A DNA stretch of 54,715 bases, filler included, from Asterionella formosa (Eukaryota), in NCBI GenBank assembly GCA_002256025.1. It is 5 parts of 5 records of this genome, joined end to end, with 100 filler letters (N's around TTAATTAATTAA, not from the genome) between each part and the next. Parts side by side here need not be neighbours in the genome. Positions count along the whole stretch, not along the records: positions 1 to 10,871 come from NKIB01009068.1; 4 more parts are not named here. The stretch is one strand, 5' to 3'. The notes under the pieces were generated by a model that was not told where the DNA came from, did no database searches, and saw only the letters and a program-made list of their open reading frames with translations. This document shows positions 1-54,715 of the stretch, in pieces (the first letter of the stretch is position 1; the number at the start of each line of letters is the position of its first letter). A program made the translations under genes and the position numbers.

Positions 1-432
1 TATTATGACTATTCTATTGCTGTTCCAAGTACATCGTTGTCAGCACTCACGCATGTACCTAATCTGGTGGCTGCGCCGGTATGGTTCGTACGGCGCATGT
101 ATGGAGCATCATATGCAGATATTAACACTTTCGACAGATCGACAATGATGGGCATATGATGTTCCGGTCCATCAAGGATTACAGGTTATGAGCGTATCAA
201 CTACCGGTAGATTAGTGACAACTCATTTTCTACGTGATGTATGCCTACGATATAAAAGAGCAACTCTTTTATGTGTTTTTGACTGTGCGTGGTCTTACAT
301 TGGGGCTTCTGCAGGGAGTTGACATTGTGGCTACTGGCTGTGTGAATGAATAATAAATACGTATGTTGGAGTACTTAATATCTTATCAGCGGGGGGTGGG
401 GTTCCTGGCACCTGGGACTCGTCGGTGTAACA
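1..432 (+). mobile_element. Possible LTR (solo or terminal) abutting the Gypsy LTR
   Basis: Ends TGTAACA at 426-432; TATAAAAG at 251 and AATAAA at 352 in LTR-like order. No TSD or second copy in the window. Confidence 0.35.
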
Positions 433-787
433 AGTAGTACTGTACCAATTTAAGTTGGGATAAAGAAAGCTAAACATTTAGTTTCAGGACAATTACCGCA
501 AGTACTGGCAAAAGGTGATGACCCGCACAGGTTATAACTATCTTACAGATACCGTAGAAGGAGTAGCATTTGTTGAATATACCGGTAGGAGCTATGATGA
601 ACAGAGCTTATGAGTGATAAGTTAATCTTGCGTGCAACACGTTCTCCTTCCTGTACATAGGTTGAAACCAAAGTATTCAATATGTAGGTGCTAGTCGAGT
701 TCTCCTGATACGACAGTAGAATTCTGATATAATCTATGTAATCCTGTCCCTACAGGTGTATATGTAGTGAAATGGGATTGCGCAGCA
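433..787 (-). mobile_element. Gypsy 3' LTR, left boundary approximate
   Basis: On the minus strand it begins TGCTGCGC at 787, after a short purine-rich tract downstream of the integrase end. It shares blocks (ATTTGTTGAATATA, ACCAAAGTAT, TAGTCGAGTTCTC) with 10972-11193. Confidence 0.55.
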
Positions 788-819
788 CTCTCACACGCTA
801 AGGGCGGCGAACCTTTCAC

Positions 820-3100
820 CTATGAAAAGGTTTGATATGACAAATATTAATTGGTTCAGTAAAATGCATAGTTTGTTGAAAAATTACTGTAGTACAATTA
901 GCATGCACTTGAATAATAGTATAACGACATTTCCTACAATCATGCAAAGTAAGCCTAGTAGTTTAATTATCCAGTAAGATAAAAATCATGTCTCCAACTT
1001 TGTTATCACAAGACCAACAACAGAGATTAGTACAACAAAGACTTTTTCAATTATCACTTGTCAATGCTGATGTATTTAATGTAAATCTGTAATCAAAGGA
1101 ATACTTAATATCATAACACGTGGGAAAACCAATGGCCCTGGTGAACTAGCTAGTATGCAATGTACTATGAATAGTAGCTCAAGCTGCATAGTAGGATGCA
1201 GTAGCAAAACATGTATCTACAATATTCTGAGCTTGAAATTTATTGATTGGAGGATGAGCCTTTAGGATTAGACAAACACTGCCCGTTACTGATGGATTGA
1301 TGTAAATATTCACAAAAAGAATGAGCTTGTGGATTCTTGACTGTAGTCGTGAGTGACATCATCTTTAATTCCATTCAACACTAAAATGTGTAGGAAAGAT
1401 ATACTGGTAAATGCACCCCCATTATCATGAATAAAACATTCTGGATGGGGATACCGGGCTAGGCAAAAATAATCATTTTCATTGCAATACATTTTGATGT
1501 TTAATTGTTGATACGTGAAATTTCTGCTAAATCGGTGACTGTGTCAACACAAGTTAGAGCACGAAATTCAATCGTTTGTGCAGCCACTGTTATCTTCCAT
1601 GCACCAATCAAATCCACTGCGACTTCTGACCATGGTAATAACAATGCATTCCTAGGTGAAAGTTCACCATAACCAGCACCAGGTAATTTTGTACATTGAC
1701 ACGCTTCACATGTGCTTATAGTAAGCTCCACTCGTGCTTTTTATGTGGGGTGAAAAAATATGTAGAAATTGTTGCATTTAGTCTTGTCATACCCAAACGA
1801 GCGAGCTAACATCTGATGATGCCCATTAATAATATGATCCAAAAGTGACGTAGGGATAGCAATATTACGCCAAGTATCCCCTGGATTCTTCACGAAACAT
1901 ATTAAATGAATATCATGAAATTGATAGTTGTTTGTTGATTGAGAATAAATTGTATATCCAGAAATTGTCTATAATGGATTAAATCATAATCTAAAGGATA
2001 TTGAATTTCTGCCAAAACCGGATGATTGAGAAAACAGGCAAGCAGAGGTTTATCATCTACGTCAATTGAGAAAGTGGAATTTGATGTTGAATTGAGCATT
2101 GCTTAGTGGTTAGCACACCCTTCTGCGGTGGTGGGCTCGATTCCTGCATTTCACAACTGTCTTTTTCATATAGTACCTAGGGTTCCGGGGTTCGGATGAC
2201 GAAAAAACAGGTCTCGTTGTACCGTATGGACGAATAAAACCGGTATTAATTGTGTCCATTGATTAGGGCCCAGGTGCAATTATTGGATAGCTTTGATGTA
2301 CTATAAAACTTAATTGACATTTTTTTGGAATTTGATGTTGATACTGAAGATTTCGACCCAAGATTATCCCCCAACAAAGACTCAAGCCTTGGGAGGCGAG
2401 AGATGGAATCTGCAATAGCATTATCAGTCACCTTCACAGCCATAGTGAAAAGTAGGATAATATTCTTCAATATAAAGTCTCTAGCGGAGAACACATTGAG
2501 TGTATAAAGTATTGCATATAAGATTACAATGTTTATTGTGAACATGAAGAATAGCACTTAATAGCATAGATCGAAATTTTTTGAAGAATTCAACCGCAGA
2601 TAGTAATTCTTTTGCATTAGCGGTGTAATTTTTCTGAGCAGCGGAAAGTTTGCGAGAATAATAAGCAACTAGCTAGGAGATCATTTTGCATTATCACTAA
2701 TCATAATTGATAATCAGATGCATTAAAAAATTATGAAAAGGAAAATTGTGATCTGGATAATGCATCAGTTAAAATGCATAGCCAGCACGTTTAATGAGGA
2801 TGGTTTGTATGAGAGGTGAACAAGAATAAATATTTCGATTAATAACCTTATTTAATTCACGAAAATCTGACACCCATCGGACAATACCGTCCGTTTTGGG
2901 AAACATAAAGTGGGAGATGCCCATTTAAAAGCACCACATCTCTGGAGAACACCAATATCACATATCCATTGTGACTCGGTTTTGAAAAACTATAAATGAA
3001 TATGGGTGACAGGATACACATGATGATGTCGGGGAATAGCGTCTGGTTATAATTCGAATTGTACTTGTGTATGAGGATAAACTTTTGATTTGACATCAAA
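820..3100 (-). pseudogene. Degenerate Ty3/Gypsy pol (RT N-terminus, RNase H, integrase)
   Basis: Minus-strand motifs in Gypsy order: RT start KWASPT..PKTDGIVRWVSDFRELNK (~2820-2930); RNase H YPDHNFPFH..ASDYQ and VAYYSRKLSAAQKNYT..KELLS (~2580-2760); integrase CEACQ, PWSEVAVDLIG, HDNGGAF; C-terminal PINICHIKPF (~825-855). Many frameshifts and stops. Confidence 0.9.
2091..2325 (+). mobile_element. tRNA-derived SINE-like insertion (235 bp) with 16-bp TSD
   Basis: TGGAATTTGATGTTGA occurs at 2075-2090 and 2326-2341. The head has an A-box-like TTGCTTAGTGG and a B-box-like GGCTCGATTCC with D, anticodon and T stems; the insert ends in a T-tract. Removing it restores the Gypsy pol frame. Confidence 0.75.
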
Positions 3101-5305
3101 TAATGTTTGATACTAGCTATTTAGACAATTTAGTTTGTAGATGCGACCGTTGAATTGTTGTCAAGTGCACTATATGCCTTATTTTTATAGAAGTTCTAAC
3201 AGGTATGCAATTTAATTTATAAGTTTAAATGATTTTAAAATTTATTTTAAATCATTCATCATCACTACTTTCTTTTTTATCATTTGGTGATTATATATTT
3301 TACCAATGCACCAGACAAAGGTTGGGGTGCACTGTTGGTACTTGGTGCTGTTGATGGCATTGGAGTTATAGGAGAATGAAGATGATTTGATTTTGCATTT
3401 GTTATTGCATTGATATGATATTTGAAGTTATCATTGAGTTCATCATTGCCTAAATGGGTTCAATGCTGGCATTAGAATTGGTTCTTTCGGCTGCCCTGCG
3501 GTTCAACATGGATGAACATGGATGCCATGATCAACATCATCATCATGTTTTGTTGCTGACGTTGTATCTTCTCAGTATCACTCCTCTTTTTAGTCTTCTG
3601 GAGGAAATGTGTGGAAACTGGAGTCAATATTTTGCAGAGATTGTTTGACACATGCCTATCTCTAATCCAGGTGGATACCATTGGTCGATGAAATCTTGCA
3701 CCAGCAGTGAAACTAGCATAATTCACAGCCGCTGCAGCTGAATTTGCTCCATTAGATTCTTAATAAGTCGCAGCTTTATTAGTTGAGGTTTCCTGACGAG
3801 GTTCATCTTTGTCTCCATTGTCCTCAGAAATGGCCATGAAGTCATCATCAATATCTATACCAAGGACAGTTGAATCAACCTCTCCACTTGCATCTGCTCT
3901 TGCTTCTATTTTTCGACATGTTTTTCCTACCTGACCTCAGGACCTCAGGAGGAAAAGTTGGGTCACTTGTTGGTCTTTTCACCATGTAAAGCTGAGAAAA
4001 CTCTCGCCGAATTGAAGTTCCAGTTTGATCCTTGGCTGGAAAATTTTAATTGTGTTCAGCAGCAACACATTACCATTTGTGAGATCAAATTGTCAAATGA
4101 CTCAAAAGAGAATCTAACAAGAATGACATAACCTCATTGAGTCGAAACTGTTGACCCCGACACTGTAGGTTGTGATGTTCCCTTAGAAAAACTGGTGGAA
4201 GAAGATTTGGTTGCTTGCAGTAATGCTATTGTGGCGTGAAGATTCATTGTCGTCTCCTGTTGAAGAAGACAGGGAGACACCAATATGAGAGACACCGGAA
4301 GCACCAAATCTGCTGTCGTTGTCACTGGCTGTGTTATCTCCATCCTCTTCATCCTTCTCCTTCTCTTCCTTCTCGTTTTCTTCTGATTCTGACTGTTGTG
4401 ACAGCGATGCTCATGCAACCTTGGAGAGTAAGGGAAAACCTCTCTGTCTGGTCTCCTTTGACCAGAAGAGGATGACAACATCATTGAAATCTAAACGAGA
4501 TGATGATAAAGCAATGTATTGAGGAGGTTGATATTTGTCAATATGCATACCTATTTTGGCAAGAGCAAGCCATTTCGAATATGAGCAAGCAAGTTTTGAA
4601 ATGTTCCGGGAAATGAAATGTAGTCATCCATGCATAGACATGTTTTTACATATTGCACTGTTATTTTAACTGTTTAAAAATTTGTGTTTGTGTTGACCCA
4701 ATTTTGGGGTTATGAGTACAACAATTTATGTATGATACACATGATATAATATATTTTTATTATTAGAGCGCGCTCGATATATAAAAATAGATTTTCGCTT
4801 TTATTGCCTTGTAACAGAATGTTGCTTACGTTTATTATACATTTGCGCAGGCAGATATTTTACGACTTGACCTACAAACAGTGATACCACGATTTATTAT
4901 TAAGCACAGCCCGAAACTTTATTTGAAAAGCAAATCTATGTATGTGTATATATATATTGGACATTTTAAAGTAAGGCTACATACACACAAACATATTCCG
5001 TCCATTGAAATGTGCCGGTACATAGAGTATTGGTTGACAATCTTGTGTCGTTTACTTTACTACATATACACATATCTAGATATGTATTATCCTGGGTAAC
5101 CTGTTACTGGTACTGGTACCTGGTACCGCTAATATGTTCATGGGTATATTCAGCTAATAACAATAGAGATGTCATGTACATGAGAAATTTCAATAGTTCA
5201 CCGGAATATGCGTTGAACGGCGACGAAGCACGATTGCCTCATGATGACCTTTCTCACCATTCGCGAAATGCCATCAAGAAACACACAAGAAGAAACGCCG
5301 ACACC

Positions 5306-6650
5306 ATGAGATTATCATCCTGCCTAGTCCTGGCTATAGCAGGCACCGTTTCTCTCTTAATGGCGCCTCATTCGGTTCTAGCCAGGGAAACACCATCTTT
5401 GAGACGAGCGATCGGTGACTCTAGACATCGAAAGGGAGCCTTTTCTCCTGATCCAAAAAAACCCACCGGCGGGACTCCAAACAATTTGAGTTCATTCATG
5501 AGCGATCTCACAACAGTGAGCAATGAACAGGTTCGTTGAACCCATTATTATTTTGATTTTTTGCCCTGTGGAGAGTTGTCTAACGTGTTTGAGTTATTCG
5601 ACGTAGAAAGTGAAACTCTTGCTGTCTGCTAGAGCCCTTCAAAAAGTCACAGAGCATATTGATTGGGAAAAACTTAGGGATGAATACCTAACTGCAACGT
5701 ATGGGTCAAAAAGGCGTCAAAGGAAGCTAGAGTCAACGCGCTCAATGAGAAATAGTGAAAATGGTGACAACGTGAACAATTTGGACATGGCGTCGTTGAA
5801 GGCTCAGCTAGACAAAGAAGTACAGATGGCAATTGATAAAGCGATTCCAAATCATTCATCGCAGAGCGGTCAAACCAATATGCAAAGCTCTTCAAAAGTG
5901 AATGGTGCTGATAAAAATGGAAATAAGACTTTTCACTCTCGTGTTGGCACCAACATTCCACTTGTTTTTGAGGTCCCCACGCCCCAGGCAGACGGTGAGC
6001 GTGCCCAAGCAAGGGCCCAAACCGATGATGGTATACCAATTCCTAATTACGTTTATAGTACAGGCAGCTGCCCTGGGGCTGGAAACTCACCTGCTGCTGT
6101 CCCGTGTGCTCCCACCAATCTTGATCAGATGTGTGACAAGTACGATAGCAACAACCAAGGAAAGTTCAGCCTTTGTTTTAATGCTTGCATTCCAAGCTTT
6201 TGTTGCATCCATGGTAAGCTAATGTCTGTTCCATGTTATATCAGCAGCTATGAAGCACTTCTGAATCTTCCATCCAAGTTTTTTCTCACTTCTTCCTTGA
6301 CATCTTCAGATGCACCACCTGCCACCAATTCCATTGCACCCAATTGCAATACAGATTCAAATTGTGCCCAGTATGCTTCCTGTTATATTGTTTGGTGGAA
6401 ACTTCATGACACGATTGGACCAGCCACACAGCTTATTATTGAACAAAATGATGACTTCTTTGATGTTCCAAATGATTTTATTCAGGTTGATCTCACAAAT
6501 GAGGAATTCTACCGTGAGATGCTTTTCCATCATTTTAATGATGCCAACGAGATCATTAGATTGGGAACTGTAGAGGTGAATTCAACACTCTCTGTGTTTG
6601 ACTCTGATTTGATTTTTTTGAATTCGACTTATTGGAACACGACAATCTAA
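5306..6650 (+). CDS. Secreted Cys-rich protein of unknown function; exons 5306-5530, 5607-6213, 6310-6650
   Basis: Signal peptide MRLSSCLVLAIAGTVSLL. GT-AG intron 5531-5606 (CTAAC branch site) joins the two ORFs in frame; probable stop-free 96-nt intron 6214-6309 (GTAAG...CAG). Cys-rich C-terminal domain (CIPSFCCIHDAP, NCAQYASC). Confidence 0.8.
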
Positions 6651-9600
6651 GGGACTCATTCAGCCATCAGGGAAATTTGGGATTAAGATATTTTATTCAG
6701 TCGATGTATTTTTGGCTTTTGCAGTACAAGATGATAATTATAATGATGTGTGAAGATTATATGGCAGAGGTAAATGTCTATGATACTAGCTTCACTTCGG
6801 CTCTTTCCATGATTGTTCTAAGTAAAATCCTACTTCTTGACAACATTTTAGGCTTGAGCCAATCATTAGAAAGGTTTCTAGTCTGAAATACTGCCAAAAT
6901 TTGATGAAGTTGGTGTTAATAAGATGAATTGTGCTCAGACAGTATATTTTGGTAAATATAATGCTAAATATCATTATATGTTAATTATTTATGGCTGATC
7001 CCAACAGCACTAAAACTTCAAAATTGATGCACTTAACTCTTCAAAGCTTTATTTCCTTCAAATCTGGAAGAATCTTATTCACTAGGAATCAAGCTTTCCA
7101 TTGACAGAAAGTTTAACCCACTAAATATGAAAAAGATTAACTAGGAGAAGACATAAATAAAAAAATTTTCATGCTGATATCTGCTCCTGGTTTCTAGATG
7201 GTGCTGACAAATGGTTATTAGATATTTTGACAACAGGGCTTCATCATAAATGCACTTGAATCACTTTGAGTTTCTTGAAGCACAACCGATGGGTTGCATG
7301 TGAACAAAAGATTGCCAAAAATGTGGTCAATACAGCATTTGACAGTTTTGAGCATACCAATTTCAGAATGTCTGTTTTAGGCTGTTGATGCCAACTGGTG
7401 TCTGAAGGCTACTAGTAGATGTAGAAAGCTTTATTCTATGATAGCTCATAGTAATCTAGTGAGGAAATGAGATGCAAGCGAGTGGGGTGAAAGATCTTGA
7501 CTGGCAATTCCAGGGTAGTGCTGGAGTGCACTAATAGGTTGGAAGAAGCACCACTAATCGTAAGGTTGCTACATTTTATCCCATAGCTCGAGCTTGGTCA
7601 GTAGCAACCTTAAGGTTTCTGCATTCGAAATCCTAAGGAAAATTAATATTATGCCAAGGGTTGCCGAAATTCCCTGGAGCTGGGAATGTTTTGTACTACT
7701 AATTATGAATAACAATGATTCAGTTTGAAATATTTAAATCATTTCAAATGTGCGTGTACGAACATAGATACCTTTTCGAATTCGCTAAATAAACACATGT
7801 ACATTCTTCATCACTCAATGTATATATACCCTATACTCGTATGATCAACGATTATGTGACTACGACATGGCAGCTTGGCAAATATTTATTGATACTTTAA
7901 AATGAACATCACCAAAAAAGTAACATAACCGCCAATTCAACTACAGGCACCAGTAGTACGAGTATCTGGTACTCCCTCTGGGCGAAACAATTGCGTCAAT
8001 TCTTAAAATTTCTCTGGCGCCATTTTTACTCCTACTTTTTCTCTGGCTTAATTGCCTATTATGTGCCATGCGCTTAGTTCCAGATCACTGTATTTTAAAT
8101 ATGTACTAGTTCATTCAAAATTGGCAACTATGTTTTTCGATCTTCACTTATGATCATATCGAGCAAAATGCAGATGCATGAAGACCCATTTTTCTTCGAA
8201 CCATTTATTCTCTACGTAAATACGAAAAAGGAGCAGGAAATAACAGTAGAACAATGTTAACTTGCCGTCGATCAGCATGGAATGCGGAACTGCGAAAGTG
8301 GCGATGATGGGAAAGAAGAAAACGACGGTACCCATTATGATTATTTTGATGATTGGAACCATGATTTGTCCAGTGGTATGGTCCATATAAATGCAACAAT
8401 CGTAGAATGTACTCCCTCTGCCTGTTCAACTTTAGTTGCAACCAAACTTTGCGGCTTGGCTGGTGATCATGAAGCGCAAGCTCCAAAAAACCCCGACTAA
8501 CAGCTCGTAATATTTAAAAATTATTCCGAACATAATTTTGTATATAATAATTATTATTAAGTAACTTTTATAGTACGCTATTGTTAAAGAAATCGACAGC
8601 TTTTGAGATTGTGAAGTCACACTTGGCCCCCTAGCTAGAGGGCCTTCGACCTGCTTGTTGTATGCATCACCACCACCCCAAATCCAAAGGACTTTATAAA
8701 CAGAGCAGGTGGAGAATGAGGGAATCTTCCCTGCCACCTCGGAACAAGGTGAACTAGCCAACTAAGCTATTCCCCTATTTGTGAAAAAATACATGCTCTA
8801 AGTAGTCCAGAATGAGATGAACCTGACCTCGATTTTTTCGCGCGTTTTTCGTAGAATTGCGCCCTGATTGGAATGTTTGCTCTGGATCCCCTCCCCCTTT
8901 CGTTGACCCTTCGTTAGTCAATAGACATAAGTAGAAGGATATAACACCGGAACAGCGACACTACATCGCCGATTGCTTCTTTCGCAACCTCGAAGGGAGG
9001 CCGATGCCAGCCCGTCATAAATCCGGGTGAGCACAAAACGTTAACTACATTACCCGGTATTCGACGTCTGTAGAACGAAATGTTTTTTGCCCGGAAACGA
9101 ATGCTCCTTAGTTTATTTTGCTGAATCTCTTTGGTAGTAATTACCGATATGACACACACATATAGAGGTCAGTATGCTGGCCAACGAAAATCAATAGCCC
9201 GAAACGATACAAATGTGTCGCTATTTTGCGTTATACTCGCCTGAATATACTAATCTAACCGACGCACTTGTCGCCTGCATTGTCTCGCGTAGAGAATCCA
9301 TATTGCTTCTGCAGAGGGCTTCTTTTAACGACGTGGATCGAGCAGGCCGATTAAAAGAATTGTTGCAACTATAGTTGCACAGAGGAGGGGGTATATGAAA
9401 CAACATGTGCTGCCTCTATTCGTGTTATGTTTTGTATTCAGTTTCCTACAAAAATTTGAGTGGCCAGCCAATGTAAAACAGCATTTGGCAATATATACAT
9501 GTGCGCTATGAATATTTGTGTGTTAAATTGGCTTCGAATAGCTTATTTCGATACCAATACTTCGATTAGTGATTACAACTTAATACTCCTTGCATCTAAA

Positions 9601-10167
9601 TAACTCATCAGTAAAGCCGCATTTTTTCTAATAAGCCGACCCTCACGTAGAAAAAATGGTATGTTTATTAAGTAATCCGTTCTAAAAATAAGCTACTTGG
9701 CATTTGAGTCACTGCAAATTGACGCAATTGCTTGTTTTCAGAGAGAGTTCCATATATTAAGTACCAGCCATGTGCCTGGTCCAGTACAGTCATACTACAT
9801 GTATGGTACTCTGAATACTGGCAAACATCAGAGGAAATGTTACATGTGTATCCAATGTGGCCATTGTGAGCTTGCAAGGCATCATCACAAACCGGGCCAA
9901 TCAAATGAGGTAAGTAATTCACTTTGACTAATCTAAATGTGTAAAATGAAGCGAGCAATTACGGTGGAAATTGTCGTACATGAGATTTTATGACCAAAAA
10001 TTTAATCACTAGACTCCTATATGGATGAAGTTTTGTCACTTAGTGATTCTGATTCCAATATTTTGGCAATTGTTGAAAAGGCCGATTTTGTTGATTTTTC
10101 GGATGATTATTGCTCAACATTGGATGGGTCTGAAGGATAATTAACTTCATACTAGGTCAACTCCGTA

Positions 10168-10262
10168 TAGTGTCAGAAGTTAAGTTCTGGCGAGAAACTG
10201 CAGAAAGGATCTTCAGTTTTTACTATCCCAAGTTTCTCACCAGATCCTATATCCTGACATTA
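10168..10262. mobile_element. MITE-like element, ~32-bp imperfect TIRs, TA on both flanks
   Basis: Left arm TAGTGTCAGAAGTTAAGTTCTGGCGAGAAACT versus reverse complement of right arm TAATGTCAGGATATAGGATCTGGTGAGAAACT; TA at 10166-10167 and 10263-10264. Confidence 0.5.
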
Positions 10263-10871
10263 TATTACTAACCTAGAGTACCGGTAGTCTTACGGCACTA
10301 TATAAATGAAATTAATTACCGGTATATGATTTGACCTACCATAGTACCGGGTATACCTGTACTTTGACCAATTACTTTATCTAAGCATATGGAAATGGTG
10401 TACAATGGTGAAAGCTCCGTTTAGCGCCAAACATTTATATTTTAGTTCTAAAAATTTGGGTTTGACTAGTCTCAATCAATATTTTTTCTTAACCCTAGCT
10501 CAAGCGAGGGGTTCCAGTGTAGCACTGTTAATATAGAAAGTCTATAAATATTGGTCCAGTGCGTATGGGACTCTCGTTTTACCACTATGCAGTTCTTTTA
10601 TTCCAAGAAAACCCTAAACTCTTTTTTTCTTTTTCCGCGTGTGTGGTACGTAAGAAAGGTATTAGGAACTAGTACCCACCAAAAAGAATACAGGACTCCA
10701 TATTACCATGTACAGTACCTGGTGGTGTTGAAGATTTGAACATGATTACCGTATACTTCATTGTCCTGGACCCCCCCTATGGTTGCTGGACCCCCCTGTA
10801 CATTTTTCTCGAGGTGGAACCAAACACCCAATAATTTTCTTGTCATAGACAAAGTAACGTGCTATAATTCT

Positions 10872-10971
10872 NNNNNNNNNNNNNNNNNNNNNNNNNNNNN
10901 NNNNNNNNNNNNNNNTTAATTAATTAANNNNNNNNNNNNNNNNNNNNNNNNNNNNNNNNNNNNNNNNNNNN
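10872..10971. other. Artificial contig linker
   Basis: N44-TTAATTAATTAA-N44, giving stops in all six frames. Confidence 0.98.
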
Positions 10972-11193
10972 TGGACTCTTTTTGAATTCAAAGTGAAGTA
11001 TCTAACTAGAAGTAGTAGTATTTGTTGAATATATGAGCTTATTTGTTAATCCTTGTGTGTAACTCGTTCTCCAAGTCGACACCAAAGTATACAATGAGGG
11101 TTAGTCGAGTTCTCTCATTATTGAGTTCTTATACATACATGATATAACACTAACCCTATATACATCTGTATTGATGCGCAAGATCGCTCAGCA
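10972..11193 (-). mobile_element. LTR fragment related to the Gypsy LTR at 433-787
   Basis: Colinear shared blocks with ~560-790; minus-strand start TGCTGAGCG at 11193; truncated by the contig end. Confidence 0.5.
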
Positions 11194-12872
11194 GGTACCA
11201 CCAGGAAGCTCATACAAGTACTTCCGGGCGGTAGTCTGTTGTGCATACTGGTATTTCAGTTTGATAACTTTCGCCTGCTACCCCCTGGTACCTGGTACCG
11301 TTCGCTCACCTCCACACTTCATCGTCGCTCACAGCTTTTGTTCCTGGCATATACTACCAGGTACCTGGAGTACCAGGTAACGGTAGTAATTACAGGACAT
11401 CGTAGATCGTAGAATACGAACCAGATACCAGCTGCCCCCTGCTGACAATCCGCCTACCGGTAAGTCCTTGATGCAGGTAAAACAATGCCTACCAATAATA
11501 ATGAACCATCATCGCGATGAAAATCGAATGACGCAAATCGCATCTGTCTGTCATTCGTAGTTACCAGGTGCCCGGTACTACTTGGTACCTGGTACCTGGT
11601 ACCAGGTACGATAGATCGAGATAACAGGTTCCAGTTAAAAAACTGCTTGCTTAAGACCACTATGAAATGTTTAGACCACTATAATGGGGTAATCTTACAT
11701 TTTGTGCTACAAACCTTTTCAATTTTAGCAATACGACAATATTTACTATGAACAAGTCATTTGTTTCACACATGTACTTATTGAATCAGTGAGATAAACG
11801 GCGACGAAAATGTTGAGTGAGGCACATAGGAAGAATATATAATTACCTTGTTGAGACGGGCCGACATTTTATCTTCATTTACAATATTGTTTAAATATTT
11901 ACGCTCCAAATTAGCATAGCTTTCTTTAACGCTTTTCTTCAGTTGGAATATTATTGTGCAATTGTTGGGTGCAACATCCGCCCAATGTAAACATGCACAA
12001 TAGTTCAAACCATAGCAATAACCAGTAAGTGATTTTGTACTGTCATCATATATGCATCATGACATGCCCTCGAGACCATCACATTTTTTCGGATCTTACT
12101 TCTAAATGAACCAAAGAAGTACCGAACTTCAAGCAAAGTACAGAGTTATTTGTAAGACTCTAGAAAAGGGTTTAGTAAAGCTTGTTCTAAACAACATTGT
12201 CAGAGCAGGACTAGAAAGTACAAAGGCTACTGACAATGGAGGAGCAGATTTACCAAATAGTGCTTTCACTAGTAGTAGCTAGATTAGTAGCACACAAAGT
12301 TGGCACAATAACGTGTCTAACAAAACGACATGGTGAAGTATCCTTTGAAGCAATTGAATAATGACAACAAGGATCTAGTAGTAGGGGTTTTAAATTCTAC
12401 ATTTCTATTGGATTGTTCCCCAGCAGAATGAATTAAAACTAACAGCACACTTACCTTTGGAACCAGAGCCACCACTAATGCATGGCCCCGGAGAAATTCG
12501 AATTACCGATGCAACTATTATTGGACAGAGGGAGTACCAGTTACTCCTGCCTGGCACCAATGGTATGATGATTAGTTTGAAATGATACCAGTGCGTGAAA
12601 AGGGGGCTGATTGTAGAATTTTGCTTCACATTTTTCTTGAGGACTATGCATGAGAGCATCTCCACAATATTGAAAAGTAACAAAGCCAATTGAAGTTGAT
12701 TTTCTTATCCATTGTCAACACATTCTAAAATAGTCGAATCTCGTGCCCAAATTTTCAGAAAATACATTTAGAGCTAGATTGTATTTATGTTTGTGTTGCC
12801 ATTTTAAAGTCGCTTTTTGGTAAAATTGTTGAAACATCTGCATGTAGTATACATATAATAGTCACCGCAAAA

Positions 12873-14060
12873 ATGAGCAATGATCACGACTTTTCATATG
12901 AGAAGCAATTGCTTGTACCACTTCCGCCATATACAGCAGCAACGTGTGGAAGCTCAGCAAAAATGAAACAAGGTTGGAGAATCAAAGGTGGGAAAGTTGT
13001 CAAATCTGAATCATTTCCAGGCAGACCATGACAAGCTTTTGAAAATTAACTATTTCGGGTTTCCTACCACAATTTTCAGTAGGCGATTCTAGATGAGCCA
13101 TACATTGTTGGAGAAGATTCTCAATGATTTGCTTGCTTCGGATGCATACTTTCTCAGAAGGAGGCTGCAAAAATAACCTTGGCACTTCGCATGTTAGCTT
13201 ACACGCAATGTCAGCAGATCAGTTGGAAGATTTAGCAAGGATGGCAGAATCAATGACACTGAAAACCCGCAACACTTCGCTTTGCAACGCAATACCTGGG
13301 AAAGAGTATCTTAGAGCTGAAACCAAAGAGGGTTGAAATGATTTTAAGATTGCATAAAGCAAAGGGTTGGTCGGGCCTTCTTGGTCTATTGGAGGTGATG
13401 CATTGGCAGTGGAGAAAAATTGTCCCAATGCACACAGAGAGGGATTTCAAGGAAAATAAAGAGTGGCGACTATTGTTTTGGAATCTGCTGTTGATTACAG
13501 ACTTTGGTTCTGGCACGCATAGTTTGGAAAGACAGGTGCAAACAACAAGGATCTAAACAATGGATCGATTTTCGTTTTTCCAAGATATTTATGCTGGAAG
13601 GACTCCTGATCTAACGTTTACAATAAACAGTCAATAACAAAATCTAGTTTTTTTTGGTTGATGGAGTCTACTCAAATTGGCGAATAATTGCCTAGACAAT
13701 TTCAGAGCTACAAGGTGCAAAGCGGAATTTATTTCTCGATGTGTCAGGAGGCACAATGCAAGCACTTACTAGAGCGAGCATTTGGAGCTCTACAGGACAG
13801 ATGGAGATCCTTGTACTTTCATGTATTTTTGATTAGCGGGAGAATTGAACAGTGTAATCATTGCATGCATCATTTTGCACCACATGATCACAGAGGACGA
13901 GTCTCAATTTGAAAATAGAAGCAACTATCTATTTGACAATATTTAGGATGAAATTTTGGTAGACAATGTGAATCATGAAAATCCCCACAAAATCCTAGAT
14001 TTCAAGAATATTAGAATGAAAATTATGAGGGACGTTGAGATTCAAAACAAGGACAAATAG
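12873..14060 (+). pseudogene. PIF/Harbinger (HARBI1-like, plant-transposon type) transposase pseudogene
   Basis: EYLR; KGWSGLLG..MHWQWRK (cf. GFPGMLGSIDCMHWEWK); LVDGVY; ERAFGALQ.RW; frameshifted. Confidence 0.85.
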
Positions 14061-14179
14061 CATATAGAAATTTGATCCTATATTTATATTTTGAATCATG
14101 CAATACAACTTGCAATTCGTATACAAGTAAATGAAAGTAGCTATGTAATTGCACTAAAATCAAACTATTTTAAAATTCT

Positions 14180-15010
14180 AGTGTTAGTTTCTAGAATCGA
14201 AGCATCATCATCAGTAGATGGTGAACAAGAAGCTGGTTGAAATATCTATTTCAACTGATTTGCCTGACTCCCAAAAACCTGTTTTTGCTTTTGTGTGTGC
14301 TGGTTGTTTGGAACTCTCCTCCAGAGCCTGTTGAGACTTCATAGAAAACCACCCTTTGGCATGCTCTGAATCACTATTGTGAGAAAAATCTTGAACAAAA
14401 ACTTATCACATCACATCGCATCTTCGCCTTCTTTCTAGTATCTGCACATGTTTTTGTTCATAATCTAGCTGATCATGTGCATGTGGTACTGGCTTCTCGT
14501 TTTCTGCTGCTTTTATCCCCAGGGGATGCATTGCAGTAAATCATCATCGCCCCTTCCGCTTAATTTTCTGATCTTGAACAGAACCACAACCACCCTTCCA
14601 CTGTTGGACTTCATTCAGAATTCGCCAACACTCTTAGAACATGAACTTTCTATCCAGTTTACTTCCTTTTCCCTCTAATTTAAATTGTTCCACAGCATCT
14701 TCAAAGAAGTTAGTTGTCATTTGACCATCCTGAATAAGTAATGGATGTAGCCTGTGAATAGATATCGCAAAACTTTGCGACATCTTGATTGATGGTTCCC
14801 CATCAAGCAGTGCACACCATTGTAATTCTTTCATCCGGGATGAGCCCAACATCAATCTTGAACACCTGCCCCCAGAACAGCTTGATTGTCTTTTGACCAG
14901 TCCCAGTGATTGCGTGTTCACTAACTGCTACTCAGGATCTAGATAGGGTCTCATCCTCAGCCTTCTTCCAAGTGACACTGGAACCAATCCTGATTGTGAT
15001 TGTGACATTG
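14180..15010 (-). pseudogene. Probable second, convergent Harbinger ORF (Myb/SANT-like partner) remnant
   Basis: Lies inside the TIRs, convergent with the transposase as expected for PIF/Harbinger; only short decayed peptides are visible. Confidence 0.4.
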
Positions 15011-15661
15011 GCTTAGAGAGTTCTACATACATGAAGTGAGTACAGTGTATGTACTGTAATTTTTTTAGCCAGAATTAACACATAGATGATGTTGGTTGCC
15101 AGTGCAAGCCATAATCTAAAACAATAGAAATTCTTCTTTTATTTGGCTGCAGTCAGAGTCTAATCAACCATTTGGTTGATACAAGGGTCATTGTCAACCA
15201 AGACCAAAGAAAGTTTGGTCTTTGTCAATCCAGAGGGTAAAATATTTTTGCTTTTTGACCAACTTGACGCATGGTGGCATGTTATGACTCCCAACTTCCA
15301 TTGGTCTTGGTCAGTGTAGTGGAGATGCTCTACGGCTATGAATGAATCTGCACCTGATTGTGTACCATTGCACACAATTACAGGTATGTAGATTGATAGG
15401 CAAATTGCTGTTTTGTTGTTTCTAGAACCTATGTATGCATGCAGTTATGAGAGTTCAAGTGGATACAAGCAGGGGTCTCCAGTTGTAAATATGACTAGGG
15501 AGATTTGTCATAATATGTGTCAACTACAGCAATATAATTACTCTTGACAGTCCCTTCTGTGATAGCTTCTTGTTATTATTCAGATACTGAATTGGTCCAC
15601 TATGTTGACACAAAAATTGGACCCACATCTTTGTAGCAACGATGTATGAATGGCGCCACTC

Positions 15662-16177
15662 TCATGACTTTTCCAGAGCACCATACTTTGCTACAAACTC
15701 CATCATGGTGGTCAAAACAGTCTTGACCGGACCAGTTTTTGCCAGGGAAATTCGTTCTGTCATTTCTACTTGATAAGCCTCCAATCTTTCTTGCACAGTA
15801 TATTTGCCACAATAAATGGAACCCTCTTCAAGCGGAGCGTCCAAATCCAAAATAGGGTGTAGTACAAAGTCTTTATGTTCCATCAAATGTTGAATCATTT
15901 TGGCAGGATCGCTATACTCCGCCAAAAGTCGTTGTGTCAATTCTTGCATCTTCGCCTGACGGAGTGAAATTCGTGTCAAACTTCCGCCTCGCTGTAGAGG
16001 ATTGAATCCTTTCCATTCATCTGGTTGTTCTTGTAGTACTGTTCGACGAGGACGAGTGCTCATGGTGTCATCCATATGCCAATCACGACGAATAGTTGCA
16101 ACAAAACCAGCGACGACATGAAGCCGGAACAGTACGAACAATACTACAAGTGACAAATTTAATGGACACAACGCCAT
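15662..16177 (-). CDS. Uncharacterised protein, likely plastid-targeted
   Basis: Intact 171-aa ATG ORF; hydrophobic signal peptide ending VAG-F followed by an R/T-rich stretch, resembling the diatom ASAFAP bipartite presequence. Confidence 0.75.
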   Translation of the reverse strand: MALCPLNLSLVVLFVLFRLHVVAGFVATIRRDWHMDDTMSTRPRRTVLQEQPDEWKGFNPLQRGGSLTRISLRQAKMQELTQRLLAEYSDPAKMIQHLMEHKDFVLHPILDLDAPLEEGSIYCGKYTVQERLEAYQVEMTERISLAKTGPVKTVLTTMMEFVAKYGALEKS

Positions 16178-16904
16178 TACAAAATTTTGTGCAGGTAACG
16201 TTTATAATAAGGAGGAAATTCGAACCTTTGATGTTGCAACACAACAGTCGACAGGGGCATGTGATGTTGAAAATCGAAGACGAAGATCTAATTTGATTGT
16301 CGTTGTATGTAAAACCGGTGCCGGTACATACGAGGTTTTCGACAGGCAAAACATCCTAAACACAACTGAGCAGTCATGACACGTACTACCAGGTACCGAC
16401 CGTGTGGTACCTGATAACTGTACTGCTGACCCTGGTACCAGGACTACCGTTATACTAACTGCCAGTATGTTGGTTTTATGTAATACCTGGTACCTGGTAT
16501 TCTTTCTACACGTGTGGGTTAGATTACATTTCGGACCCAGCCACACAGGCGCACAGTGATGGCGGAAAAAGAAAGCCCACACGACTCCACGTATGCTCTA
16601 TGTAGTGCTGTTGTGTATACTGTACGTATTTGTAAAACTCACAAACTTGATTACATATGATGTTATGATACTTTGTACCTGGTACCAGGTACCTGGTACA
16701 AAAATATGGTGGTATCCGAACATCATGATCCGAGTCATCTCACAGAAACGAAGTAAATGTCCTCGTTCGTTATATATAACATACTCATACCGGGATATAC
16801 GAAACATTTTATTGTGAATGTGAACACAAAAATCGACTACATACATTGGAGTTGGTTGTCGTGAAAACTAATTTGCCAACTTCCACCAAACCGCAATCAG
16901 AGCC

Positions 16905-17777
16905 ATGTTACTCCCTCGCCAACTGACCTCTTCCTACCATCTCCTTAACTATGCCTGGCTGCTATTCTTCTTTGCGTACGTGTACCCGAAAGTCCTTCGC
17001 CAACAAGCGCTTCGTACACCGCTAGGTCAAGCTCGCATCTTGTCGCGCGGCTATACCGGCCTCTCACACGAAGAAGAGCTCATCGCAGCAACCCTACTAT
17101 TATTTTGTTCCAGATTAAAGAAATGGTTCATTTCTGGTCCCGATGAGATCCTTCATCGATTACTATGGCATGCCAAACTTCTTACTCTGCTTGCCACAGT
17201 TCTAACGGGAAACTACTTACTCGCGGTACTCATGGTTGGGTCGTATGGTATTTTGTGGAAACTAGTACTTCCACCAAGATATTCAGGGCCAACCAAGGTG
17301 ACAGTGCTGACACCCGAATCTTACTATCATACTGTCATGAATAATTTTGATCCAGACGTTTCATACTTGGTTTGCTTCTATGATCCACAGTCAGTGGATT
17401 GTCATTATTTGGAACCCATCTTTCATCAATTGAGTGTTTCCTTGGCAAATCAGGTTTGTTCATTGCAATTCAAATCCATGGACGTACGCGAACATGTTCA
17501 AATGAACGGCTTGTTGGACCGTGCCGGCCTTACTGTGGGACAACAAATGTTACAAACAAAACATACACCCACCATTGTATTGTATTATAGAGGAAAAGAA
17601 ATTACGAGATTACCGAAAAGTGACAAGAATGGGAAAGTCATTTTTACCAGAATGAATGCAGTTATTTTATGCAAGCACTTTGGTCTAAACGATTTCGTTG
17701 TTGGGGGGTCAAAATATAGGCAAGACTCGTCCCAGAAAAAACGAATCGGAACAGACGCAACCAAGAAACTCCGTTAA
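16905..17777 (+). CDS. TMX2: Thioredoxin-related transmembrane protein 2-like
   Basis: Intact 290-aa ORF; N-terminal TM segments, P.YSGP motif, SxxC (SVDC) in place of CxxC, PTIVLYYRGKEITRLP, basic C-terminus. Confidence 0.8.
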   Translation: MLLPRQLTSSYHLLNYAWLLFFFAYVYPKVLRQQALRTPLGQARILSRGYTGLSHEEELIAATLLLFCSRLKKWFISGPDEILHRLLWHAKLLTLLATVLTGNYLLAVLMVGSYGILWKLVLPPRYSGPTKVTVLTPESYYHTVMNNFDPDVSYLVCFYDPQSVDCHYLEPIFHQLSVSLANQVCSLQFKSMDVREHVQMNGLLDRAGLTVGQQMLQTKHTPTIVLYYRGKEITRLPKSDKNGKVIFTRMNAVILCKHFGLNDFVVGGSKYRQDSSQKKRIGTDATKKLR

Positions 17778-17944
17778 TGAATGTAGCCTTTTCTCTAGTC
17801 ACCTTTTCCCCTCGTTTTATGAATGTGCATCATCTGCCACTCCTAGAGTATAGTGCTGTAGTGACTGTTGATCGCAAAGAAATCGGAATATATTGGTAAT
17901 TTAGAATACACAGCAGAAACAACGGCTATCAGCTCACTCGATTT

Positions 17945-20815
17945 CTAGACGCAAGTGGCGCAGCAGCCACATGTTACAGTACACGATGGCTCAATCAGAG
18001 CACCCAAAGCACATAGTTCGCTTGGAATGCTACCAGTGATCTGATTTGCCGACAAGTAAAACTCCCCCAACGAGGACCAACCTCCAAAGAAAGGGGAAAC
18101 TTGTCCCGTGAGGAGATTGCCCACCACATTCAGAAAGGATAAACTCGTCATGGTGGCCATTTCGGTGGGAAGACTTCCTGACAATGCATTTCCTTGTATG
18201 CGACACTCTACCAAGTTTACCAATGAACCCATGGACGTAGGTATAGGACCACTTAATCCAATGTTACCGGTAGAACTGTCCTTTTGTCGTTGCACGCTCA
18301 ACACTTGGAGATTCACCAAATTACCAAGGTTATTGGGTAGCGACCCAGATAATATGTTATCTTTCAGATCAAGATATTGAAGCAATACCAAATTCGTGAT
18401 TTCTGGAGGTATATTCCCTTGAAGTTGGTTGGCGTTCAGGTCCAAATCAACAAGGTTTTGGAGTTGTCCAAGCGATGAAGGAATTTCCCCAGTCAACATG
18501 TTTCCTAATAACAGAAGTCGAGCTAACAAACAAGTAAACTGGGTAAGATATAGCAGGGAAGCGTACACAACCCTTTTCAGTTCTGTCTCTGATGTGCAAC
18601 TTACTCAGTCCAGTAACTGCACCGATTTCTGTTGGGATTGTTCCAGTAAATCTGTTAAGCGACAGGTCTAAACTCCCCAAATTAACCAAGGCCGCAATGG
18701 TACTTGGAATTTGGCCTGTCAACTGATTGTCCTGCAAAACAAGCGATTGCAGAGCGGTCAAGGAAGCAATGCTATTTGGAATCTGCCCAGTTAAAGCATT
18801 TTGTCCCAAAACCAAATCTGTCAAGGCAACTAACGAACCAATATTTGTTGGAACTTTACCGGTCAAAGAGTTTCCCTGCAGCCATAAAGTATCTAATCCT
18901 GTCAAGCCGGTAATCGCATCATTTATCGAGCTAGTCCAGTTACAACTCTGAAGGCGAAGATCCAACAAGTTAGTCATACCATAGATAAATGGTGGAATCT
19001 CAGAATCGGTGAAGTTGTTAACACCAAGGCGGAGGACGATAAGATCCAAATTGGCAAAGCTATCGGGGATAGAACCCGTAAACGTGTTAAAGTCACCCAT
19101 GACTCCAACTGGAAATGAAAACAGAATTGTTAGTTTCTCGCGCAATGACCACTGCTTTGCTCCAATTCAAAATATTACTCACGCAAATTGGTAAGGTTTC
19201 CAATGCTATTTGGAATCTGCCCCGTAAAGCCATTTGCCGTCAAAATCAAATATTGCAAGTTTGTGGCACCTGCAAACTCGGATGGGATCAATCCTGTCAA
19301 TTTGTTGTTCTCCACGTCGAAGTATGTCAAACCTGCCATGTCACCCACTTCCGTGGGAATGGTGCCTGAGAATGAATTGCTCATCAATATCAAAGTTGCC
19401 AAATTGGGTAAAAGACCAAATTGTGTCGGCAATTTACCATTCAAAGCATTTCGCAAAGCTGAGAAACGAACCAAGCTTTGAGCACTGGCAACGTTACTTG
19501 TAAGGCCACCACTAAATTGATTATTGTCCAAAATCAGATCTGTGAGATTGGGCATGATCCACAAAGCATCAGGAATGGTACCCGTCAACACATTAGCGGA
19601 AACATCCAGCAGCGACATGGACGATAAAGTCCCAAACTCAATCGCACTCAAACTTCCCGAAAAAGAATTCCTATCCAGAAGGAGCTTTTCAAGTTTCGTC
19701 ATTGTTGCCAACGAGGAAGGAATTGTTCCATTCATCAAATTGCTCGAAAATGCAAGCAATGTCATGGTGCTCAATAGGGCTAAATCGGGAGGAAACGAAC
19801 CGGTAAGAGCATTATCTATCAGCTGAAGTGATTGCACAGCAAGATCCGACCCGCTAGATGCCGGATAGCAAGTGACACCAAACCACTGACATTCATCATT
19901 ATTCAACCAGTTAGTATCATTCTTCCATGGCGTACTTGTGGTGAAGTACAAAGTTGCCAAAGAATAGCGTTGGTGAAGACGCAGTAAATTCTCGGGGCTG
20001 TCATCCATTGCGTCCAACACCAGAGGGTCGTCGTTGACAAGCCACTGCAAGGCCTTTCCTTCTGGAGTCGTAGGATCAGTCAATGCCGACGGATTGCTTG
20101 ACATTCCAGACAAATGATCCGTGAAAGAAACTAACCGATCCACAGTTGGTGCTGGAATCGTTGTTGTGGTTGTCGGTGCATTGGTTGGCGTAGGAGTTAC
20201 AGTTGCAGCTGTTGGTTTGGTCGGCGGAGAGCTACTAGATGTAGGCGCTGACACCGGACCCGCCGTACTAGGCATGGGCGATACCAGAGCTGTTGGAGGG
20301 GCACCTGATTGTGCGCTATTGGTCGAATTGCCACCAAAGGAGCCGGTTCCGTACCCAACACCCAAAACAACAGCAATAACAAGCAAGAGTCCTGCAATCA
20401 AAGCGACATAGAGCTTGTTCCGACTCGTCCTGCTTTCCTCGTCATACTCATACTCAATGATTTCATCGATTGTGTCCTTGTCAACAGCAGATTCTTCCCG
20501 GGGCTTGTTGCTGGGAATCCCCAGAGGCTGCTTTTCGAGATCAATATCACCTGCTTCTTCCCCTTCATCCCCCTCTTTGTCAATAACGTTCGACTTCTCA
20601 TCTTGTTCGGATGCCTCACTTTCAGAATCGCTTTCGGAAGAATCTTCATCGGAATCATCGCCGGAATCAGTACAGCAAGATTCCGAGGCACCACTGGGTG
20701 TGACACTCGTCTCAGTCGTATACACTGAATCTGCTGGAGGCGGGTGGGTTGGTGGAGGTGGTGGGAGAGACTCCTCGTCCTCCCCATTCACATCATGTTT
20801 GCTAAAGGAGAACAT
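17945..20815 (-). CDS. Type II membrane leucine-rich-repeat protein without kinase; exons 20815-19183, 19108-18605, 18522-17945
   Basis: Acidic N-terminus, one TM, P/T-rich stalk, ALQWL/QRYSLATLY/ECQWFGVTC cap, many 24-aa LxLxxNxLTGxIP repeats, Cys-rich end. GT-AG introns 19109-19182 and 18523-18604 link three ORFs. Confidence 0.92.
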
Positions 20816-21840
20816 CTCTGTCTGGTTTAACTTGACCTATAATAATTCGTGACCACAGATTGGTCTAAAATTGCGTTCCCCCGAATGAAATCCTTGGTAA
20901 TCTGTGCCGTGTGTAGGAATAATTCTCGGTTAGGCAGCAGCTCCTCCAAGGACAAATATTTTGTGAAGATAGGGCGCCAGCCAACCGCTATGTTTAGAGC
21001 ATACTATAACGCACTATCTACCAGTAAAGAAACCTTTCCGTCTACTTGCTTTACTTCTACATGAATTCACTGGACTACCAGTCGTACGAAAGAAAATGTT
21101 TCCATGAAAGCCGATACAATCAAAATTGATCGTGTGTATCTAATGTCCTATTATCCACATGGCTGGAGTGTTTTGAATAATTCGTGAACATCATCGGAGT
21201 ACACTGCCTACCAGGGGTTGCGCGTTTGTCGCCGAAATGTAATTTTCATCATTGCTCCCATTGGCAGTCAAATAAGTAGACGTATCAACGGCCAGCGCGG
21301 GCGGAGGGCGATCCAGTATATCCCGGTTGATTCCAGAATTTCTACATCATTGGATTCCTCATGTATAAAGAATAGCATCTCGTCACACGAGGAAGGAGTT
21401 CAAGGTACCACCTAAAAACTGAGAGTCATACAAACTTTCAGTTTTGTACTGATAGTCATAACAAAACGGGGTAATCACACGGTTTGAGACGAATATTTGT
21501 AATATTATAAATATATATTAGACAAAGTCCTTCCTGTGCATATAAGGAACAGCATTGTTCGTTCTTGAACACTGCAATCTCGTACCAGTTCTTTAGTTAT
21601 AGTACCGGTAGTAAATTCAATTCAACCAATCAGAATATGTGTATTGACGTAGAAACTTACCCTGGAGTAGGCCAAAATTGGCTGTCGACGTTTTTGGTCC
21701 AAATCAGTTTTACCCCATTGAGCCTGCATGACTTTTTCAACACATAGGAGAAGCTGAAGCTATATAAATAATTAGCTTGTTTCAAGACTTTTCCGCATCA
21801 TTACTATGGCATGTTTGCGCCATTGCAATTAAGTTGTGCG

Positions 21841-21940
21841 NNNNNNNNNNNNNNNNNNNNNNNNNNNNNNNNNNNNNNNNNNNNTTAATTAATTAANNNN
21901 NNNNNNNNNNNNNNNNNNNNNNNNNNNNNNNNNNNNNNNN
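21841..21940. other. Artificial contig linker
   Basis: N44-TTAATTAATTAA-N44. Confidence 0.98.
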
Positions 21941-22038
21941 CGACTTGAAGAGGAGGTATGCTCGAGGAAGTTTCCACGTAAGGAGCGGCCATTTACGGCG
22001 AAAGGAAGGAGGAGAAGGATGACTATCAAATGCTTCAT
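21941..22038 (-). CDS. 5' end of a secreted-protein gene truncated by the contig edge
   Basis: ATG at 22038 gives MKHLIVILLLLPFAVNG-RSLRGNFLEHTSSSS, a signal peptide followed by an RxL(RG) motif, open to the contig end. Not in the ORF track. Confidence 0.65.
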
Positions 22039-22423
22039 GTTGACTTACTAGGATGAACAATGTTCAACAAATGTCAAAAAGTTTGATTTCTATTTTCGTT
22101 TTGGAAGTGAAGTGAGGGAATTTTCCTTACACGCAGTCACTCCTCACCTTCGCACAGAGATGGTTGGTCATTCTACAAAATTGGCATCGTAGAAATCAAC
22201 GCGATCTGTCAGTCTTGACCCAAAAGGTGCGATGACTGGCGGTGGTGTTGACAATTTTGCTCAGGAACAAATTTTCGATATTCTCCTGCTCACATGCAAA
22301 CTTCTTCGCTGCGTCGAACCAGTCGTGCGCTTTCATAATTAGAAAAGCCCAAACTCCATTAGGTCGTCATAACAACAGCAGGGGCAGCAAAGCAAATAAA
22401 TTTCATCATACTTACCTATATGG

Positions 22424-22683
22424 ATTGAGGAGTCAGGAGTGCGTGAGAATATACATACGGAACCAGTCAAAAACCACTACATAGTGATCTTAAGCATTTT
22501 TTGACTGGTTACATATGTATGCATATATACTCACGCACTCCTCACTCCTCAATACAGACATATTTATAGTTTTTGTGAAATCTAATATGACCCCGTCATT
22601 TATGTATGAACTGCTTGGACCAGTATAACGGGGTCATCTTACATTTCGTCCTTAAAAAAACCAAAATGTGTATGTATTGAGGA
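22424..22683. repeat. Two overlapping inverted repeats (foldback/MITE-like)
   Basis: 22424-22472 is inverse to ~22499-22553; ~22546-22565 is inverse to ~22664-22683, with an inner ATGACCCCGT/ACGGGGTCAT pair. Confidence 0.7.
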
Positions 22684-22899
22684 ATGCAAGTTGCGGTCAT
22701 TGCGCTTGAACTAAAACTTTAGCTATTTTTATCCATATTAAATTGTTTATTTAAGCAAGCAGATCGCAACTTGCTGGAATATATATACATACATACAGAA
22801 CCATTCTTAGTACGGGTACGGATCGCTTGTCTGTACTCAATATGCCGTGACACAGCGATCCAGCGGAAATACTAAGTATAACTCCACAAGTGGACATGC

Positions 22900-23345
22900 T
22901 TTTTAATTGGCGGCTACACGAAAAAGATACTAGACTACAGAGTGAAATCTAAGGTCTTCAATGTGTGCAACAGGGCTATACAGTAAAAGAAACTAATCAA
23001 AAAACATGTTTGCCCCAAGAATCACGTAAATGGTAGTTCGAAGGCAATGGAACCAGATTCCGGTGTAGAAATGATGATTGATGCAGTCATGAAAAACAAT
23101 GTTATCTACTCTACAATCAACTGTGATGATGATTCTACTACTAGAGCGGTTTCTAAATGGTCCTATAAGGAGTTATTGAAACTACAGGCATCCTTCCAAT
23201 GGCCAAGAACATTGAAAAGAATTTAAAAAATAGGATAAAGGATGATGCCTTCCACATTGAAAAGAATTTATAAAATAGGATAAAGGATGATGCCTTCCAC
23301 TGACTGTAGTGCCTGAACTAAAAAATTCCATCTGACCCATCCCGC
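22900..23345 (+). pseudogene. Mutator-like transposase fragment
   Basis: HVCPKNHVNGSSKAMEPD followed by INCDDDSTTRA, matching the HxCxxN..GSSxxME and xDxDS motifs; stops and frameshifts. Confidence 0.7.
23210..23299. repeat. 45-bp tandem duplication
   Basis: CATTGAAAAGAATTTA(A/T)AAAATAGGATAAAGGATGATGCCTTCCA twice, one mismatch. Confidence 0.9.
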
Positions 23346-25530
23346 AGAATTTGGGTCCTTCTCCGCCCTGCTTTTCTGAAATCTTATGGCCTTTTATCTC
23401 TTGAGAGTTCTTCAAAAGCTGATTGTCTCCGTTTCAGAGTTTACTATGGCGCTTGGATTAAAAATCAGAACCTCTCTCTGAATTTATTGATTCCTCCAAG
23501 GCATCAATCAACCATTTATTTGGCTCCATCATCTTTGGATAGAGGCAGGTTGTGGGATAACGATTGTTGCTAGTAGGAAAATGATTGGAAGATTGTCCAT
23601 GCAAGCAAGCAAAGCAGTGATATCAGCATGCTGTTCAGCAGTTTATGCAACTACTATTAGCAGTATCACTAGCTAGCTAGTCATGTAATGTAAATATAGT
23701 TTTTTAAGATACAACAAAAAAATATTGGAATAGCATTTCAATTTTACTTTGCTCAGTCACAGAGATTATAGTTTATAGTTGCGAACAAAAAATGTGGTCA
23801 TTGATACAGAAATTATGTGATCAGACATACAAAATTTTTGTTAGTTGGCCCCAAAAATTATGTGGGTTTCTAAAATAATTATGGAAGTTGTCGAAACTAT
23901 TTTAGTTCACTCTTAACATATACCCGGTATATTCTGTGATGCATCTCATTTCATACGTGATGTCATACCCTTAAATTATGTACATACCCTAATTCATCAT
24001 ATGGGGCCGCCCAAATAATTAATTTGGGTGATCATATTTGACTAGCATTTTTATTACGGCTGCACCAATAATCGGCGTTTTAGATGCAGTAACCACTCTA
24101 AAAAATTTCGGAATTCTTTGGTAAGTTGTCATGAACTAATTCCAGACTGGTAACAATGTCTAGAGTTTCCTTTAATGTACCTTTTGCTTTCGCTTTGTAA
24201 GGGGGAGACTTCTTGATATCAAGCAAATTGGAAACAACATCTACTACACAAACCTGAAAATCATCATTTCCAACTATTTCGTTGTCAATAAACAGTGTAG
24301 ATGTAGACACAGATACCACACTACGTCAATGATCGTTACTTGGAATGACGGGAATGATTAATTCCATCATCTGGTCAGGAAAATATACTTCCCAATTTTG
24401 TTTGACGACACTTTTCAAATGTTGGCGGAAATTGTGCCAAAAAGCTTCCTCTGTATCGTTACCGGCACTAACAATATTGGTACATGTAAGGGAATCATTG
24501 GAAACTCCCTAATTAATGGTGCGTTTTCATATTTTATACATAATACATACCATCAGTACCTATGTAAGGAATGTAATACAAAAGAAATATACCACGTTAG
24601 TAAATATATGAAAATATTAGTTACAACATAGTATATGTCATAACTATAATTTCCAGCAAGTAAATTTCTTAAAACAATGAGGTAGTACAAACTTATAAAA
24701 GATATGATTGTCATTTCGAACCCACTCCTATTCATGATTCAGGTAAGGCTGCTATTTCCTGATTGATTCTGTTGAAGTGATGCAGCTAAATCCTGATTTG
24801 TGATGTCTGAGCATATAAAGGTTCTCTCCAATAGTCAATGAGAATGGAAGACTCATGATTAAGATCATAAGAAACAAACTGTACCGCCATTTGGTCCACC
24901 TTCAATCTGATCCACACCTCATCTTGAAGAAAAAAATATGAACTAATGTTCGCAGTGTTATGATCAAAATGATTTATCTTATTGATTTCGGATGGTAAGT
25001 GGGCATGACCTTCAATGGGTTGTTCTCTGATTCTGTCATATAAATTGACCAACAAAGCTTTTGGTTTCGTGTGACAAACATACAATCCGACTTCGCCAGC
25101 ATAATTCCCCTTCAGTATCGAAACAATATCATTCGTTACAAGACTAAGATCTTTGTATTCTTCATGGAAAGGTAGCTTGTGAGGGACTCAACGAGCGCAC
25201 ATGGCTTAGTAAATGAGAAGAAATTCGATTGACCAGATGCAAATGGCGAGAGGCGGAGAGAGGAGTGCCAGTACATGAAATGCATCAAAGCATGTAAAGT
25301 GATCAAATCGGAATGGCAACAAAGAATTGATGAACAAAAATCAGTATGTAATCATCTGGTAAAAGTTCTTACATATTTATCAGGTGATACGTGTAATCTC
25401 ATTACCTGAGACATAAATTCAATTGATTGAACACAAAAGGTTGTTGATATATCAAAACTATTTCCAATGTAACAACAAGTTTGCTTAATCAATAATTTTG
25501 GATATATATGTTCGTTTATTTGATCAAAAA

Positions 25531-26894
25531 TAGTAAGCAAATATAAAACACCTGTTGACACAATCACGATAATACCATATGCGGCCGGACACAGAGAAAC
25601 TATTTACCATATAATATTCTTCTATTGTGTGCTCTATGAATTTATTTGATAACCTGTTGGATATACTGCTGGTAGCAGTTAAATCCATAGGCTCAAGTTC
25701 CACCAGCACATACCTACATACATATTGGTCACATGTATCTCCACCATACTGCGTCTGTTAACGATATAATGACTCCACCAGAGGTACGTTGTCATAATTC
25801 TCTGCTACTACCCTTCATTCAAGCTGTTAACCAAGGTATGTGTGCCACAAGATTACCCAAGGTTGTTGTGGAATCAATCATAAAATTTGAGCAAATATGA
25901 AGAATTTTCACATCAATTCATATGATCGATTACTGCTGTGGTGCAATGATCTCCCCTTTCTGCTAGTCATGGTACATATCTCCCCTATCTGTGATCCTCT
26001 GAGCATCTGCATAGGCTAGATCCACCATTGCAGGATATATTCCCCCCCCCCCGCCCCCATTTGAGGAATCGGAAAGCCAGGGGTCGGCGATGCTTGAGAG
26101 ATGGGAAGAAGACATGGTGGGGTAGCAATCAAGGAAGGTGGGTGGGAGATGTGGAGGCTGGCCATTGAAAGAAGGGGATGCATCTATGAGACAGGAAGCA
26201 AAAAGATGGAAAGGATGGTAATGCCAGGTGTGGGAGGAGAGAACAATGCATGCCCCTTGTTAGACTCTTATGGGCATAATGAGTGCTCCTAGTTAAACTC
26301 TTATGGGCGTGAGTGTCTGTTTAAAACCAATCAAGTAAGGTGTGTGTAAGGGGGCCAGAATAAGTCAGAACCTCTGCTCGGAAAGTTGTGGGGAGTTCAG
26401 TTGCAGGTCGATTCACACTAGGATCGATTGCAGGGGACAGTCCAAAAGGCGTTCAACGGCCAAGAGCAACTGTATGCAAGCAAAAAACATTCAACGGTCA
26501 ACTTTACTTGTGTGGCGTCCAACGGCCAACGATTTGTTCTGTCAACAGGCGCCAGTATAGGGGGCAAGCCCTTCACAGGGGTATGATGTTCCAAGGAGCG
26601 GGGGTACACAAGAGTGGTAAGGTCTGATAAACTAGTAAGCAAATATAAAACACCTGTTGACACAATCATGACAATACCATATGCCACCAGACACAGAGAA
26701 ACTATTTACCATATAATATTCTACTATTGTGTGCTCTATGAATTTATTTCTTACCCTGTTGGATATACTGCTGGTAGCAGTTAAATCCATAGGCTCAAGT
26801 TCCACCAGCACATACCTACATACATATTGGTCACATGTATCTCCACCATACTGCGTCTGTTAACGATAGAATGACTCCACCAGAGGTACGTTGT
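25531..26894. repeat. ~262-bp direct repeats (25531-25792, 26633-26894) around an 840-bp spacer
   Basis: Near-identical copies from TAGTAAGCAAATATAAAACACC to CCAGAGGTACGTTGT. Confidence 0.9.
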
Positions 26895-28205
26895 AATAAG
26901 AATCCTCTGCTAAAAATTACTTCCGATATAGTAATCCAAGCAAATTTAGGTTAATCAATTGTGTTTTGAAGATACGCTGAGTAAAATGTTAGATCTAACT
27001 GAAATTTTGTTCACAGACATTATGAAACTGTTTGAGCTCATTTCAAGCTGCCCGTGTGCCTGCTGTTGGCTCTTGGCAAGAGCATTCACGTGAAGGCAAC
27101 CATGGCCGCGTTGCCGTACCTTCTTCCTGTGGGGGCGAGAAATTAATTATTCCATCGCTGCTTGGACAAGCTATAAGTATACATAAATATAGGCAGTTTG
27201 TATATATACACACATGGGAACACACAATTATTTGGGCCTATCGACATTTTTCTGGACCATACCAGCACTGTGTAGAGTCTACGAAATACCAGTCTGCCGT
27301 GATTCTGGGACATATAGTATCAGTACTGTACATACTCCTAACTTGTAGACTCCCCCCCTTCCGGTAGACTATACTGATACATATATACCGGTATTCTGTT
27401 AACAACCCTTGGCTGCCATGAAGTAGTCAACACAAGGTCTATTGTCGTACGGATGTAATTACAGTAAGTATATAAGACTATTTGACTTCCTCATGTATGG
27501 ATCATATATAAAGGAAAGAATTTCGATCAAAATATCGCTGATATTGAATTATTTACTTAGTCGTTGCGAAACACATGTTGTAACACGCGACTAAATAATT
27601 CGCATTGGCGAATTTGAGCGACGACACCATGAATTGCTCACATTTTTTGTGTGAGAAACGGAGTGATGTTTTGGCCTCACAAGTGAAACTCGATGCTTCT
27701 ACAGCTGTTGAGTTGGAAGCAAGGAGATCACACAATTGCATCCAGGATTACTTATTTCGCTTTGCCATCAGTTCATAGCCTCCGTTGGACTCCGTTGGAG
27801 ATTCAATAAGGTTGCTCTGCACCATTCTCAATTATAATTTGCAAATAATCAACAGCGTCCAGGAAAAATCAGCGAGTGCGGCTTTCAGATTGCTGCGGTC
27901 CAGGTGCACGATCAGCTCATATTACAAGATCGCTTCATCTCTAGCAACGAATACATAGGTCGACCAAAAATTTAAGCTGGTGCACGATATCTCCACTTAC
28001 ACGATCTCACCAGGCAGTGTGGTCAAGCGAAATTGATTTCTTCGGTGGCGATTTCACTTGTCAGGAGATACCATTTCTAGAACCCCCCCCCCCTAGGAAT
28101 CAGCTTTAATTTTTTGTCCTTTCTTTCTCTGTCAAACGAGAAAGAATCGGACTACTACAAAACGGCAACACGGCTTCCCCACTCACTTACATCATTCAGG
28201 CGGCA

Positions 28206-29591
28206 ATGGGGCAGTGTTCGGCGCTGCCCAATGAGGCCCGCAATGAAAATACGAACTCTCATCATAATACGTTCTCCAAACCAAATGAACGTGATCCGCC
28301 CCCAACGTCAACAAACGCGTACAACGTTACGCATCAGTTGTCGGAGAACGCTAATACACCATTGAATCGTCGACACGGGTATCATGATGTTCAGACCATC
28401 AACCAGCATTTTCCAGCGCCCATTGCTCAATTCTCTCATATGGCAGTCCATCAAGAACAACATCCTGCCTCTCCTCAACACCGCCAACAAATGGGAACAT
28501 CGTATGCTCCCTCTGACCAAGGGCGAGATGATTGTCCTCCTCCACCTGAGACGGCCATCAGGACCCGCTGCTACAAATTGAACCTAGAATCTGATTTTGT
28601 AGGATTCACTTCTGCGTCCAGTGCGGAAGGTCATCTGTTGGGACCCTTTGATGGAAATTTGCCTCCTTTGACGTATTCAGGTTCTGATGATTCATCAACA
28701 GGACAAAATTCCACTGACGTGGCTATTCAGACTGCACAAATCTTTCGAGGAATCACTGTTGCCAAAGATGGCACAATTTTGTCACAGAACGCCAGGGCAA
28801 CAAGGTCAAATAAGGGGAAGAAAAATCAAAAAGGCGAGCAGTCCCGTCAAGCTGCCAAGATTGACCAGGCCAAGGATCTTGTCGAAGGGAGTTTGATCAC
28901 TGGAAAAGTGAGTCTCGAACTTTATGGATGTGTCGTTGTACTTTTACTATAAATCTAACTTCGTTTACTTGCTCCATGAATAATTCAGGGTCCAGGCACT
29001 GATGACACAGCACATATGGTATCTCTTGTTATTATGGGTGAATACGATGACATGAAATACTTGGTGAGAGATGGAGCCAAGAAGCTTCGTGATGCAACTG
29101 GCCTTCCTGACGGTGCGCTTTTGGCAGTCAACCGTTCACGAAGTCAGCTCTTGTTTTCACCAATGAGTCCATCCCGAAAGAGAGTCTCGCCTTATGCTCC
29201 ATCATCCCCACAATTCAACTCGCCTCCAAAGTCGCCAAAATCCCGTCACTTGCCGCAGTCGGCTCCGCCCAAGATGGAGTCAGCTCCACCCAAAATAAAT
29301 ACCAATCCTAGAGATAATCGTCCGAATTCTCGTCGCTTCTCAGAAGATAACAGAGCTGGATCTCACCGGTTCTTACCCATGGCAGATCCCTGCAATCCAA
29401 GCGGCGACTCGGATTGGACTAGCACGCTTGGTCTGAGTAAGGGCTTCAACAGCATTTGGAATTGTGGTGTCGAGGGTACGTCACCTGTTCAAATGAACAG
29501 ACAGCAACAAGCAGACTATGAGTATGCCAGGATGGTGAATGCTCGAATGGAGCCTGAGGGTAGAGAACCCGCTCATGTGGTAAGGGCATAA
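28206..29591 (+). CDS. Uncharacterised, largely disordered protein with possible N-terminal lipidation; exons 28206-28907, 28989-29591
   Basis: MGQC start; intron 28908-28988 (GTGAGT..CTAAC..CAG) joins the 248-aa and 191-aa ORFs in frame. Confidence 0.85.
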
Positions 29592-30187
29592 ATTAGCAAG
29601 TGCATTTTTTGTGAAGAATTTTAACACAGCAAGTCGAAATGTTGCCAGACACCGGTTGTTTGAGAATAGTTACCTTGTCCTCCCTAATAAACGCATGAAC
29701 GCTTCCATTTCGACTTCTGACATGTCATAGTTTGCGCTGACCGGTACGAGTACTTAGCATTTCTGAGTGAGGTTCTTGGTTTAAAAATGCCGCTACCTTG
29801 TTTTAATGTAAACTAAAACGTTGACATGAGAAAAACCCATTGCATATTTTTGTGTTTCTAAGCTTTTGGTAGCTCCATCTCGAAGGTAATTGAATGGGCT
29901 TTTGAATGACTATTCTCTGTGCTTGAATGACCAATATTCATTTTATGGCTCCACTCTCTCTGTCAGCTATCACGACATCATGTTGTTTAGTCGTTCATAA
30001 TAATTCTATTGTTTTAAAATTATGTTTAAAATCGATTGTCCTTTTCCAACGAAAGGTTGGACTTTTTGCAATCATGATATTTTGTTGCCATGTCGATCAT
30101 TAGAAATTCTGAAATAATTCTACATTATCCTTTTCTAACGAAGGGTCGTTTAGGTCCACATTGTCTCTCCTCTCCTCTCATAGTGCG

Positions 30188-31780
30188 CTATTTCTTTGGA
30201 GGGGTCTTGCGATCGTTAGCTGTCTTAACCTGTCCACCACCTTCTTCGCCACTGAACAGATCGTACATGTGCTGAATTGCCATTTCCTCCATTGCATGAC
30301 GCCCCTTGGGCATGGCGACAAAAAAAGGCGGTGTCAAGACGACAGAGTTCGAAGGATAGTACAGCGGCATACTGCCATCATCATGCAGTAGTATAGAAGG
30401 ATGTTGTAACAAGTTTTCCAAAACTTCAGGACAAAGGTTGTCGATACGAGCCAGTTGTCTCAGACCGAGCATGAATATTTTGTAATTCAGTTCGGAATAA
30501 AATGCAACCATTTCGAGAATGTTCAAATCTGGCGCATGTTCCATACCAACCACGACAATCGTTTTATCCTCAAGGAGTGATTTTGCTCTTAGGAGTAACA
30601 AGTATTGTTCTTTCCAATATCCGTCCAGATGAAAGTATGGAATAATAGTCGGTTCATCAGCGTCAGGGATGAGGAGCGTACGCAATGATGCTGGCTGCAA
30701 ATAATCAATGGCAGACGAGGGTCGTCGATTCCTGTTCCTGGTCACAACCTCACCTGCAGCATCATCGTCGTCTTTTCCAGCTTGTTCCATTATACTGACT
30801 GTGTTCAAATCCCAATCATACAAATGGATATTACCGCCTGTCGAATCACGGAATCTGTCTTCCAAGTCATTTAACACTGAATAATCATACGAGTCCCTTT
30901 CATTCTGACTTGCAATGATATGTAGTTGTGTCGCATAGTTCCCCCGTTGCGGCCAGTACAACAAAGCTTCTTGTGCCAAGTGCCCACCATCTCGAACATT
31001 CGCAAAAACAATGACTTGTTCCACCTTGATATTATGACGAAAGTTATCCGCAACACATCCAATAAGTCTAGATATGATTTCTAGTTGTCCCCTTGACCGA
31101 TATGTGGTGTCTTCCGTTTTGGCAGCAGCAGCAGCAGTGCTGGTTTTGGGAATGAGTTTCCTCTGAAAGTCTGGATTGAATTCATTGGGCTTTTTCTTGT
31201 CAATAAACATATTCATGACGCAAGTTCTTCCCTTGAGTTGACGATGCGGAAGTGGAGTCCATGAATCGTGTCGACTTGTGACAAGGATGAAACAAGCCAG
31301 GACAAGACATGGCAGTAGTAGACTCCATATGGGAAGATCAAAGATTCCCATCTTGACAAATCGCCGTCGCAGGGTGTGCATGTACTGAACCGCTGATGTC
31401 AGATATTGTTCAAGAATAAGCACTTCGTGCCATTGAGATTTTTTTGAGAACGACGAGGAAGATGTGCCACCTATTTGTTGTTGTTCGTGTGATGATCCTT
31501 TCAGTTTCGCATGCTGCGACTGAATGAATTCCGGACTCCTTGATTGTAATAAAGGATGAACATGAACAGAGGGAAAGGTAACACGCGTTCTTCTTGCAGC
31601 GGCCATTGACTTGGCGGTAGCATACGGATGTTGTAAACGAGTGACGAAAGGATTCGTCGAATCGAAGCTACACAACAATTCATGATGCTGCGCTTCACGT
31701 CGTCCTTCTCGTCGATCGCCGACCCTACTACCACCGCCATTGGCAACTTGTTGTACCCCTATCGGTATTTGATGATCCAT
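30188..31780 (-). CDS. Uncharacterised single-TM protein, 530 aa
   Basis: Long intact ORF, one hydrophobic segment (LPIWSLLLPCLVLACFILV), globular-looking C-terminal half; (TGCAC)4 just upstream. Confidence 0.8.
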   Translation of the reverse strand: MDHQIPIGVQQVANGGGSRVGDRREGRREAQHHELLCSFDSTNPFVTRLQHPYATAKSMAAARRTRVTFPSVHVHPLLQSRSPEFIQSQHAKLKGSSHEQQQIGGTSSSSFSKKSQWHEVLILEQYLTSAVQYMHTLRRRFVKMGIFDLPIWSLLLPCLVLACFILVTSRHDSWTPLPHRQLKGRTCVMNMFIDKKKPNEFNPDFQRKLIPKTSTAAAAAKTEDTTYRSRGQLEIISRLIGCVADNFRHNIKVEQVIVFANVRDGGHLAQEALLYWPQRGNYATQLHIIASQNERDSYDYSVLNDLEDRFRDSTGGNIHLYDWDLNTVSIMEQAGKDDDDAAGEVVTRNRNRRPSSAIDYLQPASLRTLLIPDADEPTIIPYFHLDGYWKEQYLLLLRAKSLLEDKTIVVVGMEHAPDLNILEMVAFYSELNYKIFMLGLRQLARIDNLCPEVLENLLQHPSILLHDDGSMPLYYPSNSVVLTPPFFVAMPKGRHAMEEMAIQHMYDLFSGEEGGGQVKTANDRKTPPKK

Positions 31781-32800
31781 AATATTTGGTTACTGCACTG
31801 CACTGCACTGCACCAGCTGTGATTGATGATTCAGTTTAGTTCAAGCAAGCAATCAGATCAGTTATCTCCATCTAGCACAGAGAACTGAATTTTTTTGCAA
31901 GAGATATCAATCGGAATGGTTTTGGTTCATTACAGGCACTTTTATCTCCGCATGCGTCGCCATGACCTTAAATTGGTAGTATAACTATGTATTCATTATA
32001 TTTTAGATTTTTGGGCCTCTCTGTCCTTGGTTGTGTCTCGAAAATGTCATGACGCATAGAAATCCACATCCCTTTCTATTTACTTGACGGTAATAAGATG
32101 TCGTTCGTGGCATTGTAGGCATTTAGCTGATACTTCACCATACACTGAAGGGATGGGTCACTCTGTTTGAGTTCTTCAGCGATAGCGCAAGGTCATTTCA
32201 TTTATCGATGTTATACAGTATTGAAGTAAAACAGATGTAGCATTGAGCTTCGTGAGTAAATCGACATATTGGAGAGACCTTTTGGCACCAGATGGATTAT
32301 TTTAATTGGCAGGCATAAAAATAAAATGACTACATTTCAACTCATAGAATGGATGCAATTTCCAGGAAAGTCCGGTGAAACACGCTTTGTATTTCAAAAT
32401 GTAAAGCTAAATATCTCAATTACCAAACCTTCCATTGCAACATGTTGTTTAATAAAGCTAACAAAATTAAGGATTTTCTTTCATTTCACAAAACTAACTG
32501 ATCATGAACCATGGATGTTGTATGTTTGATTTTTTAGCGAGTCTTATTTGAACACCATATGCTTCCACTTGATGCATGCAATCTTGAAGGAACAACTTAA
32601 AAACGAACCTACCGGTAATCTACACACCATCAATACCGGTACATGTAGGCATAGTATGCTATACTTGATGGTATAGCTGGTAGTCTAGTACCTGGTACCA
32701 TCAGCAAGTACCGTACACACCGGTAGTTACAAAAAAGCAACGAAAAAAGGGAGGAATGACTGCATGGACAATGGTTTGATTCACCTTGTGCTGGCTTGAG

Positions 32801-32900
32801 NNNNNNNNNNNNNNNNNNNNNNNNNNNNNNNNNNNNNNNNNNNNTTAATTAATTAANNNNNNNNNNNNNNNNNNNNNNNNNNNNNNNNNNNNNNNNNNNN
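32801..32900. other. Artificial contig linker
   Basis: N44-TTAATTAATTAA-N44. Confidence 0.98.
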
Positions 32901-33025
32901 ACATGAAACCGTTAAAAGTAATCTTTTTTACGTGAAGAGTGGCATTAATGCATGTGAAGTACCACATAATTAACACTCATACGTAGACGAAATTTCGAAA
33001 AGTGGCGTATTTCGCGGCTTAGATG
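32901..33025. mobile_element. Terminus of a young repeat, ending ...CGCGGCTTAGATG
   Basis: 125 bp appear identical to 43870-43994, then diverge abruptly into different flanks. Confidence 0.8.
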
Positions 33026-33400
33026 TAGTTTTAGGATTGTATGATCATAAAATTGAAAAAGGATAGTCGGAGTAGTAAACGAGCAAAAGAGCACCATATG
33101 TTCATGACTGCTGCTACTGCAGCGGGACATTAAATCATCATAGTTTCAGGATTGTGCGATCAGAAAATTGAAAAAAGATAGTCAGAGTAGTAAGCGAGCA
33201 ACAGAACACCATATGTTCATGACTGTTGCTACTGCAGCTGTACAGTAAATCATCATAGTTTCAGGATCATATGATCGTAAAATTGAAAGAGGGTAGTTGG
33301 AGAAGTAAGCGAGCAACAGAACACCATATGTTCATGACTGCTGCTACTACAGGACGGTAAATCATCATATTTTTAGGATTGTATAATCGTATATTTGAAA
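33026..33400. repeat. ~115-bp tandem repeat, about 3.3 copies
   Basis: Units start at 33026, 33141, 33256 and 33368; shared core CACCATATGTTCATGACTG. Confidence 0.9.
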
Positions 33401-33607
33401 ACAAGATATGCTATTACTCAAACTCGGTTCTGATTTTGTAGATGATAATGTAAATAGCATTGTTGATTTTATGGTATCATATCTAGACAGCGTAAAATAT
33501 TATATGTAGTGGCTGATGATTCATTTCATTGTAGCTTGCAACACCTGATTTTAAGATCATCGAACTTTAAGGAAGAGAACGACAACAGTTTTCTAGTAGT
33601 ACAAGCA

Positions 33608-35440
33608 ATGTCTTCAAAAAACCATAAAAAGGTTCATGGAAACAAGCGACATGTGGCAAATACTGCTGGTATGGAACAAAGAAGCAAGTACCAAAATGAG
33701 TTAACAAAGAAAAAGCGAATAGGCGATTATCCAAAGGAACCCAATCGGTGACAGGGAGTTAGTGGGGGTACTACCCCATCGTCGATGGGGACACCATCAG
33801 CTACACAGGATCCCCTAATTGATACTGAAAGCGATGATGACGTTTCTTTTTCAGTTGTTGATACAAGAAAAATGGCCCCTGTCGATGATACCATTATTAA
33901 CTCCCGGATGCAGATGGACGACATGGTACCAAATAATAAATGTTCTAATCGCACGGACCAACAAGTACATGAAAAACTGAGGGAAAAACATTTTGCACTT
34001 GCCAAAGGATATTATCAATTGGTCAATGAACTCACTCACTACAAAGGCCATAATTCGGTTCAAAACTCGTCCATACAAGGTTATCAAGACTCTTCAATTT
34101 CAGCAGCCTTATCAGAACGTCGTTCTCGCTTAGCTAAAATTGAACCATCAATTGTCACAAAGGTTGTGAGTTTTATTTTCAAGACCAAGAAGTTTTGCTG
34201 TGAACATGTAAGTTTGAGGTTATAGTTCGCGAATTGTAGGTACTGTAAAAAAGAATATCAATCTAATGTGCTTTTTTCTGGTCCCAAAAGAGAATCAAAC
34301 ATCCCGCCCTATCTGGTCCAAGTAGTATGAAAGGCATTTCCAATCACAAACAGGATTGGTTTGCCCAATGTTTACCTGCCTGACTCGGCTATACACAGTG
34401 AAACCGGAGTTAGGCAAAGAATTGGAGAGTGACCCAGGCAATTGAGCGTACCAACAAGGCATGTTTAGATTATATTAAATCAACATTTGGTGGCATGGGC
34501 AATAAAAAGTTGAGAGAATGTCAGAATGTATTGAATAATCAATTTAAAGGAATCTTAGGTAAGTTCTTGCAGGGCGGGAGATGCTCTGAAAGCATGATGT
34601 TTTGAGTTGGTGATTATATTCTTATCAAATATGTTTGAATTAAAAATGCTAACATAATTCATGACACACCAGCTGGTCTAACAGAATATAACTTTCAGAC
34701 TATGGATATTGATGACTTTATTAGGTGGGCGTTGACGCTTTATCGTTTTGCGCAGTCAAAGGACATTGACAGGGGAAGCCAGGCCAAGAATTCCAAGTCT
34801 GGCGTGATGTTCTTGCTCCAGTTTATTTTATAGGCAGGACAAGCCGTGGAGAACCATTTTTAACAGGAGACAAATCTGGTGTGACCAAATTTCAACTAAG
34901 TCTTCGGGCACAATGTGAATTGCAATCACGTTTTGTTGGTTCGCTGATCAATGCCAGTACAGAAGCATTTTGCTTCTTGGTGCTGAAAGGAAACTTCCGA
35001 TTGCAACAAAAATATTTGGGTTTCAATCCAGATACCCATGAAATTTCAGAGAACGAGCGATATTCGACATTCTACTGATTTTGTCGACATTGGTGGGAAA
35101 CCAGTCCACTTATCAAAAAAAGTTTGAGGGAAGAAAGTTCAGTTTCAAGTGGTCTCACTGATCAATGGACTGATGATTTACTCGGTTATTATATGGAAAT
35201 CTACACTGGAATTCACAAAAAAATCGATCTGAATATGGAAGGAATCCTAGTGGAATTGTTACTTCCACAACAAATCTCATCTACCCACACTCATACTTCT
35301 CATTTCCCAATGTAAGTGAAGAAAATATGCATCAATATGTCGAACCACTTCAACCAAATGTTCGTGAGAAGAATATTGATTACAATGAACTCATTAATCA
35401 ACGGGACATTGATGACGACGTTGATTTTGAATGGATCTAA
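33608..35440 (+). pseudogene. Decayed, probably spliced accessory ORF upstream of the Plavaka-like transposase
   Basis: ORFs 33509 and 33785 are in one frame split by a TGA at 33749; GTAAGT donor-like sites near 34208 and 34559; later segment INASTEAFCFLVLKGN; the 3' part recurs at 45231-46270. Confidence 0.5.
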
Positions 35441-35688
35441 TAAAATCCAATGCATGCTTAGTACCGTAGCTACATAATAAATATAGTTAGTGTGAGACTT
35501 CTACAATGCACAAAACATATCATAGATGTTAGGAAAACAATAAGGTATACCTCCATTTTTACTACTATGGTGGAGTGATAATTTCACGACTCTGTATTGT
35601 CCAGCACAGTATGATCGGAGTGATGCTTAATTTATTATTAATAATTCATTTTCATTCTATCCTGTTCATATCCTGACTTTGTCATCAT

Positions 35689-38600
35689 TTGAAATTCGCA
35701 ATGTCTTTGCGGACATTGCAATGGTGTTATCTGTGTAACTACAAATTTCGGAAGAACAAATCCCCATCTGAGTCTCACAATCGAAATTGTAGCAACCGTG
35801 TTTTCTATGCAAATGGTCACTGTCGACATTGCATGCAAGAACTTCGAGGTCCTGGAATACATAATGAAACTATGTATTGCGGTAGTGCATCAAATCATTC
35901 AGGGAAAGAAGTTAATGGCAGTGTAACTGCTGCAGCATTTAGGGAGAGTAGACAACAAGAAGAGATTATGTGTCCTTTCCTTGAATCAAGTGGCCACAAT
36001 CATCCATTTCATGACGACAGCGACGATTCAGTATATAACAACATTCAGTCATAACAAGACGAACAATTGAGACTAAAAAATCTCCAAGGATAGAATTCAG
36101 AGACCATGCAATATTCAGATTTCCAAGATCACATCGGCTTTCTCCCTGAAAATGCAATGGAAATTCCCCTTCCTCCTCAATTTCAACTTCCAAGTAAACA
36201 TTCCCTAAACATGCATCCAATCGAATTAGAACTCATGTTATTCCTTAACGAGAGTTACCTTCCACCAGTTTACTTTGATCATCTAATGAAATGGCTGTTC
36301 ATGGCTAAAGCAATGAAATATTTTGATGGAAGGTATCAAGCTCCATCCTACCAGACTTTGAAAAAACGCATGGATATTTCATTTCCACCAACATTAGCTG
36401 GTGGTCAACTGCTGACCAAACAAATACAGATTGATAACAATTCAATCATGATCATCCCACGCACACTCCATGATTTCGAACCAAGACAGCTCATGGCAGC
36501 ATTGCCAGTGATGGGATGGTTCACCTATTGATAAACAAATGAAACATTCCGAGCATCCGTTTTTGTTGACAATGTTAAACTTAATGTTAGAAGGAAGGAA
36601 AAAAGTTGATGGATGGCAATTGGTATCTCTTTTGCCAGACATTGAAGGGGGGGTATCTCTTTTGCCAGACATTGAAGTCAGTGATCTGGAGAAACAAATG
36701 AATAATAAGTTATCTGGTGACGACTTGTCCTTACTATATCGACTCAAATTATACCATTCTGTTACAGGATTTCTATTGTCGTTTTTCGAAGAGCGATCCA
36801 AACACTTCATACGACATTTGGGTTGATGGTCTTGGTATGACAAAAGTATATTTACAGATTGGAATGATCATTGGTGATACAGAAGAGCACAACAAAATTT
36901 GTAGTTTCAGGGGTGGTAATGGATTATATCGACGATATGTTTGTCGTGATAACCTGTTTTCAACTGAAGATGCTGATAGTCCCGATATTGGATGTGAACG
37001 TCGTAAAATGTCAGATGTTAAAAAGCTTTTAAAAAAATTTCTTGACAGAAATGCAAATCCCGATGGAAAATCACCATGTATCCCACCTGAGTATTGTGTC
37101 TCCCAATCTAATGGCAAATACGCAACAGCAAACGAGTTGTGCCGTGTTATATCGCATAATCCTATTATGACTGCACTAGTAAATCAATTTTTTGGTGGTG
37201 ACTTAGAAGGATTATTTGGTGCAACTCCATTTGAGGTTCTTCATCAATTACTACTTGGAATATTTAAGTTCTCACATTTTGGAATCATTGTACAATTATC
37301 GGACTATCCCTGAAGAATGGACATGTTTTTTTAAAGAAAGAAAATCACCAGATATTCCAGAGAACATCTCTGATCAGAAAAGTATCACTGAAACAACAGA
37401 CACTGCTTTTCTTGATCAAGAGCAACCGAAGAAACGGGCAAAAACCAAAAAGGACACGCGCACCAATTACCAAAAATATCTACACTGGCAAAATCAAGAC
37501 CCAACACTTGTACCAGCACCAGGAATGTATTTTCGAAACTATACTTCGAACAAAGTGCTTTTGGAAAGGCAAAGCGATTGTGATATTCCAAAATTGTCAT
37601 ACAGATCTGGGATGACACCTTTGTCAAAAATGTCAGGGCAAGAAATTCCCGGATTATGTCTGTCAACTATTTTTTCAATAAGTGGAATGATGGGCGGGTT
37701 CAGAGAACATGCACCTAGAAAAGGATTTCACATTGCTGTTATGGTTATGTCTATCTATCAATGACACTTTATTCATACCGCAGTATACATCAACATATTT
37801 TGATATTTTGGAGGAAAGGGTTAAGAGATTTATGTTAGTTACTAAGATTATGATTGGTCCCCAACGGGAAATGATATCTCAAATTGGCTTACAAATGGTA
37901 AAATTTCATGGAATGAAACATTGCCCTCATCTGATTAGGAAGTTCGGATCTCCTTTTAATTTCTTTGGTGGATATTTGGAGTCTTTTTTGAAAGACAAAT
38001 TGAAACGAGCGACCCAGTAAGCGTGTCAATGGACAATTACATCGATTAAAGCATGACATTTTAACAAACAAGGTCATATGAAACAAGGCAGTTTTCCTTG
38101 GCACGAAAAATTGTTTTTGCAAGTGATTCATTACATACAGAAAACAAACAAAAGAAGATGAGTAAAGTATTACATATGAATGTAACTGAGGTTATTTCAA
38201 CAGAAATTGATTTCGAAGGAATGATTCAGGATACAAGGATGTTGCCTAGTATTTCGCCTGATAATTTGGGAATATCGCCTGCTACCAAGATCCATTCACC
38301 ATCCTTTCTTGTTAAAGTTCAATTCTCTGCTTCATCATCAAATGGTCTATGGACTATAGCAGGTGTCCCTAATAAGATTGGGCATGTATCAAGGAGTAAG
38401 GATGCACCCTATTTGTGGTCTCAATTGGTTCATCCTGATTTAACAAAGGGGGCCAACTACGTGAAGAGCATTGCGAATTCAGCAATAGAAATAGCAAGAA
38501 TAAAAAGTCTTGAAGATAGGGTTGGGCCTGTTTCCATTGTAAGGATCGACTTTTATTATCATGTTAAAATTGAAAGTAACGTTCCCGGCCAAACTACTAT

Positions 38601-38877
38601 TCTCAGATGCCATCCGAAATGGAATAATGATTCAAATGCAGGAATCTCTGGTCGTGGATGGTTTGACTGTGTTGAAGTGAACTGGGAGAAGGGAGATGGA
38701 TCAAGTTTCTACACAGTTCCTGCAAAACTATTTCTTTGGGGAAATGTTATTTTCTCCAACTCAACAACCATTCTCTTAGCGTGTATTCGTTCCTTGAAAA
38801 GTTCAACTGAAATGAAAATTCATAAATATTTGTTTTTGCAAGAGGAGACACCTTATGCAATGATACAACTGAATTGA
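35689..38877 (+). pseudogene. Plavaka-like (CACTA/EnSpm-related) transposase pseudogene
   Basis: N-terminal C-x2-C..F..H-x3-C finger; WQLVSLLPD; LYHSVTGFL; IIGDTEEHNKIC; GATPFEVLHQLLLGIFK; KFHGMKH..IRKFG..N..G..ES; C-terminal RCHP.W and WFD.V.V.W. Several frameshifts and a 30-bp-period duplication at 36622-36677. Confidence 0.8.
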
Positions 38878-39197
38878 GCGTTGTTGAATTTCATAAAATA
38901 CTTTCGGCAGCATTTGTTGTTCCTGTTTTGAAACCATAAGAATCAAGGAAATCTCTGAAACCGCAAGAAGTTTTGGAACAGATACAGAAAGATAATTTTT
39001 ATGTTGCCATCCCTCCACATCATTTATGGGAATCAATCAGGTGGGACCAAAAGCTAACAAGCGAACGTTGATAAATAAACAAGGATAATATAAATAATAT
39101 TGATAATATAGTTTCACATACTAGTTAAGTTATTAGAAGGTTTTCACAAACTAAAATGTCGTGAGGAATGATGAGATTGGATGATCCCAATGGTCCA

Positions 39198-41390
39198 CTA
39201 TTTGTTCTTTTTCACTCCCAAAGAACCTAAGATGGTCCTTCTCGTTTCGTCCGAAATTTTTCTTCTCCACTTTTCAACTGCAGTTCGATATGAGTTTGTA
39301 AGCTTTTTCAATTTGATTCCAGAAGGGCTATCATCAGTTACAAAATATTTTTGCAACTTTTTGTCAATTTGGATGCATCCAGAAATTTGGCCAAGAGGTG
39401 CATGATTATACCATCTGAAGGGAGCAACTTTTTTATTCATTTGTTGGATCATGGATTTCACCTTGACAACATCATCCCTCTTGGAAGATGAATTGCAAGG
39501 AAGTCGTCCAAATACTTAGTTCAAAATTTTTAAATCTAAATTGGAGCTCAAAATTTTGTCGATACAAAATTGAAGAACAGTTATTTCCAACTGAAACATA
39601 TCCTTACAAATGTTTGTCGTTGTCACTTGAGGCCAAACTGTTCCAAGATGAAAGTATGTTGACTTGGTTGGTGGGTCAGATGTAACAGATAACAAATCGT
39701 CTGTTCGATCAGTTGCTACCACCTGACGTTTTAAAACTTTCCAGGACTCAGTCTCCAAACGGAATTGAGCCCGCCGGTTGCCAAGAAATTTGCATTTGCC
39801 ATTCCTTTCTAGTTGCAATAGAGTTTCCAATACTTTCACAATTGTAAATGGTCCACATGACCATCCACTATCATCTTCTGGTTGAAATAACATGAAATCA
39901 TGTTCAGTGGCCATAATGATCTGCAATGGTGCCATGCTTTGGTGCCAGTATAGAAAGATTCCGATAAACCAATTTCTTCAGGTGTATGGTATTCTTGTGG
40001 ATGATATCCTGTATCGGTGCGAAACAATTCCAATTGTCTGCAGCATCCAGGGATGATGCAATACTTACGGGCAAGGTGAAATACTTGATCATTATGTTCA
40101 TCCAAACTTGCATCTTTTCCTGGATCACGGACTTGACATAATCCATCATTTATAGCAAAAAGATAATGCACAAAATGGTTGTTTTCCTCCTCATCTGATC
40201 TTTTGCTATAAACAATTAGCACATAGTTACTGTCATGATGAAGTGGATGACAATCACCTTGGTATGACAAATATATGGTTTGTCATTGCCCTTTTCTGGG
40301 TTCTCATCCAGATCAAATATAACCTTTACATCAGTTGGATGAAGTTCATGAATTATATAATGGATCATAGAGGTAATTGTTTCAAGGTCCCAATATGCAA
40401 GATCTTTAAAATCTGAAGATGATTTTTTGATACCTTTGACTCCATTACTAAGTACGACAGAGGCGTAATTGCATATTTCTTGTGGGGTATGTGTGTACAA
40501 ATCTTTCCACAATTTTAGTTGTCCATGCGATTTCGGCAAACTCAAGGAAAATGCCGTTTGCTTTGGCATAATAACTCTACACATTTCACATGCTGACTCT
40601 TCACAAAAGCAGCTAGCTGCCTTCGGGATTGTTCTCGATGATTTTACAAAGAAATCCTAATCTTTTTCTTCCATGTATGATTTTGAAAAAGATTCAATTT
40701 TTTCTTCAAACTTAGTTCCCGACTTGTGCATCAACTGCCTTAGCCAGCATCACATCTCTGTCTGCATTGATCTTATTGAATTCGAGGTCTTGATCTAGCT
40801 CGGACTTTTTCTTGAATATCTTGCTTTTCTTTTAGAAATGCAATAGTTTCTCTGCTTTCATGATGTTCTTCTTGATGTGCGTTCTGGACGAATAGTGAGA
40901 CATATTTCTTGGTTTTGCAACTTTTCAACCATTTCTTCTTCAGAAGTGATGTCTCCCACATTTCCGCCGGTATTTTCAGTCATCGCATGAACTTGTTCAT
41001 CAAATGAATGAGAATCACTGAGTTCTTCTTCATTATCAGCGATTTCAGGAGAACGAGGAGCAAAATACGACACTGGATGGAACTGTGACTCTGTAGAAAT
41101 AGAATCTTCATCTGCAAAGAACAACTGTCTGGGTTTCCTCTTCGAAAGCAATCTTTCCATCTTTTCAATCACTGCCACTATTGTATCGGCATACTTCATT
41201 ATTTTTCTGGAGTATTATGAATCTGTTCAAATTCATTTTTTATTTGAGTGTATTCAAAGGAATCTTCGATTGATTTCATAAGTTTCTTCATCTTCTTTTC
41301 CGAAATCATAAAGTCGTGTAGTGTAAACAATGGAAGTAAGTCACGTTTCTTGTTTGACTGATCCTTTGCATGAAGTCCATGAAATGCCAT
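39198..41390 (-). pseudogene. Convergent ORF with Ulp1/C48 (clan CE) cysteine-protease-like domain, decayed
   Basis: Overlapping minus ORFs give PLHHDSNYVLIVY, then INDGL, then QPEDDSGWSCGPF, the His-Asp-Gln/Cys order of Ulp1-like proteases; charged N-terminal region. Confidence 0.55.
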
Positions 41391-42164
41391 TTGGAAAGCA
41401 AGTTGTCAAAGAGCCAGAAGACTATGATGTAAAACAGTGGAAGGGAAACGCGGAGCTTTTTGCGGCGCTTGTGGAGGTGCAGCTGGTGTGATGGTAACCG
41501 AGTGTAGTAGATGTTGAACAGAGCACAGCAGTGTAATATGCATGTTCCGGCAGCGTAGTGTTTACACAATACACATGCCGGCATAAATACAGCTATAACA
41601 AGGAGAAACGACATGACAATGAACGTGATGGCTGGTTGTTGAGGATACCAGTATGTGATATGCATCAATCCATATCACAAAACATATTATAGTGATGTAC
41701 ATATCAATGCATCCATATAATTAGATCCTATCCACCGTATAATATTATCATATTAACTGTTGGCTTTTACTGTATACATTAAAAGTCGAATTTTTATATT
41801 AAGTAACATAATTATGATTTATTTATTTTCTGTGATGTATCGATAACACTTGCGTACATATTTTATCGTATTTTATTGTCATTGTATTATTTTAACATGA
41901 TCATATTTTGATTAAAATTATATCATAAACATTTTAAGAAATCATCACAGCTCTATGATCAATGCATCATAGCTATGTGATATACTTTTTCCAATATCAC
42001 GTATCATACTTTGGTGATGTATGCATCGATGTAAACCTATCGTGATATCATAGTATCATCTTATCAATCATGATGAGATGATTGGGAACTGTAGTATTCT
42101 GCATCGTACTAAGGAGTATGATATTATAACACGCACTTTAGTAGCTAAGTCACTCCTGTAATGT

Positions 42165-42600
42165 AAACAAGTCGACAGTGCACATTCACACACACGCTAA
42201 TCAGGTTTGAGGCAGCGGACAGTGGTTCCAACGAGCGAATGACGATACCACGGGTACCAATTTTTCCAGCGGCAAACCGCACACTTGTCCCTCTATTGAT
42301 GAGGATCACACGGACACCGACTTTTCCAGGAGCAAACAACAATGAAGAGACCCACTTGTCGCTCTATTGATGGTAACAAAGATGCGGACAAGTTCAACAA
42401 TGAATACAATACAAGAACAACATACCAATGAAAACAAGTCAACAGTGTTTGTACGCACACGCCAAGCAGGTTTGAGGCAACGGACAGTTCCAACAAGCAA
42501 ATGACGATACAGATATCAAGTATTTCCTAGGAGCAAACAACAATGAAGAGAGCCACTTGCTTTCGCTCTCTTGATGGTATCAAAGATGCGGACAAGTTCA
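42165..42600. repeat. Degenerate tandem duplication
   Basis: CAGGTTTGAGGCA.CGGACAG, AGGAGCAAACAACAATGAAGAGA and AAAGATGCGGACAAGTTCAA each occur twice in the same order. Confidence 0.75.
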
Positions 42601-43415
42601 ATAGTAAATACAAGTATAGCATGCCAAATGCAGAAATGAGCGACATGAAAAAGAAATTGTAATCAGAATCATTCTATAACTATAGCTATGTGGACAGTAG
42701 TCTGTTGCATTTTCGTCTCTCCTTCTATGCTGAATCTCAATGGTAGATGTAGTATCATGTGAGAATTGAAAATATCAACAAGGACAAGTAGAATGTGTTT
42801 GTTTACGGGTTGATTGGCGAGATTGTCATGCTGGTGGTCGACGAAACGGATTCACAATGTGCGCTGTGTGCGGAACCATTACGAGTTCGAATGATTTCTT
42901 CTCTGTAAACTCTTAATTGAATGATTATGAACAAAGGTTCACTGCACATGACGATTACTCAAAGATATAATGATCACATGATCAACAATTGAAGACATCG
43001 TTATTGCAAACAATCATTCCACTTGTCATCGCTAGTATTTCGTTGTTGTTGCAAAAATCAGAGTGATGACGGATGGAAATGATGAGCAAAATCACATTAC
43101 TTCAGCTGGTACATTATCCTACTAAGAAATTCGAATACAGGAATCTAATAGAAACAATACATATAAAAATTAAATATATGTAGTCAAAAGGGTTACTATT
43201 TAAATTACAAAGGCATTTATCAAAATTATTAGATGATATAACGAAAAATTATGATCAGATGATCACAATCCTATGATGCATCATGGAAATATGATAGTTT
43301 TTATTTGCAGACGATGCGGACCCATAAATTCTTAATAGGCTCATCTGGTGTCCAAGAATCAGCCAAGCGCATGCAATTAAATTCTAAATCATCAGCACTC
43401 AAGGTTGCATAGGTA

Positions 43416-43758
43416 CATCTAAGACGCCGTTTATGGCACTGTTTCGAATTTATGTCTAAAGTGACATATTAATGCTACTTTTCTAAAATATTAAGTTACT
43501 TTTTCCCTAATTTATTCGGGTTAAACAAAAATTCATTTCACTTCTCGAATAAATTTGATCACACCAATAATTATGTGTGTTTGTGACAATTTATGTTTAC
43601 CAACTAGCCATCGCGACAGTATAAAAGCGAAATTATGCTGCTCCGCTGCAATATTATGCTGCTTTCACCATATTATAAACTAAAGAGTCGCCAATTCCGA
43701 TTCACTTATTATTTTTTCTGCTCCGACATATTTCTTTGATCTCAACTGGCAAATAACA
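43416..43758. mobile_element. Diverged relative of the CATCTAAG-terminal repeat
   Basis: TA|CATCTAAGACGCCGTTTATGGCACTGTTTCGAATTTATGTCTA resembles the reverse complement of the 33025 and 43994 termini. Confidence 0.5.
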
Positions 43759-43858
43759 NNNNNNNNNNNNNNNNNNNNNNNNNNNNNNNNNNNNNNNNNN
43801 NNTTAATTAATTAANNNNNNNNNNNNNNNNNNNNNNNNNNNNNNNNNNNNNNNNNNNN
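43759..43858. other. Artificial contig linker
   Basis: N44-TTAATTAATTAA-N44. Confidence 0.98.
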
Positions 43859-43994
43859 GTTAAAACTTCACATGAAACCGTTAAAAGTAATCTTTTTTAC
43901 GTGAAGAGTGGCATTAATGCATGTGAAGTACCACATAATTAACACTCATACGTAGACGAAATTTCGAAAAGTGGCGTATTTCGCGGCTTAGATG
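43859..43994. mobile_element. Second copy of the young repeat terminus
   Basis: Matches 32901-33025 over 125 bp. Confidence 0.8.
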
Positions 43995-44277
43995 CAGCTA
44001 CTAGACTCATCATTTGAGTCGCTCATCATCATCTCTGAAATCGTTTATACTGGCCTCTTCTACCTTTGTATCAATTTTACTTTTTATAACTAACCAGTAA
44101 TTTATGTTTTATAGATTGATAATACCATTGCCATTGGAGTCTTGGTCGCCAATATTGGAGGTGTTGTTGTGGCTTCTTGCATGAGCATTAATTGTAGACA
44201 GCAAGGCATATTGTTGTTGGATTAAAACTTGTTGTTGTCCCAGAAAAGGTTGATAAAAGATGTCATTCCCAAATAAA

Positions 44278-45075
44278 TCAAACAGGAAGTAATGGCCAGG
44301 TTTCTTGCAAATGCAGAGTAATTTTGCATAGGAGCATCACTGTGACTATTCCAAGAATCATTATCACTATTGGATGATTGATAGCAAACAGAATTGTAAT
44401 GAGACCTCCTGCTTTAGCAATCTCAATTGCCACCATGATGTAGGCATTCATAAACATGATCCGAAGTGCTCTAAGACCATTTTCTAGAACACCAGCATTA
44501 CAAGAATTCTTAGCCACAGCAAACAGAATTGTAGCGAAACCTCCTGCTTTAGCAATTGCCACTGTGAAGTTGTAATTCCCAAGTGCTACACAACCATAGT
44601 ATTGCACATAAACATTCAATGGATAATTCTTCATAGCAGACAGAATCACAGTGAAACCTCCTGCTGCAATAATCGACACTTTGGTGTTGTCATTCACAGT
44701 CAAGTTACAAAGTGCTGCACAACCATAGTGCTGCAAAGTAGCATTGGAGGAATGATAAACCATAGCAGACAGAATCGTAGTGATACCTCCTGCTTCAGGA
44801 ATCGTCACCTGGTTGTTGTCATTAATAGCCAGGTTCCAAAGTACAGCACAACCATAGTGCTGCAAAGTAGCATTGAAGGAAGGAATACTTATCCATGGCA
44901 GACAGAATTGTTGTGATACCTCTTTTGTCAGCAATCATCACCTTTTTATTTCATTATCCTCAGGCGATTTTGCAAGCCCCATGAGACCTTCTTCTTGAAT
45001 GTCCGTATCCTTTCCATTCTTGTCCATCTTTGAAAGAATCTCAGCAATCGTGGAGGCGATATTCGCCATGTTTGT
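44278..45075 (-). pseudogene. Armadillo-repeat (aardvark-like) protein, frameshifted
   Basis: ~43-aa repeats LQHYGCA.L.NL..ND.N.V.I..AGG.T.ILSAM; an upstream repeat (TDIQEEGLMGL) is separated by stops or frameshifts. Confidence 0.8.
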
Positions 45076-45230
45076 TTTGTTGAGATTGGCTGAGTTGTGT
45101 TGGCTTCTGATGGTTTGCGGTTTTTGTTTGCATCAACAGGTGTTCTAATTTCATTTAATAAGTCATTATCAAATGCATTATGTCCAAAGTAAAGTGTAGT
45201 CGGCTTTATTGTCTTTGAGAGCCTCTGCAA

Positions 45231-46270
45231 TTGTGAGATTCAGATGGGGATTTGTTCTTCCGAAATTTGTACATACACAGATAACAGCATTGCAATCATG
45301 TCAGCAAATAAATTGCAAATTTTAAATGATTACCAAGTCAGAATATGAAAAGGATAGAATGAAAATGAATTAATAATTATAAATTCGGCATCAATCCAAA
45401 CATGCTGTGCTGGACAATACAGAGTCATGAAATTATCACTCCACCATAGTTGTACAAATGGAGGTATACCGCTACATATAGTACAGGCAGCACTAATAGT
45501 AGTATAGAGCAGCGTCAATCATTTCTTAACATCTATGATATGGTTTGCATTGTAGAAGTCTCACACTAACTATATTTATTATGTAACTAGTACTGAGTAT
45601 GCATTGGATTCTATTAATTACATTCAAAATCAACTTCTTCATCAATGTCCAGTTGATTAGTAAAGCGGTCATTGTAATCAATATTCTTCTCAAGAACATT
45701 TGGTTGAAGTGGTTCAACATTTTGATGCATATCCTCTTCACTTACATTGGGAAATGAGAAGTATGAGTGTGGGTAGATGATATTTGTTGTGGAAGTAGCA
45801 ATTCCACTAGGATTCCTGCCTTCCATATTCAGATCGATTCTTTTGTGAAAGTCCAGCGTAGATTTCCTTACAAAAACCGAGTAAATCAATATCATCAGTC
45901 CATTGATCAGTGAGACCATTTGAAACTGAACTTTCTTCCCTCACACTTTTTTGATAAGTGGTTTCCCACCAATGTCAACAAAATCAGTAGAATGACGAAT
46001 ATCGCCTCGTTCTCTGACCCAAATATTTTTGTTGCAATCGGAATTTTCCTTTCAGCACCAAGAAGCAAAAGGCTTTTGTACTGGCATTGATCAGCAAACC
46101 AACAAAACGAGATTGCAATTCACACTGTGCCCAAAGACGTAGTTGAAATTTGGTCATACCAGATTTGTCTCCTGTTAAAAATGGTTCTCCACGGCTTGTC
46201 CTGCCTATACAATACACTGGAGCAAGAACATCACGCCAGACTTGGTATCCTTAGCTTCCCCTGTCAATGT
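45231..46270 (-). mobile_element. Internal fragment of a second copy of the Plavaka-like element
   Basis: Reverse complement is colinear with ~34763-35781 (TKFQL.L.AQCELQSRFVG; GAAGAACAAATCCCCATCTGA). Confidence 0.9.
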
Positions 46271-47053
46271 TGTTGAGAACCCCAATGGTTTCCTACAGGT
46301 TTCCTGACTTATTGACCCAGCATGACGTCACTTCAATGGCAACTCAGCCCGAAGCAACAACTGGTGTCTCTAAACCACTCATTAATTATCATTTCATCGA
46401 TTACCATTATACCTAGTAGCCTATTGAGTTTTTCAATAGAACTGATATTTTTGGCTGACTTGTCACCATGACAAGTGAAGGAGCCTTCCAGTCGAACTTT
46501 CCAGCACCCTCGCTGACCCCCTTGGCACTCTCACCGAGCAACCAACTTACCTCACGATCGAAACAGCCCAAAAGTAACTCTACACCAATGCGATCTCCGT
46601 CCACTACTATGATGGAAGATGACTTAACGGTCACCTCGCGCTCACTGTTACTCCCACGACCACATACCTCATGATCGCCGGAGTCCCCTACGTGCCCCCT
46701 GCTGCTGCACCCTCTGCGGAACCAGTGTTCCTCATGGAGGCGCCTACCGGCCCAAAAATCACTGAAGCCAACCGCCTGCTTCTGGTCCGCCAAAAGACCT
46801 TCAAACTAAATCATGATGTTGACAAAGCCCTCGTCCGCCAAATTGTCGCTGCGATGCTGCTGATCTATCTACACGCCTTGAATGATAGGCATTCCTATTT
46901 CTCATGCATCACTTGTCTCCAAATGCTCACTCACCTGCACACACAATACGCCCGAGTAACCATGGAAATGAAAGATGACAACATTCAGCACATGTCCACA
47001 GCATGGCATCCCCCAATGCCCATTGACACACTTTTTCAGCAACTAGAAGATGG
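46271..47053 (+). mobile_element. 5' part of a CoDi-like Copia element (putative LTR plus gag fragment 46468-47053)
   Basis: TGTTG begins exactly where Plavaka homology stops. Gag-like FPAPSLT..PTY, NAISV, GHLAL, LTHLHTQY and WHPPMPIDTLFQQLEDG; frameshifted and truncated. Confidence 0.7.
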
Positions 47054-47383
47054 CATATATATACGAGTTCTTATATACGCATAACCTAACATGTGTATGC
47101 TACTAACCTAACGTACAAATTTGATTGATCATACAGACACTGAAGTGAAGGAGGGGAGGACAAGAGAGATTGATGAGGTCGATGAACAAGGAGATGATGG
47201 AGGAGGGGAGTCCGATAACTAACCTGACAAGCTCAAAAGGAGATTGGAAGGTGTGTTTGTTAAAAGAGTGATTAGATTAAGTTGATATAGAAGAACGATG
47301 ATTTAAATAAGATGCATAGGTACTGTCAGACAAACAGACACAGACATATACTGACATGTCATGTAAAGAGGTGATTCATAACA
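47054..47383 (-). mobile_element. Copia 3' LTR, left boundary approximate
   Basis: Minus strand reads PPT GAGATGGGGGGA directly followed by TGTTATG at 47383. Confidence 0.7.
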
Positions 47384-47435
47384 TCCCCCCATCTCATAAC
47401 AAAATGAGATAAAAGGAGTAGAATCAATATGATTG

Positions 47436-50400
47436 TCAAAGAACTGATTTGTCAGGTCGTACGAGCGTGGCGACCGCACGATGACTGGCATTGATAAATT
47501 GATATCCCATCATAGTCATGCAATGTGCACGTAGAGTAGAATACGGGAGTGCCTTGGTAAAATGGTCATCTAAATTGTGAGCAGACGAGACCCAGGTAAA
47601 ATGGACTCTGCCATGACGGACATTTTCTTGCAAAGCCTGCGGTTTTGTAGCAATATGACGAACATTGCATGTTAATTTACTCGCATGCGCAATGATTTGT
47701 GCAGCAGAATTGTCTTCTCCAATGGAGATAGCATCATGATAAGGAATTGACATATCCTCCATGTAAATGCGTAGCCACAAAACATGTTTAGATAAGGTGG
47801 TGGCTGCATCAAGTTCTGCTTCAGTAGTATTGTATGCTGTTGTACTTTGTTTGCGGCAGAATGTAATTACTGCAGTATCATTAATCATAATGACACCACC
47901 AGAATAGGCTAACCGGTCAAATATGGCACCTCCAAAGTTATCATCCGCATAGCCTTTGGTGGTAGGTGCTATTCCAAGAAGAGGTTTGCTATATTAGAAA
48001 AATGTTTCTGTTCTTGAAGCGTGTATGATAATGAGGCAGATACTGATGAAGTGGAGATCAGACCAGTCATAATACGGGACATATGCCAGAAAGTTTGATC
48101 TTTGTCAAATTGGTGAGCTTCAACGCTGATGACAGTAGGTTCACCCAGCCACGGAGCGGCTTGACTGATATGTGAAACCGAAACCGTGGAACCCCGAGAT
48201 ACTTTTCTGTTGAATGCAAGTGGAATATCCGGATATTGATGGAGATATTTCGCAATTTGTAGTAATGCATCAAAATCTAATGATCCAGGAGCATTTTGAT
48301 ATTGAGCCAGCCTTTGTACAGCTGTTTGTATATCAAGCCTGGTCCATTGGCATAGATGTTGAAATTGCCCCAACAACGTCCTATATTCAAAACCATAAAG
48401 TTGAATCGCTTTATGAAGTTCACTGGGAGAATATGGTATACAACTATCGAGTGCTTCTTCATGTTGTACGCCACTGAGCATAGGAATCATGTTTGCTCTT
48501 GAGATAATTTGTTTATCCCAGGACAAACCATAAACATATTGAAGAACTTCATGAACCCTATGAGTTTGGTCAATTGTCATACAATTGGAACTAAACAGGA
48601 ATCTGAGACCAAAAAATGAGAGACTTGCCCCATATTGTGTATCTTCCAGTGAGATTCAAGAGTAGTAACAATATGGTTGTATGTATCCAGTGACGAAGTT
48701 CCGACCAAAATATCATCAGTAGCTCTGGCTAAGATGACATGACATTGATTAATTGTACCTTGGTAGATGCATTGATCTGCGCGATTTTTGATTAGGCCCA
48801 GTTGTCCACAGAGCAATTTATCAACATGTTCTCCCCATTCTCGAGAAGCATCTTTGCGCCCTTGGACATGAGCAGACATTTCCACACGCAAGCTTTTCCA
48901 AGATTGTTTGGCCAGTTTATATTGAACTGGGAATCTGGTTTGATACCAGAGCATATATTCAGGAAAAACTTTGAGCCAGATACGGTTCCCTGCTGCATTA
49001 GGTGGAGCAGGAGTATTTTGAAAGGCATTGCTAATATCAAGATGATAGAAATTGTAATGCATATAAGTGCCAATGGCCAAAAAAACCTTGATCGACATAG
49101 CGAGTATGGTGGGAGCAAAAGATTCAGTATCATCCACTCCTTTAATTTGATAGCTGCCATTCACACATAGCCGAACTATCATCCACTCCTTTAATTGGCT
49201 GAATTCACCACATGTTTGAGAACCAAAACAGCCGGAAGCAGAGTTGCATCATGGGGTGGAAGGCCAGGAGCGCCAAAGGTCCCAATGCTATGACAGTTAT
49301 CTAGATGATGAAAGAGCGCCGCGGTCCATTCTCCTCGAAATGGTCCTTTCATTGCTTCATGAAATGATCGTGGACAGAGTGTATTCGGATGAGAAGTGAT
49401 GGAAGAGACAGTAAATCCTGACCGAAGCATACTGATATCCCCCGCACTGAAGAAAATGTATCTTTCCGGTCATGGTTTGTGTGTGTTTTCTTCACTGACA
49501 GTAGAGTGAGGAGGTTGGTGAGCATACCAGGAACGAATCGTGGATCATGAGGATCACTTAAAGAAAGACGCCCATGTGTAGCAAGGACATATCCATCAAG
49601 TATCTCCTCAGCATCATTGATAGTGCGTACATCATTTCCGTTAATCTGTAACAGTACTCTACCCTTTAATATTTGTGTAGGGCCTTTTGTCATACAACGC
49701 CCGAAAGCACTATTGGGTTCGATCCCAATTATCTCACATTGTGCTAGGTCAGCATGGTAATGGAGAAGTAAGCCATGTGCCTCATCTGGTAATAGATCAG
49801 AAATTTCTGTTATGGACATGTCGTGATTTAGCCATGGTGAACAACTTGGCATAAGATCAGAGATTGCTGTTTTCAAAGCGGCTGTGTGTTGAAATGGAAA
49901 CATCAACAGCTGAGTGATTCAGGAGAGCTTTTGCTACTGGAGACCGATCACTAGGAAGTCTGTGAACACAAAGTTCATCAACAACAGCTTGATGAGCATA
50001 TTGAACCCTGCCGGAATCCCCAATATATTGGTAGATATGCGCAGTCCCTTGGAAACCAACAAAAGTTCCAAGAAGTTTATTAGAATCAGGACGATGCCGA
50101 CTGGCGCATCGATTCTTGACATGGAGTGGAGAGCCAAAAATAAAAGCCATTGATAAATTAGGTGCATTTTTGTGGAACACTTCATGAGGGGTGCGACCAT
50201 TATGGGCATCACTAGGCCGAACATTAAGAAGAAAAGTGGCATATGTGACAGCAAAACACCAGAGTGAGGGATCCATTTGTGCTCCATATAAGAGACATTG
50301 AGCCGTGAGTCTAATAAATTTAATGGAGACCTCAGCTTTTCCGTTTTGCGAGGATGAGTACGGGTCAGTGGGCTCCACGGAGATGTGCAGCAGAGACAAC

Positions 50401-51550
50401 TCGGTCTTGAGCGTGTGGTTAGCAAATAATTCCCCATCCACATGGGTATGGCGCAAAGGGTTGCCAGTATGGAGCTACAAGTGCTGGATGATCCAAAGGA
50501 TGAGTTTTACTGGTGTAGTGCGTGATTGACGACAGGATGTCCAACGATGATTAGAGGTTGCCTCTGTGACTACTAAAAAGCATTTAAATTCACGGCAGGA
50601 TTGTTTACCATAGAATCCAAAATCCATATGGATAAGACTTCCAAGAACCTTGAAAGGAGATTCAACAGTAGGACCTCTGGATAAGGAGGATAGTTTTTCT
50701 TTGAGACAGATTGGACAGGAAAATGTGTCTGGTATAGGGACATTCAAAGGGCGACCCATAACGCTTGTTCCATTGAGCAATAATTCCATAGCACACCGGC
50801 CTGGGCAGCCCATTCGAAGATGAATGAGATGATAAAGTCCTGATGGTTTCACGGTTTTGATAAGGTCAATAGCAGAGGTGGTAATTCCTAAAGACGGTTT
50901 ATGTAAATGGACAATGATGTAGTCTGAATCATCAAAGGTCAATAACTTGAAAGAATATTCTTTCCCGTTGGGAAGTTTTAACCATAACAGGTTACCTGTG
51001 CAACGAAGTCGATGATCAGCCTCATAGCCTAGGCGTTAGAGAGCATGAATACTGAGGGAGCGCCGCCAATAGTGTGGCATTTCCACCGTGTTGGGAAGTG
51101 ATACCTCCAGTTCAACAGTTGTATCTGATAAAATGAAACATGGATAAAGTGTGCCCATGTATCCAACTTTATCGGCGTCACCAAGTTTAGCAGTCTGGCA
51201 TAGAGCAGTGGAGCTCACAACATTGTGTAATTTGTTGCTCATGCAAGTGACATTCCCATTTGCTCCAGTGTCCAAATGCATCAAAGTTTTACCGTCGTGG
51301 AGATTTGCAGCAAATTCCAGACCAGTGGTGGATGAGGAAGTGGAGGAGTGCGGTAGAGAGGAACAGATATGTGTAAGAACTTCAGTGGGATCAGAGTTTA
51401 TCAAAGCTAAGTCATCAACAACCTCGTGTGAAAAACGAATATGAGCAATGAAAGCGACCATGCCTGTCTGATAAACAAACTGGGGAAGATTTGATAACCT
51501 GATCATTGTCAATATCACGAGGTCCAGGGGATCTAGGAGCGGGGACATCC
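47436..51550 (-). pseudogene. Ty1/Copia pol (PR-IN-RT-RNase H), degenerate
   Basis: Protease LDTGAN; pre-integrase HLRMG..CPIC; integrase IHMDFGF, VDGE, PYSSSQNGKAE; RT LDISNAF, ADQCIY, ATDDIL; RNase H YADDNFG, TTEAEL, EDNSAA, DHFTKAL. Copia domain order; no 5' LTR found. Confidence 0.95.
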
Positions 51551-52836
51551 CAGCTGTATTGATTTGTCAGCCAATCTTGGCCACATTTTAGGCTTAAGCT
51601 AATACATACATGGCGATCGTTAGTTTGAAATGTGGCCAAGATTGGCTGAAAGATGAAGAAGTTGAAAATCGCGAAGTATCAACAATAAGTTTTTTCGGAG
51701 TTTTAGCGCTGGTATGTTTCATCGTAGAAACGTCAACTAGAAGTAGCTTCATCACGATGAAGCTAGACAAAACTACTGGTACTCATTAATACGAAGGATT
51801 GTCACGACGATGGGCTTGATTTGTTCAAGCGACAATTACTCTACTACCAACTGGGATGTTTTGCTCCGCTTTTCCACAGGGCTGTTGACCTCAAAGAACG
51901 CTAACATCGTGCCGTGAGTGATACCATTTTACAGAAACAATAATCGAAGAGTTGTCTGTATTTGAATGCAGCTAGTGGAAACGACAATCAACAGGTTGAT
52001 GCAAGCACCTCAACACTCACTTCATCCAACAACCAACTGTCCCTATTTTTGTATAGACCAACTAAACCATTTACTCTAACAGTCATACATAGTCTCCAAT
52101 GCCTCCAAATAGACAGGCCTGTTGCCTTTAAATGTTGTTTTTAGATCCGTAGTGGTCTTAAAAGTTACCGCCATGGTCGTTTAAAAGTCACTACCGGTAG
52201 CTTTGTCGTGTTAATTGATTTTTCGGGGTGTCAAATCAATTTTGACAGATGATTACTATAAACTAGTTTTAAAAAGTACTATAGGGTTTTAGTGACAAGC
52301 CTCTTCAAAAAGTTCGGGGAAACTAGCAAAACAAGTTTTAGCTTTAACAACAAACCCGGAAAACTGCATTGTTGCATGTGATAGAATTTCCATTTTTGGT
52401 TCCGTGTTGGCATCAACAGTAATTCCGACACGCCGATCGTGAAGGATATTTGTATAGCCCGGTAAGCCAACCACATCGCTTACCGGTTTATGGTTTGTTA
52501 TCCCATCCTTCAAATATTTCTACATCATCAGTAAGTAGACGAAAATGATTCTATGCACTCAATCACTATCTTCGTTCTCTCCTCCATCCATCCGTCCATC
52601 CCTTCGATTGACCGAGCGCTCTTACACAATGGCCATCGCCTCTGCAAGCGACCCAACGTTCGAGCAACTTCCCGGGGACTTTGCCTGCGAACGGAACAAC
52701 TCGCTTGTGCCTCCCCGCAAAAGGGGGCTTGGCCGCGCAAGTCGATGCCAGTATCAGCAGCAGTCTGGGCGACTTGGGGACTGGCACGGGAAGCTAGCCA
52801 GCCTTTTCTCTGAAAGTTCCCCAGCTCCTGTCCTTC

Positions 52837-53790
52837 TTGGCCAATGAGCGGACTCGTATGGCCTTGTGCAACCTCATGGAAGAAGCTCTGACTAGGACGC
52901 GTACTCCGGCAGTCGACGAAGAAGCGCCCACGAAAGAACAAACCATGCAGCTGTGCGTCAAGCTGCGGGAGGACGAATCCAACGACAAGACGGCGGAAGT
53001 TCTGGCTACGGCCTTGGCCTCTCTTGTTCTCAAGTCATCACCCGAGACGGGCATTCACCCCTCCGAAGTGCCCTATCGCCAACGAGTCTTCGGTACAAAC
53101 TCGTTGGCGGAACGCAAGCTGGACAGCTTATGCAAGCTCTGCTATGATGCTTTGTTGATCATACTGGGCATTATCAGCATTGTTGCTGTAACGACCTACG
53201 GACTAGATCCAGTAGGGAAATGTGGAGCCTTTTGGGTTGAAGGCGCTGCCATTCTCATGTCAGTGTGCATTTTCGTCCTCGTCACAGAAGGTATCGAATA
53301 TGCCAAACAATCTGCATTTTTGACCTCGACCAACTCTCTACATGATACAAAGAACACCAAGGTCGTGATGCTCATGTCAGTATCATTGATGATGACATTG
53401 TCGTCGGAGATATTGTGTCGGTCAATTCTCATAACTTGGCCAGCATTCCAGCTGATTGCGTCTTACTTGGACCCATGGCAGATTTGAAAGTGGATGAAAG
53501 TACCTTGACGGGGGAGAGTAAGCTCATTGCTAAACGTCCTGGAGATGTAGTTTTGAGTGGCACATCGACAATGCAAGGAAGTGGCAAAATGATTGTCATT
53601 GCAGTTGGGCCAGACTCAGTCAGTTGCAAAATTCGGGCCCGCGTTAATAAAAGCAAAGAATCCGAGGACGATGATCTGGAAGGAGATTATGTCACTAGTC
53701 CCCCTTTTGTCAAGATGGATACAAGTGCAAAAATCATTGGATTGATTGGGACGGTTTGTGCCATTTGTGCCTTTGCGGCAACCACGGTAA
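52837..53790 (+). pseudogene. Truncated P2B (PMCA-type) Ca2+-ATPase N-terminal fragment
   Basis: RQRVFGTN, WVEGAAIL, DIVVGDIV, IPADC, VDESTLTGES, VLSGT, GSGKMIVIAVG; frameshift near 53370; ends after TM3 with no DKTGT. Confidence 0.85.
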
Positions 53791-54599
53791 CAGCTGAATG
53801 TTGTCGTCGTTTCGTCATCTCGGTATATATAGTAGTAGTACAGACAAAAGTCAACAAGCCTTTCATCCCTTTTTGGTTGTGCTCGGATTCTGCCATTGAT
53901 GCTGTTGCAAGATTTCTATTCTTTGTTTTGATGTTGGTTTTTTCAGAGATGATTAATTTGCTTTGTCGACTATGCATCGGATGCAAGGAAATTCCAATTG
54001 ATATATCAGAGGGAGAGGAGAAATTATTTGAGAGTTTTAACCAAGAACACATCAAAAAAAAGAGAGTTCCAAACTGGAAGTTGCTTTTTTTTGTCTTGAT
54101 TGTTGCAGCATTCTTACTCTGGCATGGAACAAACTACGGACCCAATGGCGATGAGCATGTGGGCATTTGTATTTATTTTCATGTACTGGGTGTGATTGTG
54201 ATTGTCATAAATGTACTCAAGTTATACTTTGGTCGACCCAGGCCTCACGCATATGACAGGTCGCGTTATAATTTGAATACCAAGAAATGTGAAGAAACTG
54301 ATCCTCGAGAATTACAGGATGCACTCATGTCTTATCCGTCGGGCCACGCTACGATCGTCACAGCCACCAGTCTTCTTTTAATTTTTGAGCTGAACCGAAT
54401 ACCACCAAGTGGGCCATTTCTTTGGTTGATTTGCTGTGCCTTTGTTGTTGTTGTTTCTTGTGTGAGTTTCTATATTGCATGGAGCAGAGTCAAAGATAGA
54501 TGGCATCATCCATCCGACATCCTTGCTGGTATTTTGCTTTCCATTTGCTTGGTCCCTATTCTTTATTGGATTGAGTTAAAACGATTGTCCATTTGGTGA
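53790..54599 (+). CDS. PAP2-family lipid phosphate phosphatase domain, in frame with the ATPase fragment (ORF 53415-54599)
   Basis: C1 KLYFGRPRP, C2 PSGH, C3 SRVKDRWHHPSD all present, with multiple TM helices. Confidence 0.85.
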   Translation, partial: TAECCRRFVISVYIVVVQTKVNKPFIPFWLCSDSAIDAVARFLFFVLMLVFSEMINLLCRLCIGCKEIPIDISEGEEKLFESFNQEHIKKKRVPNWKLLFFVLIVAAFLLWHGTNYGPNGDEHVGICIYFHVLGVIVIVINVLKLYFGRPRPHAYDRSRYNLNTKKCEETDPRELQDALMSYPSGHATIVTATSLLLIFELNRIPPSGPFLWLICCAFVVVVSCVSFYIAWSRVKDRWHHPSDILAGILLSICLVPILYWIELKRLSIW

Positions 54600-54715
54600 T
54601 TTTCATTAGCTCATCAAGTCATTCCTAGGAATGCTCGGTTTGGCCTTCTTCTGTTCCTCATGGCTGGCTGATTCGATTGTGTTAAATTATCTTCCCCGTT
54701 TGATGTTTTTCGACA

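Follow-up and report, generated by a model that had tools for sequence, protein, structure and literature searches.

The 235-bp insert at positions 2091-2325 of the window, the 54,715-nucleotide stretch of DNA analysed here from the freshwater araphid diatom Asterionella formosa, is a member of a real and well-defined SINE family (family 1). Very probably it is a SINE2-type, tRNA-derived SINE that was copied by target-primed reverse transcription with enzymes supplied by a non-LTR retrotransposon of the same genome, an APE-RT-RNase H element that would recognise a shared 3' end of about 55 nt. An earlier note on this DNA had read the insert as a LINE-mobilised SINE, and this reading is borne out by the dispersion of the family, the long individual target-site duplications (TSDs), the 5'-truncated copies with intact 3' ends, the tRNA-Ala head, the co-terminal LINEs with TSDs of similar length and the empty host site. 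The parts of the element and the other features of the window are listed in Table 1.

Table 1. Features of the window
Feature	Position	Strand	Evidence or remark
Decayed pol of the Gypsy-type host, its RT and RNase H lying upstream of the insertion	1998-3112	-	matched by tblastn to the single copy L100, in pieces that fall in different frames
Left TSD copy, 16 bp	2075-2090	+	exact repeat; homologous site single in 14/14 other Gypsy copies
tRNA-Ala(AGC)-derived head, judged from sequence	2091-2155	+	best of tRNA sequences compared; anticodon arm shortened and replaced; 5' end decayed in window copy
Central stem-loop common to families 1 and 2, with internal T5 at 2162-2166	2156-2211	+	consensus alignment; 12-row pairing
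Family-1-specific middle body	2212-2265	+	unalignable to family 2; ahead of the tail, resembles LINE L317 only in patches
LINE-derived 3' tail, judged from sequence	2266-2319	+	matches 3' end of APE-RT-RNase H LINEs
Short T tail, T6	2320-2325	+	sequence
Right TSD copy	2326-2341	+	exact repeat
Full-length family-2 copy	8553-8775	-	84% to family-2 consensus
LRR protein	19175-20836	-
ARM-repeat protein	44278-44934	-
Copia-type RT fragment	48577-49248	-
P-type ATPase piece and PAP2 domain, one frame	52798-54599	+

Insertion site and Gypsy host

The window consists of five contigs with N spacers between them, and the SINE insertion lies on the first of these (G000:C9068). Two plastid proteins encoded in this assembly match proteins labelled Asterionella formosa without a single difference, which supports A. 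formosa or a close relative as the host. The 16-mer TGGAATTTGATGTTGA was found exactly on both sides of the insert and at no third place in the window, as the earlier note had described. That note had also called the insertion into the Gypsy pol a clean one, and this was confirmed in two ways. The phase of the pol peptides is unchanged from one flank of the insert to the other, and in 14 of the 14 other Gypsy copies fetched (out of 40 scored and 301 candidates in the genome) the flanks are contiguous and the SINE sequence is absent. The concern that all Gypsy copies might carry the segment is thereby removed. The host coordinates given in Table 1 are the matched extent only, which is less than the whole element. 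The host copy shares about 80% identity with its relatives. Besides the SINE, which is oriented antisense to it, several stops and frameshifts break its pol. The order of domains in the host family, as seen in copy L100, is protease-RT-RNase H.

Some details of the window were recorded in addition. A perfect TSD flanking a SINE copy that has diverged by 11% is mildly odd. At its 5' end the insert starts with six bases (2091-2096) that differ from the family 5' end and repeat a hexamer of the flank just upstream of the TSD (2065-2070), which possibly reflects a locally templated junction or chance. An inverted repeat of about 1 kb (34783-35781 and 45230-46255, 87-98% alike) lies on two different contigs of the window.

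Copies, TSDs and age of the family

With the window insert as query 527 candidates were found, of which 40 were scored; these matches are located on 40 different contigs with unrelated flanks, and the best other copy was 86% identical. A cleaner copy as query gave 745 candidates. A search with a 27-nt tail motif, allowing at most 3 mismatches, gave 261 matches as compared to 0 for the control, a number that includes truncated copies and some assembly duplicates, and 76 unique copies were examined. In a first set TSDs were detected in 33/42 unique full copies and in 0/159 mismatched flank pairs. In a larger set 44/60 full copies had a TSD of 10-23 bp, with a median of 18 bp that counts junction microhomology, i.e. 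chance overlap with head and tail. At the threshold used no TSD was found for 16/60 full and 13/16 truncated copies. The 5' end was missing in 16 of the 76 unique 3'-complete copies, three of which had a TSD. Family-1 copies other than that of the window have T-rich tails that vary. The genome search that the earlier note had proposed thus recovered dispersed copies with distinct TSDs, and the alternative of a single-copy segment fails for a family that is multicopy with independent TSDs.

Family 1 is short (235 nt, less than 1 kb), interspersed and non-tandem, and it is not an RNA pseudogene since the copies have an extra body and share diagnostic changes. On all three SINEBase criteria, as worded in main-text passages of that source, the family was found to be a SINE. 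Diagnostic changes split it into subfamily A (33 copies) and subfamily B (11 copies, one of them metagenomic), leaving 2 older copies and 16 without assignment. The copy in the window resembles subfamily B, from whose consensus it differs by 26 substitutions, 4 of them within the first 8 nt. The median identity to the consensus was 93% among the best-scoring copies, a value biased upward because copies were chosen by similarity. CpG sites were changed in 14.4% as compared to 3.8% elsewhere (33 copies), i.e. about four times faster, as would be expected for methylated DNA. Both SINE families described here look old and are probably inactive.

Where labelled, the sequencing runs containing the element were from algal and freshwater samples. 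A metagenome scan yielded four contigs, with full-length copies at 82-83% (L242 and L243), a partial copy (L244) and a head only (L241); a spread beyond the host is not implied by these contigs. The 75-nt head on L241 (561-635, 96%) stands alone with unrelated sequence on both sides, and this contig, labelled marine metagenome, is possibly chimeric. A tRNA-Asn gene is preceded, at a distance of about 100 nt, by a 3'-truncated family-1 copy (L045:1267-1397).

The tRNA-like head

By sequence comparison, the source of the head is tRNA-Ala(AGC). When the head was compared with tRNAs from 29 fetched loci, which represent part of the tRNA set of the genome, the best match was the nuclear tRNA-Ala(AGC) with a score of 63.5, followed by a score of 53. 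Identical pairs with this tRNA numbered 47/62 for the family-1 consensus (64% of 73 columns), 45/63 for the window copy (60% of 75 columns) and 52/63 for the family-2 head (71%). The acceptor stem and the T arm are kept, including the G3-U70 pair, the alanine identity element, while about 10 nt of the tRNA anticodon arm are lost and a short hairpin with a variable loop is found instead. In families 1 and 2 as well as in the window copy, the head reaches the SINEBase bar of at least 60% tRNA identity over at least 60 nt. Family 1 begins with GGGGAATGG, unlike the window copy.

The tRNA-like parts described in the earlier note were all located in the window copy, namely the D-stem (2101-2103/2112-2114), the CACC/GGTG hairpin (2116-2130), the T arm (2131-2147), an A-box-like motif (2100-2109) and a B-box-like motif (2134-2144), but what had been called the anticodon arm is not tRNA sequence. 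The tRNA model check that had been proposed gave a mixed result. ARAGORN detected no tRNA in the window, nor in 30/30 loci, and Rfam gave no tRNA match on the window copy. On the cleaner copy L008, however, the Rfam tRNA model RF00005 scored 26.2 bits (E 0.0018), which is below the cut-off of 29 bits. The family-1A and family-2 consensuses fold as full cloverleaves with a long helix directly after, and the minimum-energy fold of subfamily B is not a cloverleaf. As compared to tRNA-Ala, the T stem of family 2 has a double change that preserves the pair, and the replaced anticodon arm is still able to form a hairpin.

Body, central helix and a sister family

Behind the head, family 1 has a body of 170 nt that starts with the central stem-loop. 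In this helix 97% of the cells were paired across 12 distinct rows, with double changes at 2/16 pairs. The covariation score exceeded that of 500/500 shuffles, and the count of double-change pairs was matched by 228/500; with related rows and pairs chosen by hand, conservation of the helix by covariation is suggestive only. The whole 235-bp insert folded no better than shuffles (z +1.19).

A second family (family 2) was traced from a diverged element beside L005 and gave 491 candidates. Its consensus is 216 nt long, and TSDs were detected in 17/31 full copies. Families 1 and 2 share the head, the central stem-loop of about 57 nt and the terminal motif, but differ in the middle, and the T5 run of family 1 is absent from family 2. 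No TSD was found around the family-2 copy in the window. At L280/L316 (G000:C10055 near 1917-1934) the terminal motif and a family-2-like tail (z 11.7) follow other upstream sequence, and this may be a third family or another LINE end. Hammerhead- and HDV-like motifs seen by eye in the body were rejected as a ribozyme, as the core is incomplete and three copies gave no Rfam ribozyme match. A possible pseudoknot was seen by eye at nt 119-155 of the consensus.

A 3' tail shared with a probable partner LINE

According to the alignments, the tail of the SINE is derived from a co-terminal APE-RT-RNase H LINE, the domains of which were read via homologues. The tail of the window copy was identical to LINE L314 in 40/52 positions (z 10.7) and to LINE L317 in 42/62 positions (z 6.8), in both cases above all 200 shuffles. 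When the last approximately 55 nt of the family-1 consensus were compared with nine LINE tails, z was 8.1-14.6 in six of them, 4.8 and 3.0 in two, and 0.7 in L326, the tail of which breaks off after 11 shared nt. L260 and L283 had been located via the terminal motif, so that part of their tail score is built in; L317, L319, L320 and L327 were located by other routes. A long variant of family 2 matched LINEs L324/L325 in 79/101 nt (z 17-21.5) and reached further upstream. The comparison with host LINE tails suggested in the earlier note was therefore positive (z 8-15 in 6/9 tails). The 3' T-tract that it had pointed out is present as T6, but the informative 3' feature is the LINE-derived tail instead.

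An exact search with the terminal motif gave 67 places as compared to 0 for the control. Among the 57 matches examined, including a few assembly duplicates, 32 lead to a SINE head and 25 do not. Most of these 25 are 3' fragments of the SINE, and L260 and L283 run into a common coding region, which had 8 matches (72-83% to L260) and lies after an ORF with RNase H-like motifs. In the genome the protein of the partner LINE was matched 107 times, and most of these matches contain stops. The full-length copy L317 (G000:C5148:56013-64470, minus strand) spans 8,458 bp between 14-bp repeats with 1 mismatch, and was aligned to the 1,736-aa protein P0001 over residues 42-1735. It is nested in a Gypsy element and was missed by Pfam RT and APE searches. 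L314 is a 5'-truncated LINE copy of 766 bp between 19-bp repeats, also with 1 mismatch. Both copies end within about 10-20 nt of the shared motif, like the SINE. No TSD was found for the LINE copies L315, L327 and L319, L320 had only weak candidates of 10-11 bp, and among the copies fetched there was no intact one of this lineage.

Neither the pieces of the partner LINE nor P0001 gave a Pfam match to RT, APE or RNase H. Among 12 long homologues of the LINE protein, Exo_endo_phos was found in 3, RVT_1 in 2 (below cut-off) and RNase_H in 3 (one above cut-off), and the RNase H of the homologues covers the region matching L315. Conserved acidic residues and an RT match with an E of 5e-6 were also noted for the partner LINE. 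The PDB profile match to RNase H was weak (E 0.046), and a PDB search with a single LINE ORF gave none. The top Atlas match was a eukaryotic cluster, in which the one member with a known phylum is from Bacillariophyta. The Ambal clade consists of LINEs from diatoms in which APE, RT and RNase H are encoded by a long ORF2, and the layout of the partner LINE presumably resembles that of this clade.

Distant relatives of the partner LINE protein (27%) with identical scores and long open frames were seen on G000:C12643, C13713 and C15224, and these are possibly a younger RNase H LINE family. The RVT_1 candidates numbered 224, of which 74 were left unscored, and PF14529 was found in 0/42 candidates. 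Twenty further RT/APE loci were considered as a second LINE and rejected, being Gypsy pieces, host genes and telomerase instead. The host telomerase reverse transcriptase has an open frame of 1,058 aa (L191:4333-7506, minus strand).

Mobilisation and alternative explanations

In the proposed mechanism, the SINE would be transcribed by Pol III from its A and B boxes and the LINE protein would bind the LINE-like 3' end of the SINE RNA. The protein would then nick the target and prime reverse transcription, and a second nick about 14-19 nt away would give rise to the TSD. The U-rich end of the RNA may pair with the nicked target and thus help priming, and the copies may later have been silenced by CpG methylation. 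TSDs started with T in 49/64 cases, whereas overlap with the tail would account for about 52% (p 6e-5); this excess fits pairing of a U-rich RNA end with the primer. No T excess was detected upstream of the TSD at positions -8 to -12 (0.22-0.34 vs background 0.31).

The lack of a T excess at this distance, near position -10, also speaks against a different partner, i.e. mobilisation of the same SINE by a young APE+RT LINE family (L075-L088) or by an RTE-type element for which no particular tail is required, with the tail as a relic. The young family, which includes L162-L190, has long open frames and near-identical copies, and RTE partners typically go with SINEs that have a T tail and a TSD starting with T (PMC6007223). 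However, the 3' end of the young LINE carries an A tail and does not match family 1 significantly (12 nt at best, E 0.46), and the SINE copies are old, like the copies of the RNase H LINE, which are 72-83% identical to each other. We rejected the young LINE as a partner on the absence of 3' homology, and consider mobilisation by either of these elements very improbable. Telomere-like CCCTAA repeats were seen downstream of L176, a member of the young family. It is even harder to credit that the copies are a set of tRNA retropseudogenes, a non-autonomous deletion derivative of a LINE or a MITE. The head does score below the tRNA cut-off and the 3' end is LINE sequence, but the head is followed by the 170-nt body, all copies share changes not seen in the tRNA gene, the 5' end comes from a tRNA rather than a LINE, no terminal inverted repeat is listed for the locus, and the TSDs of the family are long and variable. 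The modular anatomy and the TSD lengths refute this reading.

The transcription step is where the SINE reading meets a puzzle. In family 1 the head is followed after 7 nt by a T5 run, and a run of T5 or more is kept in 52/62 copies. In 22/22 listed nuclear tRNA entries (two loci overlap) T4-T6 is found within 14 nt of the end, and simple Pol III transcription should therefore stop at the T5 run of the SINE, so that full-length copies need read-through or another source of RNA. Full-length RNA could be made by read-through of T5, or by RNase P excision at the tRNA-like head from longer Pol II transcripts, with the central helix shielding the 3' side of the head from RNase Z; we assume here that the two enzymes would behave in this way at a tRNA-like SINE head. 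The position of the T runs, the full cloverleaves followed by a long helix, the pair-preserving change in the T stem of family 2 and the hairpin that replaces the anticodon arm are consistent with such a variant. Nevertheless, we regard it as rather unlikely, as the A and B boxes are well kept, leaky termination at T5 would suffice, family 2 has no T5 run, subfamily B does not give a cloverleaf as its minimum-energy fold and the covariation of the helix comes down to two hand-chosen pairs among related sequences. Slightly more doubtful still is the broader proposal of a diatom SINE superfamily (tRNA-Ala cloverleaf, conserved central helix and exchangeable LINE tails) that would be the first described partner of Ambal-type LINEs, and in which structure-dependent read-through or RNase P processing would have let family 1 multiply into the hundreds in the face of a Pol III terminator directly behind its head. 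Contigs from the RNA libraries X11, X16 and X19 were found on the SINE, between its ends; such contigs cannot show strand, start or level and were not counted as evidence of expression. The profile of X11 resembles the DNA run X2, and X19 shares its sample with the best DNA holder.

Relation to known SINEs

As compared to SINE2 elements with a LINE-derived 3' end, in main-text passages of PMC3531059, family 1 is alike in its order of head, body and tail, its length of 235 nt (the median SINE in SINEBase has 236), its tRNA head, its LINE 3' region and its more than 100 copies. By description, not by sequence, it also resembles the RTE-related (Au-like) SINEs in the T-rich tail, the T-starting TSD and the 3' end common with a partner LINE. 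The RTE-related SINEs show an upstream T stretch in the relevant passages of PMC6007223, whereas in family 1 there is no such stretch at about 10 nt before the TSD, and its partner has RNase H and a length of 8.5 kb.

The statement in the earlier note that diatom SINEs are poorly described agrees with main-text passages of three diatom genome papers, and SINEs are said in such passages to be missing from most unicellular eukaryotes. For Phaeodactylum tricornutum 13 putative SINE copies with 1,454 bp are given (PMC5859163), and annotation counts of SINEs are found for C. cryptica (PMC7466962), Pleurosigma (PMC12803021) and S. costatum, and in a summary (PMC8147415). These putative SINEs carry the same class label as family 1, but in the main-text passages of the papers they are pipeline counts without analysis of head, TSD or partner. 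The Ambal clade is named in Repbase tables, and LINE/Ambal is reported in Pleurosigma, in the corresponding parts of these sources. The literature covered, which excludes Repbase Reports and most subscription journals, yielded no paper that describes a SINE family from a diatom or a SINE partnered with Ambal. A SINE with a LINE tail is familiar in animals and plants and little described in diatoms, and its mechanism is textbook.

Family 1 thus provides a well-defined diatom SINE family with its source tRNA, TSDs, a sister family and a partner LINE. Through this family, SINE mobilisation is linked to a lineage of long LINEs with RNase H, which standard Pfam RT searches miss, and both the SINE and the RNase H LINE may be under-annotated in diatom genomes. 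Presence or absence of individual SINE copies could serve as population markers.
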